Source of the DNA: a virus | DNA: 64,000 nucleotides | Virus record (IMG/VR): IMGVR_UViG_3300025789_000822 | Span: 24,464-88,463 of that record | Direction: 5' to 3' (one strand) | Shown: positions 1-64,000 of the stretch, piece after piece | Position numbering within the stretch: position 1 is the stretch's first letter | How the letters are laid out: each line of letters opens with the position of its first letter | Notes under the pieces: model-generated | Told to the model about the DNA's origin: nothing | What the model saw: only the letters and a program-made list of their open reading frames with translations | Database searches by the model: none | Position numbers and translations under genes: made by a program

Positions 1-156
1 TGCACCCGGAGTTTGATTAACACTTAATACAGCTTGTTGTTCAAGACCAGTAAAAAGTTGTGTGAAGTTATCTTGTACCTTTTGGAAGGCAGTTCTAATA
101 GCATCTGCGCTAGGATCGTTGGGGAATGAACCAAAGTCAATATTCTGTTGTGACAT
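1..156 (-). CDS. Baseplate/tail-fibre structural protein, N-terminal part (runs off window)
   Basis: Manual translation MSQQNIDFGSFPNDPSADAIRTAFQKVQDNFTQL resembles the gp9/gp10-type N-terminal motif also seen at 60181-60726; TAAATA upstream. Confidence 0.7.
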   Translation of the reverse strand, partial: MSQQNIDFGSFPNDPSADAIRTAFQKVQDNFTQLFTGLEQQAVLSVNQTPGA

Positions 157-207
157 ATCTAATTACCTTATGTTGTATTTATCGTTTTCAGTATAAACAC
201 TCCCAAC

Positions 208-238
208 CAAAAAAATACCCGACTATTGCCGGGTATTT
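208..238 (-). terminator. Rho-independent terminator
   Basis: AAATACCCG-GCAATAGT-CGGGTATTT hairpin plus T-run on the minus strand after the 1019-aa ORF. Confidence 0.75.
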
Positions 239-254
239 GATTTAATTTGCGATT

Positions 255-3200
255 TTATTTAAGACCTGCTAACTTTTTCCAATCATTGATAGAATCTTTT
301 GATTCGCTGATTTGGCGATTCAATTGACTTGCAACAACTGGAATTGTTGTTTGACCAGTAGATTTTTGTTTATTCAATCCACCAGCAATAACTTTAGTCA
401 TAAAGTCAATATCTTGTTCAAAAGTAGTATCTGATACTGACTTACCAGGACCTGCATCATTTGCCCATTCATCAAGTTTCTTGTCTTTTTTATCATCGTA
501 TTCAATTTCTTTTTTGACTTTTTTGCCTGCACGTTCTGCCTTGTTGTCATCTTTACCTTTATGACCTTCGTCATATTCGATATCTTTGGCAACTTTTTTA
601 GCAGCCTTTTCAGCTTTGTCGTCTTTCTCAGCAGTTGATTCTTTACCTTCAATCATTGCTAATTTCTTGTAAAGACTTTCAAAAGCAAAAGATTCTTCTA
701 CTGCTTCTTCTTCGTCACCGCATTCGCATGGGTCTTTATGGCATGTTGGGCAAACTTCGCTTTCTTCCATGTTCTCTTCTTCAAGAGGACCTTTTTTGTC
801 TGCGATTGCCAGTGATGTGTTAGCAGCATTATTACCTTTAGTTGCATTCATTGAGTTTGCTGAACCATTGTCTGGTGGATTATCTTCTGCAACTTCGTAT
901 GCCATTTGATCTTCTGATTCAACTTCATCAACAACTTCTTTATCGCCGTGATCGCAACCGCAAGATTCATAAGCCATACCGCATTCGTTACATGCTTCTT
1001 CATCAGTGCTTTCTTCGTCAGCATAGTCTTCTGCATCATGTGAATGACTGTGATCATCGCCACCTGACATTTTTTTCATCAATGCCATCATACCTTCATG
1101 GTCATCAACAACGTCAATTTTTGGCATTGCTGGTTCAATTTCTACTGAAGTTTCGCCAGGAATTGTTGCTGGTAGTTGTTCACCGTGACCTTCTTCGTCA
1201 CCAAAGATACCTAAACCAGCTTGTTTAATGAAAGCAAGAACTTGGTCTGCTTCGCTGTCACTAGCATTGATACTTACTGAATCAGGACTACCTTCTTGGC
1301 CTTTGCTTACTGAAACTGTTAGACCTTCGTTAATTTTAGATTTGCTTTCGTTTAACAAATTGTTTAACTCTTTATCCCATGCTTCAAATGCATATTCATC
1401 AATCTTGCTGTCATGATTACTTGTATCGGTAAATGTTTTTCCACCTACCGTAAACTTGCCACCTTTAGGTGTTTTAGCAAGTGCACCAGTAAATGCATTA
1501 CCTTCTTCAACACCATTTAATTCGTTCATTACGTTACGAACCCAAGCACTTACGTCACTTGTACCAATTTCGTCTAAGCCACTTAAGTGACCACAGCAAT
1601 TTTCAACTGCTGCCATGACTTTTTCTGGGCCATGTTTTGCTAACAAATTAGGATGTTGTCTAATGATACGATTGATAACTGCACTCTTAGCGGCTTCGCT
1701 TGAATCGTGATCTTCAGTCATACCACCTGCCATTGCTTGACTTGCCATTCCTGGAGTTGTTGCCGCTGGTTGCATGCCTTCTGTTTCCATCATACCTGCA
1801 CTACTCATGCCATAACACTCATCTAGGCCTTCTTTGTAGCCTTGATGATAAGCCATGCACTCGTCCATATCTTCATAGTTCTTACCACAATGTGGATGAC
1901 CTTTTAATCCATGTGCTTTACCTTCTAGTCTTGCTGCCATGACTTTGTGATTAGCACTTTCTTTAACTGCTTTTTTCTTTTTATCAGCGGCAGCTTTTTT
2001 CATTGATTCTTTTTTGTCGCCATCTTTGTCTAAGTCAATATAATCTGGCTTAGCTTTTTTGCCTTCATTTGTAGGTTTACCCATAGCACCTATTTGACCA
2101 CGATTATTACCCCAGAATGTTTCAGTCAACATTAACAATATTGTTCCAACCATGATTAAAAGTTCACCACCGCCACCAAAACCTGCCATACCAGTTAGTG
2201 CAGAACCACCAATTGCTTGTGCGGCGCCTGCGCCAAGACCTACTACGTGTAATAGTTGAAGCAATTTACCTTGCCAGTTGCCTGCTAAACCTTCGTTGAC
2301 TGCGGCTTGTGCTGGCGCTTGTTTACCCATTTTATCAAAGCCAAATGCTTGTGCCACTTTCAATGCATTTTCTCTGCTAGGAGTAAAATCACCACCTGTA
2401 ATTTGTTTTACTTTAGTTGCAATCTCTTGTACAGGTAAAAACTTCATTACTCTAGGTAAAATTGATTTGATCTTATCCATCATACCTTCGTCTATACGTG
2501 TCTTATGCATTGTTTTCATTTTGCTTTCAAAAGCGTTAGGATTACGGACGGCGCCTAAGTTTGCGCCTTCTGTGTCAATACCTTGAGTTGAAGCAATATC
2601 TGCCTCTTTGATTTTCTTCAATTGCGAACCTGCGATGCGTTTTGCTGCCTCTACACCATACTTAGGTGTTAGTTTACGAACCAATGCATCAAAGCCTGTT
2701 GTAGCATTGTTATGTTTGCCTATATCTTTTTCATCCAACTCTTCTTCAGACATAGGTTGTGTTGTACCTTGTTGAGTTTGTTGACCTTGTTGAGGTTGTT
2801 GTGTTTGTTGTTGACCTTGTGGAGTAACAACTGAAAGTTTCTTTTGTTGTGCTAAGTTATTGATAGTGTCATTTAAAGCCTTACCTGCAGGGCTTTGATC
2901 ATTTACTGTGATCATACCTGTAGTAGTTGCTTTGTTACTACCTTGTTGCATTACTGGAACTGGAGTAGGTGTTTCGTTGATAAGTTCTTTATCTAACTGC
3001 TCAAACCAGTCTTTTAGTGTGTGCTTTTTAGTTTTGCTTTTGTCATATGCAGGTAATTTAACATCTTTACCATGCTTAACACCAAATGCTGAGAAATCAT
3101 ATTTCTTTTCTTCACCTGTTTCAGCATCAGCATTTTTCTTAGGACGACCACGACCACGAGGTGCTGTATCTTGTTTGACTTTTTTGCCCTCTTCATCTTC

Positions 3201-3314
3201 ATCATCTTTACGACCATAACCACCTGGCTCAGCAGTGTGAATACGACCTTTACCAGTCTCTTTTGTAGCCTCTGATAACTGGCTGATCTTTTCTAACATG
3301 TCTTTGAAATTCAT
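255..3314 (-). CDS. Putative modular internal head / prohead core polyprotein
   Basis: 1019 aa, acidic/low complexity, many (I/L/V/M)-x-E junctions, AT-hook-like RGRGRPKK, EF-hand-like DLDKDGD, Cys clusters, C-terminal WKKLAGLK. Confidence 0.55.
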   Translation of the reverse strand: MNFKDMLEKISQLSEATKETGKGRIHTAEPGGYGRKDDEDEEGKKVKQDTAPRGRGRPKKNADAETGEEKKYDFSAFGVKHGKDVKLPAYDKSKTKKHTLKDWFEQLDKELINETPTPVPVMQQGSNKATTTGMITVNDQSPAGKALNDTINNLAQQKKLSVVTPQGQQQTQQPQQGQQTQQGTTQPMSEEELDEKDIGKHNNATTGFDALVRKLTPKYGVEAAKRIAGSQLKKIKEADIASTQGIDTEGANLGAVRNPNAFESKMKTMHKTRIDEGMMDKIKSILPRVMKFLPVQEIATKVKQITGGDFTPSRENALKVAQAFGFDKMGKQAPAQAAVNEGLAGNWQGKLLQLLHVVGLGAGAAQAIGGSALTGMAGFGGGGELLIMVGTILLMLTETFWGNNRGQIGAMGKPTNEGKKAKPDYIDLDKDGDKKESMKKAAADKKKKAVKESANHKVMAARLEGKAHGLKGHPHCGKNYEDMDECMAYHQGYKEGLDECYGMSSAGMMETEGMQPAATTPGMASQAMAGGMTEDHDSSEAAKSAVINRIIRQHPNLLAKHGPEKVMAAVENCCGHLSGLDEIGTSDVSAWVRNVMNELNGVEEGNAFTGALAKTPKGGKFTVGGKTFTDTSNHDSKIDEYAFEAWDKELNNLLNESKSKINEGLTVSVSKGQEGSPDSVSINASDSEADQVLAFIKQAGLGIFGDEEGHGEQLPATIPGETSVEIEPAMPKIDVVDDHEGMMALMKKMSGGDDHSHSHDAEDYADEESTDEEACNECGMAYESCGCDHGDKEVVDEVESEDQMAYEVAEDNPPDNGSANSMNATKGNNAANTSLAIADKKGPLEEENMEESEVCPTCHKDPCECGDEEEAVEESFAFESLYKKLAMIEGKESTAEKDDKAEKAAKKVAKDIEYDEGHKGKDDNKAERAGKKVKKEIEYDDKKDKKLDEWANDAGPGKSVSDTTFEQDIDFMTKVIAGGLNKQKSTGQTTIPVVASQLNRQISESKDSINDWKKLAGLK

Positions 3315-3334
3315 AATGTGTCGTCCTTAATTAA

Positions 3335-3955
3335 TTAAACCATTGCACCAGTCTTTGGTTTAGGTGGCATTTTAATTTTAGTCATGGGACTCATGTCACC
3401 TAATCGTTTATCGTCTAAGTATGGTTTGAATGGGTCAAATGCGTTTGGAGTTTTCTTTCCATCGTATTGATATTCAATATTTGAATCTTTTGCTTGATCC
3501 TTGATACTGTCTAAGTATGAACCAGCATATGCTTTACTTGCAGCCTTTGCGCCTGCTTCTGTTTCTTCTTCATGAGTTAGCACAGGGCTATTTTTCATTT
3601 GATTAGCATATTGTTCTGCTTCGCCATTGATACTGTCATCATATGCAGAACCAATAACTCGTACCATATTCAAGTTGTATCCTAACAACTGTGCCATTTG
3701 TTGAATCATTGGCTCTGTTGCAGGATAACGGAATTTGCACTTAAGAATAGTAATTGATTCATTGTGAAGATCAGGGAATCCATATGGATCCTTCTGAATG
3801 GGCGTGCTTGTTGGCGCTGAGATTTCTACAGGATCAAACTTGTTTAGATTATGTTTGAACATTTCCAACCAGTTTTTATCCACTTCACCAGCGATCTTAA
3901 TAGTGTAATCATATGTATGTACACTTTCAACGATATATTGTTTGAGGCTCTTCAT
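3335..3955 (-). CDS. Putative head-associated protein
   Basis: 206 aa; N-terminus MKSLKQYIVES resembles T4 capsid-targeting sequences; TAAATA upstream. Confidence 0.5.
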   Translation of the reverse strand: MKSLKQYIVESVHTYDYTIKIAGEVDKNWLEMFKHNLNKFDPVEISAPTSTPIQKDPYGFPDLHNESITILKCKFRYPATEPMIQQMAQLLGYNLNMVRVIGSAYDDSINGEAEQYANQMKNSPVLTHEEETEAGAKAASKAYAGSYLDSIKDQAKDSNIEYQYDGKKTPNAFDPFKPYLDDKRLGDMSPMTKIKMPPKPKTGAMV

Positions 3956-3981
3956 AATTTAATTCCCGTATAATATATTTA

Positions 3982-4464
3982 TCATTTAGTCTCAGTTTTT
4001 GCGCTGAGAACTCTAAGCAGTTCGTTGCGATCCAAAGACTTGCCTTCACCTAACGGGGTGTTTTCTATTTCTTCTGATTTAGCTGCCTGACGTTGATCCA
4101 ATGCGGCTTTCTTTAGTTGCAAATCAATCATCTTTAATTTTTTATTTAGTTTGGCAGTTTTTGCTGTGATTGCGTGTCCTAATAGATTACTAGCAACACC
4201 AAAGATTTCGCTACTAAATCTACTATCTACTTGCATACCTAAATCCATTAAATCTTTATAACTGCTTGTTGCTAGGTTGGCTAGTTCATCCATTTCAGTA
4301 TCAGCGGCTTCTAGTCCTCTGACTTGGGGTAATGCTGTTTCAATTTTTTCTAGATTACTAAGTGCTTCTGTAGTAATTTCTTGTGCAAATTCGGGGGTAG
4401 GCTTCGCCAAAGTGCTTATAACATCTTCAGGAAGCTCAAATAATTCTTCTAACTTTTTTGTAAT
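3982..4464 (-). CDS. Hypothetical coiled-coil late protein; probable ATT start at 4464
   Basis: Frame is open upstream of the track's 4410 start as ITKKLEELFELPED; AAGGAG lies 7 nt before the ATT. Confidence 0.6.
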   Translation of the reverse strand: MTKKLEELFELPEDVISTLAKPTPEFAQEITTEALSNLEKIETALPQVRGLEAADTEMDELANLATSSYKDLMDLGMQVDSRFSSEIFGVASNLLGHAITAKTAKLNKKLKMIDLQLKKAALDQRQAAKSEEIENTPLGEGKSLDRNELLRVLSAKTETK

Positions 4465-4465
4465 T

Positions 4466-5050
4466 TTAATTCTCCTTAGTAAACCATGTACGTTTACCGT
4501 TGACTAATTTCCATGATTTACCACGATTAGCATCACCGCATTTTAATGGATCACTTTGAATACGAATTCTGCGCTGTTCTTCTGCTAGGATTAAAGCTGG
4601 CGTTTTGGTTTTCTTTTTTCCTGTCATTCCTAATTTCATTTTTTCAATTCTTTCAGGAGTCCAACTAGCTTCTGAACTGCAAGAATTTTTTACAAAGTTT
4701 GATACCTCTTCTGGGGTCATTTTTGCTAATATTTCTTTTCTAGAATTACTTAATTTTTTTCTAGATTCAGTTGACCATGCACCACCGGGGCCAGCTTCCT
4801 CTGTTAAGTTAGCCCATTTATCACTTTCAACTACATTCCACAACTTACTATAATGCAATCCCCAATGAATCAATTCTTCTTCAGATTGGCATTCTTTAAT
4901 AATTTCAGTAGTTACATCATTCCCGTGTACTTTTAGATGATTGGTCCAATATGTGCCGGACCCAAGATATTTGTACGGATCTTTTGATAAAGTTTTACCT
5001 AGATATTGTAATCCGGTTTTATTGTGAGTCTTTTTATAAAGATATATCAT
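4466..5050 (-). mobile_element. Free-standing GIY-YIG (Seg-like) homing endonuclease gene
   Basis: N-terminal IYLYKKTH..TGLQYLGKT, YLGSG, NLT motifs; basic NUMOD-like C-terminus. Confidence 0.85.
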
Positions 5051-5063
5051 AGAAAGTATTTAG

Positions 5064-5501
5064 TTACTTTCGTGTACCATTTCTAAAAAGATCGTCCTCT
5101 GTAATAACTCTAAATGTAAATCCTTGGCTTTGACAATAGGCCATAGCCGCTTTCCACTTAGCATGATTAATAGCAACTATCATTCTGTCCTTGGCGTTTG
5201 CTACTTTGCTTTCAATAAGACTTTGTTTTTTAGGTTTTATTTCTACAACTTCTGCTATCTTTTTACCAAACTTGTTTTCATATACTACAAAGAAATCAGG
5301 AATATAATTAGTTTTTTTGCCTGTAAAGGGATGAATATAAGGAATAATCATAGATTCACTAGCCCAATATAATACATTTTTATGTGTATCACAGAAAGTC
5401 ATGAATGTTAGTTCCCAACCTGAACGATATCTAGGCTTATGTTTGCCTATGTATTTTTGTGGTTGAGTGGGAGTAAATTGACCTTGTGCAAATCTAGCCA
5501 T
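5064..5501 (-). CDS. Head completion nuclease (T4 gp4-like, TnsA-like PD-(D/E)XK)
   Basis: KYIG..PRYRSGWE..F..FCD, WASE, YIPDF, EIKP, NHAKW motifs. Confidence 0.85.
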   Translation of the reverse strand: MARFAQGQFTPTQPQKYIGKHKPRYRSGWELTFMTFCDTHKNVLYWASESMIIPYIHPFTGKKTNYIPDFFVVYENKFGKKIAEVVEIKPKKQSLIESKVANAKDRMIVAINHAKWKAAMAYCQSQGFTFRVITEDDLFRNGTRK

Positions 5502-5502
5502 A

Positions 5503-5871
5503 TCATAACACTACATTTCTTTGAACTGCTTGATTGGGTACAGGGATATTACCGGTACCATACAACGAGGCTTTGCTTCTAAATGTGTTCAGATAATAGC
5601 ATAATGCATTGCTGGCTTGTAATGTATTGTTTGAACCCTGAACTGCTTCAAGTAATTGTTGTACAGGGATGTTGGCTTGTTGAGCAATAGAAAAGAATAA
5701 TGCAGTAAAGTTTGCCGCAATAGTATTATTATCGCTAACGCCCTTAAAGTATGAAAATACCAAGTCATACTCTCCACCGTTAACGTGCAATGTGGTACTG
5801 TAAAAATTATCAAAAATTCTTACAGTTTGTGAGATATGATCTCTTTCAGATGTGATATTTGTATTAGCCAT
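5503..5871 (-). CDS. Hypothetical protein (tail region)
   Basis: 122-aa ORF, TAAATA-N5-ATG. Confidence 0.6.
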   Translation of the reverse strand: MANTNITSERDHISQTVRIFDNFYSTTLHVNGGEYDLVFSYFKGVSDNNTIAANFTALFFSIAQQANIPVQQLLEAVQGSNNTLQASNALCYYLNTFRSKASLYGTGNIPVPNQAVQRNVVL

Positions 5872-5907
5872 AATACTATTTATTCAACAATAATATGATT
5901 ATTATTC

Positions 5908-7197
5908 TTAATTAGTATTAGTATAGCCTGGAACTAAATTTGCGCCATTGTATTGTTGACCTGCTACAGGTTCGTTTGTGATTGGTATTGGTCCAATGGC
6001 GCCACCAGTAACTGGGAAGTTTGCAGTATTCAACGGTCCAGGAGATTGTCCAACACCACTAAAAACAAATTGATTGTTTCGTGAGCCAGCGGTAGCATTT
6101 AACAGAGCATTTGGTAACCCTGCATTAATTGCTGATGCTGGAGCAGGGTTAGGTGATGCATATTGATTGCCATAAGCAACCCCTTGCGCATTAATTGTAT
6201 TTTGATATAGATTAGGTGTGCCTTGTGTCAATGCACCACCTGCTGCCGGAACTAAGCCACCTTGTCCCAATGCATAACCATTTCCACCTGCTGCCATAAT
6301 AGGACTTGGGGTTCTATCATATGTTGCAGGATCTCCAAATCCAGTAACGATGTTGCTAGGATCTTTGCCATCTAAATGACCATAATCATACGTTACTGTT
6401 TCGTAATCAAATGTCATTTTGTTTTGCATGATACCATTAGTTTCATTGTAGTTATAACTATCATGAGAAAAACTAGTAATCATGGGATTAATAAATGTGT
6501 AGGCAGTAAAATTATGTTGATTAAATCCAAATACAGTTATACTATCAAAGAAAGGTACTTTAACATTAGTGCCACTAGGATACGTACCGTCATACCCCCA
6601 ACCATTGTCACCTGATATATCGAACTGATAAATATTTCTATTATTATAATTAATCGCTCCGGCGTTACCGCCTCTAGATCCGTTGAACTGTGCGTTTACA
6701 TTTAAACTATCTTGATAGTAGTATTGATAATATGATTGCCACATACCATTAATAGTATCACCGTTGTCATCGTGAAAACTTACTTCAACAGGTTCATATC
6801 TAATTTTTGTTTGTACAATTCTTTTTCTGTTGTACTGATTGAGTTGAGTTGTATTAATACTAAAAGTTGGAAGTTTTATATCTTTAACTAAAACGCCATA
6901 GTCACTAGTAGGTAACACATTAGTACCACTACGACCACCATTAAAAAACTGCATAGCAGCCGCATTAATTTTAAAATATGTGTGAAATAGATACTTGAAT
7001 TTAGGAGCATTCTGATAAGAATTAGTCCTAAAGATTTTGCTTGCGTGAGTATAATCACGTAGGTATTCGCCGAAATAAGAACCAGTCTGTGTTCTCGGGC
7101 CAGAGTATCCTGTACCATTAAGTACAGCACCTCCGGCCAAAGCCCCTACTGCCCCTATTGCGGCGTTTACTAAAAGGTTTTGATTAAACCCTGACAT
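5908..7197 (-). CDS. Tail-tube-like baseplate/tube initiator protein
   Basis: gp19/gp54-like motifs (LPTFSINT, YEPVEVSFHDD, MTFDYE); adjacent to the tube gene. Confidence 0.65.
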   Translation of the reverse strand: MSGFNQNLLVNAAIGAVGALAGGAVLNGTGYSGPRTQTGSYFGEYLRDYTHASKIFRTNSYQNAPKFKYLFHTYFKINAAAMQFFNGGRSGTNVLPTSDYGVLVKDIKLPTFSINTTQLNQYNRKRIVQTKIRYEPVEVSFHDDNGDTINGMWQSYYQYYYQDSLNVNAQFNGSRGGNAGAINYNNRNIYQFDISGDNGWGYDGTYPSGTNVKVPFFDSITVFGFNQHNFTAYTFINPMITSFSHDSYNYNETNGIMQNKMTFDYETVTYDYGHLDGKDPSNIVTGFGDPATYDRTPSPIMAAGGNGYALGQGGLVPAAGGALTQGTPNLYQNTINAQGVAYGNQYASPNPAPASAINAGLPNALLNATAGSRNNQFVFSGVGQSPGPLNTANFPVTGGAIGPIPITNEPVAGQQYNGANLVPGYTNTN

Positions 7198-7209
7198 TGT
7201 TATTCAATG

Positions 7210-7842
7210 TTACTGACCAATACCAGTTACAGAATCACCTGTTTGACGTTGTACACCTGGCGTACCAACACCAGAACCAAGTGGCGCTTGAATTGCGTTA
7301 TCAAAACGTAATGTCAATGCAACTGTTACTGCATCGCTTGTGCCATAGTTCAATGTTTGATAGTTAACTTGTTGAATATAGCACCCATACAATTCCCATG
7401 TTTCTAACACAGCAGGAACAGCAGTGCCGTTACCACCATCAAGAATTTGAATGTTAGTTTGGAATTTATAATCTTGACCAGTAGCTGCTGATGCTTGTTC
7501 AACAAAGTCAAATTGTTTCTGAATTTGTGAACCAACTGCAAGTGCAACGGTACCAGATGCATCATCACGAATGTTGATTGCAAGTGTCTGCCATTTTGGT
7601 TTACCTGCTAGATACATTGTTGAGTTATATACGTTTAATGTAATATCGTCAAATTGTACTTGCGGTCTTGCGCAATCGATAACTTGTTTAGTCAAACTTA
7701 GACCCTGTGTTGCGCTTGCACCAAAATTTAGAAAGTCAACTCTGAATCTAAATTGTAGTTTAGGCATCAACAGACCTTGGTTGCCGCCTGATGTATCTCC
7801 TGCGACTGTCATGTTGAACAATGATTGTGAGGCTGTTGCCAT
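7210..7842 (-). CDS. Tail tube protein (T4 gp19-like)
   Basis: 210 aa directly after the sheath; YLAGKPKW..IRDD, WELYGC, LTLRFDNA. Confidence 0.85.
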   Translation of the reverse strand: MATASQSLFNMTVAGDTSGGNQGLLMPKLQFRFRVDFLNFGASATQGLSLTKQVIDCARPQVQFDDITLNVYNSTMYLAGKPKWQTLAINIRDDASGTVALAVGSQIQKQFDFVEQASAATGQDYKFQTNIQILDGGNGTAVPAVLETWELYGCYIQQVNYQTLNYGTSDAVTVALTLRFDNAIQAPLGSGVGTPGVQRQTGDSVTGIGQ

Positions 7843-7874
7843 TTTTTATCTCCTATATATGTATTTATCAATTT

Positions 7875-7898
7875 ATGATACCCCTTTCGGGGTATCAT
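7875..7898 (-). other. GAAA-tetraloop hairpin between sheath and tube genes
   Basis: ATGATACCCC-GAAA-GGGGTATCAT perfect 10-bp stem; no U-tract on the coding strand. Confidence 0.6.
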
Positions 7899-7904
7899 TT
7901 TCTA

Positions 7905-10900
7905 TTACTTAGAACCACCTTGACCACCTAGTGTTCCTGTTGCCAAGATACGTACTGGGATATAGATGAATTCAACTGCCTTCACGGGTTCGATTGCAAC
8001 GTCTACCCAAAGTTCGTTAGCATCGATTGTTGCAGGAGTATTGTTACTGTTATCACAAACTACCAAGTAGTCATAGATACCGCGTTTCGCTACTAAGTCA
8101 ACAAGCAATGTTTGTACAACACCAGAAATCTGTGTTCTTGTTAGTGCATCATTAGGTTCAAAGATGAACGGTCTTGCTGCAACTGCCAAGTTGTAACGTA
8201 GATAGCAGATAAGTCTTGCAACGTTAATTCTATCTAATGCAGATTGTGATGCATAGCTTGAAATGTTACCGAAACTTAACAATCCATTACCAGTAAAGAA
8301 TACTAGTGGGTTGATGTTGTTAGTATACAATACATCTCTGATTCCTTGACTTGTTTTAACTGTTACAAAGTCACCTGTTGTAGCATCGATATAACCAATA
8401 TTAGTTGCATTATCGATAATACCACGGCGAGTACCAGCTGCTGCCAACCAAGGATAAGCGATTTGATCGTTTCTTAGGAACGTTCTCAACATCATATATG
8501 ATGGGGGAACTGCTACCAAATTACCTTGCAAGTCGTCAGTAATACCGCTTGGATAGAATAGACCCAAGTATGTGTTACGTGTTACACAACCATCAACACC
8601 AGTTGATGCTGCACCTGCTGCATTTTTAGCCCATGCTGCAATTGCTGTGCCATTAGCAGGTAATGTCATTGGAGTATCACCAACGATGAATGCTGTGTCA
8701 CCGCGATCATCATTCAATGTTACCATATCTGGTTGCAATTCGCAATAGTTTGGTGCTGCCATTAAGTTGAAGAAGTTATCTTCATCTCTGATCGCTTGGT
8801 TAGTTGAAATTGTTGCTCTCATAGCAGTAACAACCATGTTACGTTGTGCTGCTGCACCAAAGTAAGGTACGCCTGTTGTTGCGTTTGCACCTGATACAGA
8901 TACCCATGCATCTTGATATTCAGGGATTGTTGAGTCAGGGAATCTAACGCTATTGAAGTAATCTGGACGATACTGTTTAACGTTATAACCTGAACGTCTT
9001 GTGTTGAACAACAATGTTCCAACTGGATACAAACTTGAATCTGGGCAATCCAAATCAATGTAATCGCTCATCAACAAATCTGCGATTGCTGGGATAGGAT
9101 CATCAATTGGGCTTGTGTCACCGTTAGTTGCCCAACGTGCATCAGCAAACAAGATACCTTGTGAGTTTACACGGTCAGCATTGTCAATTACAACCCATTG
9201 ATCAACATTGTTAACTGATTGCCAACGACTGATGATTGGATAGTTAACTAAATCTAATGTGTTAACCCAAAGATCACCGTAAGCAAGAGCAGTTACGCCG
9301 TCGCTTTGTGTTGTTGGAGCAGTTGCTGAACAGATAGGACCGTTAGGGTCAGTTGTGTTTGAACCACTTGTTGGGAAACCATTTGAATCATAGTTAGTAT
9401 TACCATAACCAGTCCAATATGAATTCACACTATTTGGATTATCTGTGTTAGGAACATTAGTTCTAACCATGATATCTACTTGGTCAACTACTGAGTAGAA
9501 CCAGTTAGTATTAGCTGCAGGAGCTGCTACTGGAGCACCACCGCTTGGTACTAATGTGAAATCTACCCAATTTGAAAGTTGAACATTATAAGTTTCAGCA
9601 CCCATACCAGATACATAAGTTAAACCTGTTACTGCGCCGCTACCATTTACTGAAACAACTCTAACAACTAAGTCGTTTGCAGGATGACTACCGCCCATTG
9701 ACACGCCACTGAACGTTACTGTATCACCTACAGCGTAGCCAGAGCCGGCTGCTGCAAATGTTGTTGGAGAAACATTATAGATAGTATTAATATTTGTAAC
9801 GTTAATTTGCAAACTAGTACCAACACCTGAAGTTGATGCTTGAGTTGGGGTGAATGAAATACCTGCATTTGCATTAGACAAGTTGTTTGAAACAAACGGA
9901 CCTGTTTTAACAAATGCAGTTGTTCCTGATACAAAACCTGCGGCTGCTAATACACCACTGCTTAGACCAGTTGATAACACGCAGTCATTCATTACGATAA
10001 CACCACCTGATGTTTGCTCAATGACAATAGCACCTGATGTTGCAACACTTGCGGTTGTGAATGGAATAGCTGCTGCTTGCCATGCTGTTACAAATTGTGT
10101 AGCATTGCATGTGCTTGGAATGTTAACAGTATATACTGAACTTAATGATCCTGTACCTGGAATGCTTGATTGTACATAAATGTGTGTAGCACCACTTGTC
10201 CAGTCAAAGTCAGTTACAGTACCTGTAGCAATTGTTGCACCTGTTGCAACACGTTCCCAATAATAGATTGGACCTTGTGCTGCTGGAATTGTTGCTGTAG
10301 GAACAAAGTTAGAATTGTATTGTGCATACACAGTACCAGCTGGAATCAATGCTCCGCCGGTTGCATCTAAACTTTCAATTACGTCCCAGTCGCTTGTTGC
10401 CAAATTAGCAGTTTTTGCCTTCCAACTAGCAGTTGTAGCAGACCATTCACTAATAACAGGGTTAAAACCGTTACCTGAAGAACCTACTTTTAACCATACA
10501 GAACCGCCCGGAGCTGGGAATTGCTGACTTGCTTGCCACAATGGTTGTTGAGCAGAAGTACCATAGAAGAATTGTGGTTGGTAGTAGTTACCAGATTCAA
10601 TTCCCAATTGTGACAATGCTGTACCAGAAATTGTCAAATATTTAGGATTTACACTTGTACTTCCACCTGTTTGTGATGAATAAATGTTTAATTTGCCACT
10701 TACAACGCTTGCTGTTACATAACCAAGACCTAATGCATTGATTTGACTCGCTAATACTGAAACTACATTATTTGGTGAAGATTCTACAGTAACTGTAACT
10801 GAACCACCACCGCTGATATTAAGTGATAGTGTGTTTCCTGCACTCAACGTTGGGTTACTATTTGTACCTCTAATAGTTGGCCATGAATTTAACCATGCTT

Positions 10901-11555
10901 GTGAACCAACCGATACCCAAGTGTTAGTTGAATTCTTAAAAAAGAATGTTTGTGCACTTGCTTGATCAGGGTCATTGTAGTTAGGAATAGAATTGACAGC
11001 ATATTGGCCGATTGAACCAATGCTGCTTAATGGAACTCCACCTGACAATTGTGATGTGTTGTTGATTACAATAGGAGCTTGTGATTGGAAAGCACCTGTT
11101 GATGCATCAAATTCATTGATACCCCATGTTGTTGTAGTTGTGTTCAACCAATATGTACCATCAGCTGGGTTGCCACTTGGACGACCTGTTTGACCAACTA
11201 AACTTGCCAAGTCAATATCTGCTCTCAAGCAATAGCAAGTGTTAGTTACACCTAATGCTGAATAGGCAGTCAATAGACCGTATTCGTTTAATTCATATCC
11301 TTGAATTGGAACACCGTTTGATGTTGTATAGAAGAATGGAGTGCCGTATGTTTGTACAAGGTCACGTTGACTTGTAATCAAATATAGTTGACCTGCATTT
11401 GCAGCAGTAGTACCTGGTGCAACACCAGTACCTGTTGGATCTGCTTTATTTGCCGCTGTCGCCAAAATGACTAACGGTGTTGAGTTTGTTGCGGCTGGTA
11501 GATATTGACTTTGATCAATGATATCTACTTGTACGCCTGGAGATACTAGTGCCAT
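7905..11555 (-). CDS. Tail sheath protein (gp18-like) with a large internal insertion
   Basis: MALVSPGV N-terminus; C-terminal PWLAAAGTRRG, INPL, RINVARL, FEPND, IEPVKAVEFIYI. Confidence 0.92.
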   Translation of the reverse strand: MALVSPGVQVDIIDQSQYLPAATNSTPLVILATAANKADPTGTGVAPGTTAANAGQLYLITSQRDLVQTYGTPFFYTTSNGVPIQGYELNEYGLLTAYSALGVTNTCYCLRADIDLASLVGQTGRPSGNPADGTYWLNTTTTTWGINEFDASTGAFQSQAPIVINNTSQLSGGVPLSSIGSIGQYAVNSIPNYNDPDQASAQTFFFKNSTNTWVSVGSQAWLNSWPTIRGTNSNPTLSAGNTLSLNISGGGSVTVTVESSPNNVVSVLASQINALGLGYVTASVVSGKLNIYSSQTGGSTSVNPKYLTISGTALSQLGIESGNYYQPQFFYGTSAQQPLWQASQQFPAPGGSVWLKVGSSGNGFNPVISEWSATTASWKAKTANLATSDWDVIESLDATGGALIPAGTVYAQYNSNFVPTATIPAAQGPIYYWERVATGATIATGTVTDFDWTSGATHIYVQSSIPGTGSLSSVYTVNIPSTCNATQFVTAWQAAAIPFTTASVATSGAIVIEQTSGGVIVMNDCVLSTGLSSGVLAAAGFVSGTTAFVKTGPFVSNNLSNANAGISFTPTQASTSGVGTSLQINVTNINTIYNVSPTTFAAAGSGYAVGDTVTFSGVSMGGSHPANDLVVRVVSVNGSGAVTGLTYVSGMGAETYNVQLSNWVDFTLVPSGGAPVAAPAANTNWFYSVVDQVDIMVRTNVPNTDNPNSVNSYWTGYGNTNYDSNGFPTSGSNTTDPNGPICSATAPTTQSDGVTALAYGDLWVNTLDLVNYPIISRWQSVNNVDQWVVIDNADRVNSQGILFADARWATNGDTSPIDDPIPAIADLLMSDYIDLDCPDSSLYPVGTLLFNTRRSGYNVKQYRPDYFNSVRFPDSTIPEYQDAWVSVSGANATTGVPYFGAAAQRNMVVTAMRATISTNQAIRDEDNFFNLMAAPNYCELQPDMVTLNDDRGDTAFIVGDTPMTLPANGTAIAAWAKNAAGAASTGVDGCVTRNTYLGLFYPSGITDDLQGNLVAVPPSYMMLRTFLRNDQIAYPWLAAAGTRRGIIDNATNIGYIDATTGDFVTVKTSQGIRDVLYTNNINPLVFFTGNGLLSFGNISSYASQSALDRINVARLICYLRYNLAVAARPFIFEPNDALTRTQISGVVQTLLVDLVAKRGIYDYLVVCDNSNNTPATIDANELWVDVAIEPVKAVEFIYIPVRILATGTLGGQGGSK

Positions 11556-11673
11556 AATAAAATTTCCTTTTGTAAAATTATGAGGTTTACCACCTAAGTT
11601 GTAATATTATTTAGTATAAAATCAAAAAAACACCGTATTAACGAACCTTCGAAGGTTAATTTATAAATAGAAG

Positions 11674-12030
11674 ATGATTAATAGACCTATATGCAACACA
11701 TGCAATAAAAATTACTGTGCCGTCAACTATAAACGTGACGGAGTGACGCATTATAGAAGTATATGCGATAGTTGTGGTAAATTAAAAACAAAAAAGAAAC
11801 CCAGAATTAGTAACTGGGAACGTGCAGGGTATAAAAAGAAAACCACATGTGACTTATGTGGTTTCAAAGCATTATACACTACACAAATCACCGTGTTTCA
11901 TATTGACGGTGATTTGACTAATGTTAACTTTACTAATCTACGTAGTGTGTGTCTTAACTGCATTGAAGTAGTTAAGAAGAAAGAAGTTAACTGGAAGCGC
12001 GGAGATTTACAAGTTGACTATAGACTCTAA
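11674..12030 (+). CDS. Zinc-ribbon / degenerate HNH protein
   Basis: CxxC pairs and VFHIDGD..N...NL..VCLNC; TAAATA-N4-ATG. Confidence 0.6.
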   Translation: MINRPICNTCNKNYCAVNYKRDGVTHYRSICDSCGKLKTKKKPRISNWERAGYKKKTTCDLCGFKALYTTQITVFHIDGDLTNVNFTNLRSVCLNCIEVVKKKEVNWKRGDLQVDYRL

Positions 12031-12642
12031 CTGTTTGTGCAAGTCATCAATTGTGCCATTGTTGTCAACATAATGATCATAGTTTAATCCTACACTACTA
12101 TACTCACTGGCATGAATCTTGAGGTCATCAAGTTTCTTTTTACTTAATGCCCAAGACATATTACCAATCTCGCCTTTATTGAAAGAAACTGCATCATCGT
12201 ACCAGCTAGGTTTTTCACCACGCTCGATACGCATAGTAAGTCCACCTGCATTTTTAATGGCTTCAATTTCATTGGTAAATCTGCAATCAGTAATGACGAT
12301 ATCTTCCTTACTGTTTCTAAGTTTGTTTTCTACACTGGCTACCCAAATGCCTTCATTAAATCCTTTGCGACAAACTTCAGTGCCCCAAAATTGTAATACC
12401 CATCTAGGAGTTAATGTAGGAATATTTAATCGTTCTGCCCACCACGGGTCAACTTGTTCTCGCCACTCACGACTTGCTTTTGTTGACCCTTCAAGTAATT
12501 CACGGTCCCAACCAAAGATTGCTGACACAGCATCTTTAAGTGCACCTGCATAACTTAATTTTTTGAAACCATGAAAACGAATTAGGTAGTCTGCGGCTGT
12601 ATCTTTGCCACTACCAATAAAACCTGTAATACCAATAATCAT
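12007..12642 (-). CDS. Deoxynucleoside monophosphate kinase (T4 gp1-like)
   Basis: IIGITGFIGSGKDT P-loop, PR..LQ..GTE, ITDCRF.NE, HASE; AGGAG RBS before ATG 12642. Confidence 0.88.
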   Translation of the reverse strand: MIIGITGFIGSGKDTAADYLIRFHGFKKLSYAGALKDAVSAIFGWDRELLEGSTKASREWREQVDPWWAERLNIPTLTPRWVLQFWGTEVCRKGFNEGIWVASVENKLRNSKEDIVITDCRFTNEIEAIKNAGGLTMRIERGEKPSWYDDAVSFNKGEIGNMSWALSKKKLDDLKIHASEYSSVGLNYDHYVDNNGTIDDLHKQLESIVNL

Positions 12643-12703
12643 TGGGGCATCTCCTATAATATTATGATTGTATGACAATATTTGGAGAATGTCAACTATT
12701 ATT

Positions 12704-13498
12704 TTACCCTTGAATCCATGTCAACGGTTGACTGTAATCAACATATCGTTTCAATTCGTCAATTAACACTTCTTGTGCTTTAGAGCCTTCTGCTTTCATG
12801 GCAGTACCGTTCAATGTTGTGCCGCCACCCGGACCTGCAATGCTGCCGAACTTCTCACGTGCTTCACCAATAATAACTTTACATTGTGCTAAAATAAAGT
12901 CACCGATCCACACACCAGCGCCTGGGTCTTGTAGTAACACTGCTTCAGGGCGTTGCACATCTGCCCAAACAAGAATACGCTCACCTGAACCCTTGAAATC
13001 ACGTGTAATTCTAAGAACCTTAGTAACAGGATCAAATGTGTATGTCAAGAACCCACCAAACATACGTGCGGCTAATTCAACATAACCTGCATAAAAGTCA
13101 TATGTTGCCATACCACCTGTATAGTTATAGTTTAACAAATATGTGTTAAGAATAGCACTACTGAATGGGTCAAAACTGCTTGAACTTGGACCTGTTTCAA
13201 GACCAATACTACGTCTGAATAATTGTCTAACGTTAATAAATTCTTGAGGCAATGTGTAAGTGTCCACATTCTCAACAACTGTCATTAGTGTGTATGATTC
13301 TTGTGTGGCATTTTGTGCACGTTGACGATATACTTTGATAGCATAGTTATATGCGGCCTCATAATGCTCAGGATCAAGTTCCAAATCAATAATACCACCA
13401 CCTAAACGATAAGTGATGTTATTAAATAATGCTTGTTTTAATTCTTCTAAGTTATAACTAGTTGGTGTACTTAAATAACTGGCTGTGCTACTTGGCAT
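12704..13498 (-). CDS. Neck protein (T4 gp13-like)
   Basis: RLGGGIIDLEL, GEAREKF..IAGPGGGTTLNG..MKAE motifs. Confidence 0.75.
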   Translation of the reverse strand: MPSSTASYLSTPTSYNLEELKQALFNNITYRLGGGIIDLELDPEHYEAAYNYAIKVYRQRAQNATQESYTLMTVVENVDTYTLPQEFINVRQLFRRSIGLETGPSSSSFDPFSSAILNTYLLNYNYTGGMATYDFYAGYVELAARMFGGFLTYTFDPVTKVLRITRDFKGSGERILVWADVQRPEAVLLQDPGAGVWIGDFILAQCKVIIGEAREKFGSIAGPGGGTTLNGTAMKAEGSKAQEVLIDELKRYVDYSQPLTWIQG

Positions 13499-13530
13499 AA
13501 TAATCCCCTGTTGCTATTATTTATCAGGGA

Positions 13531-13944
13531 TTATAGGTCTCCATCTTTTCGGTTCTCGCTGTAAAATGCGTCAAACTGTCCACCGGGATATCGTGCCTCT
13601 AATTTTTTAACATTCTCAGCAACAACATCATTGGGATCAAGATTTAGTGCACGACATGCATTAACCCAGTACCACATAATATCACCCAATTCACGTTTCA
13701 TGTGAAAAATGTTTTCATCAGTTAGTGGTTTACCTTGAAAGAAAACCTTCTTGGGAATTTCAATAAACTCACCACTTTCAGCCGCAAGTCCTAAACATGC
13801 AGTCAATAGCAAACTAACATTTATATTAGTTGTATTACGCAGTTCAACGATGCGAGGTAAAAGGTGATCAAAGTTATTTGATTCTTTGCTGGTTACAGCA
13901 TTAACGAATTCGGTGTATTTGTTTAAATCAATATTTTGTGTCAT
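13531..13944 (-). CDS. mazG: MazG-like NTP pyrophosphohydrolase
   Basis: LGLAAESGEFIE..KK, RELGDIMWY, N..KL..RY. Confidence 0.85.
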   Translation of the reverse strand: MTQNIDLNKYTEFVNAVTSKESNNFDHLLPRIVELRNTTNINVSLLLTACLGLAAESGEFIEIPKKVFFQGKPLTDENIFHMKRELGDIMWYWVNACRALNLDPNDVVAENVKKLEARYPGGQFDAFYSENRKDGDL

Positions 13945-14677
13945 TGTTTGCCTTTATAAAATTGTATAGTTCGTCTGCATATAGTTGATGAGGGATATCA
14001 GAATGATGCCCGTATTTTGCCTTTGAATTAGTATATCCTAAATTTATATATTTGGGATAAAATGATTCGTTGTTGTTATTATAGTTGTAATACTTGCCTG
14101 TGTCAATACTATTCAAGTAAAATTTAAGATATTTTTCATTTTCAGGAGAAAACATGTGTATAGTATTACACATTAGGTAATCAATGTTTTTACTCTTAAA
14201 AAAATATTGCAATTGCAAAATTAAATTTGCACTGGTGATTTCTGTATAAGGTGTTTGGTTAATTACAAACCTACGATAATCTTCTTGTATGTTACGCTCA
14301 CGTTCAGAATAACCTGTATAGTTTACATTTATCTGCAAGAAATCAGTAGATGAATTAGAAAACCAATCACAGTATTTTCCATTCTGTTGTTGATGCCATG
14401 TTGGGTATTGAAATGGTGCTTCAATACGTGAACTCTCAGTCCAACCAACAACAACAAATAAGTCACTAGTATCATGCTCACTACAATATTCTAGGACACT
14501 CCTAGCAATTGCACTATTAGTGTAACCACTTACTGCAATATTAACAGGAGTATATCCTAATTTTTGTGCTAACAAATTACCATAACTATGTTGACGATTG
14601 AAGGGGCTGTCTACTTCCCCGTCAATTTCAGAACCAGCTGAGTGACTACACCCCGCAATTAAACATATTTTACTCAA
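13928..14677 (-). CDS. SGNH/GDSL-like hydrolase family protein
   Basis: GCSHS block I, NIAVSGYTN block II, C-terminal HH. Confidence 0.6.
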   Translation of the reverse strand: MSKICLIAGCSHSAGSEIDGEVDSPFNRQHSYGNLLAQKLGYTPVNIAVSGYTNSAIARSVLEYCSEHDTSDLFVVVGWTESSRIEAPFQYPTWHQQQNGKYCDWFSNSSTDFLQINVNYTGYSERERNIQEDYRRFVINQTPYTEITSANLILQLQYFFKSKNIDYLMCNTIHMFSPENEKYLKFYLNSIDTGKYYNYNNNNESFYPKYINLGYTNSKAKYGHHSDIPHQLYADELYNFIKANNDTKY

Positions 14678-15856
14678 TTAAAACGCCTTGAGAATAATCA
14701 TGTTGTCGTTGAAACGACCATTGGGTGATGTTGCAACAGACTTGATTTCTTTAAAGAACTTACGTGCCGCGGGCTTACTACCTGTAAGTGCCTTGATTTG
14801 TTCAGCGGGCTTACGTAGTGTTTTAACTTCACTTTGTTTGGGATCGAATCCTAGCAATGTGTTACCCTTAACTGTAAGTGTCTTGCTATATTCATCGGCA
14901 ACATAATGATGCATTTTACGTCTTGCTGTATCATAGACCCAAGCCTCATTACATTGATGTAGTTTAACAGGACTCAAACCAACCAAATCAACCTTTGTAG
15001 CATCATCCTTGAATGTTTTCAAGTGTTTCAGTTTGCTTACAATCTTTTCTACAGGTACTGCCTTGCGTTTGCGTGGTGCCTTGCTTGCCTTCTTAACACT
15101 TGCATAACCATTTAGATCGGCAATCACAGATTCAATGAACTTAATCATATAGCGAACCTGCATTTTGCTCATGTGAGCATAGGCTTCAACTAATTGTGCA
15201 TCTTTGCCAAGTTGCAATTCAGTAAATTCATTTAATACATTTTCCCAATGTTTAATAATTGGGGTAATATGTTGAGGTAAAATGTTGCGTTCGCCTAATT
15301 CTGAACTAACACGTTTTTTAGTTTCAAAGTCTTTGGGGTATCCTGCTAAACAGAATTCATCCATCAAGCCTTCTAATTCACCTGCGGCTTCACCTGCTTT
15401 TTCACGCATGATTTCCTGAATGTTCTTGCGTTCAACTTTAGGCTTATCATCTTCAATGACTTCATTTTTTTCTTCACCTTTACCCAATTGAACCAGTCGG
15501 TCGATCTGGTCGTCAAGCAACATTTTTTCACGCTCATTGAATTGCAAACCACGCAATGACAACCGTGCCATCCAACCCCAAGAGGTGTGCACTTTAGTGT
15601 CAGGGGCCTTTTTAACAAACTTGATTTTGTCTTTACCCTCGTTAGCCTCAAGATATTGAATCATAAAGTCTTTGGCATCAGGCTGTGAATAGAATCGTGA
15701 GTACCAATTAAATGCTTGTCCTAGTTGACCTTGCCGTTTGTCCTCTGCAGGTTGTGTTTCAAATAGTGGTTCAGAACCATAATATTGTGCATCAACATCT
15801 TTAGGTGTAAGGTCACGCACAAAAGAATGTGTTTGATAAGCGGGTTTGCGAGCCAT
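14678..15856 (-). CDS. Hypothetical early protein
   Basis: 392-aa ORF behind a sigma70-like promoter; KTLRKP motif. Confidence 0.65.
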   Translation of the reverse strand: MARKPAYQTHSFVRDLTPKDVDAQYYGSEPLFETQPAEDKRQGQLGQAFNWYSRFYSQPDAKDFMIQYLEANEGKDKIKFVKKAPDTKVHTSWGWMARLSLRGLQFNEREKMLLDDQIDRLVQLGKGEEKNEVIEDDKPKVERKNIQEIMREKAGEAAGELEGLMDEFCLAGYPKDFETKKRVSSELGERNILPQHITPIIKHWENVLNEFTELQLGKDAQLVEAYAHMSKMQVRYMIKFIESVIADLNGYASVKKASKAPRKRKAVPVEKIVSKLKHLKTFKDDATKVDLVGLSPVKLHQCNEAWVYDTARRKMHHYVADEYSKTLTVKGNTLLGFDPKQSEVKTLRKPAEQIKALTGSKPAARKFFKEIKSVATSPNGRFNDNMIILKAF

Positions 15857-15885
15857 AAAATCTCCATAGTTTCACGATATTTATA

Positions 15886-15914
15886 AGTATACAGCATATC
15901 CGATTTATTGTCAA
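15886..15914 (-). promoter_or_regulatory. Early sigma70-type promoter (TTGACAATAAAT class)
   Basis: TTGACA-17 nt-TATACT. Confidence 0.8.
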
Positions 15915-15949
15915 GCCGTTTGATCCAAAAAATTTCGATAAATAACTAT

Positions 15950-16024
15950 ATGCTTACTGATTCTAAATATAAAAAATGGTACTTCTCTATTAAATTGGCT
16001 AAAAAACTAGCCGTAGGAGTTTAA
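15950..16024 (+). pseudogene. 24-aa remnant of a probable HNH homing endonuclease
   Basis: MLTDSKYKKWYFSIKLAKKLAVGV; KY.KWY.SI resembles phage HNH N-termini; sits on TAAATA-N5-ATG and ends 1 nt before the next gene. Confidence 0.5.
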
Positions 16025-16025
16025 C

Positions 16026-17780
16026 GTGCCTAGGCTCAGCCTATACCGTCCAACGAAACAAAATGACTATCGATTTATGGATAGAACCATATCCGATATG
16101 TTAACTGCAGGTGGCACAGACTTATATATTCACAAATATCTAGGTCCTACTGATCAGGGGCCTAGTACTGACCCTACACAGCCACAGTATGCAGTTCAAA
16201 GTCCTACTAATATTCAAGACTTGTTATTCATGGAAAACCGTGATAGAACATATGATCCAAATATCTATAGATTGCGCGGGCATTACAATGTACAAAATCT
16301 TGACTTTGATTTAAGTCAGTTTGGTTTATTCTTAAATAATGATATCATTTTCGTCACTGTGCATTACAATGACATGATTGACATTATTGGTCGCAAATTA
16401 ATGGTTGGTGATGTATTAGAGTTACCTCACTTACTAGATTATAATCCATTAGATCAAACTATACCAGTTGCATTAAAACGCTTTATGCAAATTACTGATG
16501 CAAACTATGCAAGTGAAGGTTTCACACAAACATGGTACCCACATCTATGGCGTATCAAATGTGAACCTCTTGTTAATAGTGAGGAGTTTTCAGATATTCT
16601 TACACAACCTCTCAATCAAGACAATTATCTTGGTAACTGGGATAAGACAAAACCTTATCCAGAAGGCTATACTGTTACATTTGGTGGATTGATTTATAAA
16701 TCTTTGGCAGATGTTCCTGCAGGAACATATCCACCAAACGCAACATATTGGCAATTACAATCAAACGGTGGCCTTGCAGATATCATTTCTACATACAACA
16801 AGAATATTGCAATCAATGATGCTGTACTTGCTGATGCAGAAATACTTGTTCCTAAATCAGGTTACGATCAAAGTCAACTATATGTTGTACCTACATACGG
16901 CGAGTATGTTACCAACCAAGAAGGTAATACAGTTCCTTCAGGTCATTTGAATCAACCTGCACCACCTATCGGTGTACTTGCTCCTAATCCATTCGCAAAC
17001 TTCCCCAATATACCATCTCAGTTAGATGGCGCAAAGGTTGTAATATATCGCAATAGTAAGTTCAAGAATCCAAGTGTTGGTATTAAGGTTAGTAAGGCTG
17101 CATTAGCAAAACTACAAGACATGAATGGTGTCGGCAAGTATGTAGAAAATAAAATCAACAAACTTGTACAAGCACAATTATCATTAGCAGAGCAAGAACC
17201 TGAAAAGACAGCAGGTGGTAGTGGTCGTGTTGATAAGATTAAGATTCTCAAAGTAGAAACAATCAGTCCTATCATTATTGGACCATATGGTACTGCTGAC
17301 AACACATATGCTACAGCAGACCAAGACCCAAGTCTAGATAGTTTCACAGGAACGGTGACAAGTGTTATGGACTTTAGAGCAGACTGTGATCCAACATTCC
17401 AGTTTATCTCTAGATCGGCTCCAAGATCATTTGGTTATACAACTGGCTACATGACTGGTGATGGTAGTGCTCCAAATGGATTCCCAACAGGCGCAGGTAT
17501 TAGTTTCCCTGCAAATCCTACAGTGGGCGATTATTTCTTACGCATCGATTACTTACCTCAACTATTATATCGTTGGGACGGTAAGTTATGGATACAAATT
17601 AGCCAAAATGTCAGAACACAAACTGGATTTGGTAGTGTTGAAAATCAATCACAACTCTCATCATTTATTAATAACGATGCTCAAATTTATGTAAATAATG
17701 ATCAAGCAGTAATTCCTCAAGCACAACCATTGTCGAATGTACTACAGAATTCACCACCGACACTACCGCCGGTAATATAA
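16026..17780 (+). CDS. Neck/head-closure protein (gp14-like) with extra domains
   Basis: FDLSQFGLFL, GDVLELP, WRIKC motifs; precedes a gp15-like gene; GTG start. Confidence 0.65.
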   Translation: MPRLSLYRPTKQNDYRFMDRTISDMLTAGGTDLYIHKYLGPTDQGPSTDPTQPQYAVQSPTNIQDLLFMENRDRTYDPNIYRLRGHYNVQNLDFDLSQFGLFLNNDIIFVTVHYNDMIDIIGRKLMVGDVLELPHLLDYNPLDQTIPVALKRFMQITDANYASEGFTQTWYPHLWRIKCEPLVNSEEFSDILTQPLNQDNYLGNWDKTKPYPEGYTVTFGGLIYKSLADVPAGTYPPNATYWQLQSNGGLADIISTYNKNIAINDAVLADAEILVPKSGYDQSQLYVVPTYGEYVTNQEGNTVPSGHLNQPAPPIGVLAPNPFANFPNIPSQLDGAKVVIYRNSKFKNPSVGIKVSKAALAKLQDMNGVGKYVENKINKLVQAQLSLAEQEPEKTAGGSGRVDKIKILKVETISPIIIGPYGTADNTYATADQDPSLDSFTGTVTSVMDFRADCDPTFQFISRSAPRSFGYTTGYMTGDGSAPNGFPTGAGISFPANPTVGDYFLRIDYLPQLLYRWDGKLWIQISQNVRTQTGFGSVENQSQLSSFINNDAQIYVNNDQAVIPQAQPLSNVLQNSPPTLPPVI

Positions 17781-17789
17781 AGGTCATAC

Positions 17790-19166
17790 ATGGCAGCGCA
17801 ATATTTTTATGATAATCAGATACGCAGATTCTTAATACAGTTTGCCAAAATCTTTAGCAACTGGCAAGTTACCAGAGGTAACGATCCTGCAGGCAACCCT
17901 ATTTACGTTCGTGTGCCTATTATGTATGGCGATCAAAGTCGTCAGGCTGCAACTGTTGTTAATAATAACAGTGCAAGTACACTACCATCTGCACCAATGA
18001 TTACTTACTACATCAGTGGTTTGGAATACAATCAAAAATGGACTACTGATCCTACATTTATTGACAAGATTAATGTAAGGCAACGTGCATACAATCCTGA
18101 TACACAAAGCTATGAGACTACACAAGGTCAAGCGTTTACTATTGAAAGATTGATGCCTGTACCATATACATTGCGTATTAATGTCGATTTTTGGACAACA
18201 AACTATCAACAAAAATTAGAAATCATTGAACAACTAGGCCCATTGTTTAATCCTGCACTTGAAATTCAAAGTACAGATAACTTTGTTGATTGGACCTCAT
18301 TAAGTTCTGTGTTTCAAGATGGATTGACTTTTACTAGCAGACAAATTCCAGTAGGTACAGGTAATCCAATTGACATTATGACCTGGAAGTTTTACATGCC
18401 TATCTGGTTGACAACTGCAAGTAAGTTGAAAAAGATGGGCGTTATTCAAAAAATTATCATGTCTATCTATCAAGGAAATGCTCTTACAGATATCCAGAAT
18501 GATGATTTGTTGTTAGGTACTAGACAAAAGATTACTCCATATGGTTACAAGTTATTATACATCGGCAACCAATTACAATTACTACCTGCCGACGAACCAT
18601 TCGATCCGTCTAACAATAGTCTAGATCAAGATGTTTCTCCACCTACTGATTTGTATTGGTCTAGTTTATTAAACGTGTATGGCAAAGTTCAGCCGGGTAT
18701 TAGCCAGATTTGGTTAGAGAATCCATATATGGATACCCCTATCGTTGGTACTATTGTTCCTAATCCATTAGATGACAGATTCTTAATCTTTAACGTAGAT
18801 CCACAAACATTACCACAGAATACATTAGATCCAGTTAATGCTGTTATTAATCCACAAATGCAAGGCCCTAATGCAGGACTACCCGGGCCTATCAATGGTG
18901 TACGCTATTTGATTGTTGAAAATATTGGAGCACCTGATACTACAACAGTTGCTTGGGGTGGTCTAGTCGCAAATGCAAATGATATCATAGAATTTGATAG
19001 TGGTACAATGCAATGGTTTGTTGCATACGACAGTCAAGCAGATACAGAAGTACAATATGTGACTAATCTTGCAACTACTCTTCAATATAGATATACACCT
19101 GATGAAGGTTGGATGAAATCATATGAAGGTTTCTATTACGCCGGCGATTACAGTATCGTAATTTAA
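17790..19166 (+). CDS. Tail sheath stabiliser/terminator (T4 gp15-like)
   Basis: YFYDNQIRR...F, VPIMYG, PVPYTL, QKLEIIEQL.PLFNP. Confidence 0.8.
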   Translation: MAAQYFYDNQIRRFLIQFAKIFSNWQVTRGNDPAGNPIYVRVPIMYGDQSRQAATVVNNNSASTLPSAPMITYYISGLEYNQKWTTDPTFIDKINVRQRAYNPDTQSYETTQGQAFTIERLMPVPYTLRINVDFWTTNYQQKLEIIEQLGPLFNPALEIQSTDNFVDWTSLSSVFQDGLTFTSRQIPVGTGNPIDIMTWKFYMPIWLTTASKLKKMGVIQKIIMSIYQGNALTDIQNDDLLLGTRQKITPYGYKLLYIGNQLQLLPADEPFDPSNNSLDQDVSPPTDLYWSSLLNVYGKVQPGISQIWLENPYMDTPIVGTIVPNPLDDRFLIFNVDPQTLPQNTLDPVNAVINPQMQGPNAGLPGPINGVRYLIVENIGAPDTTTVAWGGLVANANDIIEFDSGTMQWFVAYDSQADTEVQYVTNLATTLQYRYTPDEGWMKSYEGFYYAGDYSIVI

Positions 19167-19167
19167 T

Positions 19168-19575
19168 ATGTCCAGTAACGCTGCCGGTGTGTTCTTCTAT
19201 AGTGTTTCTACTAATAGATTTCTTTATCTATTAAGGGCTGATAATAAAAGTCCTACGTGGAGTATACCAGGTGGCGGCATCGAAAAAGATGAAACACTAT
19301 TAGAAGGTATTGAACGTGAGTGTATAGAAGAAATGGGATTCTACAATCAAGACTTCAAATTGATTCCCATTCAAAAGTTTGTCAATAATACATTTACATA
19401 TCATACATTCTTCTGTGAAGTCAAAGAAGAATTCATACCTACGTTAAATGCTGAACATGAAGGATATGCATGGGTCAAAGAAGGGCATTTCCCCAAGCCA
19501 TTACATCCTGGATTGTTTAGTACTGTGAATATTGATTTAGTTCAAGAAAAGTTACAGGCATTGATAAAAAAATAG
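19168..19575 (+). CDS. Nudix hydrolase
   Basis: Nudix box GGGIEKDETLLEGIERECIEEMG. Confidence 0.88.
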   Translation: MSSNAAGVFFYSVSTNRFLYLLRADNKSPTWSIPGGGIEKDETLLEGIERECIEEMGFYNQDFKLIPIQKFVNNTFTYHTFFCEVKEEFIPTLNAEHEGYAWVKEGHFPKPLHPGLFSTVNIDLVQEKLQALIKK

Positions 19576-19597
19576 GGAGATTAAATCCCCCTATCTT
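19566..19597. terminator. Bidirectional terminator between convergent genes
   Basis: ATAGGGAGA-TTAAA-TCCCCCTAT hairpin flanked by A/T runs. Confidence 0.55.
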
Positions 19598-19917
19598 TAT
19601 GCTCCGAGCATTTTGCTCACTACATGAAACCCTAGTGCACCTGCAGTTGCTGCACCTCCCATAACCATCCATTTCCATTTTTCTAAAGCACTAACTTTTT
19701 TAGAAAGTTCATTATGTTGCTGTGTGCTTTCAGTGGATAATTTTGTGATCATGTCGTGTGTATCTTTCATTGCTGATGATACACTATCTTTGATTTCTTT
19801 AATATCAGATTTCAGGTCGTCCATCTTTTCATGGATGTTGGCGACCTGAACCTGAAGCACTGCAATTTCAGTTTCAGACTTTTGCACCGATAATCGATCT
19901 GGTCTTGCAGTAGCCAT
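19597..19917 (-). CDS. Coiled-coil protein with C-terminal TM helix (holin/XhlA-like candidate)
   Basis: Heptad region then WKWMVMGGAATAGALG. Confidence 0.45.
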   Translation of the reverse strand: MATARPDRLSVQKSETEIAVLQVQVANIHEKMDDLKSDIKEIKDSVSSAMKDTHDMITKLSTESTQQHNELSKKVSALEKWKWMVMGGAATAGALGFHVVSKMLGA

Positions 19918-19922
19918 ATCGA

Positions 19923-21302
19923 TTAAGCGTTATTAACTGTTACGATTGGTAGACTTGGTGTGTAGTATGTATTAGCGGCTACAGCACTATTGAATGTACC
20001 AATTACATTAGGTTGAGCATTTGCAAGAATTGCTAAACCTGTACCTGAACCAGTACCTGTTGCAGTAAATGATGTACCAGTCATGTTGCCGGCTGCACCA
20101 ACTGCTGTCCAGTTTGTTGTACCTGTTTGATAAATTGTATATACTGTACCAACACTTAGTGAACCAGGAGCAACTGTTGCAGGGAATGCTTGTGAATTAT
20201 AATCACTAATAGTATCAAGATATGCAGTTGAACTATCAGCATAAGTTACTTGGATATTGAACGTGTTAGGTGTCAATGCCGCATTCGCTAAGTTTGCTGT
20301 ATATACAGGAGCTGTAATACCTGTTACAGTACCAGTTACCAAATATTTGTGTTTGCCTTTTTGACGAACAATATATCCTGCTTCTGGTAATGCAGCCAAG
20401 ATTGGATCGCCATAACCATTATAACCAGCCGCATTAACTACTGAGTTAGCACCCAATACTGCTTGATTTTGAATAGCATTAGAAGTTACGCTTGAGTTTG
20501 ATGTCAATACTACGTTTGCACCACCTGGAACTGCGGCAACAGTAAATGCAGCCGCGTTAGTAATATTTCTAACAAAGTATGTTGTGTTTGCTGTTAAGCC
20601 ACCAAATGCTGTGTCAAACACAACTGGTGTACCTGCTACCAATGTTTGAGCATTGCCTGAAGTACCGATAACGTTACCAGTAGCACTACTATTAGCAACT
20701 GCAACTGTTACATTACCTACGTTGTTTGCAATTGTACCTAACAAGTTTACACTATATGAACCTGGAGTACCTTGATATGCATAAAGTTGTGTACCATTTG
20801 CTAACGCACCAAAGTTAGTACCTAAACCGACAACTGTTGTACTAGCGTTACTTGCAAAAATTGTACCAGAAATGTTAGCACCAAAAGCAACATTAACTAG
20901 TGTTTGACTACCAATAATTGCTGTGTTACCACCAACAACACCAAATGTACTTGAGCCAGTTGATGTGTTACTACCGTTTGGATTATTAAATCCTGAATCT
21001 ACGATACCAACTGTTGCTTTAACGTTTTGACCAGTTGTAGTAGTAATTGACGGGAATGTTTGTGGTTGAACACTTAATTGTGTAGCTGATACAGTAAATG
21101 TACTTGCTGAAACGATTTTGTTGATGTAATATGTTACACCTGCAGTTAAACCACCTACTGTACTTGCTGTAGCAAAAGGCATGCCTTTTGTAACACCTAG
21201 AGTATTAAGATTGTTTGATACTGTGACTAATTGTGATGAAGCAGTTGTTGCTGTAATTGTCAAAACTGCTTGTGCTTTTGCGATCTTTAGAGGACGTCCC
21301 AT
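19923..21302 (-). CDS. Virion structural protein
   Basis: T/G/A/N-rich, repeated GGLTA.TTY(Y/F) domains, late promoter and structured leader. Confidence 0.65.
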   Translation of the reverse strand: MGRPLKIAKAQAVLTITATTASSQLVTVSNNLNTLGVTKGMPFATASTVGGLTAGVTYYINKIVSASTFTVSATQLSVQPQTFPSITTTTGQNVKATVGIVDSGFNNPNGSNTSTGSSTFGVVGGNTAIIGSQTLVNVAFGANISGTIFASNASTTVVGLGTNFGALANGTQLYAYQGTPGSYSVNLLGTIANNVGNVTVAVANSSATGNVIGTSGNAQTLVAGTPVVFDTAFGGLTANTTYFVRNITNAAAFTVAAVPGGANVVLTSNSSVTSNAIQNQAVLGANSVVNAAGYNGYGDPILAALPEAGYIVRQKGKHKYLVTGTVTGITAPVYTANLANAALTPNTFNIQVTYADSSTAYLDTISDYNSQAFPATVAPGSLSVGTVYTIYQTGTTNWTAVGAAGNMTGTSFTATGTGSGTGLAILANAQPNVIGTFNSAVAANTYYTPSLPIVTVNNA

Positions 21303-21321
21303 TTGTTTTTCCTTTAGTTAG

Positions 21322-21384
21322 TTGCGGGTTCTAGCCGCTACGCAGTGGGTACTGCATAAATTCTCACCATGAGAATGTACGCAA
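21322..21384 (-). ncRNA. Candidate structured 5' leader RNA (three hairpins)
   Basis: Three adjacent stems between TAAATA (21386-21391) and the RBS. Confidence 0.5.
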
Positions 21385-21430
21385 GTATTTATCTTTATTG
21401 CGTAAAATAATAGACGCTCTAAATACAAGT

Positions 21431-22375
21431 ATGATTAAAGAATACGGATATCGCTATACTGCAACTCAATCGATTGCAGACCACGAACACAATTGGTTAG
21501 AAAAATTCAAAATAGAATTGTCTGCAAATGAATATCAAACTAATTTATTAATTAACCTCACTTGGCTAGAACCTAAAGACCCTAACTTATTGCAATGGAT
21601 TAAAGATAACATCGAAGGTTCTACTAAAATTTGGCTTGCAGGGACTGTTGACGGCACTGAATGGTTTACACATACATTATTATATGCTGATATAATAGCA
21701 TTAAATTATCCTTTAGAGTTTGCAGGATTCAGTCCTACCCAATGGAGTTCTTGGATGCCCAAATGGTTGATGGAAAATAAACAATATACTGATAATGAGT
21801 TGCAGTTGAATAAAAATTTTAGTAATGTCTATTTGAGTTATAATAGAAAACCTAGACCACATAGAGAACGATTAGTAAACCAACTTATTGATAATAACTT
21901 AGATAATAGGGGTTGGATAACATACGAAAAAAATGTTTTTCCTAGTATCGACCAACGTACTGCTATCACCGATCAGCAATTACATTCTACTGATTTAAGA
22001 TTTAGTAGACCTGAAGACCTTACAAGTTTAGGTAATTTAGATGTTTGGCAGAATAGTTATTGTGTTATTGTAAGTGAAACTGAACCAACTGACAGCTGGC
22101 AATTATCAGAAAAGACTTGGAAGCCTATTATGGGTTTAAGACCTTATTTGTGGAATGCAAACAAGGGAATAATTGAAGTTGTTCGTAAATTGGGATTTTA
22201 CACACCTAATGATTTGTTTGATAATCCAAATTTAGATAACAGCACAGAATCAGTAATCACACAGTTAAAAGTATTATGTGATATGTCAAATTTTGAATTG
22301 TATAATCTTTGGCAAAAACAATTGCCTATGCTACAACACAATCGCCAAAGATTTATAGAACTTGCTAGTAATTAA
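21431..22375 (+). CDS. Glycosyltransferase-like protein
   Basis: SYNRKPRPHR, IVSET, LSEKTWKPI motifs; TAAATA-N5-ATG at 21431. Confidence 0.5.
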   Translation: MIKEYGYRYTATQSIADHEHNWLEKFKIELSANEYQTNLLINLTWLEPKDPNLLQWIKDNIEGSTKIWLAGTVDGTEWFTHTLLYADIIALNYPLEFAGFSPTQWSSWMPKWLMENKQYTDNELQLNKNFSNVYLSYNRKPRPHRERLVNQLIDNNLDNRGWITYEKNVFPSIDQRTAITDQQLHSTDLRFSRPEDLTSLGNLDVWQNSYCVIVSETEPTDSWQLSEKTWKPIMGLRPYLWNANKGIIEVVRKLGFYTPNDLFDNPNLDNSTESVITQLKVLCDMSNFELYNLWQKQLPMLQHNRQRFIELASN

Positions 22376-22929
22376 GTACCACTAGCCATACTTGATACCG
22401 GGGGCAACACACCAGTAGTACCGGTATTAGGATGATTGGCGCCCAATTCCGTAATTGAGAATGGGGCCGCTGTTTCACCTGACACATTGATATATGATAC
22501 AATGTTTCCCTGACCTACATAAAAACTACGTTCGGCTGTGCCAGGAGGAATGATTTCGCTATTTGCAGTTGCTACTTGATATGGAACACCAAAAGGATTA
22601 ATTGTATATCCAGCGCCACTAATTGCTACACCTGCGTTTGTAGTAAGTATAAGATTACCATTATTCGTAACACTTTTTACAATACCAACTGTTGCACCTG
22701 TAGCATTACCAATCCAATAACCAATGTTCAATTGTGTTGTAAAAGTGGTACTTGATCCAACTACTGCATTTGAACTAGTTGTGCAGGTAACAGTTCCTGT
22801 ACCTGCAACGTTTGGATAACTTGATACAACTTGTACTGCTGAGGTAGTAGTTGCAATTCTAACTTTGTCAGTTTGAATATTTGCTGAAGCGTTTGCTGAT
22901 GAACTTGCTGTATAAACGTATGATGACAT
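22372..22929 (-). CDS. Virion structural protein
   Basis: 185 aa, S/T/G-rich beta-type composition, late promoter. Confidence 0.55.
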   Translation of the reverse strand: MSSYVYTASSSANASANIQTDKVRIATTTSAVQVVSSYPNVAGTGTVTCTTSSNAVVGSSTTFTTQLNIGYWIGNATGATVGIVKSVTNNGNLILTTNAGVAISGAGYTINPFGVPYQVATANSEIIPPGTAERSFYVGQGNIVSYINVSGETAAPFSITELGANHPNTGTTGVLPPVSSMASGT

Positions 22930-22955
22930 TTTCTTATTCCTGTAATGTATTTATC

Positions 22956-25900
22956 TTAGAGTCTACCAATTGCCACTTCAATGACACCTTCGCCTTCGTG
23001 GTTCTCTAATGCTTTACCAATGATTGTTCCCATTTGTGGTGTAAGTGTTGGTCTTGCGTAGCCATCGCCACCGCTAATTAGCATATCACCCTTTTTAATG
23101 CTTCCGCGTACCTTAGTTGGTACACGTCCTTGTAGAGCAATAGCAACTGCGATGCCCGAACATGTTGAATTCATAACATAAGCAGGGTTAGTAGACACTA
23201 CGCCGGCAACTCTAGTTGTACCATCTTCTGCAACAGTAACTTCTTTCTCACCGCCAAATTCTAGTACGGTGCCCGGTTCATACTCTTGATCTGCTTCATA
23301 ATACTCAGCCAAGTCAGCATATGTTGCTTGTAGTCTTGAACCTGTAGTCAATGTCCAATTACCGGTGAATGTTGCAGCCGTTGTATTTGATCCTGCATTG
23401 ATAGTAGTTATACCATTCAATGTAGTGATATTGTTTTGTACTGCACCTGTTACGATTGTAGCATTGTTAGCATTTGCAATTGCTGTGTTAGATAATGCAT
23501 AATTAGCTGCCGCAATACCACCTAAGTACAATGAGTTGTTAGCATTAGCAACGGTACCTGTTACATTAGCACCTGTGATTGCTGTTAGTGAACTGCCGGT
23601 ACCGGTCACTAGTAAATAACTTGCTGCTGCTGTACCGCCTAAATAACTTGAGTTATTTGCACTAGCTACTGTTCCTGATACATTAGCACCGGCTACAGCA
23701 TTTGCTGTTGTTGCATATGCTACCGCACCACTTACATTGGCGCCTGCTACTGCATTGGCAGTAGTTGCATAAGCCACTGCACCTGATACATTAGCACCGG
23801 CTACTGAGTTAGCTGTTGTTGCATAAGCAACGGCACCACTTACATTAGCACCTTGAATGTTACTTAAATTATTACCGGCTCCATAATGATTACCTGTTAA
23901 GTTGGCTCCTGATATGTTACCTGTAACTGCAAGTGAAGTTAATGTGCCAACACTTGTAATATTGGGTTGTGCATTTGTATAAACTGTACCTGCTACTAGT
24001 GCGTTACCTACTTGACCTGTGACATTTGCACCAGTAATTGAACTTAATGCACTACCATTGCCACTTACGTTAGCCGCACTAACATTACCGATAACACTTA
24101 AATTAGTAAGTTGACTTAAGTTGCCTGTATCTGACAAATCAAAAATAGTTGTAGTGTAACCACTATTAACAATCTGTAAGTTACCTGAACTGTTTAATCT
24201 GAAATATTTGTGTGGATTAGTTGCGCTGACATTACTATTAGTCATAGTAATCATGCCAGCATAACCCGAGCCACCGTGACCATTGTTATTAGTAATAATA
24301 ACTTCACCGTTTGATGTTACGTTGCCATTTGCAACGAATGCACCACCGTATGTTAATGGGCCTGTGCCTGCACGCCCTAATGATGTAGTATCACCGTTAC
24401 CAAAAATGATATAAGCATTAGCACCAGAACTTTCGATACCTGATACTTGTAATGTGTCTACTACATTAACATCACCAATCCAAGCATCATCACCAACTTT
24501 AAAGTTTGTACCATTACCGTTATTGGTAGCAATAACTATTGAAGCGGTAATTGTACTTGCTACTCCTAAATTAACACCTACGTTTGCATTGCCGGTGATA
24601 TTGATATTTGTAGTTGATAAATTGCCTGTTGCAGCGTTGAATGATAAATTAGCATTTGCATATTCTGCAACATTTCCTGTTGTTGCATTCGCTAACATCA
24701 AATATGAAGTACCACTTGAAGTCGTAGTAATATTAGCAAAGTCTGTTACATTAGCGTGTCCAACATTCAAGTTAGGAACACGTGTAGTTGATGTTACAAT
24801 TAATGGTGCAGTACCTGTTGCAATATTAGAAACAAAATAACTTGCAGAGATTAAATTACTAGCAGCTATATTATTAGAACTAATGTTACCGCCAGTAGCG
24901 CCGCCACTTAAAACTAAACTGCTATTGTTTTGGTCATATGTAAAATTAGCACTACCTGCTAACAAATTATTGTTATTAAATTGAACTGAATTTGCAGCTC
25001 CTTGTGCTCCGTTGCTACCACTGCTACCACCAATTGAAGAAATTGCACGGCCGCCTTGTCCATAAACAGTTGCTGTTAAACCACTTGTAGTTTGTAATGG
25101 TAATATAGGACCTGCTGTACCGTTTGGATATAATGAATTTGAAACAGTAATCGTAGTAGCACTAGGGATACTGTTGATGTAATATGTTGTGTTTGCTGTA
25201 AGACCACTAGTAGATAAACTACCCAAGAACACAACAGGTTGATTTACTTCAAATAATACGTTAGCATTAGCAACTGAGTTACCAATGTTAATTACGTTTG
25301 TTGCTACAGTGGTAGCAGTAACATTATTGCTGTATGAATATGCTGTATAAGTAGAAGTGTTGACAGCATTTGAAAAATCAGAAGTGTTATAAAGAGCAAA
25401 ACTATTTGAAGTTTGTGCCTTTACATAGAAATTACCACCGTTTAATGCATTACCAATACTACCGGCAATATTAGGTGCACCTGTTATAGTGATGACAGAA
25501 CCATTGGTAAAATAGTTATTCTGTGTAGTAGTTACTACTGTTAAGTTTCCGGCGGTAGTATTTCCGTTACCTATCTTGATGTTCTGAATATAGGCAGTGA
25601 TTGATGTTTTGGGTGTCCATGAAAGATTACCCAACCCGTCAGTTTGTAATACATAACCAATAGCGCCGCCTGCAATAGTAACATTACCTAGATCACCTAA
25701 GTTAATATTGCCACCTGCATTACCGCCAGCATTTATCCAGTTAGTACCGTCAAAAGCAAGAACTTGTCCTAACCCAACGTCAACTGGGTTAATATTTAAG
25801 TTACCAACACTGCCATCGATTTGACTAAAACTTATCCCTGAATAAGATGTTAATACTTCGATGTTTTCATTGGGTGTTGTTTTACCAATGAATAGACGTT

Positions 25901-26000
25901 TTTGGTCAGTTGCCCAACCAAATTCTGCTTCGTCTAATTGTGGCAGGTCAACTAAATTACCTGACCTTTGTTGAATCTTTGATATTTGTACGATTGACAT
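22956..26000 (-). CDS. Tail fibre protein with C-terminal intramolecular-chaperone/peptidase G2-like domain
   Basis: N-terminal IQQRSG..LPQLDEAEFGWATD; G/N-rich repeats; C-terminal YADLAEYY..AGVVSTNPAY..IALQGRVP. Confidence 0.8.
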   Translation of the reverse strand: MSIVQISKIQQRSGNLVDLPQLDEAEFGWATDQKRLFIGKTTPNENIEVLTSYSGISFSQIDGSVGNLNINPVDVGLGQVLAFDGTNWINAGGNAGGNINLGDLGNVTIAGGAIGYVLQTDGLGNLSWTPKTSITAYIQNIKIGNGNTTAGNLTVVTTTQNNYFTNGSVITITGAPNIAGSIGNALNGGNFYVKAQTSNSFALYNTSDFSNAVNTSTYTAYSYSNNVTATTVATNVINIGNSVANANVLFEVNQPVVFLGSLSTSGLTANTTYYINSIPSATTITVSNSLYPNGTAGPILPLQTTSGLTATVYGQGGRAISSIGGSSGSNGAQGAANSVQFNNNNLLAGSANFTYDQNNSSLVLSGGATGGNISSNNIAASNLISASYFVSNIATGTAPLIVTSTTRVPNLNVGHANVTDFANITTTSSGTSYLMLANATTGNVAEYANANLSFNAATGNLSTTNINITGNANVGVNLGVASTITASIVIATNNGNGTNFKVGDDAWIGDVNVVDTLQVSGIESSGANAYIIFGNGDTTSLGRAGTGPLTYGGAFVANGNVTSNGEVIITNNNGHGGSGYAGMITMTNSNVSATNPHKYFRLNSSGNLQIVNSGYTTTIFDLSDTGNLSQLTNLSVIGNVSAANVSGNGSALSSITGANVTGQVGNALVAGTVYTNAQPNITSVGTLTSLAVTGNISGANLTGNHYGAGNNLSNIQGANVSGAVAYATTANSVAGANVSGAVAYATTANAVAGANVSGAVAYATTANAVAGANVSGTVASANNSSYLGGTAAASYLLVTGTGSSLTAITGANVTGTVANANNSLYLGGIAAANYALSNTAIANANNATIVTGAVQNNITTLNGITTINAGSNTTAATFTGNWTLTTGSRLQATYADLAEYYEADQEYEPGTVLEFGGEKEVTVAEDGTTRVAGVVSTNPAYVMNSTCSGIAVAIALQGRVPTKVRGSIKKGDMLISGGDGYARPTLTPQMGTIIGKALENHEGEGVIEVAIGRL
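23673..23852 (-). repeat. 54-bp (18-aa) coding tandem repeat, about 3.3 copies
   Basis: GANVSGAVAYATTAN(S/A)VA repeated in the tail fibre. Confidence 0.85.
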
Positions 26001-26040
26001 AAGTGTATTCTTACCCTAATACACTTATTTATCTAATTAC

Positions 26041-26727
26041 TTATAGGAATTTTGTGTAGTATTCTTCTAGTTTTCTAAACCATAAGTCTGTGTATTTGTC
26101 AAACTCAGCACCTTCAACAATAAATTCCTGATAGATAAAGTCTGCACTACACATAAAAATCACGCCCTTGCGAATCTTTGTTCCCCAAACTTCATTATGT
26201 GCGTTAGCATATGCGGCTGTTTGAATGAAGTAGTCATCAATCCATTCACGTTTTTTGGGCTTGTTGGTCTGCTTATGATCCATGATCGCTTCATCACCGT
26301 CATGCACTCCTACTAAGTCTGTTGTCCCTGCATAGACTTGTGGGAAGTACAAACTAACTTCTGTGCCCCAGTATTCATTGCATTTGCTAAGACCTTGATA
26401 GATGATGTTTTCTGCCATTCTATGACTTTGCACACTATATGGATTGCTACCAGGAATACCAAGTTTATCGGTTTTGATGTAATCTTCGAGCCACTTGTGC
26501 ATACGTGTACCGCGCCCTGCAGCCTCAGTAGTAATCTCTTGTGCTTTTTGTACACCTACACGTTTGCGCCAGTTTTGTAATGCTTGTTTGCTTTCTTCTG
26601 ACTTAGTAGCGTCCAAAATAGTTGTTACACTAGGAACTTTGTATCCATCGGGAGTAACGTATTTACGTGATCCATCGATAGTTTCTCGTTTTAATTGTAC
26701 ATAATTGTACTTATTTGTCAAGGCCAT
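26041..26727 (-). CDS. PD-(D/E)XK exonuclease (lambda-exo/MGME1-like)
   Basis: PSVTTIL, RGTRMH, YAGTTD, IMDHK, Q..AY. Confidence 0.82.
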   Translation of the reverse strand: MALTNKYNYVQLKRETIDGSRKYVTPDGYKVPSVTTILDATKSEESKQALQNWRKRVGVQKAQEITTEAAGRGTRMHKWLEDYIKTDKLGIPGSNPYSVQSHRMAENIIYQGLSKCNEYWGTEVSLYFPQVYAGTTDLVGVHDGDEAIMDHKQTNKPKKREWIDDYFIQTAAYANAHNEVWGTKIRKGVIFMCSADFIYQEFIVEGAEFDKYTDLWFRKLEEYYTKFL

Positions 26728-27523
26728 ATTTATATTCTAATCCCATTTCTTTTCTATACCATTGATTAGTTGACTCAAAATGTCTTTTATACTCTGTAGG
26801 ATAATCTTTTAATGACAAAAAGTTACCCTGTATAGCTTTTATTTCCCCGTAAATACTAACTAATTGCTCATAGATAAAATCTGCTAATACAACTTGTGCT
26901 TGCTTTCCGTGATGTGCCTTATCTAACGCTTTTGGATAGCATGAAGTTATTTCTGAAAAATCTTTTAATCTGCAAACATCGGTATCTACTCGTGATCTTA
27001 ATCCAATATAATTTTGATTAATATAATCCCTGGTATTTGAACTTTTATCTGGAAAATAATCTGACGTAAGATAAGGTATGCTATGTGATTTAAAAAGGTT
27101 TATAATAGAGTCCCAATATATTAACTTGCGAACTTCACTCTTCAATATCCCCACATCATCTAGTTGTTCAAATATAGGTTTAGCTACCAAGGTCGTTTCT
27201 TCGGTGTCTAAAAAAGAAATAGTATGATAATCTTGTATTTTTTCTTTTGCAAAATTAATTAGATATTCTTCTCGTCTAGTATTTTGTGACATTGCAACAA
27301 TGAATAAGGGCTTGCTATTCGTAGTTAGATTTTTATAAAAATATTCAAATGTTCTACGGTGTATACCGTCATTACCTGATCCAGGTATGGCAAGATTGAC
27401 AATAGGTACGCCTAACTTATCTGCAACTAGTTTAGGCCAACCTTCATTGGGCGGATCGTATAATGCTTGGCAATACGTAAAACTACAGCCCACTGTTACT
27501 AAATGTGTAATTTCTGTCGTCAT
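26711..27523 (-). CDS. SGNH/GDSL-like hydrolase family protein
   Basis: GCSFT, NLAIPGSGN, D..HH. Confidence 0.6.
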   Translation of the reverse strand: MTTEITHLVTVGCSFTYCQALYDPPNEGWPKLVADKLGVPIVNLAIPGSGNDGIHRRTFEYFYKNLTTNSKPLFIVAMSQNTRREEYLINFAKEKIQDYHTISFLDTEETTLVAKPIFEQLDDVGILKSEVRKLIYWDSIINLFKSHSIPYLTSDYFPDKSSNTRDYINQNYIGLRSRVDTDVCRLKDFSEITSCYPKALDKAHHGKQAQVVLADFIYEQLVSIYGEIKAIQGNFLSLKDYPTEYKRHFESTNQWYRKEMGLEYKYGLDK

Positions 27524-27849
27524 TGAACTCTAAAACTTTCCCCACACCCACAACGATCTCGTTCATTGGGATTGTTAAACTCAAAGCCTTCATTGAGGCC
27601 CTTTCTAACATAATCTATTTCCATACCTTCAACATAAACTAAGTCTCTACCATTAATATAGACATTAGCACCGTGATTTTCATATTTGAACCAATCACGT
27701 GTAATTGGTTCTTGATCCATATATTCTAATACATAGGCCATTCCACTGCAACCTGTAGTTTTGACACCAATATGAATACCCACGCCTTTACCACGCTTTG
27801 CTAACTGTTGTTTGATTTTTTTGGCTGCAGATTCTGTTATTGTAAGCAT
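27520..27849 (-). CDS. iscA: Fe-S cluster assembly A-type carrier IscA
   Basis: GCSGMAY, GLNEGF.F.NPN, CGCGESF. Confidence 0.93.
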   Translation of the reverse strand: MLTITESAAKKIKQQLAKRGKGVGIHIGVKTTGCSGMAYVLEYMDQEPITRDWFKYENHGANVYINGRDLVYVEGMEIDYVRKGLNEGFEFNNPNERDRCGCGESFRVQ

Positions 27850-27915
27850 GAAGATATTTATTTTATCCTAACATGCAGTATATAACAATTGTTTGCGAAA
27901 GTCTAGTATTATGGA

Positions 27916-28251
27916 TTATTTGTTTAGCGCATTTTGCGCCATTTGAGCAACGACTTTCTTTTGGTCGTCAGCTTGAGCAGGTTCAGCGTTTGGTGATTCA
28001 GGCTGACCTTTGAATGTGATTTTATCACCTTGTATGTTAGTGATAACTGATTTTAGTGGGGGAACCTTAATCATGTTGTACAAGTCATTCTTGTCAAGGA
28101 TAAGGTTATATTTTTGGAAATAGTTCAATAGGTCATCTACGGAAAAATCAGGGGGAATTTCTCCCTGATCTAATCCTTGTTGTAGTTGTCGTGTTAGTGC
28201 TACAAGTTTTGTAACAGTAGCACTATCCTGATCGAACTCAAATAATCGCAT
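27916..28251 (-). CDS. Putative head-associated protein
   Basis: MRLFEF N-terminus; 111 aa. Confidence 0.5.
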   Translation of the reverse strand: MRLFEFDQDSATVTKLVALTRQLQQGLDQGEIPPDFSVDDLLNYFQKYNLILDKNDLYNMIKVPPLKSVITNIQGDKITFKGQPESPNAEPAQADDQKKVVAQMAQNALNK

Positions 28252-28253
28252 GA

Positions 28254-28946
28254 TTATCTTTTTAGTCTACCGATACTTCCGGCTGGTTCTTCTTCTTCGG
28301 GTTCTGGTGGAGTTTCTGCGGTTAAGCCTGGCTCTTCATCTGGCATTTCCATACCAAGATCAGCGCCATCTTCTTCACCTGCTGTTGGCATAGGTTCGCC
28401 AATTTCACCACCGAAGTCTGCACCGCCTTGACCAGTAATGCTATTCAATGCACTCTTTAAGCCTTGTTCGCTTTGCGTCAATGCAGCCTGCAATGAAGTC
28501 AATGCTTCATTTGCTTGACCAGTGAATTGTTCACTTTCGTTAACTCCAATTTCACTTTGGATGCTGTCAGACAATGCTGGTAGTTCTTTAACTAGCATAT
28601 CGCTAACTTGTTCAATCATTTTACGCACTGAATCAACTAAGTCTTGTGCAGCCAAAACAACTTGTGATTTTTCTACTTCTTCGTTTTCAAATACGATACG
28701 AGGACTAGGTCTACGCAATAGTTGTGCAAAATGACTTGACAATGCTTGTTCCATGAATACTAATTTCATGTATGCAGGACTGTGTTGGTTACTTGCTTGT
28801 CTTGATTCTTTGATAAGACCGTGAACTCTGTTTAACATAGTTTGGGTCTTGATCTTGTCCAAGTTTGAAACATCGAAATTAAATTCGAAATTTTGTTTCA
28901 ATGCAGTAGACGCATAATTTTTTGTTTCTAGGTCGTTTAGTCTCAT
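28254..28946 (-). CDS. Putative scaffold/core-like protein
   Basis: Helical body with acidic Pro-rich tail; late promoter. Confidence 0.5.
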   Translation of the reverse strand: MRLNDLETKNYASTALKQNFEFNFDVSNLDKIKTQTMLNRVHGLIKESRQASNQHSPAYMKLVFMEQALSSHFAQLLRRPSPRIVFENEEVEKSQVVLAAQDLVDSVRKMIEQVSDMLVKELPALSDSIQSEIGVNESEQFTGQANEALTSLQAALTQSEQGLKSALNSITGQGGADFGGEIGEPMPTAGEEDGADLGMEMPDEEPGLTAETPPEPEEEEPAGSIGRLKR

Positions 28947-28976
28947 GGTTGTTATTCCGTGTTGATTATATATTTA

Positions 28977-29468
28977 TCACAATTTCTTAAAACTCGGGGT
29001 TTTGTCAAACTTACGATTTTGAATATATCTTGATTTATTTATGAAGGTTTGTAACTCTTCCGTAAGTAATCGTTTTTTTCGTGAATCTTCTTCCCATTTA
29101 ATGGTATAAATTAGTTTGGACTCAGCATTTTTTGCTTTTTTTGCTAGTTTTTTATGTATTTGAATGTTCAAATCATTACTAGATAATTTTAAATCTAATT
29201 CTAATACTTTGCCGGCTTCTCTGTAATATCGGTCATTGTCTAATGTACACCAAACCACTGCATTTTTTATAGAAAAGAATTCATATTGTTGGTCATAAGG
29301 TTTAATAAAAGTCACCAAAAAGCCACTTTGAGTTTTAGTGATTTTATATTTGCTAAACAATTCATATGAACCGTCATCTACTGGAATAACTATAACATCT
29401 TTTAAGTCATCAGGTATAAGTTGTTTATTAATAAACTGATCTATCTTTAATTTCTTTACATTCTTCAT
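28977..29468 (-). CDS. Hypothetical protein
   Basis: 163-aa ORF in operon. Confidence 0.6.
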   Translation of the reverse strand: MKNVKKLKIDQFINKQLIPDDLKDVIVIPVDDGSYELFSKYKITKTQSGFLVTFIKPYDQQYEFFSIKNAVVWCTLDNDRYYREAGKVLELDLKLSSNDLNIQIHKKLAKKAKNAESKLIYTIKWEEDSRKKRLLTEELQTFINKSRYIQNRKFDKTPSFKKL

Positions 29469-29908
29469 AGTACCTCAAAATGAATGTTTTTAAGTTCCGG
29501 TGTTATGTCTAAAAATGCAGGAGTTACATCATATTGACCTTTGCATTTAATCATCGGTACACCTTCACAGTCTGTGTATAATGCCCCTAGGGGAATTATT
29601 CCGTTCTCAAATACGCTTGGATGTTGAATTTCAAATTCAAACTTCCAAACTGAGTATTTCTTATCTTCTTCTTGTTCATAAAAGAAACCAAATTGATCAA
29701 ATTCATCAAAACGTATTTCTGTTTTATAAGGTACTTTAACTACTTCAGGTTGACTACGTAGTGATATTACTTGTAGTATGGTGTCATAGTTACATTGTGT
29801 ATTTCTATCATGTATCCATGATTCTACGTTGTCGCCCACAGGCTTAGACCTGTTCATTACTCCTGTTTGAGTAATATCAAAAAGCGTATAACAACATATG
29901 CGGTACAT
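29465..29908 (-). CDS. Hypothetical protein
   Basis: Start moved to ATG 29908 (TAAATA-N5-ATG). Confidence 0.6.
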   Translation of the reverse strand: MYRICCYTLFDITQTGVMNRSKPVGDNVESWIHDRNTQCNYDTILQVISLRSQPEVVKVPYKTEIRFDEFDQFGFFYEQEEDKKYSVWKFEFEIQHPSVFENGIIPLGALYTDCEGVPMIKCKGQYDVTPAFLDITPELKNIHFEVL

Positions 29909-29926
29909 AATGTTATTTAGAGCCAT

Positions 29927-29961
29927 AAAAAAACCCGAGAATTTAATCTCGGGTTAGTTTT
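29927..29961. terminator. Rho-independent terminator
   Basis: AACCCGAGA-ATTTAA-TCTCGGGTT with A/T runs. Confidence 0.75.
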
Positions 29962-29977
29962 TAGTTACAAACTAAAA

Positions 29978-30394
29978 TTAAGCGCCGTAAACTGTAGTGA
30001 ACGTAGCTGCGTTTGTACCAGTTGTTGTGTTAGCAACTGAAGCTGAAGTCAAAGCTGCATTAACAGCAGCAACAACGTTGGCACCAGCTGAACCGTCTAC
30101 TGACCAAGCACCTGTTGGATATGTTGCGAATGCAAATGTATCTGAAGTTGTGTTTGTATATTCGTAGATATAGATTGTTGCCAATTGTTGAACTGTTTCA
30201 ATGATAACGTTAGCTTGTGTAGCACTGAAGTGTGTACCTGAAGCGGCCGTAATTGTCATGAAGTCTAGTTTTGGACCTTGTGGTTGAACAACGTAACCAG
30301 AATCGATTGCGTTAACACCTGGGTTTGTGTAACCAGGGTAGTCTAAGTTGAATACTGGATAGAAGTCACCGTTCGTGCGTGTAAATTGTGCCAT
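29978..30394 (-). CDS. Probable abundant small virion protein
   Basis: Own TAAATA promoter, hairpin leader, RBS and terminator; A/T-rich 138 aa. Confidence 0.55.
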   Translation of the reverse strand: MAQFTRTNGDFYPVFNLDYPGYTNPGVNAIDSGYVVQPQGPKLDFMTITAASGTHFSATQANVIIETVQQLATIYIYEYTNTTSDTFAFATYPTGAWSVDGSAGANVVAAVNAALTSASVANTTTGTNAATFTTVYGA

Positions 30395-30477
30395 TTTTGA
30401 AAATTCCTTAATGTTTGTTGAAGCCTACTGCTTCATACATTTATTTATGCCTGGCACAAAAAAATGATGGTTTTGGA

Positions 30478-31635
30478 TTATCTTCCGGCTAGATTTTGAC
30501 GACTAAAGCCCATTCTATCTACGAACTTAAGACCGTTTGCAACGAAACCTTCTTGAGTTTCAGTACCGTCTTGTAAGAATCCTTTAACAGGGCTAGACTT
30601 TGCTGCATGGTCTAATTGTTTCACTACATCCATTTTTAGATTATAGATAGCAACCCAAATCTTAAATGCACCCATGACACCTTGTTTGTTAACCTTAAGG
30701 TGTTCCATGATCTTTTCTTTCATCTTATCTGTCATGGGTCTTGATTCTACATATTCTATAAAACCATTGTATAGATTACTTAAGTTACCTGATACAATAC
30801 GTTTGTTAATATACGTAGTAAATAGTTGGTTGAATGTATTACGTGCTTGTGGGGCAGTATTCATTAAGTCTTTTACTGCGGCACCATATGTGTTTAGTTC
30901 TTTGATGGCAGTGTTCTTTAATTTGTCATTGATTCCCAAGTTAGGCGTGATTGGCATTTTACTTGGAATAATAGCAACATTACTATTGTTCTTTAAGTTA
31001 CCAATGCTACCGTCAAGACTTGATGCTTCATCAGTAGTAATTGCATTTGCAGGAATAAATTGGTGAACTGCAATTCCTGCATCTTTTCCAGCAATTAATT
31101 TTCCAACTTCACTGTTTGCATTTACCGCATAAGCAATACCATTTGGATTTGCTTTGAATCTATAAACGCCCTTGTCATCTTTCAATGGCTTGCTGAATAA
31201 CAAATCACCCCAGTAATAACCATTGCCACCGCGATCTGCTTGTTCTAATCCAGGCCAAATAGTAGAAATTAATCCATATAAATCGCCGCGGTTAACCCCT
31301 CTGGCTGCATCATATTGTACAAACTCTTCTGGACTGAATACTTGGCGGCCCGAACCGTCTTTCTTGTTGAACATATGTTTGTCCATGATACTAAATTTAC
31401 CATTGGGGCCACGACCAAAAATCAATGCAGGATAACCATCCCACTTAATAGTAATTGCGTTTGGATTACTTACAGTTCTTTCAATGGCATCAATTGCTTG
31501 TCTAGCACCTTCTTCATCATTCAAGAATACTAAATCCTCAGGATGGTCTAAGTGGCCTTTAGCCTCTTTAATAACTACACGGTCAATATTGTCTAATTGA
31601 CTTTTTAGTTTCGCCAATGATTCTGATAAGTTCAT
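30478..31635 (-). CDS. Nucleotidyltransferase/RNA-ligase-like protein (DUF6267-like)
   Basis: HLDHPED, KWDG (ligase motif I-like), GDLLF, EGFV, KFVDR..FS. Confidence 0.55.
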   Translation of the reverse strand: MNLSESLAKLKSQLDNIDRVVIKEAKGHLDHPEDLVFLNDEEGARQAIDAIERTVSNPNAITIKWDGYPALIFGRGPNGKFSIMDKHMFNKKDGSGRQVFSPEEFVQYDAARGVNRGDLYGLISTIWPGLEQADRGGNGYYWGDLLFSKPLKDDKGVYRFKANPNGIAYAVNANSEVGKLIAGKDAGIAVHQFIPANAITTDEASSLDGSIGNLKNNSNVAIIPSKMPITPNLGINDKLKNTAIKELNTYGAAVKDLMNTAPQARNTFNQLFTTYINKRIVSGNLSNLYNGFIEYVESRPMTDKMKEKIMEHLKVNKQGVMGAFKIWVAIYNLKMDVVKQLDHAAKSSPVKGFLQDGTETQEGFVANGLKFVDRMGFSRQNLAGR

Positions 31636-32975
31636 ACTGCTCTGCGAATCTTACGTTTTGATTCAGCTACCTTAAGATTTGGAGTTTTAGCTTGTGGTTC
31701 TGCCTGCGGATTATTTGTTGCCTGATTGCCGGCCGCTACCTTAGGAGGTTCTGCATTGGGTGCTTTTGCTACTTGCAACGATTTAACTAATTGATTATAT
31801 GCTTCAACATCAAGTTGTGACAACTGTTTTAGTTGTTTTTTAATTTCAGATGCTAATTGAAAACTATTTGACTGACCACCTGCTTGTGCTCCTGCTTGTG
31901 CTCCTGCTTGTGCACCTGTTTGAGTGGTAGACTGTGATTGAGCAGTGGGTTGTGCCTGCGTAGTTTGTTGACCTTGTTGTGTGCCAGGGGCTTGTGATTG
32001 AGATTGACCTTTGGCTGCATTTCCACCTGCTTGTTGTACCGCATAAGCAATACCAGCTAGGGTGTTCAATGCGGCTTGTGCAGACTTACCTACTTTGTTT
32101 CCGTCTTGCGCAATAGCTTTATCGAGTTGATTAATTGCATTGTTTACATCTTGTTCTTCATCTCCGTAACCAACATTGCCCATGAAGTTTTTAAACCATT
32201 CTTGCATATATTGACCAACTGTTTTACCCTCAGTGATCATACTTTCAAAAATATTGTTTAATTTCAAATACTTAGTTTCAGCAATATAATAAGTTTTTCC
32301 TTCTTTGAGAACACCTAGTCCTAATTGTTTCCATGTAATACCAACAGACTCAAGTAGTTTATTGATAAAATAGATTCTCCAGGCTTCGCTCATAGTCTGT
32401 CCTGCTTTTATACGATTAATAGCACTATTTGCAAAGTTAGGATCAGGATTACCCTTCTTGATAATCTGTTGAACTGTTGCTACACCATTTTCCCACTCAG
32501 GATATCCCTTACGATCTGCCATGTAGTTGACTAATTCTTTAGTCAAGGCCATTTTTTGATTCTTATCTTGTGTAGCATTAATTGCTTTAGCCGCACCCTG
32601 AATATATGAGTTCATATTCTGAGTAGTTTGAACTTGTTGATTATACTTGCCAACAGCCTTACTTGTATCTGGTTTAGCTTTAACTGCTGTTGGTTGAGGC
32701 GCAGTTGCCGGTGCCCCTGGTTGATTTGGTTCAGGAGTTACAGTACTAGGGTTAACTTGAGTTGCTCCGGCACCTGATGCGCCACCGGGAGTAATCAATC
32801 CACTGTTGATACCTGTATTCAATGCATTGGCTGCATTGGCTACAAAGTTTTTCATAAAGATGTCTTGGGCTCTATTTGATTGTTTTGTTTGAGGATCAGC
32901 AAATGCACCCTTAACTTTACCGGCTAGATCACCGAAAAAACCTTCTTCAATATCTTTAAATTCATTTAGTTTCAT
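31632..32975 (-). CDS. Putative internal head protein, Q/A-rich
   Basis: MKLNEF N-terminus, x-x-E junctions, low complexity. Confidence 0.5.
   Translation of the reverse strand: MKLNEFKDIEEGFFGDLAGKVKGAFADPQTKQSNRAQDIFMKNFVANAANALNTGINSGLITPGGASGAGATQVNPSTVTPEPNQPGAPATAPQPTAVKAKPDTSKAVGKYNQQVQTTQNMNSYIQGAAKAINATQDKNQKMALTKELVNYMADRKGYPEWENGVATVQQIIKKGNPDPNFANSAINRIKAGQTMSEAWRIYFINKLLESVGITWKQLGLGVLKEGKTYYIAETKYLKLNNIFESMITEGKTVGQYMQEWFKNFMGNVGYGDEEQDVNNAINQLDKAIAQDGNKVGKSAQAALNTLAGIAYAVQQAGGNAAKGQSQSQAPGTQQGQQTTQAQPTAQSQSTTQTGAQAGAQAGAQAGGQSNSFQLASEIKKQLKQLSQLDVEAYNQLVKSLQVAKAPNAEPPKVAAGNQATNNPQAEPQAKTPNLKVAESKRKIRRAV
31879..31913 (-). repeat. 12-bp coding tandem repeat x3 (AQAG)
   Basis: CCTGCTTGTGC(T) three times on the plus strand. 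Confidence 0.85.
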
Positions 32976-33210
32976 CTTTTTTCCTCAAAGTCTTTGCAAA
33001 TCTTGCTTGATCCTTGCCCTTGATAGCACTTATAAGTTTTTTCTCTAAAAGTTCAGCCTTTTCAGGAGAATAATGACGGCTCATTAATTCAATTAGATTG
33101 ATAGCACTAGTGATAATGTTAGAGGCTCGGGATTCGATGACATGATTAATGTCACGTTTTTCCCCAATCGATTGTAATTCTTCTAAGAGGCTCTTGGTCT
33201 TTTTTTGCAT
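32962..33210 (-). CDS. Hypothetical late protein
   Basis: 82-aa ORF after TAAATA. Confidence 0.6.
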   Translation of the reverse strand: MQKKTKSLLEELQSIGEKRDINHVIESRASNIITSAINLIELMSRHYSPEKAELLEKKLISAIKGKDQARFAKTLRKKDETK

Positions 33211-33250
33211 AGCATAGGATCCTATAGTGTATTTAGTCTAAATGACAAAT

Positions 33251-34654
33251 TTATTTCTTAAGTGAGTTTAGCAACATTTTGAGTTTTGCACTCTGTACAT
33301 CTGCAACCACACGTTTTTCTTCAGGTTCTACAGTATCATGCACTGCTTGATTTACTGATCCTACTTGACTTGTTGTTTTGATCCTATTTAAAATTTCATT
33401 AGATGAAGGTTGTTCTCTAGTTTGTTCCGAGTCACTATCACTAATACGCATAGTTTCGATATTGTAATCCAAATCAATCTTTTGACCAACACCCGTTGAA
33501 CTACGACTTTTCATACATTGAATCTGATACTTACCACGCTCACGCATACTACGGCTTGTAAAAATACCAAACACATAGTCAGCAGTATTAATCTTACTAA
33601 TACCACCTGCAATGTGACTATGATCAAACTCGATTTCTTCCACAGCACTACGATTTAACTGACTTGCAGTAATCATTAATAATCCAAGTTCTTTTGCTAG
33701 ATTACGTAATTCTTCAGCCACATACTTGTCCTTAACGAACTGATCAGTTGGGCTGACTTTAACACTAACCGGCATAACCAAGTCCAAATAGTCAATCATA
33801 ACAAAGTCAACTTTAATACCTGTTTGAATCTGTACTTCTTTTAAGTATGCACGAATATCGTTGACGTTGCTTTGCGCAGGCAATGATTTAACACGATATT
33901 TACCTGCTCTGCTACCATGCATCTTGACTTTGATAGTTGCATCGTCAATGTCTTTGCGAATGTCTTTTGTGCCCATGTTAGTCAACATCGCATCAGTACG
34001 CAAACTAGTAAGTTCTTCACTCAATTCAAGTGTGACATAAACACCACTTAATCCTTGTTGCAACCAGTTCAATGCACTATTCATCATGACTAATGATTTA
34101 CCTGATCCTGAGCCACCTGCAAAGATGTTTAATTCACCTCTACTCATGCCACCATACATAATACGATCAAGTTGTGGCCAGCCAGTACTTACTTGACCAC
34201 CTTGATTGAAATAACGATTCAATCGATCCTTGGGGTCAGCAAAGTAATCAGTACCCATGTCACGTTGCAAACTGATTTGTACAGCATCTTTGATTAGTTT
34301 TTCAACTGGATCAAAGTCACCCTTCTCCAACATGTCTGCTGCCTTGAGAATAGCACGTTCAAGTTCTTGGCGCTTTGTGAATTGTTCAAATTCTTCTAAG
34401 AACCAATCATAATGCCCACTGTCTAGTTCTGCAACTGTGTCAATTTCTACCCCAGTCGTTGCTTTAATCTGCGTAGGATCGGGAATAACATTATATTTCT
34501 TGCTATGTTCAACAATAAATTCTGCGACCGGGCGCAATCTACGGTCAAAGTTTTCTGGATTTATAATGTTGATGACACGTGTATACAATTCTGCGTTCGT
34601 AACCATCATGCGCAAAAACAATGTTTGCACATCTGTGTTATAATCTTTTATCAA
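33251..34654 (-). CDS. Replicative DNA helicase (T4 gp41/DnaB-like)
   Basis: Walker A GGSGSGKS, IDYLD, TASQLNR, KSR. Confidence 0.92.
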   Translation of the reverse strand: MIKDYNTDVQTLFLRMMVTNAELYTRVINIINPENFDRRLRPVAEFIVEHSKKYNVIPDPTQIKATTGVEIDTVAELDSGHYDWFLEEFEQFTKRQELERAILKAADMLEKGDFDPVEKLIKDAVQISLQRDMGTDYFADPKDRLNRYFNQGGQVSTGWPQLDRIMYGGMSRGELNIFAGGSGSGKSLVMMNSALNWLQQGLSGVYVTLELSEELTSLRTDAMLTNMGTKDIRKDIDDATIKVKMHGSRAGKYRVKSLPAQSNVNDIRAYLKEVQIQTGIKVDFVMIDYLDLVMPVSVKVSPTDQFVKDKYVAEELRNLAKELGLLMITASQLNRSAVEEIEFDHSHIAGGISKINTADYVFGIFTSRSMRERGKYQIQCMKSRSSTGVGQKIDLDYNIETMRISDSDSEQTREQPSSNEILNRIKTTSQVGSVNQAVHDTVEPEEKRVVADVQSAKLKMLLNSLKK

Positions 34655-35609
34655 GTTTTCTCCTACTCATCTCTACTTTAATTTTACTAGTAGTTGCGTT
34701 TTGCAATATACTTAGTAGTGTTGGCAATCTACCATATTTAACCACAGCATCGTTAACGTCTTTGATATTGTCAGCCCAATCAGGAATACTAACAAAAAAT
34801 CCCAAGTCTAATGCTCTATCACATATCTCTAAACCAGGCTTATCATGATCAGGCACTACAATGATTTTTCTGTTAAGGCTTCTCAATATCTGTACCTGAT
34901 CGTCATTGATTGCGTTGTGTGTTAGTGCACAGCCATTGATACTAAGTGCATCAAAAATACCTTCTACTACAATACAAACTTCCCATTCAGGTTTTTGAAA
35001 GTCATAACCAAACACATATCCCGATTGTTGTTCATTGATAAACTTAGGCTTTCTGTCGTCTAAGAATCTACTAGTATGTCCTACAATCTTGTTGTTATGT
35101 GTAAAGGGGATAATAATACGATTATTATATCTTCCTTCAGCGTCAGGTGTTACCATAAAGGGATAATCTGTTGGTTGCACCCCACGTTTTTTCAAGTAGT
35201 CTGTATATACCTTATGTCTGTGATTATTAGCATCAACCAGTTCAGCATCAGGTAGTTCCATTTCTTTGAACTTAACCCTGCTTTTTATTTTTTTAACTTG
35301 TATAAGGTCCAATACATCTTTGTTTTGCAGGCTTTCTAAATTCCAACGATTGATTTGGTTGTCATCTATCCCACACCAAGACAAAAATTGTCGTGTGTTC
35401 TTTGTTAGGCTTTTGCCCAATGAGAAACCACATTTGAAGTTACAATTGAAACAATGAAATGACCAATTAGTTCCATCTGATTTGATACCACCGCGCATAC
35501 GACGGTCAACTGAATGCCCACGATTGTGGCAGCATGGTGCATTAAAACTATGCCAGCCACTTTGTGTTAATTTTTTCTTACCCGGAATGACCGTTAGGAT
35601 ATCAAACAT
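34638..35609 (-). CDS. DNA primase (gp61-like, Zn finger plus TOPRIM)
   Basis: CFNC, VEGIFDA, VPDHD, KDVND. Confidence 0.88.
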   Translation of the reverse strand: MFDILTVIPGKKKLTQSGWHSFNAPCCHNRGHSVDRRMRGGIKSDGTNWSFHCFNCNFKCGFSLGKSLTKNTRQFLSWCGIDDNQINRWNLESLQNKDVLDLIQVKKIKSRVKFKEMELPDAELVDANNHRHKVYTDYLKKRGVQPTDYPFMVTPDAEGRYNNRIIIPFTHNNKIVGHTSRFLDDRKPKFINEQQSGYVFGYDFQKPEWEVCIVVEGIFDALSINGCALTHNAINDDQVQILRSLNRKIIVVPDHDKPGLEICDRALDLGFFVSIPDWADNIKDVNDAVVKYGRLPTLLSILQNATTSKIKVEMSRRKLDKRL

Positions 35610-35657
35610 ATTGATATTGTAACATAACTGTAGGAATAATCAAGTAATAAGGTAGAA

Positions 35658-36458
35658 TTATCTTGATAATACGTTGGTAACTTCGCCGCCGTTGCTATTG
35701 AACTGAACTCTAACAAATGGATGGAATCCTTTTACTACATACCCATAAGTGCTACTATCGTTGCTGTAGTTTGCGCTGGCTAATATAGGATACCAATCTG
35801 TGTCTACTTGGGTAGAACCTTGAATAATGATGTTACCAGTATACTCACGCAGTTGTGTTTGGATAGTCAATACTGGATTATTGTCTGTACTGATAACGCT
35901 GGTATAATATGATGTGTTATTGCTTGTGCTATAAGGTTGATCATTGGCGTTGAATTGATATGTCAAGTTAGGGAATGGTTGACCTGTTGGAATTGATACA
36001 TTTGCTGATGGTACAAACTTAGGTTTAATACTATCAACAATATATAGATCCCCACGACCTCCCTGGTTTTGATCTACATACACAGGATAATTAAATGCAC
36101 CAACAGGAATCTCTAATGTATAGTAGCATTTCTGTGCACTAATACCAAACAATTCAGCAGGAGTAGTTTGTAATACCATGATTCCATTTGCAGGAAATAC
36201 AGGTACCAAATAAGTTTGTAATAATGTTACTGAACCAGTAATGTCAATTGCTCTAAAAGTAATATTTGCTCCGGTTACATCCACTGGTTTTTGTTCTTGA
36301 TTTAAGAATTGAAATTGAAGTTGATTATCAACACCTCTGTTAAGAGTAATTGGTCTAGAATATTGTGGCATATAATTCCTTGGCGAGTTACCTGATAGGA
36401 GTACAACTATCTGACGCGGTGTATAATAGAAAACTTGAGTTGAAAATGATGATAACAC
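35658..36458 (-). CDS. Hypothetical late structural protein
   Basis: Beta-rich 266 aa; TAAATA and AGGAG upstream of a GTG start. Confidence 0.5.
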   Translation of the reverse strand: MLSSFSTQVFYYTPRQIVVLLSGNSPRNYMPQYSRPITLNRGVDNQLQFQFLNQEQKPVDVTGANITFRAIDITGSVTLLQTYLVPVFPANGIMVLQTTPAELFGISAQKCYYTLEIPVGAFNYPVYVDQNQGGRGDLYIVDSIKPKFVPSANVSIPTGQPFPNLTYQFNANDQPYSTSNNTSYYTSVISTDNNPVLTIQTQLREYTGNIIIQGSTQVDTDWYPILASANYSNDSSTYGYVVKGFHPFVRVQFNSNGGEVTNVLSR

Positions 36459-36548
36459 GCAAACATTGCTCCTTTGATGTATTTAGTCAAACTAAATATG
36501 AAAATATTAAGTATGGGTTTATCCGATTAAATAATACAGAATAACAAT

Positions 36549-36926
36549 ATGAATCAAGATTTTTTCAAAAAACTAACTGAAAATCACCCTTTCATCACTA
36601 TTTGTTCTTATGCCAATCAAGATTATGTTGGTATAATTCAAAACCGTGATGACCTCGTGACCACAATGTATGACTATGGTTCTATTGTAGAATCTGACCT
36701 AAGAGCAAAGTTCTTAGAACTAGGAGATATTTGGTGGTGGGAAAGTAACAGAGCAATACCCATCAACTTGTTTCTTAGAACCGAGTGGATTGTATTCAAG
36801 CCCTATATTAGAACATTCAGCAACAAGAGTTTGAATATCATTCATGGCCCTGTTGTTAGTATGACAGACTTCGCCAAGCGCAGGGGCAAGCGCAAATCAA
36901 TTACACTTGTAAAGAAGATTCCTTAA
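36549..36926 (+). CDS. Hypothetical protein
   Basis: 125-aa ORF, WWWESNR motif, TAAATA upstream. Confidence 0.6.
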   Translation: MNQDFFKKLTENHPFITICSYANQDYVGIIQNRDDLVTTMYDYGSIVESDLRAKFLELGDIWWWESNRAIPINLFLRTEWIVFKPYIRTFSNKSLNIIHGPVVSMTDFAKRRGKRKSITLVKKIP

Positions 36927-37482
36927 GCAGATTCATATGCACGACAACTAATTGTGCATAGGCAATCGCATGACTTTTTTTGAAACTATATCCAGTGTGA
37001 TCCTTTTCCCACACACTTTCATTCACTTCTTTCCAACTCTTACCGACCAAATGACGTTTAGCGGGTCTGATAACTGCTAAGAACATAGCAAGTCTTGGGA
37101 TACTATTCACTGGTTCAGGCATCTTTTTAAGTGTGTCATATTGCTGACCCAAGTGAATTAGTTTTTCAACGGTGTCCTTGTCATTTAACATTGACCAATC
37201 AGGCTCGCCCATCAACTCAATCAAATGTAATTCATCACGTACTTGATTGTATATATGAACATTCAATAAGTCTAACTTAAAGTATCCACGTTTTTCTGCA
37301 TCGGCGTAGTGCAAACTAGACATTTGATGTACAGGATCGTATGGTATTTCTGTAACATAGACACCAGTGGGATGTTTACGGATAGGCGTTACATTACGCA
37401 TACTTGCAGGGGTATGCTTAATCAATGATAAAATTTTATCACGGTCACCTAAATCAATATCTACATCACTATCAATTATCAT
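36901..37482 (-). CDS. Minimal DNA polymerase III alpha (DnaE-like) catalytic fragment
   Basis: SDVDID, KHPTGV, FKLDLL, IRP, GYSFKKSHAIAY motifs. Confidence 0.8.
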   Translation of the reverse strand: MIIDSDVDIDLGDRDKILSLIKHTPASMRNVTPIRKHPTGVYVTEIPYDPVHQMSSLHYADAEKRGYFKLDLLNVHIYNQVRDELHLIELMGEPDWSMLNDKDTVEKLIHLGQQYDTLKKMPEPVNSIPRLAMFLAVIRPAKRHLVGKSWKEVNESVWEKDHTGYSFKKSHAIAYAQLVVVHMNLLKESSLQV

Positions 37483-38165
37483 AATACAAATATACCTTTT
37501 TCCTTAGCATTGATGATTTTTATTTCATCTGAATCAATCAATTCATTTATCATATTATACAGGATTTTATTATTTTGTTCAGATAAATGGCAAGGTCTAG
37601 GATCAGGTTCGTTGGGTAAAGGTCTAGCAGTTTCATTGGTAGATACATGTACTAATCCAGTGATACATGATCCATGTATATTCGTCAATTGAATAGGTTT
37701 ACTAATGTTAGAATCTTCTACCCCTTCAAAAGGAAGAATATTAACTAGTTTAATGTTGTTTTCTTTACAGATTCTGTTAACGTCATCAAATATTTTTTGA
37801 CTTAAATAGGTATCTAAATCTAAATCTTGTGTATAACGTAATGCATCCCATACTGTTTTCATTTCTTCCATATCTGATTTAGGTAAAAATGCCTTTTGTG
37901 GGTTATCATCAAATAACATAAAAGCATAACGCTCTAGATAATCAGGCAATGAATGTATTCTATGTGGCATAGTATAAACAAACACCACATGTGTATATTT
38001 CTTATAATTTTCTAAAAACTTTTTAAATGAGTTCCAAACACTAGTGCCCGGTTGACCATAGTGATCCTCAGAATTTTTATGAATTAGTGCTGGCCAACTA
38101 TTTTCAGACCAATCACTGCCATAATATGGATGAGCATAACTATCACCGAACACACCTAATCTCAT
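37479..38165 (-). CDS. SGNH/GDSL-like hydrolase family protein
   Basis: FGDSY, GTS, D.RPCH. Confidence 0.55.
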   Translation of the reverse strand: MRLGVFGDSYAHPYYGSDWSENSWPALIHKNSEDHYGQPGTSVWNSFKKFLENYKKYTHVVFVYTMPHRIHSLPDYLERYAFMLFDDNPQKAFLPKSDMEEMKTVWDALRYTQDLDLDTYLSQKIFDDVNRICKENNIKLVNILPFEGVEDSNISKPIQLTNIHGSCITGLVHVSTNETARPLPNEPDPRPCHLSEQNNKILYNMINELIDSDEIKIINAKEKGIFVL

Positions 38166-38722
38166 CTAGGTTCTACCAATCCAGCTTTCATCAATTTCAT
38201 ATATGCACGTTGTACTACAATTGCTTGATGTTCTGCGTCATCTACTGCCTTGTGACTTGTGACATGCTTACCGTCTTTAAGACTAACGCCTGCAATCTCG
38301 TATAATGTACGTGTGTCACGCATAGTCCAAAAGGGCCAGGGAATGGGATTTGGATTATCACTAGTTTGTCGCCATGCATTTTCCATAACCACTAAGTCAA
38401 AGGGCGCACCATTGCTCCATACTGCTTTTCGATTCCAACAGAATTTGTAAAGAATTTCCATGCATTCTTTGAATGGCATTCTATCACGATCACCCATAGC
38501 CTCTTCGATTGCTTCTGGGCTTTGTTCACCCCACCAACGTAGTGTATCGTCATTGATTCTACGATTGTAGATTTCTGTTTGATCCTCAATTGTTGGTCTG
38601 AGTTCTAATCGCTCTGCGATACCATTACCCTTGGGGTCAAATCTTACAGCACCGATAGTCAAGATAACACAATCAGGTGTAGTATCTAAACTCTCAATGT
38701 CAATCATAATGTCATTTGCCAT
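38162..38722 (-). CDS. 3'-5' exonuclease, DEDDh (DexA/Rv2179c-like)
   Basis: MIDIE, WSNGAPFD, RDTRT, HKAVDDA. Confidence 0.85.
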   Translation of the reverse strand: MANDIMIDIESLDTTPDCVILTIGAVRFDPKGNGIAERLELRPTIEDQTEIYNRRINDDTLRWWGEQSPEAIEEAMGDRDRMPFKECMEILYKFCWNRKAVWSNGAPFDLVVMENAWRQTSDNPNPIPWPFWTMRDTRTLYEIAGVSLKDGKHVTSHKAVDDAEHQAIVVQRAYMKLMKAGLVEPR

Positions 38723-38724
38723 GT

Positions 38725-39006
38725 TTATCCAAACTTTAATATAAAAATTATGTATTTCTTTTCATCAACTATTTCAAACTTGTCCGTGATGTTGCCATCC
38801 ATTGTGTTCAATTTGAAACCATAATTGTTTTCTACGTATTCTTCAAAGTCGTATGCATCAAACTGTCCTGTTAGGACATCTAATGTTTCCATATATTCTT
38901 TGCGAATCTTTTTTAGTGATTCCCAATATTGAAATCGTTTCTTTCTGAATTCAATTTCAGGATCATTTTCATCATAATCCTTAAATGATTTTGGAATGTT
39001 ACTCAT
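38725..39006 (-). CDS. Small protein, F-x-L-x-W/F C-terminal family
   Basis: Ends FEIVDEKKYIIFILKFG. Confidence 0.55.
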   Translation of the reverse strand: MSNIPKSFKDYDENDPEIEFRKKRFQYWESLKKIRKEYMETLDVLTGQFDAYDFEEYVENNYGFKLNTMDGNITDKFEIVDEKKYIIFILKFG

Positions 39007-41086
39007 TGCTCTTCCAAATATTGTCCACTTGTCTTACTTCATCAATTATATCTTTAGATAGATAATTAATCAATAGTACTGGGCGATTCTCATTAGTAGG
39101 ATTTGGCATACTACTATGAAGTAGTCGGGTGTTATATATTAATGCATGACCTTTAAATACATCTGGTTGAGTAGAATTTTGCAAGAACCAAACATTGTGA
39201 TCTCCGTTATAACACTGGTTTATATCAAAGTCCATTTTTTGACTGTGAGGTGCTATCCCAGTACCAGCATTTAGTTTGCCCATTTTATCTAATGGTACAA
39301 TAACTTGTATACCCAGTAACCTTTTGTCAAAATTCCATTTGCTAAACCTATGAGGGGTATCAATATGAGGACTAAGCCAAGTTGAGTTTGCGTTGATTGT
39401 GACAATATCACTGGAATACAATACTGCATTCTTTAGATATTTGGTCACATACATATTGATATGATAATCAATCTTTTGCACTTCTAGCCAGTCTAAAACA
39501 CTTTGACTCCACCAAACTGCAATGTCAGGCAGATTTTTAATATCATCACGTTCAGCATATTGTTTACTGCTACTAGACGCTCTAACAGGATACAATGTTG
39601 ACAGTTTATCAGTAATGCCGTCTAGTATTTCGTTTCCAATAATATTGTCCGTGATTACATATCCGGGGCCGTCTATTAGCATATTTTGATATGCATGTGT
39701 AGGATTTTGCCCACGAATATAAAAATCACCTGGAATAATTCCATGATCCCATACTTTGTTTAATTCATCCCATAATTCAGGAATATTATCTTGTAGTTTT
39801 CTGTTTCTGAATTCATCGGATTCTGTGATAAAATGTTTTGACTGTGCAAGCAAAGTAGAGTTTATCTGTTGTGGTTCTTGTAACCATTTGATAACAATAT
39901 TAACCGTATCAATCAATCCAGGATTGACATAATCATATAAATTTTCAGGATAAGCATTGTTAAACTTTTCTAATAGTTTATTTGCCTTATCAATGCCTTG
40001 TTGTTTATATATAGGAGACAACAAATTAATCAATGCATATTCAGGATGTGATACTCTGTTAGCAAACACGCTGGCATGGTATACCAGATTCTTTTCTTCT
40101 TCTGGAATATTAAATTCGTTGAACAAGTCATACCAAAACTCAAGTAAGTCAATGCATTGTATTGCATTGAATAAACTAATTGTGCAACTTAATCCCACTG
40201 TAAATCTAGTAGTTAGTTCATCGTTTGGATCAACATGAATATGTAATCTACTTTTATGAACTAAGTTAACATATGTTCTAAGATTACTTTCGACTTTGCC
40301 CCACTTAAACGGATAACGTATATACTCGTTAACTTGTTTGTAACCATCGATAGAAACAGATACGTGAATACTTTTGAAGTTATTCCATAACTCAATCAAT
40401 TCATCAGAAATGCCTGTTAGATTAGTAACATAACTCAGTCTTACATTTTTTGCTCGACCTGTAGCAATGATTAACTTTAAATATTCTAAATGTTCTTCTG
40501 TGATAGTAGGTTCGCCGCCGATAAGGCTAACAAATTCCACATTGGGGAAATCTGCAACTAATTTCTGTACAGTTGAACTATCAATAGACACACGTTTATA
40601 TTGTACTTGTTTCTCAGGTTCTATGCGCCAAACACTATTCCATTCTTCTTCCCACAATGAACTAAGACTAGAACTACAAGTCATGCATTTGCTGTTGCAC
40701 TTAGTACCAAATGTTAAGTCTAAGTATTTTACATTATTTGGATCTAAATCTTTTGTGATAGGTAATTCTTCACCTAAACTTTTATTCCAAATTGTGCGCA
40801 TTGACGCAATATTATTTTCTTCTGCTTCTTTGCAATTTAAACAAGCCTTGGGCCATTCACCGTTTATTAATTGCCCACGCAACTCTTTAAGATTAGGTGC
40901 ATTGATTCTAATATGTGGATCTTTGCCTACTACACCATAGTCAAAGTGACCATCTTTATACATCTTCCAATGATCAGTGCGAATATTACAGCATGGAATA
41001 TACTCACCGAATGAGTTAATCGATGCTGATCCAAATGCTAGACTACAGTATATTGGCTTCTTTACATCCACTTCAAATCCATCCAT
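38999..41086 (-). CDS. Radical SAM (twitch/SPASM-type) fused to a PhyH-like 2OG-Fe(II) dioxygenase
   Basis: YC..PCC..C..C cluster, CNSKCMTC, GGEP; C-terminal PHIDTP and LLHSSMPN..R. Confidence 0.75.
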   Translation of the reverse strand: MDGFEVDVKKPIYCSLAFGSASINSFGEYIPCCNIRTDHWKMYKDGHFDYGVVGKDPHIRINAPNLKELRGQLINGEWPKACLNCKEAEENNIASMRTIWNKSLGEELPITKDLDPNNVKYLDLTFGTKCNSKCMTCSSSLSSLWEEEWNSVWRIEPEKQVQYKRVSIDSSTVQKLVADFPNVEFVSLIGGEPTITEEHLEYLKLIIATGRAKNVRLSYVTNLTGISDELIELWNNFKSIHVSVSIDGYKQVNEYIRYPFKWGKVESNLRTYVNLVHKSRLHIHVDPNDELTTRFTVGLSCTISLFNAIQCIDLLEFWYDLFNEFNIPEEEKNLVYHASVFANRVSHPEYALINLLSPIYKQQGIDKANKLLEKFNNAYPENLYDYVNPGLIDTVNIVIKWLQEPQQINSTLLAQSKHFITESDEFRNRKLQDNIPELWDELNKVWDHGIIPGDFYIRGQNPTHAYQNMLIDGPGYVITDNIIGNEILDGITDKLSTLYPVRASSSSKQYAERDDIKNLPDIAVWWSQSVLDWLEVQKIDYHINMYVTKYLKNAVLYSSDIVTINANSTWLSPHIDTPHRFSKWNFDKRLLGIQVIVPLDKMGKLNAGTGIAPHSQKMDFDINQCYNGDHNVWFLQNSTQPDVFKGHALIYNTRLLHSSMPNPTNENRPVLLINYLSKDIIDEVRQVDNIWKSNE

Positions 41087-41427
41087 GCTTTTTCTTTGTC
41101 ACTCATAATATATATTCTATTTCTGCGATCACTTCTATTTTCATAGACATCCCACGCCCAATGAGGATTTAACTCTACTTGCTTGAGACTATCCCTATTA
41201 AATGAGTTAAGTGTTTGGTATGTTTCAAGTTCACATGAATTACCCCATGTATCAAAACACCATTTCCGAAATTCATTGAAATTTATCAAGTGTGTGATTC
41301 TAGTTTGATAATAACTGCCGACACCTAATGAGATGGAGCCTGACACTACATCAACATAGTATTTGAAAAGACCATGCCCTTTATGTCTACGGTCTAGTTT
41401 TGTAAATTTTAGTTTAATATCACTCAC
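41062..41427 (-). CDS. Small paralogue family protein
   Basis: GTG start overlapping the upstream stop; ends IYIMSDKEKAWMDLKWM. Confidence 0.55.
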   Translation of the reverse strand: MSDIKLKFTKLDRRHKGHGLFKYYVDVVSGSISLGVGSYYQTRITHLINFNEFRKWCFDTWGNSCELETYQTLNSFNRDSLKQVELNPHWAWDVYENRSDRRNRIYIMSDKEKAWMDLKWM

Positions 41428-41734
41428 ACAATTTCCAATGTACGTATGTTTTTTCATCCATGATAATGTATTCGCTTGCTTTGAACCAAGCGCCTTGATA
41501 TACAGGTTCACCGTAGAATTTTTTACACCAAAGCTCCATTGCAGATTCTATGCCTCGCATCCTATTAGGTGGCATCATTTTAATAAATGTTTTTTCTACC
41601 CATTCACCGTTTTCCCATAATTTCTTTTTAGTCTTAGTAGAAATACTAGGATCAAGGTCATAAAAGTGACCAGTGATTGGGTCACTTAATCCTCTGTCTA
41701 TTGCCATTAATTTTTTAGTTGAATAACCTGCCAT
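41420..41734 (-). CDS. Small paralogue family protein
   Basis: GGAGG RBS; ends IMDEKTYVHWKLCE. Confidence 0.6.
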   Translation of the reverse strand: MAGYSTKKLMAIDRGLSDPITGHFYDLDPSISTKTKKKLWENGEWVEKTFIKMMPPNRMRGIESAMELWCKKFYGEPVYQGAWFKASEYIIMDEKTYVHWKLCE

Positions 41735-41744
41735 ACTACCTCCT

Positions 41745-42128
41745 TTATGACCACCTTATAGCCGCTATTGTAGCATACTTTGCATGTTTTTGTCTAATCT
41801 TTATGGTCAATCGATTTTCGGCAACATTGTTATCAACCATGCCCCAGTTCCAATCCCAACCCTGTTTACCCACATGTTCTTCTAGCCAAGGTCTGTAATG
41901 ATCGTTTGGGTCAGCACTTTCAACATATTCAAAATAATCACCAATTCCATTCCATCCTAATCTATGACTAGGCCCGACTTTAACAGGACCCTTGGGCCAT
42001 TTAACACTGATAACGACTCCGGGCATGAATCGCCACCAAAGTTTTTCTTTGATGTTTAGTCCACATACCATGAACAAGTCTCTCCTAATGTAGAATAATC
42101 CTTTTATTTCTAACTTGCTCATAACCAC
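41745..42128 (-). CDS. Small paralogue family protein
   Basis: WLEEHVG..W; ends ATIAAIRWS. Confidence 0.55.
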   Translation of the reverse strand: MVMSKLEIKGLFYIRRDLFMVCGLNIKEKLWWRFMPGVVISVKWPKGPVKVGPSHRLGWNGIGDYFEYVESADPNDHYRPWLEEHVGKQGWDWNWGMVDNNVAENRLTIKIRQKHAKYATIAAIRWS

Positions 42129-42322
42129 TTCAATGAAAAAAACATTGCATCCTTTTCGTCACGAAAATGAACGTCAATTCTAAACCAGCAATTTCTTTCA
42201 GTTTTTTCTTCCCAACCCAACTCAACTAGTTTATATGTTAGAAAACTAGGACAGTGTTCGGTAGCCCATGTGATTGCATCATGTACATCAAAGTCACCGT
42301 GAATATATTTGCTTACAACCAT
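42119..42322 (-). CDS. Small paralogue family protein
   Basis: Start moved to MVVSK; ends FRDEKDAMFFSLKWL. Confidence 0.6.
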   Translation of the reverse strand: MVVSKYIHGDFDVHDAITWATEHCPSFLTYKLVELGWEEKTERNCWFRIDVHFRDEKDAMFFSLKWL

Positions 42323-42522
42323 CTTAATGAGAAATAGGTAGCATCTTCGCCCGTACGAAAATAGAAATCCGTAGCATTGTATTGATACACACAATTCCAT
42401 TTATTCTTGAATTGACCCATGTGTTCACCTAACCAAGTTTCTATTTCATAGATTTTTGTGTTATCCTCAGTCTGAGGCAAGCTAATCTTAACTGGCCAAA
42501 GTTCTTTTTTAAGTTGTCTCAC
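42313..42522 (-). CDS. Small paralogue family protein
   Basis: Ends FYFRTGEDATYFSLRWL. Confidence 0.6.
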   Translation of the reverse strand: MRQLKKELWPVKISLPQTEDNTKIYEIETWLGEHMGQFKNKWNCVYQYNATDFYFRTGEDATYFSLRWL

Positions 42523-42523
42523 A

Positions 42524-42847
42524 TTAACTCCAGCGCAATATAAACCACTCTAAATCTTTTTTATCACGAAACCAAAACTTGCTGTTATTTACATACCAAC
42601 GCATTTTAGGAGTCCATACACCGTCAGGTGCAGTAGGGCCAAATGTACTCTTTGCCCAAGACTCCATTTCATTCCAATCATAATTGCGGTTAGGATGCAC
42701 AGTTAAATATCGTGCACCATATACTCGACCTTCACTTATATCAAATGCCTTCCAACCTAATGCGGACATTACAATTTGTGTATCAATGTCTTTAGTCATT
42801 TGATCGGCAACTTGATTGATTATATCTTCTGTTATATTCATGACCAT
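42524..42847 (-). CDS. Small paralogue family protein
   Basis: Ends FWFRDKKDLEWFILRWS. Confidence 0.6.
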   Translation of the reverse strand: MVMNITEDIINQVADQMTKDIDTQIVMSALGWKAFDISEGRVYGARYLTVHPNRNYDWNEMESWAKSTFGPTAPDGVWTPKMRWYVNNSKFWFRDKKDLEWFILRWS

Positions 42848-43059
42848 CTTAATGTAAACATTATGTAATCTTTTTCATAACGAAACTTAAACTTCATTTC
42901 CCCGTCGTCCATAGTTATCCAACGTGTGTGTCGTCTAAATTTACTATTATTATTCTCTAACCATTTCATTATTTCCGTGTAATGTTTAACGTTTGCTGAT
43001 GCCTGATACCATCCTGGATTAGTATGTTCCCAACCACTATGATCATAATAGGCATACAT
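42838..43059 (-). CDS. Small paralogue family protein
   Basis: Ends FKFRYEKDYIMFTLRWS. Confidence 0.6.
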   Translation of the reverse strand: MYAYYDHSGWEHTNPGWYQASANVKHYTEIMKWLENNNSKFRRHTRWITMDDGEMKFKFRYEKDYIMFTLRWS

Positions 43060-43757
43060 TAGTATCCACCGGCAACCAATAACTCTTTTACTTGTGGCAC
43101 GATGTTGCTATTACGCTTAAATCTAATAGCCCATTGCTCGGGGTCGATATACTCAAGAATCATTTTTTGTTGTGATTCATCTAATCGTTCAATAAAGCCA
43201 ATGCCACTTTCACTTTGATACAACATCCATGGACTGATTCTACCTGCAGTGATAGCATAACAGATTTTGTTTGTGTTGCAATAACGCAAACAGTCTTTAC
43301 TTAATATACCTTCATCACTTGAAAGTTTGATTGTGGTTTCAATACTACGTGCAATAGCATCTAATGGATCTTCGTCTTTGCTATACTCAATCAAAAACTT
43401 TGTATAGTTTGTATCACTACACCAACTGTCAACTTTGATATTGTTTTTTAATAACCAATCGGCATAACGTTCAACATTGATAACATTGACATTAACACAG
43501 TAATGTCCAAACTTAACAAACACCAAATAATAAGAACTCTTGATAAAGTCTAAGTATGTTCTTTCTTTTTTAGTTGGTGTGTTCTTTTTATAAAAAGATA
43601 GCCATGTTTGAAAACCAATACGGTTACCCGTTTGGTCTTTGTCTTGCCATCTACGTTTGTTTTCACACAAGTGTTTTACTAGTGTGGTCTCACGTAAAAA
43701 TTCTCTACTACAAAATTCGCAACTGTGTTTGACTTCAGTTACCGCTGTCTTCTTCAT
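43059..43757 (-). CDS. Hypothetical protein with N-terminal C2HC zinc finger
   Basis: CEFCSREFLRETTLVKHLC; start uncertain (43757 or 43790). Confidence 0.6.
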   Translation of the reverse strand: MKKTAVTEVKHSCEFCSREFLRETTLVKHLCENKRRWQDKDQTGNRIGFQTWLSFYKKNTPTKKERTYLDFIKSSYYLVFVKFGHYCVNVNVINVERYADWLLKNNIKVDSWCSDTNYTKFLIEYSKDEDPLDAIARSIETTIKLSSDEGILSKDCLRYCNTNKICYAITAGRISPWMLYQSESGIGFIERLDESQQKMILEYIDPEQWAIRFKRNSNIVPQVKELLVAGGY

Positions 43758-44322
43758 ATTGTTTAATGTCTTTATCTGTAATAAGGTCACTTAATAACTC
43801 AATTTCATCGTATTTTAAATTTGGAAACTTCTCCGCAAGATATACCTTGCGTTTGTGACTTTCTACAAATGCCTCTGATATCAGAGTTACATCACTATCA
43901 CTGGCTTTAGGATAGATTTTCTTATAGTACTCTTTTGTGTCTTTTAGTTTAGCAGACTCACGTAGTTTACTCACACGTTCTTTGATGTGAGGTATCCACT
44001 GATGAAACTGTTTGCCTAGACCCGGACTTGCCGCACACAACATATACCATTGCAATTTAGGATGCTTTTGCACAAACTCATTGAACATGTATTTGTTTGC
44101 ATGTGCTTCCACACTCATAACATAATAGCGTGACACACCCTCATTACCCTTAACTGCACTGACCCAGTGTAGCATCATAAAGGGAACAAACTTCTTTTGT
44201 TGTTCAGGACTTAACTTATCATAGTACGAATAGTCTTTTCTGTCAATAGCCTCTATGGCTTTGAACAAGTCAAAATCTTGACTTTCAAACTTTTCGTCTG
44301 CCGATACTTTTTCTTTTGCCAT
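43735..44322 (-). CDS. Clamp loader small subunit (T4 gp62-like), putative
   Basis: FVPFMM..W.S, N...F..HPKLQW, KQFHQWI pattern. Confidence 0.5.
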   Translation of the reverse strand: MAKEKVSADEKFESQDFDLFKAIEAIDRKDYSYYDKLSPEQQKKFVPFMMLHWVSAVKGNEGVSRYYVMSVEAHANKYMFNEFVQKHPKLQWYMLCAASPGLGKQFHQWIPHIKERVSKLRESAKLKDTKEYYKKIYPKASDSDVTLISEAFVESHKRKVYLAEKFPNLKYDEIELLSDLITDKDIKQYEEDSGN

Positions 44323-44630
44323 TAGTTTTTCAACATCTCGTATGTGATAATGTGTGCAATTCCTTGACCCAAATCTTGTTCACTAGGGATAATGTGTAGT
44401 GTTTGATGGTGACGGTCAGTGCGTTCATCATACTTACTGTATTCCATGACATATCCACCATTGGCACTGTAAATTGTAAAACTCATACCACGTTGGTCAA
44501 GAATTCTACCTCTACTAAGACCTACACTTGCTTTAGTAACATAATTACCAGGTTCAGTCTCCATGTTACGTGAATCTTCCCATGCTTGTCTGCACTTGTT
44601 TGCAAACCATTTATTAAACCAACTAAACAT
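44322..44630 (-). CDS. Hypothetical protein
   Basis: 102-aa ORF with RBS. Confidence 0.6.
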   Translation of the reverse strand: MFSWFNKWFANKCRQAWEDSRNMETEPGNYVTKASVGLSRGRILDQRGMSFTIYSANGGYVMEYSKYDERTDRHHQTLHIIPSEQDLGQGIAHIITYEMLKN

Positions 44631-44641
44631 ATTTTCCTCTT

Positions 44642-45142
44642 TTAAAATGCTTGACTATAATCTACTATCTCACAGTTACGACTTACTTCTTTTACAAAAT
44701 AAACACAACGGGGTTCTTTACTATCATCAATTGGTACACATAAGAATTGACCATTTCGTAGTCGGGGAGCATACCATGTTACATCAGGATAAATATCTAA
44801 GATTTCAATCTGTAAAAATGATGGGCTAAAACTTGTCAATGGATTAAATTCAAATGCATTAAACCCACGATCATTAAGACTACTCAATGGAAGTGTTTCT
44901 AAATCCCCATGTTCTTTTTCACCAATTAAGATTTGCCAATCTACTGGCATTTTGATTGTTCTGTCACCCACACGCAACACAAGTGCGGGGCTGTTAAAAC
45001 TTTCTAAAAAGATTAGGGGAATGTAATGATAGTCTACATTGCTTGGATTAGAGTTGTCGAGGATAGCAAAACGCATATCATCAATTTCTTCCGGCAATGT
45101 TTCTAAGTTGTAAAATGTATTATCTAATGTAAGTATGCGCAT
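44642..45142 (-). CDS. Hypothetical beta-rich protein
   Basis: 166-aa ORF behind TTGACA-17-TATACT-N6-ATG. Confidence 0.65.
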   Translation of the reverse strand: MRILTLDNTFYNLETLPEEIDDMRFAILDNSNPSNVDYHYIPLIFLESFNSPALVLRVGDRTIKMPVDWQILIGEKEHGDLETLPLSSLNDRGFNAFEFNPLTSFSPSFLQIEILDIYPDVTWYAPRLRNGQFLCVPIDDSKEPRCVYFVKEVSRNCEIVDYSQAF

Positions 45143-45181
45143 GTTTATAGTATATCAGTTAGTGCTATGTTTGTCAACATA

Positions 45182-46636
45182 TTAATAGTCCAATTTCTCC
45201 AAAGTAAATGGATATTGGGCTTCCTTGTAAAATGCTTTACGCTGTGTTAAATGTCGCTTTGCAAACTTGCAACTACTAGTGATATCCCAAATCTCTACGT
45301 GATCTTTGTCTTCTGCTTTACGAATACCACGACCTATACTTTGAATAACTCTAACGAACGATTTACCAGGTTCCAAGAGAACCAAGTTAAAGATGCGAGG
45401 TATATTGATACCAACAGCCGCGACACCATAGGTCGCAATAATAATCTTGTTACTGCTTGTTTTAATTTCGTCATACTCTTCTTTACGCTCAGTTAGTTTT
45501 GTTTCACCACTAACAAACACACTATCAGGTAGTCGTGAGATTAATTCTTTACCTGCGTTAACACGATCAACCAATACCAATGTGTTACCTGTTTCATTGA
45601 TTTTACTAATCAATTGTGCAATCTTGTCTAATCGTTTTTCGTCTTCTAATAAATGTTTTAGTTCGCTTTGATAGTTGGTGAATTCAACATGGTCTTTTAG
45701 TTGTACAATGTTAACGTGACATTGTGCAAGTACACCACGCTCTTGTAATTCACTTGCCGCAAGTTTACCAATCACCGGGCCTAGACTTACTAATAATGAC
45801 ACTTGTTCATGCTTTGCTTTGGGGATAGTTCCTGTTAGTCCCCAACGAATTGGTACTGCGCTAAACACACCAGTCAATAATGTTTTAAGTGCATCAGCTT
45901 TGGCCATGTGAACCTCATCAACCATGACACAAACAACACCCTCAATAAACTCACCAATTGGAATTTCTGCTTCACCGCTCTTTGTATTCTTTAGCATGTT
46001 GTTTAAACTCTGCCATGTACAGATAGTATGTGTTTTGTTGTATTCTTTTCTATCACCGAAGTACACACCTACATCTAATCCTAAGTTGATATAGTCTGCT
46101 TCTGTTTGTACAACTAAACTCTTGTTGGGAACAATAACGATACTACGACCATATGCCTCTACACTTTTACTCAAGGTCGCAGTCATCAATGTTTTACCTG
46201 CACCCGTAGCAATCTCTTGTAGACTTTGAGGATTGGCTAAAAAGTTATTGACAATCTGTACTTGATAGTCACGCAACATAATAGGCTGACCTTCACGTTC
46301 ATGACCTTTGGGCCAATTCTTGTGTGAAAACGTAGATTCGGACACTTGAGTAAAATTAAAGGTTGTGCTGTATGTGCGTAAATCTGTTACATCAATATCA
46401 TAGTCAAAGTCAACTAAGATAGGAATGATTTCATCTAACAGATTAACATAACTACTGCCACCTAAACTAAAATAACTTGCCTTACCATTCCATCGACCTA
46501 GTTTGAATGCAGGTCTGAATCGTGCAGTTGGATCTTCAAATTCGAATTTTTTCATCAATGCCTTACGTGCATCCAATTCAAGACCTTCAATCTTTACATT
46601 GACTTCATCTTTAATTAATAATTTAGCTTCTCTCAT
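45182..46636 (-). CDS. uvsW: SF2 DNA helicase UvsW
   Basis: LRDYQ, ATGAGKT, DEVH, GLTGT, QSIGRGIR. Confidence 0.9.
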   Translation of the reverse strand: MREAKLLIKDEVNVKIEGLELDARKALMKKFEFEDPTARFRPAFKLGRWNGKASYFSLGGSSYVNLLDEIIPILVDFDYDIDVTDLRTYSTTFNFTQVSESTFSHKNWPKGHEREGQPIMLRDYQVQIVNNFLANPQSLQEIATGAGKTLMTATLSKSVEAYGRSIVIVPNKSLVVQTEADYINLGLDVGVYFGDRKEYNKTHTICTWQSLNNMLKNTKSGEAEIPIGEFIEGVVCVMVDEVHMAKADALKTLLTGVFSAVPIRWGLTGTIPKAKHEQVSLLVSLGPVIGKLAASELQERGVLAQCHVNIVQLKDHVEFTNYQSELKHLLEDEKRLDKIAQLISKINETGNTLVLVDRVNAGKELISRLPDSVFVSGETKLTERKEEYDEIKTSSNKIIIATYGVAAVGINIPRIFNLVLLEPGKSFVRVIQSIGRGIRKAEDKDHVEIWDITSSCKFAKRHLTQRKAFYKEAQYPFTLEKLDY

Positions 46637-47604
46637 CTTACATCCACCGGTCTTGAGTTTTTAATCACTATTACTTTTCCTGTTTTTTCTACACGTTTGC
46701 TAGAACCTTTACGTACTGAATGTACTAATTCTATCAACTGATTTGATTTCTTACGCATAGTATCAACTTTAACATTAAAGCGGCCCAGCATACGAATCAT
46801 TTCATTTATGTATAATGTGCTTTTTGGTATAAACACATTGCTAGTTATCTTTGACAACCAATTAGCTACCTGTAGTATGTCATCTAAATCTACCTCTGTA
46901 ACATACTCACATGCAAATTTTAAACTAGGTTCATTACTAATTAATTGTTCGTCTACACTAATGCCATAGTGTGACAATTCATATAGTGTGGGTATGTCTA
47001 ATTTTAAATCAATGTTGATAGTTGCATCATACAATATTTCATTGATGGCAACAATCATTAAGTTACCATTGACATTGCGTAGTGTAGGTTTCCAAATAGT
47101 GTTTTCGTATTCTTTCAATGTATTTAATACACCAAGTAACTCATCTGAATAATCAACTGTAAAGAATTCAGGCAACAATACTGATGCAATTTTTAATGCA
47201 TAGGTACTAAACTTAGCAACATACATTCTATCAGACTTGTTCCACTCAAAGGGATTATCGTCTACATTCTTAAATGCACTAATAAAGTTTTTATTAAAGG
47301 GTAGTGTGATTGTTAGATTATCATTTACCAAGGACACTCTAGCATTTGTATATTGTGTTGCACTTTCTACAACAGTAGCCTTCCAATTTAGTTTAACAAG
47401 GTCCTGATAATGTAAACTATGTTTGCTTAGTTGACGTTGATATTTTTCTACTAGTCGGTCAAACAATTTTGCTTGATTGGTAGTCACACGTTTATGTGTG
47501 TTAATCATTAGTCCCAAATTGGTTAAGAATTTTTCATCGTACTGGCTCAAATTAATCTTACCATTAAGGAAAAAATAAATTAATTGCTCTTTGCTGTCCA
47601 TCAA
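46633..47604 (-). CDS. Hypothetical protein upstream of uvsW
   Basis: 323-aa ORF overlapping the uvsW start (ATGA). Confidence 0.6.
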   Translation of the reverse strand: MMDSKEQLIYFFLNGKINLSQYDEKFLTNLGLMINTHKRVTTNQAKLFDRLVEKYQRQLSKHSLHYQDLVKLNWKATVVESATQYTNARVSLVNDNLTITLPFNKNFISAFKNVDDNPFEWNKSDRMYVAKFSTYALKIASVLLPEFFTVDYSDELLGVLNTLKEYENTIWKPTLRNVNGNLMIVAINEILYDATINIDLKLDIPTLYELSHYGISVDEQLISNEPSLKFACEYVTEVDLDDILQVANWLSKITSNVFIPKSTLYINEMIRMLGRFNVKVDTMRKKSNQLIELVHSVRKGSSKRVEKTGKVIVIKNSRPVDVR

Positions 47605-47644
47605 TTATTATATCACTTTCAATGCAATAACACAAACATATAGG

Positions 47645-47670
47645 TAAAAAAAGGGGACCGTAGTCCCCCT
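47645..47670 (-). terminator. Rho-independent terminator
   Basis: GGGGAC-TACG-GTCCCC followed by a T-run. Confidence 0.8.
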
Positions 47671-47689
47671 AAAACTTCAAGAAAGAAAA

Positions 47690-48715
47690 TCAATCACGGC
47701 GCATAACAGTATTCTCAGCGTATGCTCTCCAGTTGTTGGACACTTTGACCAAATCAGCAATCTTCAAACACATACGCAAACTGATTTCACGCAATTTGTT
47801 TTTGTTGTCTTCCATGAATTGCAAGACTTCTTCACCTTCACCGTTTTCAAAGTTGTAGTCAACAAACAATCCACCTTCAGCATCACGGTGAACTTGTTTG
47901 ATACGCAACATTTTGTCACGTTGGGTATCAATAGTCAAGTCAAGAAAGTGACAACGTGATTCAAGAGCCTCGAGGTGATCTTGCATTTTCTTGCTCTTGA
48001 CATTTTGAAACTTCAAGTTAGTAATGAAAATTGCACTACCTTTGAATTCAAAACTGTCAGGGATACCTTCTTGACGCAAAATGCGGCTGTCACTATTCCA
48101 GCAAATCTTGCGGCGTTTGCCACTGTCAAGTGCTGCCTTCAAAATGTTCAATGACAATTCATCACCGAACACGCTGTCGCAGTCATCGAACACAAGAATG
48201 TTCTTAGCATCACTATACTTGTACAATTGCACATACAAGCCCAGTGCAGTCATTGCACCTTTGACAACTTCATACTTGATACGCTTGCCTGCAATTTTGT
48301 CAAACATAGCAGACTTTTCAAGCTGGCGCTCAACACCAAAACTCTTACCAACACCGGGCGGGCCTGATACAATCATAGCACGAATGTCACCATTGATACA
48401 TGCTTTGCTCATGTCATCCAAAATGCTAAATCGTGTTGCAATACGATCCATTGCTTGTTCATCAGTCTCAGCCACTTTAGGTGTTGACTTAAATTCTACT
48501 GTATTTTCCATTGTCCCTCCGTCTGTAAATTCAATATCTGAAATATGTTCAACTTTAATTTTGATTGTGTCAATTGCGATAGGGAACTGTCCCTCATTAC
48601 GCACAGTTACAAAGCCACCACGCTTGCCTGTTTGAAAACCTTTAACAAGTGTAAATGCAGTATCAACAACTTTTTCATTACGATAAGTACCTGCTTTTAC
48701 AAGAATCTTTGACAT
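47690..48715 (-). CDS. AAA+ family ATPase
   Basis: Walker A GPPGVGKS, Walker B VFDDCD, ITN, SR; early promoter. Confidence 0.8.
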   Translation of the reverse strand: MSKILVKAGTYRNEKVVDTAFTLVKGFQTGKRGGFVTVRNEGQFPIAIDTIKIKVEHISDIEFTDGGTMENTVEFKSTPKVAETDEQAMDRIATRFSILDDMSKACINGDIRAMIVSGPPGVGKSFGVERQLEKSAMFDKIAGKRIKYEVVKGAMTALGLYVQLYKYSDAKNILVFDDCDSVFGDELSLNILKAALDSGKRRKICWNSDSRILRQEGIPDSFEFKGSAIFITNLKFQNVKSKKMQDHLEALESRCHFLDLTIDTQRDKMLRIKQVHRDAEGGLFVDYNFENGEGEEVLQFMEDNKNKLREISLRMCLKIADLVKVSNNWRAYAENTVMRRD

Positions 48716-48753
48716 ATTTAGCCTTTCGTGTGTGTTAATCAATCAATACAAGT

Positions 48754-48782
48754 ATTATAGCACCGAACCCATTTATTGTCAA
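48754..48782 (-). promoter_or_regulatory. Early sigma70-type promoter (TTGACAATAAAT class)
   Basis: TTGACA-17-TATAAT. Confidence 0.85.
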
Positions 48783-49003
48783 GCCTTGAGGATCTCAACA
48801 ATACGACTATGGATGATATCCATTTCTGCCTGCTCAACATAAAAATCAGTAGTGGGGTCATAGTATTGACCCTCTTTGTTGTCATAATACAACACACGAC
48901 CGCTAAAATTGAAAGGACCTTCTAGACCTTTGCGAGGACCGTACTTCAAACGCATTTGATCCATCTGTTGTTTATCTGCAACAACTTTGTAACCCATAGA
49001 CAA
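48779..49003 (-). CDS. Hypothetical early protein
   Basis: GLEGPF, LYYD.KEGQYYD..TDFY. Confidence 0.65.
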   Translation of the reverse strand: MSMGYKVVADKQQMDQMRLKYGPRKGLEGPFNFSGRVLYYDNKEGQYYDPTTDFYVEQAEMDIIHSRIVEILKA

Positions 49004-49028
49004 CTCCCTTTCAACTGAATAAGACTAT

Positions 49029-49057
49029 ATTATATAGCCAAAATGATTTATTGTCAA
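49029..49057 (-). promoter_or_regulatory. Early sigma70-type promoter (TTGACAATAAAT class)
   Basis: TTGACA-17-TATAAT. Confidence 0.85.
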
Positions 49058-49063
49058 CCTGGG

Positions 49064-49444
49064 CTATGAAAAGTCACGGCTACAAAAGGCGTACCCATCC
49101 TCATCATCCCAATCGTATTCAGGATTGTACCAAGGCCTACTATCTGACTTGCCTTGTTCATTGTGTTGTAGATTCTTTCGTCCGTTCTGATTTACAAAGT
49201 TTGGTGATTTGTATGTTTCAACCATAGTTACAAAGTCTTGGTAAGATATAGTATCACCATACTCATCCACAATCATTTGATCTTTGAGGAACTCTTTCCA
49301 CTGACGCCATGAAGTCAGTTTGTTCCAAGTATAGCCTTGAAATGAGAATGACCATCCAAATGATGATTTACCAATGTGATATTCTTCATCGTATCGATTA
49401 CAGCATTCACATTTATTTTTAGCAACGTAATAATTAGTTCCCAT
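49064..49444 (-). CDS. Hypothetical early protein
   Basis: MGTNYY..CECC..HIGKSS.GW.F. Confidence 0.65.
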   Translation of the reverse strand: MGTNYYVAKNKCECCNRYDEEYHIGKSSFGWSFSFQGYTWNKLTSWRQWKEFLKDQMIVDEYGDTISYQDFVTMVETYKSPNFVNQNGRKNLQHNEQGKSDSRPWYNPEYDWDDEDGYAFCSRDFS

Positions 49445-49577
49445 TTTCTAACTCTTTCAGTTTATCAAATGCATCAACACGGCTCAAATAATAAAACAAA
49501 ATAGTATCACCGTCGAGTATGCACCAGTACTTAAGCATTGCATTTTTTAAGGGCAAAAACTTAACCGAGTATTTCAT
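49434..49577 (-). CDS. Small hypothetical protein (47 aa)
   Basis: Manual ORF MKYSVKFLPLKN..., overlapping both neighbours. Confidence 0.45.
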   Translation of the reverse strand: MKYSVKFLPLKNAMLKYWCILDGDTILFYYLSRVDAFDKLKELENGN

Positions 49578-49801
49578 TTAATATCAAAATGTTGTTTAAT
49601 CAATCGTGCACCGAATTCAGGATCATATGGGAATGGTTCATTTTTCCATTTGATTAATTCTGTTGCACATTCGTTTACAATCAATTCGGCAAATTTTTCA
49701 TCACGGACTCGATTGTACAAAACAATTTCTCTTAAGTCTGGAATTTCATTTCTGGCTAATGTGTCAGATTGTCTAGCCAATTGGTAAACTAGTTTATTCA
49801 T
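49574..49801 (-). CDS. Hypothetical accessory protein (EKFAELIV family)
   Basis: MNKLVYQLARQ..EKFAELIVNECA..IKQHFDIK; ATGA overlap start. Confidence 0.6.
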   Translation of the reverse strand: MNKLVYQLARQSDTLARNEIPDLREIVLYNRVRDEKFAELIVNECATELIKWKNEPFPYDPEFGARLIKQHFDIK

Positions 49802-49968
49802 TTTACAACACGAATTTGAATGCAACGGCTTGTTAAAAGATTAGAATTAGGCAAACTGTCTTGCAAAAACTCGCAACTTTTTCTATCAGCAATATATGGA
49901 CTATAGGTAACCGTGTTACCACCATATCCACCTAATGTTACCAATACCCACACTAAAACGGTATTCAT
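49798..49968 (-). CDS. Small membrane/secreted protein (56 aa)
   Basis: MNTVLVWVLVTLGG...C...C; GGAG RBS. Confidence 0.55.
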   Translation of the reverse strand: MNTVLVWVLVTLGGYGGNTVTYSPYIADRKSCEFLQDSLPNSNLLTSRCIQIRVVK

Positions 49969-49988
49969 AATTTAACTCCAATTCAGTA

Positions 49989-50093
49989 TCATAAAAAAAG
50001 AAAATATATCGGCAAGAATACCATTGCCCAAACAATGAGAGCAATTAACCAACCTGGCAAATTTAACAAATCCAAAAATTCATCTAAACTCAT
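49989..50093 (-). CDS. Small membrane protein (34 aa)
   Basis: MSLDEFLDLLNLPGWLIALIVWAMVFLPIYFLFL; GGAG RBS. Confidence 0.45.
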   Translation of the reverse strand: MSLDEFLDLLNLPGWLIALIVWAMVFLPIYFLFL

Positions 50094-50248
50094 TCTTCAA
50101 CTCCAAAATGTTCGTTAACAGTGGTTTCTGTAGTAAGTATTTGTTGCGTAAAAACAACACCACCATATGCCAATTGATATGAATCAGCTACGGCTTTGAG
50201 AAAAAATTGAAAAATTTGGCCCTTAGATGTGATCAAAATGTATGTCAT
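50090..50248 (-). CDS. Small early protein (52 aa)
   Basis: MTYILITSKG...EHFGVEE; AGGAG RBS behind an early promoter. Confidence 0.55.
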   Translation of the reverse strand: MTYILITSKGQIFQFFLKAVADSYQLAYGGVVFTQQILTTETTVNEHFGVEE

Positions 50249-50267
50249 TTTTGCTCCTGATGCACTA

Positions 50268-50296
50268 ATTATACATCAGGAGCCATTTATTGTCAA
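50268..50296 (-). promoter_or_regulatory. Early sigma70-type promoter (TTGACAATAAAT class)
   Basis: TTGACA-17-TATAAT; -10 lies inside a 10-bp inverted repeat. Confidence 0.85.
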
Positions 50297-51018
50297 ACCG
50301 TGCTTGGAGTCACACTCCATTTTTTTACTGAAAAATAATGAAGTTTACCTGTGCGGCGCTGTTCAAACTTACCATTAATATTAACAGGTTTATTTAACAT
50401 ACATTCAAACAAATTAGTTAATGGATTATCATCCTCAATATTAACTTTTACTTTGTTATTGTATTCATCACTAAACCAATATTCATAGGTATCATCATTT
50501 CTACGGTATGATTTAGTTTTTCTAATGTATTTTAATTGTCGTGTTTCTTCACCTGATTCAAGACGAACAACCTTTACTGAATTAATTTCATTAGTTTCTC
50601 CGTTAAACAAGATAGTTAATTCTAAATCATACAAGTAAAAGTATGGAAGTTTATATGCCATACCCAATAGTTTGTCCGAGTAAATATGCATACCACTACC
50701 CTTTGGATCAATATATTCATTATGAATGAACATATACAAATCATTTTGAAATTTGCTTAGTTCATCACCGCGCAATCTAGCGACCATAAACTTTTGGCTA
50801 TAATATTTTTTAATATCATACGCCAATCTACGATCTTGAGGGTCAACATAACTAACCAATCTACCATCTTCCAATGACATTAAAGATTTAGACTTCATTC
50901 TAAAAAGACAGCAACTAAGAACTAATAGGTCTTCTTCAAAACTAGTATATCTTTCACGATAAGTGGATGATAACAAATCATTGAAGTCGTATGAATCCGT
51001 TGTTTGTAAGTTAGCCAA
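50293..51018 (-). CDS. Hypothetical protein
   Basis: Long ORF; start uncertain (TTG overlapping the uvsY stop assumed). Confidence 0.55.
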   Translation of the reverse strand: MANLQTTDSYDFNDLLSSTYRERYTSFEEDLLVLSCCLFRMKSKSLMSLEDGRLVSYVDPQDRRLAYDIKKYYSQKFMVARLRGDELSKFQNDLYMFIHNEYIDPKGSGMHIYSDKLLGMAYKLPYFYLYDLELTILFNGETNEINSVKVVRLESGEETRQLKYIRKTKSYRRNDDTYEYWFSDEYNNKVKVNIEDDNPLTNLFECMLNKPVNINGKFEQRRTGKLHYFSVKKWSVTPSTV

Positions 51019-51469
51019 TTGTAATATCTTCCATACCGGCTGTGCGCAGCCTAACGATGTGGCCCATTTGCCACTGTTTGGCATCAATGCCTTTCATGAT
51101 GCCAAGATACTTGTTGCGTAATAATGCAACTTCATTAATAAGAATTTCAAAGTCAATGACTTCTTCTTCACCGTCAACATACTTTTCAGCATCACGTGCA
51201 GTCAATGCACGTTGATAACCTTCTAAGTATTTTTGAAAGTGCTTTCTACGAATCTTGCGTAATTGAATGTTAAGGAAACTGAGAACCGCTTCAATCTCTT
51301 GTAATTGATTAAAACGATACTCAGTAATCCCGGGAAGTGCGGCAATGTTCTTTTCAACATTGCCCTTCACTGCCACTTCATATCTAGCCGATGCCATTTC
51401 GTTTTCGTAATACGCTAAGAAATCGGGTAGTACGGACAAGTCCGCGGTAATTTTAGAGTACCAATGCAT
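51011..51469 (-). CDS. uvsY: Recombination mediator UvsY-like
   Basis: Helical, KYLEGY..L..RDAEKYVDGE; located near uvsX. Confidence 0.7.
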   Translation of the reverse strand: MHWYSKITADLSVLPDFLAYYENEMASARYEVAVKGNVEKNIAALPGITEYRFNQLQEIEAVLSFLNIQLRKIRRKHFQKYLEGYQRALTARDAEKYVDGEEEVIDFEILINEVALLRNKYLGIMKGIDAKQWQMGHIVRLRTAGMEDITIG

Positions 51470-51747
51470 TAGCAATCTTCGTCTTCATCATCGTTGTAAG
51501 AATAATCATCCAAGTCTTCTTCATAGTCATCAAAGTCTTCTTCGAAACTATCACTAGTACTTTCAATAAAATATCCTACTGCTTTTTGAATACTTGAATC
51601 GCCTTTGAATGTTCGTTTAATCTCTTGTGGATCATAATCATTGTCCACAAGATAATTAACTAGTGATTCAGCGGCGTCGTTTACATCACCAACTTGAATA
51701 CTGGGCTTTAAGATATCCCACATCTCGCTTACTAAATTTAAGTTCAT
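51469..51747 (-). CDS. Small acidic hypothetical protein
   Basis: 92 aa with D/E-rich tail between uvsX and uvsY. Confidence 0.6.
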   Translation of the reverse strand: MNLNLVSEMWDILKPSIQVGDVNDAAESLVNYLVDNDYDPQEIKRTFKGDSSIQKAVGYFIESTSDSFEEDFDDYEEDLDDYSYNDDEDEDC

Positions 51748-52811
51748 GCTTCACTTTCCTCCTCCTGAAGTGCAACTGTACTTATCTTAGCTTGTCGTTG
51801 TGGAAACTCTGCCATTACTCGGTCAAGACAATTATCGTCATTACGCTCCCAACCCTTACGGAACTTCTTAATGATTTCACCGTCAAGTGTTGTATAGACT
51901 AAACTGTTACCTTCTTTTTTAACAAGTTCTGCTTTTTCAATTAAGTCAAGCAAACCACTATATGGACTCATACCAGTGTCGTAAGGAATCTTAACTTGTA
52001 CGCTTTCAAAAGGCTTGCTATAACGTGTTTTCATAATCTTACATGCACTACGAATACCACGCACTTCGCTTACCTTGTTACCATCCTCATCCTCTTTGAG
52101 TTTGAGTTTCTTCATAGCAACTACAATTGAACTTGCGTAAACGAAACCTTGACCACCTGAAATCTTGTCATCAGGGTCAAACATGTCTTGACTTGCATAT
52201 GTGTGATTAGTCGCAACCAACCCAACATTATAACTACCAAACATGTTAACACAGTTACGAACAAGTGCAGTTAATGCTTTGGGCTTACGACCCATGTCAC
52301 CCTTCATGTCACCTGCTTCAAACTGATTAACGTCAGTAGGAGTCAACAACATACCCAATGAATCAATGATAAACAATACCTTAGGACGATCTGTTTCTGG
52401 CATTACTTTGTATGACTTCATGAATTCGCTGATGGTTCTACCAACGTCATCAATCATAGCCATATTCAATTTCAACAACTTATCTTCTTCTGTTGAAACA
52501 CCAAGTGCATGTAGCCATGCTTCGTCCAATGCATTTTCTGTGTCAACCAACACAACAAAAATACCTTGCTGTTGAGCATGACGTACTAAGTTACCTGAAC
52601 AGATAAAACTTTTACCTGAACCTGATTCACCTGCGAATACAGTAACCTTACCTAGAGGTACACCTTTGTTGAAGTCACCACTGATAAGATAGTTCAATGC
52701 ATGGTTGCCTGTACTAATCCAATCAGTTGGATCGTTGAATCCAATACTAAGACCATCGATGGCCTTAGTAATGTCTTTGCGAAACTTACTTACGTCAAAT
52801 GCTTTTGCCAT
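51744..52811 (-). CDS. uvsX: RecA-like recombinase UvsX
   Basis: AGESGSGKS, DTENA, IIDSLG, TNHTY, SGGQG. Confidence 0.93.
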   Translation of the reverse strand: MAKAFDVSKFRKDITKAIDGLSIGFNDPTDWISTGNHALNYLISGDFNKGVPLGKVTVFAGESGSGKSFICSGNLVRHAQQQGIFVVLVDTENALDEAWLHALGVSTEEDKLLKLNMAMIDDVGRTISEFMKSYKVMPETDRPKVLFIIDSLGMLLTPTDVNQFEAGDMKGDMGRKPKALTALVRNCVNMFGSYNVGLVATNHTYASQDMFDPDDKISGGQGFVYASSIVVAMKKLKLKEDEDGNKVSEVRGIRSACKIMKTRYSKPFESVQVKIPYDTGMSPYSGLLDLIEKAELVKKEGNSLVYTTLDGEIIKKFRKGWERNDDNCLDRVMAEFPQRQAKISTVALQEEESEA

Positions 52812-53056
52812 TAACGATCCTTAGGCAGTGAGTGAATAACTTTGATTAATTCAATCAAATCTGATTCTGAAGTTACCAACAACTTACGATTAGTCCAATC
52901 GTCATTGTGGTCACGACCACCGATTTCTAACAAGAAACCGTTGTCATATTGTTGTACTTCATAATTTTGATTTACCTTAGCCAATTCATTAAGAATTGCA
53001 ATGTCTGATTCTAATTTAGTAGAATCGGTTGTGTTTGTTTTTGTTCGTGTTGCCAT
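52811..53056 (-). CDS. Hypothetical protein
   Basis: GGAG RBS before MATRTK. Confidence 0.6.
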   Translation of the reverse strand: MATRTKTNTTDSTKLESDIAILNELAKVNQNYEVQQYDNGFLLEIGGRDHNDDWTNRKLLVTSESDLIELIKVIHSLPKDR

Positions 53057-53070
53057 TTTAGTTTCTCCTA

Positions 53071-53301
53071 TCATCTGGCTGCTTGTTTGATTTTATCTGA
53101 AAACGAAACTTTATCAAGTAATTCGGGACACTGGTCTGCCATTCTTTCCAATTCATAATCATTTGGATAATGACGTAAAGCACCACGTGCACGGTCTCTA
53201 ATAATACTAGGAACCCTTGGTGTCTTACCAGGATCGCACAATTCTTCCAAAAGTTTCTTACCCTGTTTTAATGCTCGGTATCTTTCGTCTGGTAGTGTCA
53301 T
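53071..53301 (-). CDS. Hypothetical protein
   Basis: MTLPDERYRA..TPRVP..IR..A...LRHYP. Confidence 0.65.
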   Translation of the reverse strand: MTLPDERYRALKQGKKLLEELCDPGKTPRVPSIIRDRARGALRHYPNDYELERMADQCPELLDKVSFSDKIKQAAR

Positions 53302-53355
53302 GGTGTTCTCCTTGCCCTAAATAGAGGGAAGTATCCTTCCCCCTATTTTTTACTT

Positions 53356-54348
53356 TTAGGCTTTGTTTTGTCTTGCACGGATCATTGCTAAGATGTCCTG
53401 TGCTTTATCGCTTGATGTTGCTTTTGGAACAACGATTGGATCAGATGCTTCTGGAACATCTTCGTCAGTGCTAGTCACTTGAGGTGCAGACACAACGGGT
53501 GCGCTAGGTTCAGTAGACGCTTGATGTTTAGCCGCTGCCGCTCCAGCCGGGGCTTCTAGTCCATATGGACGATAGTAAGCACCCCAACGCTCATTATCAA
53601 AAGGCTTACCATCAACGCTTGCTTCAAACATTTCTTTGATGATACGCAATTCTGCTTCACCTGGCTTCTTAGGCAAGAAGTCTACCAAGTTGTATAGACC
53701 ATGTGAAGTAATAGCTGCCTGTTCAGCCTCAGTTAGTGCACTTTCTTTACGTGCCCAGTTACTAGTTGAGTAATCAGCATAGCCACCCTTGCTTGTTTTC
53801 TTGATGTTGAAATCAAGACCACGCATATAGTCTGTTGGCAATTCTTCCATTTCAGGATCCAACAATGAACTCTTGATGATAGTAAAGATTTGTGGGCTGA
53901 TGATGAATCTACGAATAGGGTTCGCAGGAGTCTTGTCATCGCCTAGTGGGTTTTGACGAACAAAACCTTGGAAGATATAACTACGTTTCTTCCAATAACG
54001 ATTTGCCATTTCCTTAAGTGTTTCATCCTTATACCAAGGACGAACCTCAGCAAGAACTGGACAGCTTTCACCATACATTTCCATGCATGGAACTTGCACA
54101 TCAATTTTCTTAACATTAGGGTCACCCTTAACGCCATTGAATGCTAGTTTAATGATTTGACGTTCTACCCAGAAACCATAGGGGTTTGCATTGTCTGCAT
54201 CTGGAAGGAAACGAACTGTGGCTGTTGAGCCTTCATCGATATTCCAGTGGGGGTAAATTGAGTTGTCTGATTGACTTGAAGAACCCTTGTTTTGGGTCTT
54301 GTTTTCTTGTGCCGCAATACGTGCACGAATTTCTGCTAATGATGCCAT
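53356..54348 (-). CDS. Single-stranded DNA-binding protein (T4 gp32-like)
   Basis: VRFLPD, C....G..CPV, YWKKRSY, GLDFNIKK, GYADYS.S.W. Confidence 0.85.
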   Translation of the reverse strand: MASLAEIRARIAAQENKTQNKGSSSQSDNSIYPHWNIDEGSTATVRFLPDADNANPYGFWVERQIIKLAFNGVKGDPNVKKIDVQVPCMEMYGESCPVLAEVRPWYKDETLKEMANRYWKKRSYIFQGFVRQNPLGDDKTPANPIRRFIISPQIFTIIKSSLLDPEMEELPTDYMRGLDFNIKKTSKGGYADYSTSNWARKESALTEAEQAAITSHGLYNLVDFLPKKPGEAELRIIKEMFEASVDGKPFDNERWGAYYRPYGLEAPAGAAAAKHQASTEPSAPVVSAPQVTSTDEDVPEASDPIVVPKATSSDKAQDILAMIRARQNKA

Positions 54349-54425
54349 GATATATTTCCTTATAAATTGAGATGGTCTCGTTTTTTTAATGTCGCTACTC
54401 CCAATGAGTAACTAACATAAGAGAT

Positions 54426-54463
54426 AGTATAGCAGTACTTTCTTCTCATGTCAATAGTATTTA
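54426..54463 (-). promoter_or_regulatory. Tandem late (TAAATA) and sigma70 promoters for the SSB gene
   Basis: TAAATA at 54458-54463, then TTGACA-17-TATACT. Confidence 0.75.
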
Positions 54464-54476
54464 TGCCGGATATGGT

Positions 54477-54502
54477 AAACCTCACCTTTTAAGTGAGGTT
54501 TT
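54477..54502. terminator. Hairpin / probable terminator after the 858-aa gene
   Basis: AAACCTCAC-CTTTTAA-GTGAGGTTT. Confidence 0.6.
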
Positions 54503-54509
54503 TATGAGT

Positions 54510-57086
54510 TTATTTACCCAATAATCGTTTTAAGTCTGCTAGTTCATCACGTTCAACTGACTCATTAGCACCAACTAATTTACCACGCAAGTTCTTTTCG
54601 TTCTTGCCTACCTTCTCAGTTGGTCCTAATTGACCTGCACGTTTCTGATTAGCATCAAGACCTTCTTGTATACCTAACAACTCCTTAGCAGCATAGTAAC
54701 CTTCGGAAGCCATTTCATTTTCATCATCACTTTCTAGACCAATTCGTTTAGCTAACTGCATAGCTTCATAAATGTCAGTGATACCTTGATGCTTTGACCA
54801 GATACAGAATGTTTGAATATCTTTATGCAAACCTCTTTCTTGTAATTCTTTATAGATTCCTCTTACATCACCGCCCGCTCGTTGAACAACGTCCTGAAAT
54901 GCTTCTGGTGTATGTGCGTCTTCCGCCACACCTAGTTTCTTATCTCTCTTTACAGCATCACTGTATGTTTTCAATACACCAGGATTCTTTTTAACAAGTT
55001 TGTTTAACGTTTTGCCACTTTCAATATCTTTTGATTTTTGAACATCTTTGGCATATTTTTTAGTTAAGTCAGGTCTTGCCTTCAACAAATCTCTTAGCAT
55101 TTTATCATATTCATCTTCTTCTAATGAGCCTTCCGCCACACCTTCTTCTCCAATTCCTATTCTGCGTTTGATTTCACGCTTCATATAGTCATTGTCTTGT
55201 TTGTTAATCTTACCTGATTTGGTAACTCTAGGTGACATTTTTCGTTGTAATGGATCGATATCAAAACTGTGATTGTCTCTTGGGAAATGCATTTTGCCTG
55301 CACCAGCTTCAACTGTGTCAGCAATCTTATCTCCAAACTCTTGTCTTATTTGAGCAATTACTTCATCACTATCCGGGTACTCATCATTAAGACCATAATA
55401 TGCTTCTGGGTCTACAGAGTCCTTATATTTGTCAATTAAATCATCTAATCTGGCACGTTGTGTGTCATCAAGACCTTCCGCTACTGCCTGAGGAACCATG
55501 TTAATGAAGTTTTCTTCCATGCCTTCTTCTTTTTCTTCGTCCATTATGCCAAATAATCCACCTAAGATTCCTTTAAATGCACGTCCATAATTTTCCATGT
55601 CATGCCCTGAGAAATCATCGCCCTTTTGTTTAGCTATTTCCTCTGCATCTTTTAATTTGCTCATCAATGCGTGTCTTTGTTCAGGCTCTAGTGTTTTTAC
55701 TTTTTGAGCAAGTTTAGGATTCTTTTTTAATAATTCATTAAATTTTGCATAGTCATCGTCTTCAGCTTCGTATACAGGATCGACTGGTCTACCATCCTTA
55801 CCCATTACTTCACCTTTGTCTAAAAGCAAACGATCTTTTTGTTGGTCGATTCTACGTTCAATTTCTTTAATCTTTTCTACGTTACCTTCTTTTTGTGCAC
55901 GTTGATAGTATTGTTCTAGTTTTTGTAATTGCGGGCTGTTATCAAATGAATCCTTAGCCAATTCATAATTAACTCCCCATAGTGATGCAATCAATGCCGC
56001 ACCACCTAAAATCTTGCCAATCATACCTTCTTCTACTTCTTCCTCTTCAGGAATAGTCTTTAGGTCTGTTGCTTCACCCATTATATTACTTGCCCATTCA
56101 CTTAATTCACTGACTTCTTTCATCTCGCCAATGTTTTTACGTAGGCGTGAAAGAATAGGCATCACGCTTTCAATACGTGGGTCAAGTGTTTCTTGTACAA
56201 ACAATTCATTTAGATTAGCTTGTTCATCACCTTCTGTTTCCATCAATGTTGGAGTATAACTTTCAAAATATGCTGTGTAACCACGATGACCAGTCATGCG
56301 GCTTAATGTTTCACGTAAACTATTGTAATGATTAATACCTTCATTAACTAATTGTTGCGCTGATTCATTGAATTGTCCGTTGCGTGTAGCACGAACGAAT
56401 CCGCCCATTTTGTTATATTCTTCGCAAATACTCTTGATGTGATTCCAACGCTCATCGTTTGGAACTCCGCCTTCTGCAATATGACGGGCATACACACGTG
56501 CAATACCAGGGCGCATAGTTGGTGCAAGAATTCTTTCACCTTGTTCGTTTTCTAAAAAGATTTTAGCAATGTTACGGAAACGTTGTTCACCTTCTTGGAT
56601 TTGTCTTGTGTGCTGTAAAATAATTTTTACGCTAGGCACTGAATCATTGTAACTAGCACTTTTACCCATTGGGTAGTAGCCTTCAGATAGTTTATCTTTC
56701 ATTTTGTGGTATTCCCTATGTCTCATATCGTCACTGATGCGGTCTGCATCACGTAATTCAAAACTTAACTGACGGCGTTGTGCCCAGTTCTTAAGCTGTT
56801 TTAGTAATCCTGTCCAAGTATCATCATAGTCTAGTCCAGGGGTCATTCCACTTGGACTATCTGATTGTTCGTTGTCATAGTATACGACTAGGTTCTGTGC
56901 ATCGTCAATGCTGACCCAGGCTTTGCCGTAATCTTCCCCGTCTTTACTAAATGTAAATTCAATAACGTCAGCGGCAGGGCTTGCTTCTACACGCTGATTT
57001 TTTGCATTTAATGGTACAGGTTTGTAACCCCTGACTTTTAACAGGTCGTATAACTTTGTGTTGAAATTTTCTGTATTTACTGCCAT
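54510..57086 (-). CDS. Putative modular internal head polyprotein
   Basis: Globular-looking N-terminal ~330 aa, then modules joined by VAE(G/D)/xEE; ends LKRLLGK; directly after the terminase. Confidence 0.55.
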   Translation of the reverse strand: MAVNTENFNTKLYDLLKVRGYKPVPLNAKNQRVEASPAADVIEFTFSKDGEDYGKAWVSIDDAQNLVVYYDNEQSDSPSGMTPGLDYDDTWTGLLKQLKNWAQRRQLSFELRDADRISDDMRHREYHKMKDKLSEGYYPMGKSASYNDSVPSVKIILQHTRQIQEGEQRFRNIAKIFLENEQGERILAPTMRPGIARVYARHIAEGGVPNDERWNHIKSICEEYNKMGGFVRATRNGQFNESAQQLVNEGINHYNSLRETLSRMTGHRGYTAYFESYTPTLMETEGDEQANLNELFVQETLDPRIESVMPILSRLRKNIGEMKEVSELSEWASNIMGEATDLKTIPEEEEVEEGMIGKILGGAALIASLWGVNYELAKDSFDNSPQLQKLEQYYQRAQKEGNVEKIKEIERRIDQQKDRLLLDKGEVMGKDGRPVDPVYEAEDDDYAKFNELLKKNPKLAQKVKTLEPEQRHALMSKLKDAEEIAKQKGDDFSGHDMENYGRAFKGILGGLFGIMDEEKEEGMEENFINMVPQAVAEGLDDTQRARLDDLIDKYKDSVDPEAYYGLNDEYPDSDEVIAQIRQEFGDKIADTVEAGAGKMHFPRDNHSFDIDPLQRKMSPRVTKSGKINKQDNDYMKREIKRRIGIGEEGVAEGSLEEDEYDKMLRDLLKARPDLTKKYAKDVQKSKDIESGKTLNKLVKKNPGVLKTYSDAVKRDKKLGVAEDAHTPEAFQDVVQRAGGDVRGIYKELQERGLHKDIQTFCIWSKHQGITDIYEAMQLAKRIGLESDDENEMASEGYYAAKELLGIQEGLDANQKRAGQLGPTEKVGKNEKNLRGKLVGANESVERDELADLKRLLGK
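54653..55478. repeat. Nested exact direct repeats at module junctions
   Basis: CATCAAGACCTTC at 54653-54665 and 55466-55478; CTTCCGCCACACCT at 54920-54933 and 55130-55143. Confidence 0.8.
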
Positions 57087-57106
57087 AAGTATATTTAGTC
57101 CAATCC

Positions 57107-58654
57107 TTACCCTAAGACGGCAAAGAAGGGTAATGGGGCAATGATTTCTTGGTGATCTCTAATATGTGATTCTAAATCGCTGTTATAGTCACTTAGTAGT
57201 TGAAAGATTCTAACTACTAACAATGATGACATAACCAAATCGTCTGTGTCGCCGATTTTGGCAGCATAACTTCCCCCACTAGCAACAAACGCTTTTAATT
57301 CACTAATCAATGATCTACTATGTAGTGTCATCTTTTTAGATTCTAGTAGTGTCTTGAATTTAGCACAGGCTGCTAATTTAGGTTTCTGCGATGTAGTGAA
57401 GCCTTTACGCTTTTTACCGGGTTCACTAATAAAGATACCGGGAATGTTACTTTCTCCGTATTCTGCTAATGAGATTAATGCGGCTTCACCGATACTGTTG
57501 TTTTCTACAGAGTAGTAAACATTGTTAGGTTCTTTTGTTATGTCAGTAATATACTTGTTAATTTGCGCTAATAGTTTGATTTGGCTGGGGATGTCTGTTT
57601 TGTTGTGTTTCCATTCACCAATTTGCGTAGTGGTGTTTGCTTCGTAAATTTGAATGGCAGCATTGTCGCCACCGGTACCAAGACTTGGGTCTAACCCTAC
57701 TACATAGATATTCCCTTTAACTGGTTGTTTATACCAACGTACTTGCCCCATACGTGTAATAGGTTCTATGCCTTCTAGCTGAATAAGTGTGTTAGGATTG
57801 ATTAAGGTTTCGTCAGCAATAATGAATTCGCAACCAATTTCTCGATTGAAACGATCTTCACCCAACTGTGCTTTCATTTCAGCAGCCCATTTTTCATCAC
57901 GTCCCGGTTGCTCAGTCCAATATGCACGATATGCTCTGAATCCGTTTATACCTAATTCAGTTTGATTGCCATACTCATCTTCTGTTTTATTAGCACCTTT
58001 CCAAATCAATGCAAACTGGTCTTCATCACTATTTGGTGTACTTGTAATAATCGCCTTACCACCAGTTGATAGTGTTGGTGTAATAGAAGTCCAGAACTCT
58101 TGCGCAATACTAGGTCTAACAAATGCAAACTCATCAAGATACAATAATGTAATAGACATACCACGACCAGTATTTTCAGTAGTTGTCGCACTAACAATAC
58201 GACTACCGTTCTCAAAGTCTAAACTACCTTTGTTGTATGTTGTTACACCAGCTTTAATATGGTCGAGGCAGTTTTCATATGCATAACGAATACGTTGCAT
58301 AATTTCCTGAGCGCCTGTATATTTGTGTGCGGCAATTAGAATAGTACTGTCAGGGACAAACATAGCGTACCACAAAAGATATCCGGCTGCACTTGTTGAC
58401 TTACCTGACTGTCGAGGCATGAGTGAAATACTATAACGATAATTGTGATATGTGTGAATTAACTTCTCTTGGTAGGGCCAAGGATGATACAACATACTAC
58501 CCTTAGTAGGGTGTTGTATGTAAAAGAAGTTATCCATGAAATATAGATAACCTGTTTCTGGATCACAACACTTTACAAAATCATCTAATTCTTTTTGTGT
58601 TGCAAAGTGTGTTTTTGTATAAGGTGTTTTAACTAATGTGGGTGCGTTTGCCAT
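57107..58654 (-). CDS. terL: Terminase large subunit (T4 gp17-like)
   Basis: PRQSGKST, LLYLDEFAF, ITSTPN, GLDPS, DDLVM. Confidence 0.95.
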   Translation of the reverse strand: MANAPTLVKTPYTKTHFATQKELDDFVKCCDPETGYLYFMDNFFYIQHPTKGSMLYHPWPYQEKLIHTYHNYRYSISLMPRQSGKSTSAAGYLLWYAMFVPDSTILIAAHKYTGAQEIMQRIRYAYENCLDHIKAGVTTYNKGSLDFENGSRIVSATTTENTGRGMSITLLYLDEFAFVRPSIAQEFWTSITPTLSTGGKAIITSTPNSDEDQFALIWKGANKTEDEYGNQTELGINGFRAYRAYWTEQPGRDEKWAAEMKAQLGEDRFNREIGCEFIIADETLINPNTLIQLEGIEPITRMGQVRWYKQPVKGNIYVVGLDPSLGTGGDNAAIQIYEANTTTQIGEWKHNKTDIPSQIKLLAQINKYITDITKEPNNVYYSVENNSIGEAALISLAEYGESNIPGIFISEPGKKRKGFTTSQKPKLAACAKFKTLLESKKMTLHSRSLISELKAFVASGGSYAAKIGDTDDLVMSSLLVVRIFQLLSDYNSDLESHIRDHQEIIAPLPFFAVLG

Positions 58655-58676
58655 AGTATTATTTATAAGAAATATA

Positions 58677-58958
58677 CTACTTCTTAGAAAATGGGCTTTC
58701 TCCTGTTAAGTCAGGTTTAGCAAACATAACTTTGAACCATTCTTTATCGCCGGGTTTAATGTTATTGTCACGTATATACTGTGCTTTTTCGGCAGCTAAT
58801 ACATGGTTGGGTATATATGTGTATTCACCGTTAACTTTACCGTTACCACTTAAACGTTTTAAATCATCCAATGTCATTTCTTTTTCTGGACCTGGATTAA
58901 AATTTTGCATATTTTTATATGCATTTTGTAATTTTGCTTGGTTAAACGGATCGAACAT
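58677..58958 (-). CDS. Hypothetical late protein
   Basis: Start moved to MFDPF (TAAATA-N4-ATG); LKRLSG motif, IKPGDKEWFK. Confidence 0.6.
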   Translation of the reverse strand: MFDPFNQAKLQNAYKNMQNFNPGPEKEMTLDDLKRLSGNGKVNGEYTYIPNHVLAAEKAQYIRDNNIKPGDKEWFKVMFAKPDLTGESPFSKK

Positions 58959-58985
58959 ATAGTATTTATTGTGTCTACATATGGA

Positions 58986-59007
58986 ATCTCGGGGAGACCC
59001 CGAGATA
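58986..59007. terminator. Hairpin / possible terminator
   Basis: ATCTCGGG-GAGA-CCCCGAGAT inverted repeat; weak U-tract. Confidence 0.45.
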
Positions 59008-59013
59008 TGCATA

Positions 59014-59727
59014 TTATTTAATGTCTAGTGGACGCTTTTTAGTTGCGACAATGCAGAAATACTTTTCTTTCATTGTAATTCGCTCTCCATTTACTGGATC
59101 ATTAAGGTCTGTTGGCATACTGATATCAAATTGATAGTCATTGAATAAATCAATATCAAATCCACAACGTTGAAGCAATGATGCAATCATTTGCGGGCCC
59201 AACACGCTATAGTGATTAGGGTTAATTTCATGTTTACGATCACATTCCGGAGCAGGAACTTCAATGTAAATCTTACTACCTTGTTTTAAAATACGATTGT
59301 ATTCCATTAAACTAAAGATAGGATATGGACTATGTTCTAATGCTTGACGCAAGAAAATAAAGTCTACGCTTTCATCATAGTAGCCATCACGTTGTGGGAT
59401 AAAACTTAGGTCGTATTTTTTAATAGTGTGGCCTTTGCCTTCACAAATAGCAACATCACCGGGGCTTAGTGTAACACCAACTAAGTCTGTGTACCCTCTA
59501 GATTTCATTTCATCTAAAAAGTAACCAGGTCCGCATCCTAAATCTAAGATTTTAGCGTCTTTTGGTAAGTTTAATGGGTCAACATAAGTTGCCACGATTT
59601 GTTTTGTAATGTTACAATGTAACTCACTATCGCCCTCATCATAGATGTGTGCAGTATAAAGCCATTCATTGTAGAACTTTAACTTAACTAAGTCAAGGGT
59701 GTTGTTGATATCGATTAGATTTTGCAT
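59014..59727 (-). CDS. Class I SAM-dependent methyltransferase
   Basis: ILDLGCGPG, ALEHS, RILK.G..IYIEVP. Confidence 0.88.
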   Translation of the reverse strand: MQNLIDINNTLDLVKLKFYNEWLYTAHIYDEGDSELHCNITKQIVATYVDPLNLPKDAKILDLGCGPGYFLDEMKSRGYTDLVGVTLSPGDVAICEGKGHTIKKYDLSFIPQRDGYYDESVDFIFLRQALEHSPYPIFSLMEYNRILKQGSKIYIEVPAPECDRKHEINPNHYSVLGPQMIASLLQRCGFDIDLFNDYQFDISMPTDLNDPVNGERITMKEKYFCIVATKKRPLDIK

Positions 59728-59777
59728 AAGATTCCTAAGTTTGATAATATTACTTATTAGGAATCTATGCAGTTAAA

Positions 59778-60179
59778 TTATTTTCCTGTGCGATAATTTT
59801 TCAATTTTCTGCTAGTAGTTGGACTAACTTTATGGACATCATCAGGCTCAGCACTTTTCTTACTAGGTTTTGCAAGTGTGTGATATTCACCGGGGATAGT
59901 TTTCATCGCTGCCTGAACCATATTATGTTCTTCATCTGTATATGGATGTATGCCATTGAACTTTTCTGTTGGACTAGCAACATCCATATCAACTGGTTTA
60001 GTTGATTTACCATCTGCTATGGCCATAGCCATCCACAAACGATTCATATGATAAACACGATCATATCCACCTGTATCACGTGCAATATAACTGCCTGGGC
60101 CCGGGACTACGCTTTCGTGATCCTTGTGTAAACTTGATCTAGGTGGACCAGCTTCGCTAATAAATTCACTTGCTCTCAT
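59778..60179 (-). CDS. Putative head-associated protein
   Basis: Start moved to MRASEFISE (CTS-like). Confidence 0.55.
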   Translation of the reverse strand: MRASEFISEAGPPRSSLHKDHESVVPGPGSYIARDTGGYDRVYHMNRLWMAMAIADGKSTKPVDMDVASPTEKFNGIHPYTDEEHNMVQAAMKTIPGEYHTLAKPSKKSAEPDDVHKVSPTTSRKLKNYRTGK

Positions 60180-60180
60180 T

Positions 60181-60726
60181 TTATGATCCTTGATTTGTTG
60201 CCATGACAATATTACTTTGCGTAGCCATAACTGAATTAGAATATCCGTCTAATGCGATAGCCAATCCTGGAACAACATTACCAAGCCACATTACTTGTGA
60301 GCCGATAAAATGTAATACTGTGTTATTTGAAATAGGATTCGCTAAAATTTGTACGTTTCCCGATGTACCATCAACTGTCATATCAAAACTCGACACACAA
60401 TTTCCAAAAAATGTTGAACCATATGCTGTGAATTTCACATTGCTTGAATCTGCGCTTACTTGAGAATATAATTGAATTGTTTGACTGTCTGAGGTAGATG
60501 TATCTGTAGATTGAATATAGAATTGGCCTTGACTAAAAGTATTTGCAGGAGATTCAAAGATGATTTGTCCTGCTGTGTTTCCTGTAGTCAATACGTTGCT
60601 GAAATTGGTAAAACTAGCAAAAAGATTAGTGAAGTTGTCATTAATCTTGTTGAACGCCGTGCGTAACGGGTCACCTTGCCCGTCATTTGGGCTAGTGCCT
60701 ATATTAATAATTTCTTGTATAGCCAT
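60181..60726 (-). CDS. Baseplate wedge/tail-fibre connector-like protein
   Basis: INIGTSPNDGQGDPLRTAFNKINDNF (gp9/gp10-type N-terminus). Confidence 0.7.
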   Translation of the reverse strand: MAIQEIINIGTSPNDGQGDPLRTAFNKINDNFTNLFASFTNFSNVLTTGNTAGQIIFESPANTFSQGQFYIQSTDTSTSDSQTIQLYSQVSADSSNVKFTAYGSTFFGNCVSSFDMTVDGTSGNVQILANPISNNTVLHFIGSQVMWLGNVVPGLAIALDGYSNSVMATQSNIVMATNQGS

Positions 60727-60760
60727 GATAATCTTCCTATCATGTATTTATCACAAATAC

Positions 60761-61027
60761 TTATTTGGGGATATTGTCAAAAATCTTCTTTTGAGTGTTG
60801 TACCATTCAATCCAACCATCATTATTAACTGCGCATTTATAGTAAGTTGTATAGTTTCTGACTACAACTTCATCAACTTCGCTTAATTTAGTCTGATCGG
60901 GTAACTTTTCTAGTTCAGGACAGGGTACAAGTAATGTGTCGGGAACATCAGGAAACTTGGGTACTACAGGAACTGAAGTTGCACATCCTGTTAACAATAC
61001 TAAACTTAAAACTATTAGACTTCTCAT
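60761..61027 (-). CDS. Outer-membrane spanin (Rz1-like lipoprotein)
   Basis: Signal peptide with lipobox LTGC, Pro-rich, NY..YY.C. Confidence 0.78.
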   Translation of the reverse strand: MRSLIVLSLVLLTGCATSVPVVPKFPDVPDTLLVPCPELEKLPDQTKLSEVDEVVVRNYTTYYKCAVNNDGWIEWYNTQKKIFDNIPK

Positions 61028-61497
61028 TTCTTATCTGAAGCCTTTCCTATGATTCTAAAATCAGGCTGTGCTGCCGCATCATTGTGGGCCTTGACAAATA
61101 CGTCAGGAATCTTGCATTCACTATCGTATTTTGTAACTTCTCTGTCAATATATTCCACAACAGTATCACCTTTTTGTTGAACTACTTGTTTCCTAGTCAA
61201 AACTTTAGTGACGATTTGAACGTTTTGTTTTTGCGATTCTACTTCGGCTTGTGCTATTTTTGCTTGTGCCTCAGCCATTTTATTGCGCCAGGCCATTTCT
61301 GTGTCGTAGCTACCGTAGAAATATACACCTGCAATAGTAAGGATAGTTGAAATTATTCTTACAGGCTCTCTGTATGGCAATGTAGCAAGCCAAAAATTCA
61401 TAATTAGGCCTGCTACATATAATCCTATACCACTGAATAATACTGCTAGTACTATAAAGTGAAGGAAACTATCGGGGATAAAGTTGAGTAACCACAT
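61024..61497 (-). CDS. Inner-membrane spanin (Rz-like)
   Basis: N-terminal TM helices, coiled coil, C-terminal CKIP..FV..HN.AA; ATGA overlap with o-spanin. Confidence 0.72.
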   Translation of the reverse strand: MWLLNFIPDSFLHFIVLAVLFSGIGLYVAGLIMNFWLATLPYREPVRIISTILTIAGVYFYGSYDTEMAWRNKMAEAQAKIAQAEVESQKQNVQIVTKVLTRKQVVQQKGDTVVEYIDREVTKYDSECKIPDVFVKAHNDAAAQPDFRIIGKASDKK

Positions 61498-61504
61498 TGT
61501 ACTC

Positions 61505-62566
61505 TTATTTAGCAAAAAATTCTAAAACACTTTGTACAATGTATTCAATTTCTCCATCTGTTAGTTCGGGGTAAATAGGCAGACTTAGTACTCCCCTAGT
61601 TAAGAACACACTGGTCGCTAACATAGTTGGTTTAATATATGGCTTAGCAATAGGTAGTTCGCTTAGTGCACGTTCATAGTGAATTTTAGTTTCAATGCCC
61701 TTATTTGTTAAGTATTGTTTTAGTTGATCTCGTTGCTTTGTATATACTACAAACTTTTGATCAGCATGAGTTCTAAATCCTGCGCTTAAACATTTCATTG
61801 GTGCATTTTTAAATTGATCACAGTAATATAAGCGTGTGACTTCTCTACGTTTTTGCCAAGCACTAATATATTGTGCACGTACTAACAAGTGAGCGGCATC
61901 TTGTTCGCTTAATTTACTATTAGTGCCTACATATTCATTGTACCCTTTGTCATTGTCTCTATAACGTTTTGCATATTCATACAATTCTTCGTTGTTAGTT
62001 ACAATAGCACCACCGTTGCCACTTGCATTTAAGTTCTTTGTAGGGTCAAAACTGATTGCCATGCCCTCACCAAAGTTGCCATCAGCGACTAGCCAGTGTT
62101 GTGCCCCGTCAACAATTACATCAGAGGGAATATCATATGTTTGTGGTGCACCATATAGTCCTACAAAACATTTATAGGTTAAACTATCTGTGTTTGATAC
62201 ATTGATTAAGCCATTGCTATCGGTATCACATAGTTCAATATCCCAACCTGTGTTGATGAATGCGTTTAATGTGGCAGGATATGTAACATTGGGGATATAA
62301 ACTTTAGGTTTGATATTAAAGTCAAAAGGATTGTTTGCTAGATAATGAAATCTAGCAATCATTTCTAAAGCCTGTGTTCCGCTATGTACAGTTAGTGCGT
62401 ATTGCGCGCCTGTGTAATCTTTAAGCCACTGTTCAAACTTATTAGTATAAGGTCCGCCGACCAAACACCCACTTCTGAGTACTTGATCGGTGGCAAATAA
62501 TAATTCTGCTTTTAAGTTACTGTATTGTCTTTGCAGACCAAAATGGGGAATTTGTAAGCCACTCAT
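61505..62566 (-). CDS. DegT/DnrJ/EryC1/StrS PLP-dependent sugar aminotransferase
   Basis: SGTQAL, DGAQ, SFDPTKNL, GGAI.T, LSLPIYP. Confidence 0.9.
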   Translation of the reverse strand: MSGLQIPHFGLQRQYSNLKAELLFATDQVLRSGCLVGGPYTNKFEQWLKDYTGAQYALTVHSGTQALEMIARFHYLANNPFDFNIKPKVYIPNVTYPATLNAFINTGWDIELCDTDSNGLINVSNTDSLTYKCFVGLYGAPQTYDIPSDVIVDGAQHWLVADGNFGEGMAISFDPTKNLNASGNGGAIVTNNEELYEYAKRYRDNDKGYNEYVGTNSKLSEQDAAHLLVRAQYISAWQKRREVTRLYYCDQFKNAPMKCLSAGFRTHADQKFVVYTKQRDQLKQYLTNKGIETKIHYERALSELPIAKPYIKPTMLATSVFLTRGVLSLPIYPELTDGEIEYIVQSVLEFFAK

Positions 62567-63488
62567 AATATTTTTCGAACCCTTCTTCTACATCGACCTT
62601 CGGATCAAACTGAAAATCTTTTCTTGCATTATCAATATTTAATGCACCGCGGCTTGGGAAATCTGCGTCTTTACCGCGCACTTCGATATTACCCTTGCCT
62701 ACAATCTTTACTGCTAATTCGGCAGCATCAATTAGAGTTCTACTGTGGCTTTTTGTGATGTTGTATGTTTTGTTTGTTGCATATGGACTAAGTGAGGCTG
62801 CGACAATTCCGTCTGCCGCATCGTCCACATAAGTGAAGTCGAGGGTTTCACCGGCTCCGTTGACCTTGAGGGTTCCTCCTCGCATGGCTGTAAGCATAAA
62901 CTTTGCAATAACTCTATCTTCCACGTCAAGCGGGCCGTATACAGCACTAGGACGCACAATAGTATAGTTAAAACAACCTCGGCGCGTGTAATCTTTGACA
63001 ACATGTTCTCCTGCTAATTTCATAATGCCATATTGGCCTTGTGGTTTACAAATGGCATCTTCTGTAACATCATCAGTAAAGTCTCCATAGACCATACTTG
63101 AACTAATATACATAAATCTATCTACTGAATATTTCTTGCTCAATTCACATAGATTCATTAAACCTTCCATCATTGTTCTTGCACCAATCATGGGATTAGC
63201 ATTGACAACTTTTTGACGGGGGAAACTTGCCATATGAATCACTACTTCAGGCTTATATTTGTCAAATAACCAATTCATTCCTTCAACATCACTGATATCG
63301 ATTCTATGAATTGCAGTAGTACTAATTTTCTTTAATCGTTCTGCCACAAGGTAATCAAGTTCGTCTTGCGGAACCAATCCATAATTAGTTCGGGTATCTG
63401 TAATAGAAACTTCATGTCCTAAGTTTTCTAAACGTGCTACTACATTGTGACCTATCAAACCGAGGCCGCCGGTTACTAAAATTCTCAT
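62517..63488 (-). CDS. NAD-dependent nucleotide-sugar epimerase/dehydratase
   Basis: TGGLGLIG, SSSMVYG, YGIMK, DFTYVDD. Confidence 0.92.
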   Translation of the reverse strand: MRILVTGGLGLIGHNVVARLENLGHEVSITDTRTNYGLVPQDELDYLVAERLKKISTTAIHRIDISDVEGMNWLFDKYKPEVVIHMASFPRQKVVNANPMIGARTMMEGLMNLCELSKKYSVDRFMYISSSMVYGDFTDDVTEDAICKPQGQYGIMKLAGEHVVKDYTRRGCFNYTIVRPSAVYGPLDVEDRVIAKFMLTAMRGGTLKVNGAGETLDFTYVDDAADGIVAASLSPYATNKTYNITKSHSRTLIDAAELAVKIVGKGNIEVRGKDADFPSRGALNIDNARKDFQFDPKVDVEEGFEKYYEWLTNSPFWSAKTIQ

Positions 63489-63730
63489 TCGTGTTTCAAC
63501 CTATAAAATGTTAAATCTTTTTCTTCTAAATATGCTACGATATCATAATGATAACCATAGTTGTATGGATCAGTCCTTCGATGCCATTCAGGCTGTTGCT
63601 TACTATTTTCCATAACAAACTTTCCTGCTTCTGTTTGTTGCCATTCCCAAATAGGCTGTGCTACAAACAAATCAGGATCCTCAACGTCACCCATTCTAAT
63701 TGAATGTACTTTAGTTTTTACAATTTTCAT
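63485..63730 (-). CDS. Small hypothetical protein (F-x-L C-terminal family)
   Basis: GDVEDPDL..W; ends LEEKDLTFYRLKHE. Confidence 0.6.
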   Translation of the reverse strand: MKIVKTKVHSIRMGDVEDPDLFVAQPIWEWQQTEAGKFVMENSKQQPEWHRRTDPYNYGYHYDIVAYLEEKDLTFYRLKHE

Positions 63731-63942
63731 TTAAGTATACCTGACAAATAAATCAATGCAATAACAATGTTGGGGATAATTAGTGCGGCTTCTTTCCATA
63801 ATACTCCACTAGTAGTCCACATAATAGCAGTAGCAAGCCCTGCATATTTATTATATGGTATGAAATCATGGCTAGTTAAAAATACAGTTAACAAACTGCC
63901 AAATGTCCCTGCCCATTTCACGTAGAATACGGTTGGCTTCAT
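63727..63942 (-). CDS. Small membrane protein
   Basis: 71 aa, two to three hydrophobic segments. Confidence 0.55.
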   Translation of the reverse strand: MKPTVFYVKWAGTFGSLLTVFLTSHDFIPYNKYAGLATAIMWTTSGVLWKEAALIIPNIVIALIYLSGILK

Positions 63943-64000
63943 ACTGCCATTTCAGCCTTGATAGTACCATGTGATTTATAACCATCTAACACAATATCAC
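63939..64000 (-). CDS. thyA: Thymidylate synthase, C-terminal end (partial)
   Basis: Manual translation DIVLDGYKSHGTIKAEMAV-stop matches the ThyA C-terminus. Confidence 0.75.
   Translation of the reverse strand, partial: DIVLDGYKSHGTIKAEMAV

Follow-up and report, generated by a model that had tools for sequence, protein, structure and literature searches.

Background

Homing endonucleases are thought to persist in gene-dense phages either within introns and inteins or between genes, where they borrow or embed promoters. Natural AUU starts are rare; infC and pcnB of E. coli have them, and the AUU of infC serves the autoregulation of a cellular gene. In T4-like phages, the Seg and Mob endonucleases (segG-gene 32, segA, segE, mobB, mobC, mobE) are promoter-less cassettes located in host transcription units (PMC2988022). 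These cassettes embed the expression signals of the essential downstream gene in their own coding region, which has been argued to favour their retention, and overlapping start and stop codons suggest that they are translationally coupled (PMC2988022). Their GIY-YIG and HNH domains are accompanied by modular DNA-binding domains, and their intronless homing is associated with the co-conversion of the flanking sequences (PMC2988022). Other endonucleases interrupt coding regions: mobE in nrdA of the Aeromonas phage Aeh1 and mobA in T4 gene 39/60 produce the so-called 'genes in pieces' (Friedrich et al. 2007, cited in PMC2988022).

The locus presented here belongs to an uncultured freshwater jumbo myophage and seems to illustrate a third route, namely the insertion on a leaderless start codon with a full Shine-Dalgarno (SD) and start rebuilt in the 3' end of the element. 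We consider it likely that the cassette occupies the start codon of its target, takes its promoter and its ATG, and rebuilds an SD-ATT initiation region for the host gene.

Results

The locus lies on the minus strand of the window, that is, the whole stretch of 64,000 nucleotides analysed from the record IMGVR_UViG_3300025789_000822. The upstream neighbour (5064..5501, TAA stop at 5066-5064) encodes a gp4-like head-completion or head-closure protein of 145 aa (PF08722, E 4e-19; phrog_218 'head closure', E 6e-44), and the same gene is found upstream of the target gene in about 70 of 80 relatives and in phage PA5oct. It is followed by a T4-late-promoter-like TAAATA (5057..5062), a spacer (CTTTCT, 5056-5051) and a putative free-standing homing endonuclease gene of 194 aa (4466..5050, ATG at 5050-5048, TAA at 4468-4466). 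The 3' end of this ORF reads ACT AAG GAG AAT TAA and its Lys-Glu codons make up an AAGGAG motif (4472..4477), the putative SD of the displaced gene. The proposed start codon of that gene is an ATT (4462..4464), which occupies the position of the ancestral ATG. The displaced gene itself is a conserved late gene (3982..4464, 160 aa from the ATT, phrog_16202). The ATT is in frame with the TTG picked by the ORF caller (4408..4410, MAKPT...), 18 codons upstream of it, and the sequence that starts there reads ITKKLEELFELPEDVIST.... The anatomy given in the initial annotation holds in every detail: the endonuclease starts 6 nt after TAAATA, its last codons contain AAGGAG, the ATT lies 1 nt past its stop and 7 nt from the AAGGAG, and the downstream ORF is extended by 18 aa.

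The window is a metagenome-assembled fragment with an estimated completeness of 23%, a context in which one has to consider an artefact of assembly or sequencing, or a pseudogene arrangement in decay. Nevertheless, contigs of two other freshwater runs reproduce the junctions with zero differences (4238-5126 and 4112-4547) and the same architecture recurs in 13 more distinct alleles, collected from many samples; the probability of this explanation is negligible. No joint skipping the endonuclease was found in the contigs of four runs, although contigs drop rare variants and this does not imply their absence. No RNA run was found to contain this stretch. The record of the window, about 23% complete, contains a single gene of this endonuclease. 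The element had also been proposed to be inserted in a non-splicing manner. Congruently, a search for group I introns in Rfam (E<=1, positions 3800-5700) gave nothing and the non-ORF sequence flanking the endonuclease gene is limited to 13 nt on one side and 1 nt on the other, too little space for an intron core; an intron or splice was thus rejected. The folding of 111 nt around the junction did not reveal any distinctive RNA hairpin that would hide the SD, as found in T4 endonuclease genes (z = -0.99).

The endonuclease matches phrog_314 ('homing endonuclease', E 6e-10). According to its AlphaFold model (pLDDT 82 overall, >90 over residues 1-89), residues 1-89 would form a nuclease domain with a GIY-YIG fold, followed by helical modules (about residues 94-162) and by a beta-hairpin tail (residues 178-191, NRGKSWKLVNGKRTW) that is common to all the endonucleases at the target site. 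The best Foldseek match of the nuclease domain is the I-TevI catalytic domain (prob 1.0, TM 0.67), which is also the best VIA match (Z 9.2, rmsd 2.4 Å, 86 residues), the next ones being UvrC N-domains and PD-T4-3 (Z 3.8-5.6). By contrast, PF01541 was not detected in the endonuclease even at E<=10, and neither sequence nor profile searches of the PDB with the nuclease provided any match. The GIY-YIG label of the initial annotation therefore stands by fold and fails by Pfam, and the model supports the assignment of the nuclease domain to this type by its fold alone. The GIY/YIG-like motifs IYLY (residues 2-5) and YLG (residues 16-18) are invariant across the family; since the GIY-YIG profile remains unmatched, the domain appears to be a divergent branch. 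The catalytic residues of I-TevI are R27, E75 and N90. Compared as sequence positions, the family invariants include H38, E49/E53, N81 and E85, and no Arg. The residue before the invariant Trp35, which we take to be where Arg27 of I-TevI would align, is not constant, being Tyr in the window and Arg in several other members. The family as a whole is intact and widely distributed, and the endonuclease of the window keeps all the family-invariant residues. Its presence or absence is polymorphic at one codon (80 empty versus 24 distinct occupied alleles) and involves no intron. Judging from these sequences, the 194-aa ORF would be a free-standing, intronless homing endonuclease gene whose product presumably cleaves the empty site.

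The identity of the displaced gene is less clear. It has 573 relatives in IMG/VR. Homologues also exist in PA5oct, RaK2 and 121Q-type jumbo phages, where they invariably follow the head-closure gene; in PA5oct, the homologue is located three genes before the large terminase. One GenBank record calls the homologue a small terminase, and neighbours in the ESM Atlas carry PF11053 (feature score 0.97; TM 0.49-0.50). Pfam gave no significant match to the displaced protein, a PDB profile search found nothing, and the comparison of a 21-sequence alignment with T4 gp16 using hhalign had a probability of 0.08%. The gene is probably a small terminase of the T4 gp16 type (PF11053), an assignment to be taken as a lead. 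At the DNA level, the GenBank phages produced only two weak matches, both on the head-completion gene, and no close relative is in culture.

The consensus of the T4 late promoter is TATAAATA, and it is by its likeness to this consensus that TAAATA is regarded as a promoter. The window contains 8 occurrences of TAAATA-N5-ATG where 2.0 are expected, and none of 100 shuffles reaches 8. Two classes can be recognized among the structural genes: in the first, TAAATA is followed by a leader of about 20-25 nt with an SD; in the second, TAAATA stands 4-6 nt before the ATG and there is no SD. The latter arrangement (TAAATA-N4-6-ATG) is present at no fewer than seven genes of the window, of which two (11674 and 21431) stand at strand switches, a position that makes coupling to an upstream ORF impossible. 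The enrichment of TAAATA and its placement before structural genes suggest that it acts as a promoter element in this genome. The copy at 5057..5062 would thus be a late promoter and give rise to a leaderless mRNA or to one with a 1-nt leader.

The state of the locus before the insertion was approached through 80 endonuclease-free relatives of the target gene from IMG/VR, which have 27 distinct upstream sequences. All 80 have an ATG at the position of the window's ATT (MTKKLEELF...). A TAAATA is found 4-6 nt before this ATG in 26 of the 27 distinct flanks, where the neighbouring bases vary, and no SD-like motif (4-mer) precedes the ATG in any of them; AAGGAG is likewise missing from all 27. 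The initial annotation had anticipated TAAATA-N5/6-ATG-ACA-AAA in such relatives, and the empty alleles correspond well to this expectation; none of the homologues begins at MAKPT or has an RBS of its own. Several relatives (e.g. L008) are identical, base for base, to the left flank of the window as far as the ATG. This match agrees with the proposal that the element was inserted at the ATG of the target gene and took over its promoter and start. Given the lack of an SD and the position of the ATG 4-6 nt after a T4-late-type TAAATA, the target gene of the empty alleles is most probably translated from a late mRNA that lacks a leader.

Alternatively, the gene of the empty alleles could be translated by re-initiation after the head-completion gene, TAAATA being kept for other reasons and the endonuclease being lodged between two genes that are coupled. 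The head-completion stop is indeed located 10-13 nt from the target ATG in most relatives. In PA5oct, the homologous ATG is 2 nt after a TAAATA that overlaps the upstream stop, and this stop is only 1 nt from the ATG; coupling to the head-completion gene, rather than a leaderless RNA, may therefore drive expression in some relatives. Yet, the persistence of TAAATA at a nearly constant distance amid varying bases is difficult to reconcile with this scenario. The same SD-less arrangement exists at the strand switches mentioned above and in the relatives of a 584-aa gene of the window, described below. Furthermore, in relatives with other insertions between the head-completion and target genes, TAAATA-N5-ATG still lies directly at the target gene. 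Re-initiation at the empty allele consequently seems unlikely, and a leaderless target gene remains the favored interpretation.

Including that of the window, 24 distinct occupied alleles were collected, 14 with ATT and 10 with ATG. The ATT alleles are not statistically independent, since inheritance or transfer involves the whole cassette, but all 14 have AAGGAG-N7-ATT and read AAGGAGA-NNN-AAA-ATT-AC, whereas the SD motifs of the 10 ATG alleles are variable, weaker or differently spaced. The SD codons are AAG GAG in each of the 14, against 53 AAA to 10 AAG and 23 GAA to 4 GAG in the neighbouring codons, that is, a background usage of 16% AAG and 15% GAG. As this junction is invariant and its ATT aligns, codon for codon, with the ATG of every empty relative, the arrangement of the locus goes beyond chance. 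ATT alleles include both GIY-fold and HNH nuclease domains with one shared DNA-binding tail. The same AAGGAG-N7-ATT junction is found beside 53%-identical GIY-type endonucleases and beside HNH-type ones, in phages whose target proteins are 44-51% identical to that of the window. In the tree of the host gene, the ATT label requires 3 changes and the target gene of the window is nested within endonuclease-free relatives. The co-occurrence of the ATT with both nuclease types and at three or more places of the host tree indicates that it moves with the cassette and supports the view that the SD-ATT junction travels as part of the mobile unit, in line with the earlier suggestion that the RBS and the ATT are supplied by the element. 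In addition, over its first 60 nt or so the target gene of the window shares 50-63% identity with its clade-mates and 75-88% with the more distant L008 and L006, while the remainder is 80-97% identical to L001. This mosaic at the 5' end of the target gene suggests an event similar to co-conversion.

Several scenarios may explain how the displaced gene is translated. One is that the insertion truncated it and that translation begins at TTG 4410, the first canonical in-frame start, in which case the segment from the ATT to the TTG would be an untranslated remnant. Nevertheless, this TTG is not preceded by an SD and other ATT alleles do not have any canonical in-frame start near its position. Moreover, every relative and each of the 13 other ATT alleles conserve the 18 codons upstream of it at the protein level; the variation is synonymous and the 14 ATT alleles come from very different phages, the N-terminal peptide (I/M)T(K/R)(K/R)LEELF of the host protein being kept through many synonymous changes. 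Truncation is thus very unlikely, and TTG 4410 was not retained as the start of the gene.

Another scenario is a fusion of the endonuclease and the host protein, produced by a programmed +1 frameshift of the prfB type where the endonuclease ORF ends (AAT TAA A). The host frame is +1 relative to that of the endonuclease, and an SD-like AAGGAG precedes the stop in the window. However, this SD abuts the would-be shift codon, unlike that of prfB, which has a spacing of 3 nt, and in several alleles the host frame contains a TAG 6 codons upstream. The alleles also differ in the codons that separate the SD from the ATT (AAT TAA, AAA TAA, ATT CAA AAT TAC TAA, ATT TAA), and the fusion was discarded since they share no conserved slippery site; its probability is extremely low. 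The favored start of the displaced gene would be the AUU; against this, AUU initiates poorly in the bacteria in which it has been studied (infC, pcnB).

Additional information comes from the scars left by endonucleases, in which the element survives at both of its ends, with the start on the 5' side and the SD and start on the 3' side. Besides the locus discussed so far, the window contains a second instance on its plus strand (15939..16028), a scar of an HNH-type endonuclease of 24 codons (MLTDSKYKKWYFSI...) opened by TAAATA-N5-ATG. Its N-terminus resembles the HNH endonucleases of occupied target-site alleles, and it ends with GTA GGA GTT TAA, followed by 1 nt and the GTG start of a 584-aa gene. 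In 80 of 80 relatives of this gene an ATG stands at the position of the GTG, mostly as TAAATA-N4/5-ATG within a divergent intergenic region. That the element had become hard to delete, as suggested in the initial annotation, finds only indirect support in the retention of both ends in these scars.

The position of the endonuclease stop raises the question of which ribosomes read the AUU. In all 14 ATT alleles this stop either precedes the ATT by 1 nt or follows it by 2 nt and then overlaps host codons 2-3. Some occupied alleles also retain the first 4-6 codons of the host gene upstream, as a mini-ORF or fused to the endonuclease. It is therefore conceivable that termination-reinitiation is obligate, so that the AUU would be read only by ribosomes finishing the endonuclease ORF and not by free 30S subunits at the SD. 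The host gene would in that case be expressed only as long as the endonuclease is translated. Congruently, the endonuclease ORFs of ATT alleles that are complete on their contigs are all intact (13/13) and scars were found only in ATG or GTG alleles. Yet the SD is invariant, perfect and optimally spaced, which speaks for a role of direct SD-guided initiation, and the comparison of no scar among 13 ATT alleles with 2 scar types among 10 ATG alleles involves too few cases to establish a real difference. Obligate reinitiation is less likely than not; it is a refinement of the cassette-supplied SD-ATT start and does not contradict it.

A further interpretation is that the AUU functions as an 'addiction' device. 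As AUU alone initiates poorly, the expression of an essential host gene would depend on the perfect SD of the cassette and on ribosomes terminating 1-5 nt away, and would be possible only through them. In that case, nonsense, frameshift or deletion mutations in the endonuclease would starve the phage of an essential packaging protein, and selection on the phage itself would keep the selfish ORF open and slow down the decay phase of the homing cycle. In the same interpretation, which we regard as rather improbable, the change from G to T in the ATG may also remove a base needed for self-cleavage.

Discussion

The favored scenario is that of an endonuclease cassette occupying the first codon of a conserved late gene. 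The endonuclease ORF would open at the former ATG of the target gene, and would thereby inherit its promoter and start. The 3' end of the endonuclease would constitute a rebuilt initiation region, made up of AAGGAG, 7 nt that include the stop, an ATT instead of the ATG and the intact host frame, so that a bicistronic late RNA would encode the host protein in its second cistron. Initiation at the AUU would be aided by the perfect SD and probably also by the ribosomes that terminate 1 nt upstream, and the SD-ATT junction would be co-converted with the endonuclease during homing.

This scenario offers a concrete and testable mechanism for the retention of a selfish gene, and would extend conserved AUU starts beyond infC and pcnB to a further family. 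The 14 ATT alleles, the 10 ATG alleles and the scars make up a natural replicated set for the study of the trade-off between start-codon and SD strength. The sequence evidence also suggests that T4-late-type promoters often yield leaderless mRNAs in this large group of freshwater jumbo phages. In practical terms, ORF callers assign wrong starts to displaced genes (TTG 4410 here) and to several leaderless genes of the window. In the literature searched, which covers few of the subscription journals, we found no endonuclease that takes a leaderless start or supplies an AUU start.

Among known systems, the Seg and Mob cassettes of T4 resemble the element of the window in that they join an existing host transcription unit and embed signals for the downstream gene. 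The signals of the T4 cassettes are nevertheless promoters and these cassettes lie between genes, whereas that of the window lies on the start codon itself and embeds an SD and a substitute non-AUG start for its host. As in the case of mobE and mobA, the endonuclease interrupts a coding region with neither an intron nor an intein, and what follows it has a translation start of its own; yet, mobE and mobA split a protein into two reassembling polypeptides, while the host protein of the window loses nothing because its 5' codons are rebuilt downstream. I-TevI, the endonuclease of the td intron of T4, shares with the window's endonuclease the nuclease fold, the combination of a nuclease with DNA-binding modules and presumably late expression driven by a promoter just upstream. 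However, I-TevI is intron-encoded and its SD is sequestered by a hairpin, the window locus has no intron, and the two proteins are too dissimilar in sequence to be matched by Pfam or by PDB sequence searches. Finally, the proposed start can be compared to those of infC and pcnB, as a rare AUU paired with an SD and kept by selection, which is expected to be weak and IF3-sensitive. Unlike that of infC, the AUU of the window would be carried by a mobile element and would replace an AUG that was used without a leader.

Anatomy of the insertion

Every gene surrounding the endonuclease junctions is carried by the minus strand. Upstream lies the gene of a gp4-like head-completion or head-closure protein of 145 aa (5501-5064, minus strand; PF08722, E = 4e-19; phrog_218, E = 6e-44), with its TAA stop at 5066-5064. 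One base past this stop, TAAATA (5062-5057) is followed by CTTTCT and by the 194-aa endonuclease ORF (ATG at 5050, TAA at 4468-4466). The final sense codons of this ORF, ACT AAG GAG AAT, include AAGGAG (4477-4472), and an ATT (4464-4462) is found one base past its stop, 7 nt from AAGGAG. The same frame contains the TTG at 4410 where the mechanical ORF list places the next gene's start. Read from the ATT, this target frame begins ITKKLEELFELPEDVIST-LAKPT... and gains 18 codons over the TTG ORF. The initial annotation had described TAAATA, AAGGAG, ATT, the 18-aa extension and the 7-nt spacing, and all are correct on the minus strand. Two additional freshwater metagenome runs yielded contigs (spanning 4238-5126 and 4112-4547) with zero differences, which rules out an assembly slip at either junction. 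The window belongs to an 88-kb IMG/VR virus fragment whose estimated completeness, 23%, implies a jumbo phage. Among cultured phages, PA5oct, RaK2 and 121Q-type jumbo myophages are distantly related to it.

The displaced target gene is universal in this phage group, where it follows the head-completion gene. Its PA5oct homologue lies three genes ahead of the large terminase, a homologue is named small terminase in one GenBank record, and ESM Atlas neighbours of the protein carry PF11053 (gp16 family). Comparisons with T4 gp16 by Pfam, PDB and hhalign were all negative. A probable small terminase is suggested here as a lead.

Empty alleles

Scanning IMG/VR with the target protein (160 aa) gave 573 relatives, the best 80 of which were fetched. 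All of these best 80 have ATG at the codon aligned to the window's ATT, and their N-terminus reads MT(K/R)(K/R)LEELF...; the head-completion gene is directly upstream in about 70 of them. The typical empty flank is ...CGAAAG TAA C TAAATA CTTT(C)T ATG ACA AAA AAG, and the left flank of one relative (L008) equals the window's base for base up to the ATG. Once duplicates were collapsed, the upstream 20-nt stretches gave 27 distinct sequences: TAAATA stands 4-6 nt ahead of the ATG in 26 of them (spacings of 8-9 in this count correspond to the left copy of a doubled TAAATAAATA), and none has an SD-like 4-mer at -16 to -4. The empty allele TAAATA-N5/6-ATG-ACA-AAA that had been predicted is thus the one encountered in relatives, and the endonuclease ORF therefore starts at the start codon of other phages' target gene. 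By this comparison, the inserted segment extends from just past the captured ATG through to the ATT.

The intergenic site between the head-completion and target genes is a hot spot for insertions in general. In other loci (L029:3263-3997, L072:3339-4004, L078:3306-4004, L001:3744-4004, L132:117-710) it holds endonuclease lineages unrelated to the window's, both HNH and classical GIY-YIG, which share a distinct HTH-like tail (...SWDRVKYIL...). Being inserted upstream of the promoter, with TAAATA-N5 contained in their final codons, they leave the target gene its putatively leaderless ATG. Some relatives have other cargo there, namely ORFs of 383 aa (L015:2502-3653) and 399 aa (L017:2776-3975) or an opposite-strand ORF of 262-263 aa (L006/L011, about 3120-3910).

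TAAATA as a putative leaderless late start

The window contains 8 copies of TAAATA-N5-ATG where 2.0 are expected, and 0 of 100 shuffles attained 8. TAAATA agrees with the 3' portion of the T4 late promoter TATAAATA, from which transcription starts about 6 nt downstream. The upstream regions of window genes with TAAATA are split in two classes: in the first, it is followed by a 19-25-nt leader with AGGAG, GGAG or AGGA (the tail tube gene at 7842 and the gene starts 13498, 15856, 22929, 28946, 60726 and 3955); in the second, by 4-6 nt and the ATG, without an SD (5050, 5871, 11674, 21431, 27849, 57086 and 58654). From this wide range of sequence evidence, we infer that TAAATA-N5-ATG is a leaderless late start. 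One could instead propose that the empty alleles of some relatives are translated by coupling to the head-completion gene, since in PA5oct the homologous ATG is just 2 nt past a TAAATA that overlaps the upstream stop. Nevertheless, genes 11674 and 21431 show the SD-less TAAATA-N4-6-ATG at strand switches, where ribosomes cannot be fed from an upstream co-oriented ORF, and coupling seems quite improbable.

Mechanical ORF starts are wrong for several window genes (29908, 21431, 4464 and 16026). The listed start 29926 is preceded by a terminator-like hairpin and TAAATA-N5-ATG lies at 29908; TTG 21398 is listed for the gene with TAAATA-N5-ATG at 21431. In this phage group, leaderless and non-AUG starts will be mis-annotated.

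Junctions of the occupied alleles

Searches of IMG/VR and JGI metagenomes with the C-terminal tail gathered 24 distinct junctions of the occupied target gene, the window's included, 14 with ATT and 10 with ATG. All 14 ATT alleles read AAGGAGA-NNN-AAA-ATT-AC.... The endonuclease stop is either 1 nt ahead of the ATT (AAT TAA A ATT, AAA TAA A ATT, ATT TAA A ATT) or just past it, overlapping host codons 2-3 (ATT CAA AAT TAC TAA). The SD codons are AAG GAG in 14/14 despite the preference of neighbouring codons for AAA (53 AAA to 10 AAG for Lys) and GAA (23 GAA to 4 GAG for Glu), which indicates nucleotide-level selection for a strong SD at fixed spacing. The ATG alleles have variable tails (AAGGAA-N5, GGAG-N5, GAGG-N7, AAGGAG-N5/6), commonly with an ATGA overlap. 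A perfect SD with a weak codon and relaxed SDs with a strong one are what compensation for a poor initiator would predict.

The host codons past the ATT encode (I)T(K/R)(K/R)LE(E/Q)L(F/L) despite many synonymous differences among ATT alleles, so this stretch is translated. Among candidate starts for it, only the ATT found in place of the ancestral ATG is conserved; other upstream in-frame ATT, GTG and TTG codons each occur in single alleles only. AUU would accordingly be the candidate initiator of the displaced gene. A +1 frameshift producing an endonuclease-host fusion is unlikely, as there is no conserved shift site and a TAG stands in the host frame six codons upstream in some alleles. A start at TTG 4410 is contradicted by the conservation of the 18 codons upstream, and an intron is excluded by the anatomy and by Rfam.

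Initiation at the AUU could be freely guided by the SD or depend on obligate re-initiation after the endonuclease stop. The latter would agree with the stop within a few nt of the ATT and the intact endonuclease ORF in every ATT allele, and the degenerate remnants (scars) seen are ATG or GTG alleles, in numbers too small for a conclusion. If such coupling is obligate, AUU would tie expression of the host gene to translation of the selfish ORF, a rather doubtful proposal. No regulatory hairpin is evident at the endonuclease/target junction.

Evolution of the cassette

Among full-length endonucleases at this junction, that of L081 comes closest to the window's, with only 53% identity; the two target proteins share 47%, yet the 18 nt AAGGAGAATTAAAATTAC are identical. 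The same tail and junction are also joined to HNH nuclease domains (PF01844, NUMOD3); the exchange of GIY-YIG-fold and HNH domains on a shared DNA-binding module is a domain swap. The C-terminal tail NRGKTWKL.DGKR.W is found at the same target with either domain (L167-L170, L181-L184, L186, L191).

In a tree of the target protein without its first residue, the ATT label requires 3 changes and the window is nested among empty alleles (L001, L054, L034, L003). Over the first 60 nt, its target gene shares only 50-63% identity with these clade-mates but 88% with L006 and 75% with L008, which are otherwise more distant; past about 100 nt, its identity to L001 is 85-97%. This mosaic tract (4370-4464, minus strand; the first roughly 60-100 nt) is the trace that co-conversion in homing would be expected to leave. 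The ATT is part of the mobile cassette.

At the 5' side, the window's endonuclease begins M-IYLY... right at the captured ATG, and in other alleles the first 4-5 host codons are fused to its N-terminus (MTQKLS-LYKK in L081, MTRK-IYLY in L190, MTRK-FYLY in L192). In HNH alleles the former target start persists in a 7-codon mini-ORF, ATG ACG AAG AAA CTC GAA GTT TGA (MTKKLEV*), followed by a second TAAATA-N5-ATG predicted to drive the HNH gene. The general layout is therefore [TAAATA-N5-ATG + 0-6 host codons] - endonuclease - [SD + ATT/ATG + complete host gene], with the host 5' end rebuilt downstream of the endonuclease, not preserved in place.

Identity of the endonuclease

PHROGs identifies the 194-aa ORF as a homing endonuclease (phrog_314, E = 6e-10). 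The GIY-YIG label of the initial annotation found no support in Pfam, where no such domain appeared even at E<=10, or in PDB sequence and profile searches, which gave no match, and was upheld by fold. In an AlphaFold model based on 33 members of the family, pLDDT exceeds 90 across residues 1-89, and the best PDB match is the I-TevI catalytic domain (Foldseek probability 1.0, TM 0.67; VIA: Z 9.2, rmsd 2.4 A over 86 residues), followed by other GIY-YIG domains. The GIY-YIG fold is therefore supported, in a divergent branch (IYLY...YLG...GSG..W..H...WAN) with no evident conserved catalytic Arg. The C-terminal half consists of helical modules and a beta-hairpin tail. The same N-domain is present in many freshwater phage contigs, with several copies per genome. 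Endonucleases of this family on other phage contigs (L082-L160) have a common conserved 5' element, CCCAACTACTCTAAYGCT...AAGGAGCATCAGC-ATG, about 40 nt upstream of the ATG, which may be a family-specific promoter, operator or regulatory RNA.

Scars and retention

Three alleles (L171, L172, L193) have an internal deletion leaving 43 N-terminal codons and a stop, with the last roughly 90 nt, including SD and ATG, intact; L198-200 have an additional nonsense mutation. A second scar in the window, a 24-codon ORF opened by TAAATA-N5-ATG (15939-16028, plus strand), has an N-terminus, SKYKKWYFSI, resembling the HNH endonucleases of occupied target-gene alleles. It ends GTA GGA GTT TAA, and 1 nt on, a GTG starts a 584-aa gene; all 80 fetched relatives of this gene have ATG at the GTG position, in most cases within TAAATA-N4/5-ATG, the intergenic region being divergent. 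TTGTCAA(G/C)C is conserved there in many relatives, about 20-35 nt upstream of TAAATA (L205-L283; window about 15905-15920), and may be a second promoter element or binding site.

The scars show that decay deletes the element's middle and spares both ends, the pattern predicted if the promoter and start of the host gene now reside at one end and its RBS and start at the other. A parallel retention argument exists for the T4 seg and mob genes, there from embedded promoters (PMC2988022).

Comparison with known systems

The anatomy and evolutionary history of the insertion are well supported; the expression steps, namely a leaderless RNA, AUU initiation and cleavage specificity, are predictions. 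Already known from T4-type phages (PMC2988022) are free-standing endonuclease cassettes that draw on host promoters, cassettes that overlap adjacent genes, endonuclease coding regions with embedded host promoters, and gene-splitting insertions. The searchable literature, which is incomplete, gave no report of an endonuclease inserted at a leaderless start codon or providing an AUU start. The present cassette differs from those of T4-type phages in its insertion point, the start codon of a putatively leaderless gene.

Follow-up and report, generated by a model that had tools for sequence, protein, structure and literature searches.

A 24-codon remnant of a putative HNH-NUMOD3 homing endonuclease carries the Shine-Dalgarno sequence and start codon of a virion gene in a freshwater giant phage

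Introduction

The region in front of a conserved virion gene of an uncultivated phage raises the question of how this gene came to start at a GTG one nucleotide behind a 24-codon open reading frame (ORF), and where this small reading frame came from. An earlier note on the same DNA had taken the ORF for an internally deleted homing endonuclease whose two ends persist because the downstream gene now depends on them. The DNA analysed here, called the window, comprises 64,000 nucleotides and corresponds to bases 24464-88463 of the 88-kb IMG/VR virus record IMGVR_UViG_3300025789_000822. As CheckV gives a completeness of 23%, the record is a fragment of a giant phage, and distant kin of the virion genes in the window are found in Atu_ph07, PA5oct and Rak2-like phages. 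Logan indexing located the window sequence in freshwater metagenomes.

The locus and its virion gene

The following features make up the locus (positions are those of the window):

14678-15856, minus strand: divergent neighbouring gene of 392 aa (phrog_11903), which forms the left edge of the intergenic region
15938-15944, plus strand: ATAAATA, a late-promoter-like motif native to the virion gene; CGATAAATA is kept here in nearly all 78 relatives
15950-15952, plus strand: ATG at which the virion gene started ancestrally and the remnant ORF starts now; in 68 of the 78 relatives the next codons are CCN-A/CGN (P-R/K-L-S-L)
15950-16024, plus strand: 24-codon remnant ORF including stop of an HNH-NUMOD3 homing endonuclease, equivalent to codons 1-14, codons 208-217 and the stop of the intact gene at 6226-6879 of contig L179
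15953-16028, plus strand: 76-nt insertion relative to the empty allele, from the alignment with L002, the closest relative, and 67 other empty alleles
16015-16019, plus strand: Shine-Dalgarno sequence AGGAG in the last codons of the remnant, 6 nt before the GTG; the same bases are present in the intact endonuclease allele
16026-17780, plus strand: conserved virion structural protein of 584 aa with GTG start (phrog_11591, match at 1.7e-81)
17790-19166, plus strand: gp15-like tail sheath stabiliser, the next gene downstream (Pfam T4-gp15_tss, 1.2e-21)

The layout described in the earlier note, TAAATA-N5-ATG, a 24-codon ORF containing AGGAG and a stop 1 nt before the GTG, is present in every element. 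TAAATA occupies 15939-15944 and is followed by the five nucleotides ACTAT and the ATG; the ORF translates as MLTDSKYKKWYFSIKLAKKLAVGV and ends with TAA at 16022-16024, and the single nucleotide C at 16025 separates this stop from the GTG at 16026. Upstream of the GTG the frame of the virion gene is shut by a TAG at 16014-16016, so the GTG is the only usable start of this gene, and both this start and the Shine-Dalgarno sequence lie inside the remnant. Because of the 76-nt insertion, the old ATG and the virion gene are in different frames. Within the window, ATAAATA-N5-ATG occurs at five sites compared with 0.75 expected, and several of these precede large late genes.

Alignments of the virion protein with its homologues begin at residue 1, with conservation of the N-terminus, PRLSLYRP, from residue 2 on. 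Over the N-terminal 225 aa, the mean column identity reaches 87% in 15 diverged relatives. The homologue in PA5oct, gp320, is annotated as detected in virions by ESI-MS/MS. The label 'gp14-like', given to this gene previously, was not confirmed. A Pfam search yielded no family at E <= 0.1, PDB searches with the single sequence as well as with a profile returned no sequence match, the AlphaFold2 model (pLDDT 36.9) was too low in quality for fold comparison, and the protein Atlas placed the protein in unnamed viral clusters only. What points to a possible neck or tail-proximal role is the position upstream of the gp15-like gene together with the virion status of the PA5oct homologue.

Leaders of the virion gene among relatives

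As relatives, the best 80 of 560 IMG/VR matches to the 584-aa protein were taken, of which 78 had the start of the gene on the contig; the counts of loci that follow refer to this set. An empty allele, which the earlier note had expected to exist, was found in 68 of the 78 loci in the form AAATA-N4/5-ATG-CCN, 62 of them with N5 and 6 with N4, and N5 spacing was seen in 42 of 52 distinct haplotypes among these best 80 of 560 matches. In full, the motif reads CGATAAATA-N4/5-ATG-CCN; it is devoid of a Shine-Dalgarno sequence, and the encoded protein starts with MP(R/K)LSL(Y/W). The arrangement of the window occurred at one locus, L067.

Three types of leader account for the other loci among the best 80 of 560 matches: five (among them L021-L024) have an extra AGGAGAATAGT before the ATG, three (L066, L068 and L069) start with ATT after a leader of 32 nt, and in one the leader measures 27 nt. 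Another endonuclease scar was considered in the 11-nt AGGAGAATAGT of L021-L024, which was unsupported, as the motif is a generic ribosome-binding site also placed before unrelated genes. A search for an endonuclease-bearing allele ending in AGGAGAATAGT found none.

An intact endonuclease at the same site

Searches with the remnant itself were of little help. The 24-aa peptide gave no match at E <= 10 in a tblastn search of 50,697 phage records, and the insert, compared by blastn and tblastn with the 88-kb genome and the first 80 loci, retrieved itself only. The intact allele was found by back-translating KYKKWYFSI to a degenerate DNA pattern, with which IMG/VR and JGI metagenomes were scanned. 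Five contigs from different samples (L179=L270, L181, L183, L184 and L272) carry an intact 217-aa HNH-NUMOD3 ORF at the identical site, which is the full-length allele that had been predicted. The ORF reads MFTDSKYKKWYFSIIENAKNR...HHILPKCLGG...NLVNLTAREHFICHWLL...KANKLAKKLAVGV. At its front stands CGATAAATAACTAT-ATG, and behind it follows TAA-C-GTG-CCT-AGG-CTC-AGC-CTA-TAC-CG, in which the homologue of the virion gene starts.

The 217-aa protein of L179 has both an HNH core and a DNA-binding module, as far as profiles and motifs tell. NUMOD3 (PF07460) scored 46.8 bits against a cut-off of 20.4, and HNH (PF01844) scored 20.2 bits, just below its cut-off of 21.4, which is exceeded by the family member L092 (22.7) and by others in G001-G003. 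The L179 protein bears the family motif HH..P..GG...N..LT..EH..CH, in which the HH, N and H positions do not vary across the aligned family. More than 560 members of this endonuclease family are present in IMG/VR, many of them directly after TAAATA-N5-ATG, and members abound in related giant phages; in them, N-terminus, HNH core, NUMOD3 and C-terminus follow one another without a break. Seven HNH genes in four large relatives share the N-terminus M-F-x-x-N-K-Y-T-K-x-Y-x-x-x-I-x-x-A-x-x-R before HHIIPxSLGG, and the window peptide aligns to it; the N-terminus typical of the family is M..(N)KY..WY..I...A..R.

The likeness of the peptide to HNH N-termini, noticed earlier from the letters alone, thus proved to be true homology, as the ORF consists of residues 1-14 and 208-217 of the endonuclease. 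At one conserved site, a presence/absence polymorphism is therefore seen, with 68 empty alleles (among the best 80 of 560 matches), five contigs with the intact gene and one scar lineage. The idea of a deleted endonuclease would have been undermined by a lack of HNH similarity together with the same leader and GTG in all relatives, and neither was found.

The internal deletion and the authenticity of the scar

The arms of the remnant were compared directly with L179, as a three-way MAFFT alignment had misplaced the 5' arm:

15950-15992, plus strand: 5' arm, nucleotides 1-43 of the endonuclease gene, with the TA microhomology at its end; 42 of 43 nt identical to L179
15991-16028, plus strand: 3' arm, last 10 endonuclease codons, TAA, C and GTG; 38 of 38 nt identical to L179

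Taken together, the remnant ORF and its junction to the GTG are identical to the two ends of the intact gene at 80 of 81 nt, so the ORF is not a product of chance; the lone difference, in the 5' arm, changes TTT to CTT in codon 2. The deletion removed 579 nt (193 codons, 15-207) in frame, and its junction, TCTAT[TA]AATTG, shows a 2-nt microhomology (TA) and no repeat longer than 2 nt. Without selection, a deletion has a one-in-three chance to be in frame. The remnant is continuous with both ends of the intact element at the same site and with the same flanking junctions, as a degenerate stage of this element would be. The proposal of an internally deleted endonuclease with two ends left was thereby borne out by the intact 217-aa allele.

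Residues 15-207, including HHILPKCLGG...DNLVNLTAREHFICH, are missing from the window ORF, and with them the HNH catalytic core. Judged from the alignment, every predicted catalytic and DNA-binding part is lost, and a tblastn search of the 88-kb fragment with the intact protein retrieved the two arms only. The window ORF thus descends from the HNH-NUMOD3 family and is not a member of it.

The scar is known from one phage lineage only. In this lineage it is carried by a separately assembled IMG/VR contig (L067/L178/L269), whose identity to the window over 13298-17165 is 99.92%. The junction is also spanned, with zero differences, by Logan contigs from four freshwater runs, and one of these runs may be the source of the window. 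From the independent contig and the Logan contigs it follows that the scar allele is not an assembly artefact.

Lateral origin

On both flanks, the backbone of the window shows 66-100% identity to L002, the closest relative and a carrier of the empty allele. Compared with the endonuclease-bearing L179, the window is 17-87% identical except at -15..0 and +1..+23. The downstream part of this exception is a tract of its own:

16026-16048, plus strand: downstream tract with donor-type markers GTG CCT AGG CTC AGC ...; all five marker sites in the first 12 nt agree with L179 and not with L002

At the marker sites L002 has ATG CCA AGA TTA, and from +24 on the window follows L002. The changes in codons 2-4 of the virion gene relative to L002 are synonymous. 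The donor tracts are flanked by blocks that are identical in window, L002 and L179, namely CGATAAATA and AGCCTATACCG. As the match to L179 is confined to about 15 nt upstream and about 23 nt downstream and the rest follows L002, the alignments show lateral arrival of the element; the recipient was evidently an L002-like backbone, and the donor tracts that came along are very short.

For the intact gene and for the scar, the contigs stem from JGI freshwater samples with neighbouring numbers, which is why the phages carrying the two alleles appear to share a habitat. No intact endonuclease on a window-like backbone was found in the scan of IMG/VR and the metagenomes, which had added L272, so the 579-nt deletion could have occurred before or after the transfer.

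Weighing other origins of the reading frame

Several other explanations for the 24-codon ORF were considered. A genuine small gene or a regulatory leader peptide would fit the good promoter context at its start and the stop-start layout, which is typical of coupled genes. However, the ORF is absent from 77 of the 78 relatives (best 80 of 560 matches), no second copy or homologue of it turned up in the phage collection or the 88-kb fragment, and the two ends of a 217-aa endonuclease that occupies the same site elsewhere account for its whole length, which makes this reading very improbable. It would also be conceivable that the short form is ancestral and that the 217-aa gene arose from it by a 579-nt insertion, since two sequences alone do not tell the direction of change. 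The long form, however, belongs at full length to a large family with contiguous parts, for which IMG/VR gave more than 560 matches, whereas the short form is without a counterpart anywhere else, and an insertion is judged to be just as improbable. Least credible of all is a collapsed or chimeric contig: metagenome assemblies can be mis-joined at repeats, but this junction has no repeat longer than 2 nt, recurs in a separate IMG/VR contig and is bridged without differences by Logan contigs of four runs.

A parallel site and other candidate scars

A similar arrangement had been pointed out at 4462-5062, where the geometry (stop, 1 nt, non-ATG start) was said to be the same. This agrees with the sequence TAA-A-ATT at that site. 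A 194-aa ORF with a GIY-YIG-like N-terminus follows TAAATA-N6-ATG and ends in AAGGAGAAT-TAA-A-ATT, of which ATT is the start of the next gene. In 78 of 80 relatives this next gene has an empty form, TAAATA-N5/6-ATG-ACN-AAA, which argues that a start-site capture of the same kind evidently occurred at 4462-5062. That same gene is preceded by an HNH-family member in L160 and L168, again with AAGGAGAA-N5-ATT, and L235 and L254 have a GTG start there. Non-ATG starts accompany occupied alleles at both genes, the virion gene and the gene after 4462-5062.

Another candidate for a scar, at 30394-30448 on the minus strand, was rejected. All 16 of 16 relatives keep this leader, and it has a 5' hairpin with compensatory changes.

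Proposed mechanism

Very probably, an HNH-NUMOD3 gene invaded the start of the late virion gene and then lost 579 nt, and the virion gene is now translated from the Shine-Dalgarno sequence and GTG of the remnant, probably with a contribution from reinitiation. In the ancestral state, the virion gene would have stood 5 nt after ATAAATA, and its mRNA would probably have begun at the AUG and thus have been leaderless. For Rak2-like jumbo phages, ATAAATA has been put forward as the late promoter, and the motif is similar to TATAAATA, the late promoter of T4 (PMC5259590). The ATAAATA-N5-ATG spacing is fixed in 62 of the 78 loci (best 80 of 560 matches) without a Shine-Dalgarno sequence, which fits a leaderless mRNA, as do the five ATAAATA-N5-ATG sites in the window. 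Late transcription of T4 starts about 6 bases after the late-promoter motif, and by this geometry the transcription start in the window would fall on the A of the ATG at 15950. RNA runs holding the window sequence were not listed in Logan.

A free-standing HNH-NUMOD3 endonuclease would then have invaded this start site and taken the AUG as its own start, and its 3' end would have supplied AGGAG, TAA, one base and GTG for the displaced virion gene. Later, in the lineage of the window, codons 15-207 would have been deleted in frame between sites that shared only TA, which left the 24-codon ORF. The old start of the virion gene now lies 76 nt off, out of frame and with a stop after it, so translation of the virion gene would proceed from the Shine-Dalgarno sequence and GTG of the remnant. 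Ribosomes that load on the 5'-terminal AUG would finish one base before the GTG and would probably add to initiation there by termination-reinitiation. The geometry for such coupling is present, with a stop within a few nucleotides of the next start and a Shine-Dalgarno sequence inside the upstream ORF, and it is from this geometry that we infer a coupling role of the 24 codons.

A variant of the mechanism shares the origin and differs from it in the coupling step only. Given this origin, there is a somewhat less than even chance that the 24-codon ORF is inert and that the virion gene is translated by Shine-Dalgarno-led initiation at the GTG alone, which would be compatible with the mechanism as a whole. 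AGGAG lies at the ideal spacing of 6 nt, and a plain Shine-Dalgarno leader with no upstream ORF is found in the alleles L021-L024 and L060 and in the PA5oct homologue. Structure of the leader was not significant (z = -1.03) and the Shine-Dalgarno sequence was not sequestered by it, so coupling would not be needed to expose this sequence and independent initiation could suffice. Moreover, selection would not yet be visible in so young a remnant. On the other hand, the stop has stayed 1 nt ahead of the GTG because the deletion preserved the frame, and the context of the upstream AUG is the virion gene's own in 68 relatives (best 80 of 560 matches), for which reason ribosomes should load there and reach the GTG.

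The earlier claim that the two ends persist because the gene depends on them stood in part. It holds for the 3' end, where the Shine-Dalgarno sequence and the only start are found, whereas the 42 nt at the 5' end may reflect no more than the endpoint of the deletion. With one change in 81 nt relative to the intact gene, the remnant is young, and there was too little time for a signal of selection; no sign of purifying selection on it is seen.

Relation to known systems

Homing endonucleases are known to pass through a life cycle of invasion, fixation, degeneration and loss, as laid down in a cyclical model for endonucleases of yeast introns (reviewed by Edgell et al. 2010, PMC2988022). Likewise, empty, intact and degenerate states are found here at one site, and the element was acquired laterally, with very short donor-type flanks. 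In contrast to the yeast cycle, the element is free-standing and not borne by an intron or intein, its place is the start codon of a gene that is probably leaderless, and its complete loss would be blocked, as the translation signals of the virion gene lie inside it. Free-standing HNH-NUMOD3 endonucleases of phages (PF01844, PF07460) have an HNH core and NUMOD3 repeats, which are present in the intact allele of the relatives and neither of which remains in the window ORF.

Endonuclease genes of phages generally cluster beside essential genes (PMC10055350). In T4, seg and mob insertions such as segG at gene 32 moved the promoters of essential genes into endonuclease coding regions, and such embedded promoters favour retention of the endonuclease genes because deletions that remove the promoter are harmful (PMC2988022). 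In the window as well, the insertion displaced signals of an essential downstream gene and carries replacements in its own coding region. The embedded signal is, however, translational (Shine-Dalgarno sequence and start codon) and not a promoter, and the window holds a natural deletion derivative that has shed all but the two ends. In phage Aeh1, the essential tails of the now split NrdA go back to sequences that the mobE insertion created (Crona et al. 2011, PMC3045599). There too, endonuclease-derived sequence is now needed by the interrupted essential gene, but in Aeh1 it forms protein tails for the assembly of a split enzyme and the endonuclease is intact, whereas in the window it forms a leader on the mRNA and the endonuclease has been deleted.

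Adjacent stop and start codons are known to couple the translation of genes, as in T4 genes 44 and 62 and at the UAAUGA of nrdA/mobE (PMC2988022). As in such coupled pairs, the stop lies 1 nt before the next start and the Shine-Dalgarno sequence is inside the upstream ORF. Different from them, the upstream ORF would be a functionless remnant, probably at the 5' end of the mRNA, and its coupling is a putative one. Full-text searches of literature outside subscription journals brought up no account of a start-codon capture by homing endonucleases at leaderless genes. The cyclical life of these elements and their retention through embedded signals are thus known; what is added here is the translational level and a minimal deletion survivor.

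Implications

The locus offers a complete natural series of alleles (empty, intact and gutted) of one homing endonuclease, in which breakpoints and donor-type flanks are known to the base; the phages concerned are uncultivated and apparently live in the same habitat. It extends the idea that endonuclease genes holding the promoter of an essential neighbour resist loss to a carried signal that is translational. The minimal survivor combines start-site capture at one end with a ribosome-binding site and start codon at the other. For selfish elements this is a concrete route by which a leaderless gene could become leadered, which is of relevance to mobile elements and to phage gene expression alike. 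With the three allele junctions as markers, the invasion and decay of the endonuclease might be traced in time-series metagenomes of lakes.

A wider, tentative idea, which is rather unlikely, is that the HNH-NUMOD3 and GIY-YIG-like endonucleases of this clade of freshwater giant phages are specialists in taking over the 5'-terminal AUG at leaderless late genes. For the displaced gene, they would bring with them a portable module of Shine-Dalgarno sequence plus non-AUG start, which would be left behind on decay, and odd leaders such as the 32-nt ATT leader of L066, L068 and L069, and perhaps the AGGAGAATAGT of L021-L024, would then be older scars. If this were true, endonuclease traffic would be a recurrent cause for essential virion genes to switch from leaderless to Shine-Dalgarno-led translation.

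A second occupied start site

The virion gene, which encodes the 584-aa conserved structural protein, is not the only gene of the window with an endonuclease-related ORF at its start. Another ORF of this kind was found on the opposite strand:

4462-5062, minus strand: GIY-YIG-like ORF of 194 aa, lying between TAAATA-N6-ATG and the next gene

The gene that follows this ORF starts with ATT. Its empty form, TAAATA-N5/6-ATG-ACN-AAA, is present in 78 of 80 relatives (L186-L265), and in two further loci (L160 and L168) the same target gene is preceded by an HNH-family gene. The HNH-family genes of these two loci and the GIY-YIG-like cassette of the window have the ending AAGGAGAA-N5-ATT in common.

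Many HNH-family copies (L096-L112 and other HNH loci) were also found to share the 30-70 nt upstream of the gene, including a TAAATA-N5-ATG of their own, as well as a common 3' end, GCA-TAA-ATA-CAATATCTCAACGGGATGGGAAG, whose stop codon overlaps a TAAATA motif. These cassettes seem to bring a late promoter to the downstream gene.

Other leaders, at the virion gene and elsewhere

Leaders different from the 24-codon scar at 15950-16024 were identified in several virion-gene alleles. Three of these (L066, L068 and L069; about 40 nt before the gene start) start with ATT and carry a 32-nt leader with TAAGGAGATCCAAAATT at its end. The leader end matches the 3' end of the GIY-YIG-like cassette of the window (TAAGGAGAATTAAAATT, 4462-4478, minus strand) in 14 of 17 bases, and the leader may be an older scar left at the virion gene by a different endonuclease. 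In L021-L024 and L060, an 11-nt insert (AGGAGAATAGT) separates the promoter motif from the virion-gene ATG and thus creates a Shine-Dalgarno (SD)-led start. The motif of this insert also lies upstream of many unrelated genes, and a search for an endonuclease-bearing allele ending in the AGGAGAATAGT motif found none.

A leader was also present in the homologue from phage PA5oct, gp320:

L266, 3975-4003: PA5oct gp320 leader, consisting of ATAAATA, the 19-nt leader TAGGAGTTTAT and then ATG

Ten bases of this leader, TAGGAGTTTA, recur without a mismatch at the end of the window scar (16014-16023). This identity may be due to chance; alternatively, the 3' end of the endonuclease may have been derived from a native SD leader of the virion gene in another phage.

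A leader at a different gene was considered as a candidate scar:

30394-30448, minus strand: TAAATA-N5-ATG with a hairpin at the extreme 5' end, followed by the SD-led ATG of a 138-aa gene

This candidate was rejected, as the hairpin (for example GAAGC-AGUAG-GCUUC) shows compensatory changes across 16 relatives (L274-L289), which identifies a conserved structured leader. In L278, a mini-ORF upstream of the 138-aa gene ends with TAA-A-ATG.

Between window positions 13298 and 17165, the separately assembled scar contig L178 shows 99.92% identity; left of 13298 (L178 1-1378), the two sequences are unrelated. The break falls within a 264/272-aa gene (12704-13498, minus strand). It arose either by recombination between co-occurring phages, giving a mosaic, or by chimeric assembly.

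Start codons and promoter-like elements

Both target genes were found to start with GTG or ATT where the allele is occupied or has a leader (window 16026 and 4462-4464; L179, L235, L254, L066, L068, L069, L160 and L168), and with ATG in nearly all empty alleles. Immunity to cleavage, some feature of the 3' module of the element or the tuning of expression could account for the non-ATG starts.

Nearly all relatives (upstream regions of L002-L081) carry GTCAA(G/C)C about 20 nt upstream of CGATAAATA, including those with a different upstream gene. The window copy (region 15857-15920) is the reverse complement of a TTGACA-N17-TATACT promoter of the divergent gene (14678-15856, minus strand), which also has TATAAATA. 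GTCAA(G/C)C may be part of a shared bidirectional control element.

Sigma-70-like promoters were located at two further sites:

45143-45180, minus strand: TTGACA-N17-TATACT or TATAAT, without SD
48743-48790, minus strand: TTGACA-N17-TATACT or TATAAT, without SD

At both, the start codon lies within about 6-12 nt of the promoter. As these promoters abut start codons that lack an SD, their arrangement suggests that leaderless starts may occur among early genes, too.

Follow-up and report, generated by a model that had tools for sequence, protein, structure and literature searches.

How can one phage protein consist of a chain of mostly unrelated modules, and what do the short sequences that join these modules do? 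This question is raised by an 858-aa open reading frame (ORF) in a 64,000-nt window (the whole stretch of DNA that was analysed) of an 88-kb contig, itself a fragment (23% complete) of an uncultured giant phage from freshwater (lake water). The large terminase gene (57107-58654) lies directly upstream of the 858-aa gene, UvsX-like and gp32-like genes lie downstream, and the T4-late-promoter-like word ahead of its start codon is presumably a late promoter. An earlier note on this DNA had described the protein as modules linked at VEEG, VYEA, VAEG, VAED and IQEG, and had proposed that one short sequence is both a protease site and a recombination junction.

Organization of the cassette gene

All of the joints described in the earlier note are present in the ORF: VEE/G (351), VYE/A (438), VAE/G (535 and 650), VAE/D (720) and IQE/G (806), the slash following the glutamate. 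Every module joint of the protein ends in [V/I/L]-x-E. Three parts can be distinguished, namely a conserved N-domain of ~340 aa, a hypervariable series of modules of 8-13 kDa each and a conserved C-tail of 50 aa, with the following features:

57092..57097, minus strand: TAAATA, 5 nt ahead of the ATG, resembling a T4 late promoter (read from the sequence)
54510..57086, minus strand: cassette polyprotein gene, 858 aa, late (ORF list)
56046..57086, minus strand: conserved N-domain, aa 1-347, 70-75% identity across the family
56028..56045, minus strand: first joints, with the acidic spacer EEEVEE (aa 348-353) following TIPE (read from the sequence)
55767..56027, minus strand: M1, aa 354-440, Gly-rich hydrophobic segment ending VYE/A; 8 hits, closest relatives only
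55527..55766, minus strand: M2, aa 441-520, second Gly-rich hydrophobic segment; 6 hits, all in the N-domain family
55476..55526, minus strand: conserved linker J, MEENFINMVPQAVAE, aa 521-537; 102 hits
55131..55475, minus strand: M3, aa 538-652, recently exchanged cassette; 132 homologues
54921..55130, minus strand: M4, aa 653-722, cassette between both 14-mers (see below); nucleotide identity to L198, L197 and L202
54663..54920, minus strand: M5, aa 723-808, ending IQE/G; 14 homologues
54513..54662, minus strand: conserved C-tail GLDANQKR...LKRLLGK, aa 809-858; 160 hits

The protein has more than 1748 homologues, which range in length from 480 to 1425 aa, and IMG/VR holds 545 stretches related to the gene. 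Searches with each part of the protein against Pfam (including relaxed thresholds) and PHROGs found no family. No peptidase family was found by Pfam within the 858 aa, that is, no in-built processing MPTase, and profile and structure searches gave no recognisable function for any module. The AF2 model of the N-domain (pLDDT 69.7) had no match in the PDB (Foldseek E ≥ 0.02; VIA best Z 6.8, to generic helices), and one structural neighbour in BFVD bears the name 'Large polyvalent protein-associated domain-containing protein' (E 9e-15, 18% identity). M3 was modelled by AF2 as four helices (pLDDT 80), also with no match in the PDB, and the ESM Atlas yielded no usable lead, the HD_4-type neighbours having TM < 0.5.

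Modules are gained, lost and replaced at the joints

Alignment of orthologues bore out the suggestion of the earlier note that cassettes are swapped, as modules were found to be gained, lost and replaced exactly at the joints. The window is collinear with relative L025, with 81-85% nucleotide identity on both flanks, and the sole unalignable stretch (55700-54666) lies inside the 858-aa gene. Homology to four relatives resumes exactly at 54665, at the M5/C-tail boundary, and in relatives with 92-93% identity as far as ...PQAVAE, entirely different module sets follow. The module behind linker J differs from relative to relative, and at least 31 relatives have the C-tail attached to J with almost nothing in between. 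Among the strings listed, [V/L/I/M]-x-E-[G/D] stands before the C-tail in almost every case. In an unbiased 15-mer scan, the words that recurred with different flanks on both sides were V-x-E joints, and the top recurring word with differing flanks was GAAGAAGTAGAAGAA from the acidic spacer region. Homology breakpoints fell exactly on the Glu of [VILM]-x-E in 14% of cases, compared to 2.3% for random positions.

Module searches in other loci identified near-identical DNA copies of M3 and M4 elsewhere, with the identity stopping within a joint. M3 shows 97.7-99.0% nucleotide identity to L019, L035 and L023, phages with a backbone that is 74% identical, and this identity (~390 nt) ends at GAAGAAGGTG, inside the joint. 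M4 (window 55144..54920) is 98.2% identical to L198, 96.5% to L197 and 94.7% to L202 at the nucleotide level. The match in L198 sits in an unrelated 873-aa carrier protein and runs exactly from 14-mer to 14-mer, with unrelated flanks. None of the 14 M5 homologues has the N-domain, and all are preceded by VAE. In other carriers of these same cassettes, the N-terminus reads M[KR]xx[DE][IF][IL]xE. At the level of sequence, these comparisons show that modules are swapped, added and removed among related phages at the joints.

A mosaic could also be created during metagenome assembly, by joining contigs of co-occurring phages via shared repeats. M3 is indeed 98% identical over ~390 nt in a co-occurring phage, and Logan contigs from four runs break at the joints; these contigs gave no clean recombinant molecules over the 858-aa gene, a test too weak to reveal such molecules with joint sides of only 21-23 nt. 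Against an assembly chimera, the joints (14-20 nt) are below assembler word length and the same architecture occurs in hundreds of independent contigs. This explanation, to which we give a very small probability, was rejected in view of the match of both flanks of the variable island to L025, by five runs (maybe the source samples) that hold 98-100% of the sampled words of the gene, and by a 599-nt contig that covers M5, M4 and both 14-mers and extends into M3 with zero mismatches.

The GVAE joint is conserved at the DNA level

The joints on either side of M4 share a 14-mer, AGGTGTGGCGGAAG, which recurs exactly twice in the window, as the earlier note had reported, whereas shuffled sequences gave not one match:

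55130..55143, minus strand: 14-mer joint copy 1 (E-GVAE-G), M3/M4 boundary, exact match
54920..54933, minus strand: 14-mer joint copy 2 (L-GVAE-D), M4/M5 boundary, exact match

Its description as a GC-rich element in AT-rich DNA also held (64% GC, compared to 37% GC for the window). The 13-nt core GGTGTGGCGGAAG has no further copies in the whole 88-kb contig. M4, as a mobile unit, is bordered at each end by the same DNA element, the 14-mer, and the breakpoints lie inside this element.

Analysis of synonymous sites indicated that variation of the GVAE codons is limited. The joint is codon-locked as GGTGTGGCGGAA in 6 of 8 and in 21 of 24 independent contexts, where 0.002 per site is expected. 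This DNA lock is special to GVAE, because the GIPE, LEE and EVEE joints vary synonymously. The 17-mer of the joint gave at least 162 matches in viral contigs, 154 of them, among the matches listed, in ORFs of at least 150 aa; it occurs in at least 95 distinct flank contexts, and sequence information falls to zero beyond ~20 nt. Among the matches listed, a control scan with synonymous variants detected 0 multi-copy loci and the 17-mer scan 32, a comparison that applies to clustering only, as both scans give lower bounds and their absolute totals are not comparable. As DNA, the (Q)GVAE(G/D) joint precedes many unrelated modules in several unrelated carrier proteins, and it therefore behaves as a portable homology patch of ~18 nt. 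The lock could also simply reflect recent common descent of the cassettes and not selection for recombination.

Instead of serving homologous recombination, the locked codons might reflect an RNA or translation constraint, such as a rare-codon pause, or the target of a site-specific enzyme. Such an origin would fit the rarity of GTG and GCG in these genes (10% and 5%) and the discrete size (~18-20 nt) and sharp edges of the element. However, other joint types serve the same job unlocked, breakpoints of recently moved cassettes lie inside the element, and no candidate enzyme was identified, making this explanation improbable.

No support for the 13-nt repeat as a target-site duplication

A second repeat, the 13-mer GAAGGTCTTGATG, had been taken in the earlier note for a target-site duplication bracketing a three-module block. 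It is present exactly twice in the window, at the positions reported:

55466..55478, minus strand: 13-mer copy, J/M3 boundary (E-GLD-D), exact match
54653..54665, minus strand: 13-mer copy, M5/C-tail boundary (E-GLD-A), exact match

The repeat carries less weight than appears, because the shared peptide E-G-L-D is expected to give identical codons ~3% of the time (codon table). The interpretation as a target-site duplication was not supported. Of the 40 commonest distinct boundary sequences listed, only 2 contain the 13-mer, its codons vary freely there in relatives, and the M3 family and the C-tail both natively begin with GLD. Empty sites read J-EEVEE-GLDANQKR; this sequence and the freely varying codons of the 13-mer speak against a transposon insertion with target-site duplication.

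Putative cleavage of the joints

Of the dual role proposed for the joint, the recombination half stood, with the orthologues, the M3 and M4 DNA and the codon lock behind it, and the support for the protease half is indirect. We infer that the joints may be cut because they have the form [V/I/L]-x-E, because relatives encode a protease, and because M3 homologues carry leaders that end at the joint. The gp21 protease of T4 cleaves behind L/I-X-E, and cargo is brought into the T4 head by a leader of 10 residues (PMC9026906). A Peptidase_S77 protein (T4 gp21-type) was detected in four of the five large contigs of relatives (89-99 bits), an example being a 212-aa ORF of L122 at 8120-8758, and also in PA5oct; on the phage's own 88-kb fragment, 23% complete, neither Peptidase_S77 nor gp23 (major capsid) was found. 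Many M3 homologues are stand-alone proteins with T4-like capsid-targeting leaders, and these leaders end at the aligned position of AVAE/G. The 858-aa protein itself starts with MAVNTENFNTKLYDLL, in which no targeting leader of ~10 residues ending in L/I-x-E was found. Such a leader is, however, present in a second carrier family, the one with the N-terminus M[KR]xx[DE][IF][IL]xE.

A tblastn search identified gp278 of Pseudomonas phage PA5oct as a homologue of the N-domain, and its record is annotated as virion-associated by ESI-MS/MS. The annotation says virion, not head or tail. The PA5oct homologue lacks both the modules and the C-tail, which counts against the cleavage model, as do several [VIL]-x-E motifs inside the N-domain, which are presumably uncut.

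The protein might instead remain an uncut multidomain protein, with domains as beads on flexible acidic linkers that act, for example, in decoration, adhesion or core-filling, and with joints that are linkers and shuffling sites. The acidic, low-complexity linkers would agree with this, as would the PA5oct homologue as a plain virion protein and the precedent of polyvalent phage proteins that can go in unprocessed, such as the N4 virion RNA polymerase (PMC5512222). On the other hand, hydrophobic-x-Glu is found before the C-tail in nearly every listed string, whatever module precedes it, the removable-leader-like N-termini of stand-alone homologues terminate in this motif too, at an identical place in the alignment, and the lineage encodes a matching protease. 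We consider an uncut protein unlikely.

A carrier-plus-cargo model

Our preferred reading, with a probability of about 0.62, is that the gene encodes a late virion protein consisting of carrier plus cargo, with modules that are exchanged at the joints, cut apart by a gp21-type protease, freed and ejected with the DNA. The conserved N-domain and C-tail would frame a string of small, independently evolving modules, each behind a short joint with [V/I/L]-x-Glu at its end. Recombination functions of the phage itself (UvsX and gp32 are encoded nearby) would swap cassettes in frame via the ~18-nt GVAE patch. The 858-aa protein would then become part of the prohead, the lineage's T4 gp21-type protease would cut after each x-Glu, and the freed modules would be internal head proteins that leave with the DNA at infection, resembling T4 internal proteins but with one carrier loading many cargoes.

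More tentatively, freshwater T4-type giant phages may possess an in-frame, integron-like cassette system, serving proteins delivered from the head, in which the codon-locked joint is selected both as recombination site and as protease cut signal. The ~18-nt joint CAA GGT GTG GCG GAA GGC would be kept by selection and the same six residues would direct the prohead protease, one sequence thus being read as DNA and as protein. With such a shared, selected joint, co-infecting phages could therefore trade ready cargo modules between any carriers.

Comparison with known systems

No paper was found that describes such a swap-and-cut cassette polyprotein. The internal T4 proteins IPI, IPII and IPIII and Alt (PMC9026906, PMC3012670) are similar in being small, diverse, non-essential-looking cargo, in the short leader or joint ending in hydrophobic-x-Glu with a gp21-family protease in the lineage, and in the conservation of the targeting and cutting signal only, the cargo differing among phages. 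In contrast to T4, a single carrier here precedes many cargoes fused in one frame, and it is a domain of 340 aa where T4 has a leader of 10 residues; the DNA of one joint type is conserved and marks exchange points, and cutting and ejection are putative.

Polyvalent proteins of phages and conjugative elements likewise combine many modules per polypeptide, adjoin virion genes and show extensive mosaicism (Iyer et al. 2017, PMC5512222). Their delivery with the DNA has been proposed and cassette-like recombinational variability suggested; their modules can be recognised as enzymes or anti-restriction domains, with processing assigned to in-built metallopeptidase domains (PMC5512222). The modules described here differ in having no Pfam match and no peptidase domain, and the joints fit a prohead protease.

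With the regulatory PeSL cassettes found in T4-type phages (Arbiol et al. 2010, PMC2839356) and with integron cassettes, the system shares short conserved flanking DNA that steers recombination to safe places, and single units whose insertion, deletion or replacement distinguishes related phages. Whole genes are moved by PeSLs, which are promoter-terminator elements of ~100 bp in intergenic positions (PMC2839356), whereas the joint described here is ~18 nt long, intragenic and frame-keeping, and encodes a putative cleavage site. The inner-body and ejection proteins of SPN3US and phiKZ-like phages are similar with respect to a gp21-related protease that cuts after x-Glu (PMC5694885), and head contents of phiKZ-like giant phages are often cut at several sites per protein (PMC5694885). 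However, these proteins are encoded by separate paralogous genes with long propeptides, not as chains of exchangeable modules that are unrelated to one another.

If the joints are cut, one short sequence would solve the loading of many small proteins via one targeting device, and would also allow rapid exchange without frame breakage. A large, fast-turning and unexplored pool of probably injected proteins would then be exposed, whose members would be natural candidates for anti-defence or host-takeover factors; at least 130 relatives of one module alone were found, none with a known fold or function. T4-type capsids are already used as delivery vehicles via the targeting leader (PMC9026906), and cut joints would offer a natural rule by which multi-cargo packaging in such capsids could be designed.

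The polyprotein gene and its setting

The window comprises bases 24464-88463 of an 88,463-bp IMG/VR viral contig and has a GC content of 37%. CheckV completeness of the contig is 23%, which implies a phage genome of roughly 350-400 kb. The gene under study lies next to the large terminase gene:

54510-57086, minus strand, polyprotein ORF of 858 aa (ORF list)
57107-58654, T4-type large terminase, upstream of the polyprotein gene

The gene, which occurs in many metagenome runs from fresh water, is followed downstream by genes for a gp32-like single-strand DNA-binding protein and a UvsX-like recombinase, and a TAAATA word stands 5 nt ahead of its ATG. The protein consists of an N-domain, modules M1 to M5 (with linker J between M2 and M3) and a C-tail. 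All the intermodule joints listed in the earlier note are present in it (VEE/G, VYE/A, VAE/G twice, VAE/D and IQE/G; the slash follows the Glu). The two repeats reported there, a 14-mer coding GVAE at 54920-54933 and 55130-55143 and a 13-mer coding EGLD at 54653-54665 and 55466-55478, are exact and confined to these coordinates.

A conserved carrier with a variable island

A word-indexed search identified more than 1748 homologues of 480-1425 aa, which all have the first ~340 residues in common (50-93% identity), and there are 545 related stretches in IMG/VR. Protein length among the fetched loci ranges from 391 to 901 aa: the shortest forms consist of the N-domain and the ~50-aa C-tail (GLDANQKR...LKRLLGK), and longer forms carry varied inserts in between. 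At least 31 members show the conserved linker ENFI.M.PQAVAE followed by EEVEE and directly by the C-tail, an arrangement that is the 'empty site' for M3, M4 and M5 of the window. The string ahead of the C-tail is almost always hydrophobic-x-Glu-[G/D] (EVEE/G 52, QVEE/D 25, EVDE/G 11, GVAE/D 7, and others). A sister lineage (proteins P0049, P0021 and P0066) has another recurring inter-module joint, (V/A)EQ(I/V)DE. The joint peptide is lineage-specific, with hydrophobic-x-Glu kept.

The N-domain has no leader, and fold searches gave no assignable fold for it. Its homologue in Pseudomonas phage PA5oct (29% identity), encoded two genes after the terminase and annotated as virion-associated by mass spectrometry, is without modules and without C-tail. 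In some relatives (P0185, P0187, P0179, P0190) the N-domain is preceded by 300-460 residues, which in P0179 include an M3 copy, so the carrier domain can also take an internal position. A ~55-aa module (RPY[VI]CVH.KKG.CEV...) is located behind the C-tail in P0001 and P0002 but a short way behind the N-domain in P0021 and locus L033, so the same module occurs in different slots.

The window and its closest fetched relative (L025) are collinear at 81-85% nucleotide identity in two blocks, 60489-55701 and 54665-50620, between which only the 52-nt linker J matches. In each of four relatives, homology restarts precisely at 54665. P0001 and P0002 share 92-93% identity with the window through ...PQAVAE, after which their modules are wholly different. 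The variable island is real; an assembly chimera is unlikely because both flanks of the island match the same relative.

Recent exchange of independent modules

M3 with its linker (gene nt 1552/1567-1948) shows 97.7-99.0% nucleotide identity in L019/L035 and L023/L036, whose N-domains are only 74% identical to that of the window. The M3 identity extends from just ahead of the ENFINM linker to GAAGAAGGTG, the edge of the first 14-mer. M4 (window 55144-54920) shows 98.2% nucleotide identity in L198, where it lies inside an unrelated 873-aa protein, 96.5% in L197 and 94.7% in L202. In the base-by-base alignment the M4 identity runs from AAGGTGTGGCGGAAGG to GGTGTGGCGGAAG, and the outer sequence is unrelated on both sides. 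These identities show recent cassette exchange at M3 and M4.

When 1.84 billion representatives were scanned in full by HMMER with M3-M5 as query, 161 matches were obtained, in which M3, M4 and M5 match separately (query 1-~115, ~108-188 and ~180-270), at every position and in proteins of 80-1451 aa. The N-domain is absent from all M4 and M5 homologues, and ~30 of the M3 homologues stand alone, at 100-150 aa. The modules are independent units. Structure prediction gave a four-helix unit for M3 (pLDDT 80), and this model has no PDB match. Cleavage at the joints would give fragments of 8-13 kDa, of which M4 and the C-tail would be basic and the rest acidic. Gly-rich hydrophobic segments in M1 (GKILGGAALIASLWGV, window 55940-56010, minus strand) and M2 (FKGILGGLFGIM, window 55540-55580, minus strand) resemble glycine zippers and are possible membrane-insertion segments.

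Joints as breakpoints and their codon usage

Variable-region DNA 15-mers that recur with different flanks on both sides rank as EEVEE, GVAE (AAGGTGTGGCGGAAG), EENFI, DVNEM and EEVDE. High-identity protein matches end exactly on the Glu of [VILM]-x-E in 14% of cases compared to 2.3% at random positions, counts that are not independent. GVAE joints in distinct contexts are encoded by GGTGTGGCGGAA in 6 of 8 cases in the N-domain family. As GTG makes up 10% of Val and GCG 5% of Ala codons in these genes, the expectation for the locked GVAE codons is 0.002 per site. In a second carrier family, joints in distinct contexts are encoded by GGTGTGGCGGA[AG] in 21 of 24 cases (consensus CAAGGTGTGGCGGAAGGC). 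The joint types GIPE, [DE]LEE, EVEE and EVDE show synonymous variation.

The 17-mer CAAGGTGTGGCGGAAGG has at least 162 matches in at least 120 IMG/VR stretches. Among the matches listed, 154 of 162 are in the QGVAEG frame within ORFs of at least 150 aa, 95 distinct flank contexts occur, and 32 loci hold 2-4 copies; the common-codon synonyms listed are never multi-copy, and just 15 lie in multi-joint ORFs. Information content is zero beyond about -3 to +18 around the 17-mer.

The 13-mer had been read as a target-site duplication, which was not borne out. E-GLD is the native start of the M3 family and of the C-tail alike, the C-tail start is encoded by freely varying codons, and the 13-mer occurs in only 2 of the 40 commonest distinct boundary sequences listed. 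Although exact, it is therefore neither a conserved joint nor a target-site duplication, and may be due to chance (about 3%) or be a crossover footprint.

Joints as putative protease sites

T4 gp21 cleaves after L/I-X-E, and internal proteins are brought into the T4 prohead by an N-terminal leader of 10 residues (PMC9026906); T-even internal proteins are diverse, with the leader alone conserved (PMC3012670). Peptidase_S77 was not found on the window's own, 23% complete contig; it is present in 4 of 5 large contigs of relatives (89-99 bits) and in PA5oct. In a 333-kb relative, the genes for portal, protease, scaffold and capsid follow the T4 order, and behind them lie three paralogues starting MRINEIINE/S. 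Stand-alone M3 homologues start with leaders of 10-25 residues ending in [L/I/V]-x-E, and these ends align with AVAE/G of the polyprotein. Nearly all proteins of the second carrier family have an M[KR]xx[DE][IF][IL]xE start, followed by modules separated by [QK]G[VM]AE[GD]; among the matches listed, 32 of 51 5'-complete ORFs holding the 17-mer have this type of start. These similarities point, indirectly, to the joints as protease sites.

T4 internal proteins, which carry a targeting leader, come nearest among known systems, together with polyvalent proteins (PMC5512222), cassette shuffling by PeSLs (PMC2839356) and the processed head proteins of giant phages (PMC5694885). In none of the four is an in-frame multi-cargo fusion combined with a codon-locked joint that doubles as a putative cleavage site, and no description of such a system was found in the literature searched.

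Leaders and other carriers

In the 333-kb relative (L122), the tandem paralogues (187-192 aa; 3188-4904, minus strand) directly follow the major capsid gene; all three open with MRI(N/T)E(L/I)(L/I)(N/T)E/S, and they are candidate internal proteins. About ten ORFs of the window's contig begin with short leaders resembling T4 capsid-targeting sequences, e.g., MRASEFISE/A, MKSLKQYIVE/S, MRLNDLE/T and MKLNE/F:

59778-60179, minus strand, leader-bearing ORF
3335-3955, minus strand, leader-bearing ORF
28254-28946, minus strand, leader-bearing ORF
27916-28251, minus strand, leader-bearing ORF
30478-32975, minus strand, leader-bearing ORF
contig bases before the window, leader-bearing

A protein of 1019 aa and mosaic build, encoded at window 255-3314 on the minus strand, starts MNFKDMLEKISQLSE/A and gives a weak AT-hook match. 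It probably represents a second cargo polyprotein, headed by a targeting-like leader. The second carrier family (loci L123-L202, e.g., L126, L123 and L139) is organized as a targeting-like leader, modules split by QGVAEG or GMAEG, and a conserved C-terminal domain that is basic, Cys-rich and ends in RRRWNC. The M4 cassette is common to the window and this family.
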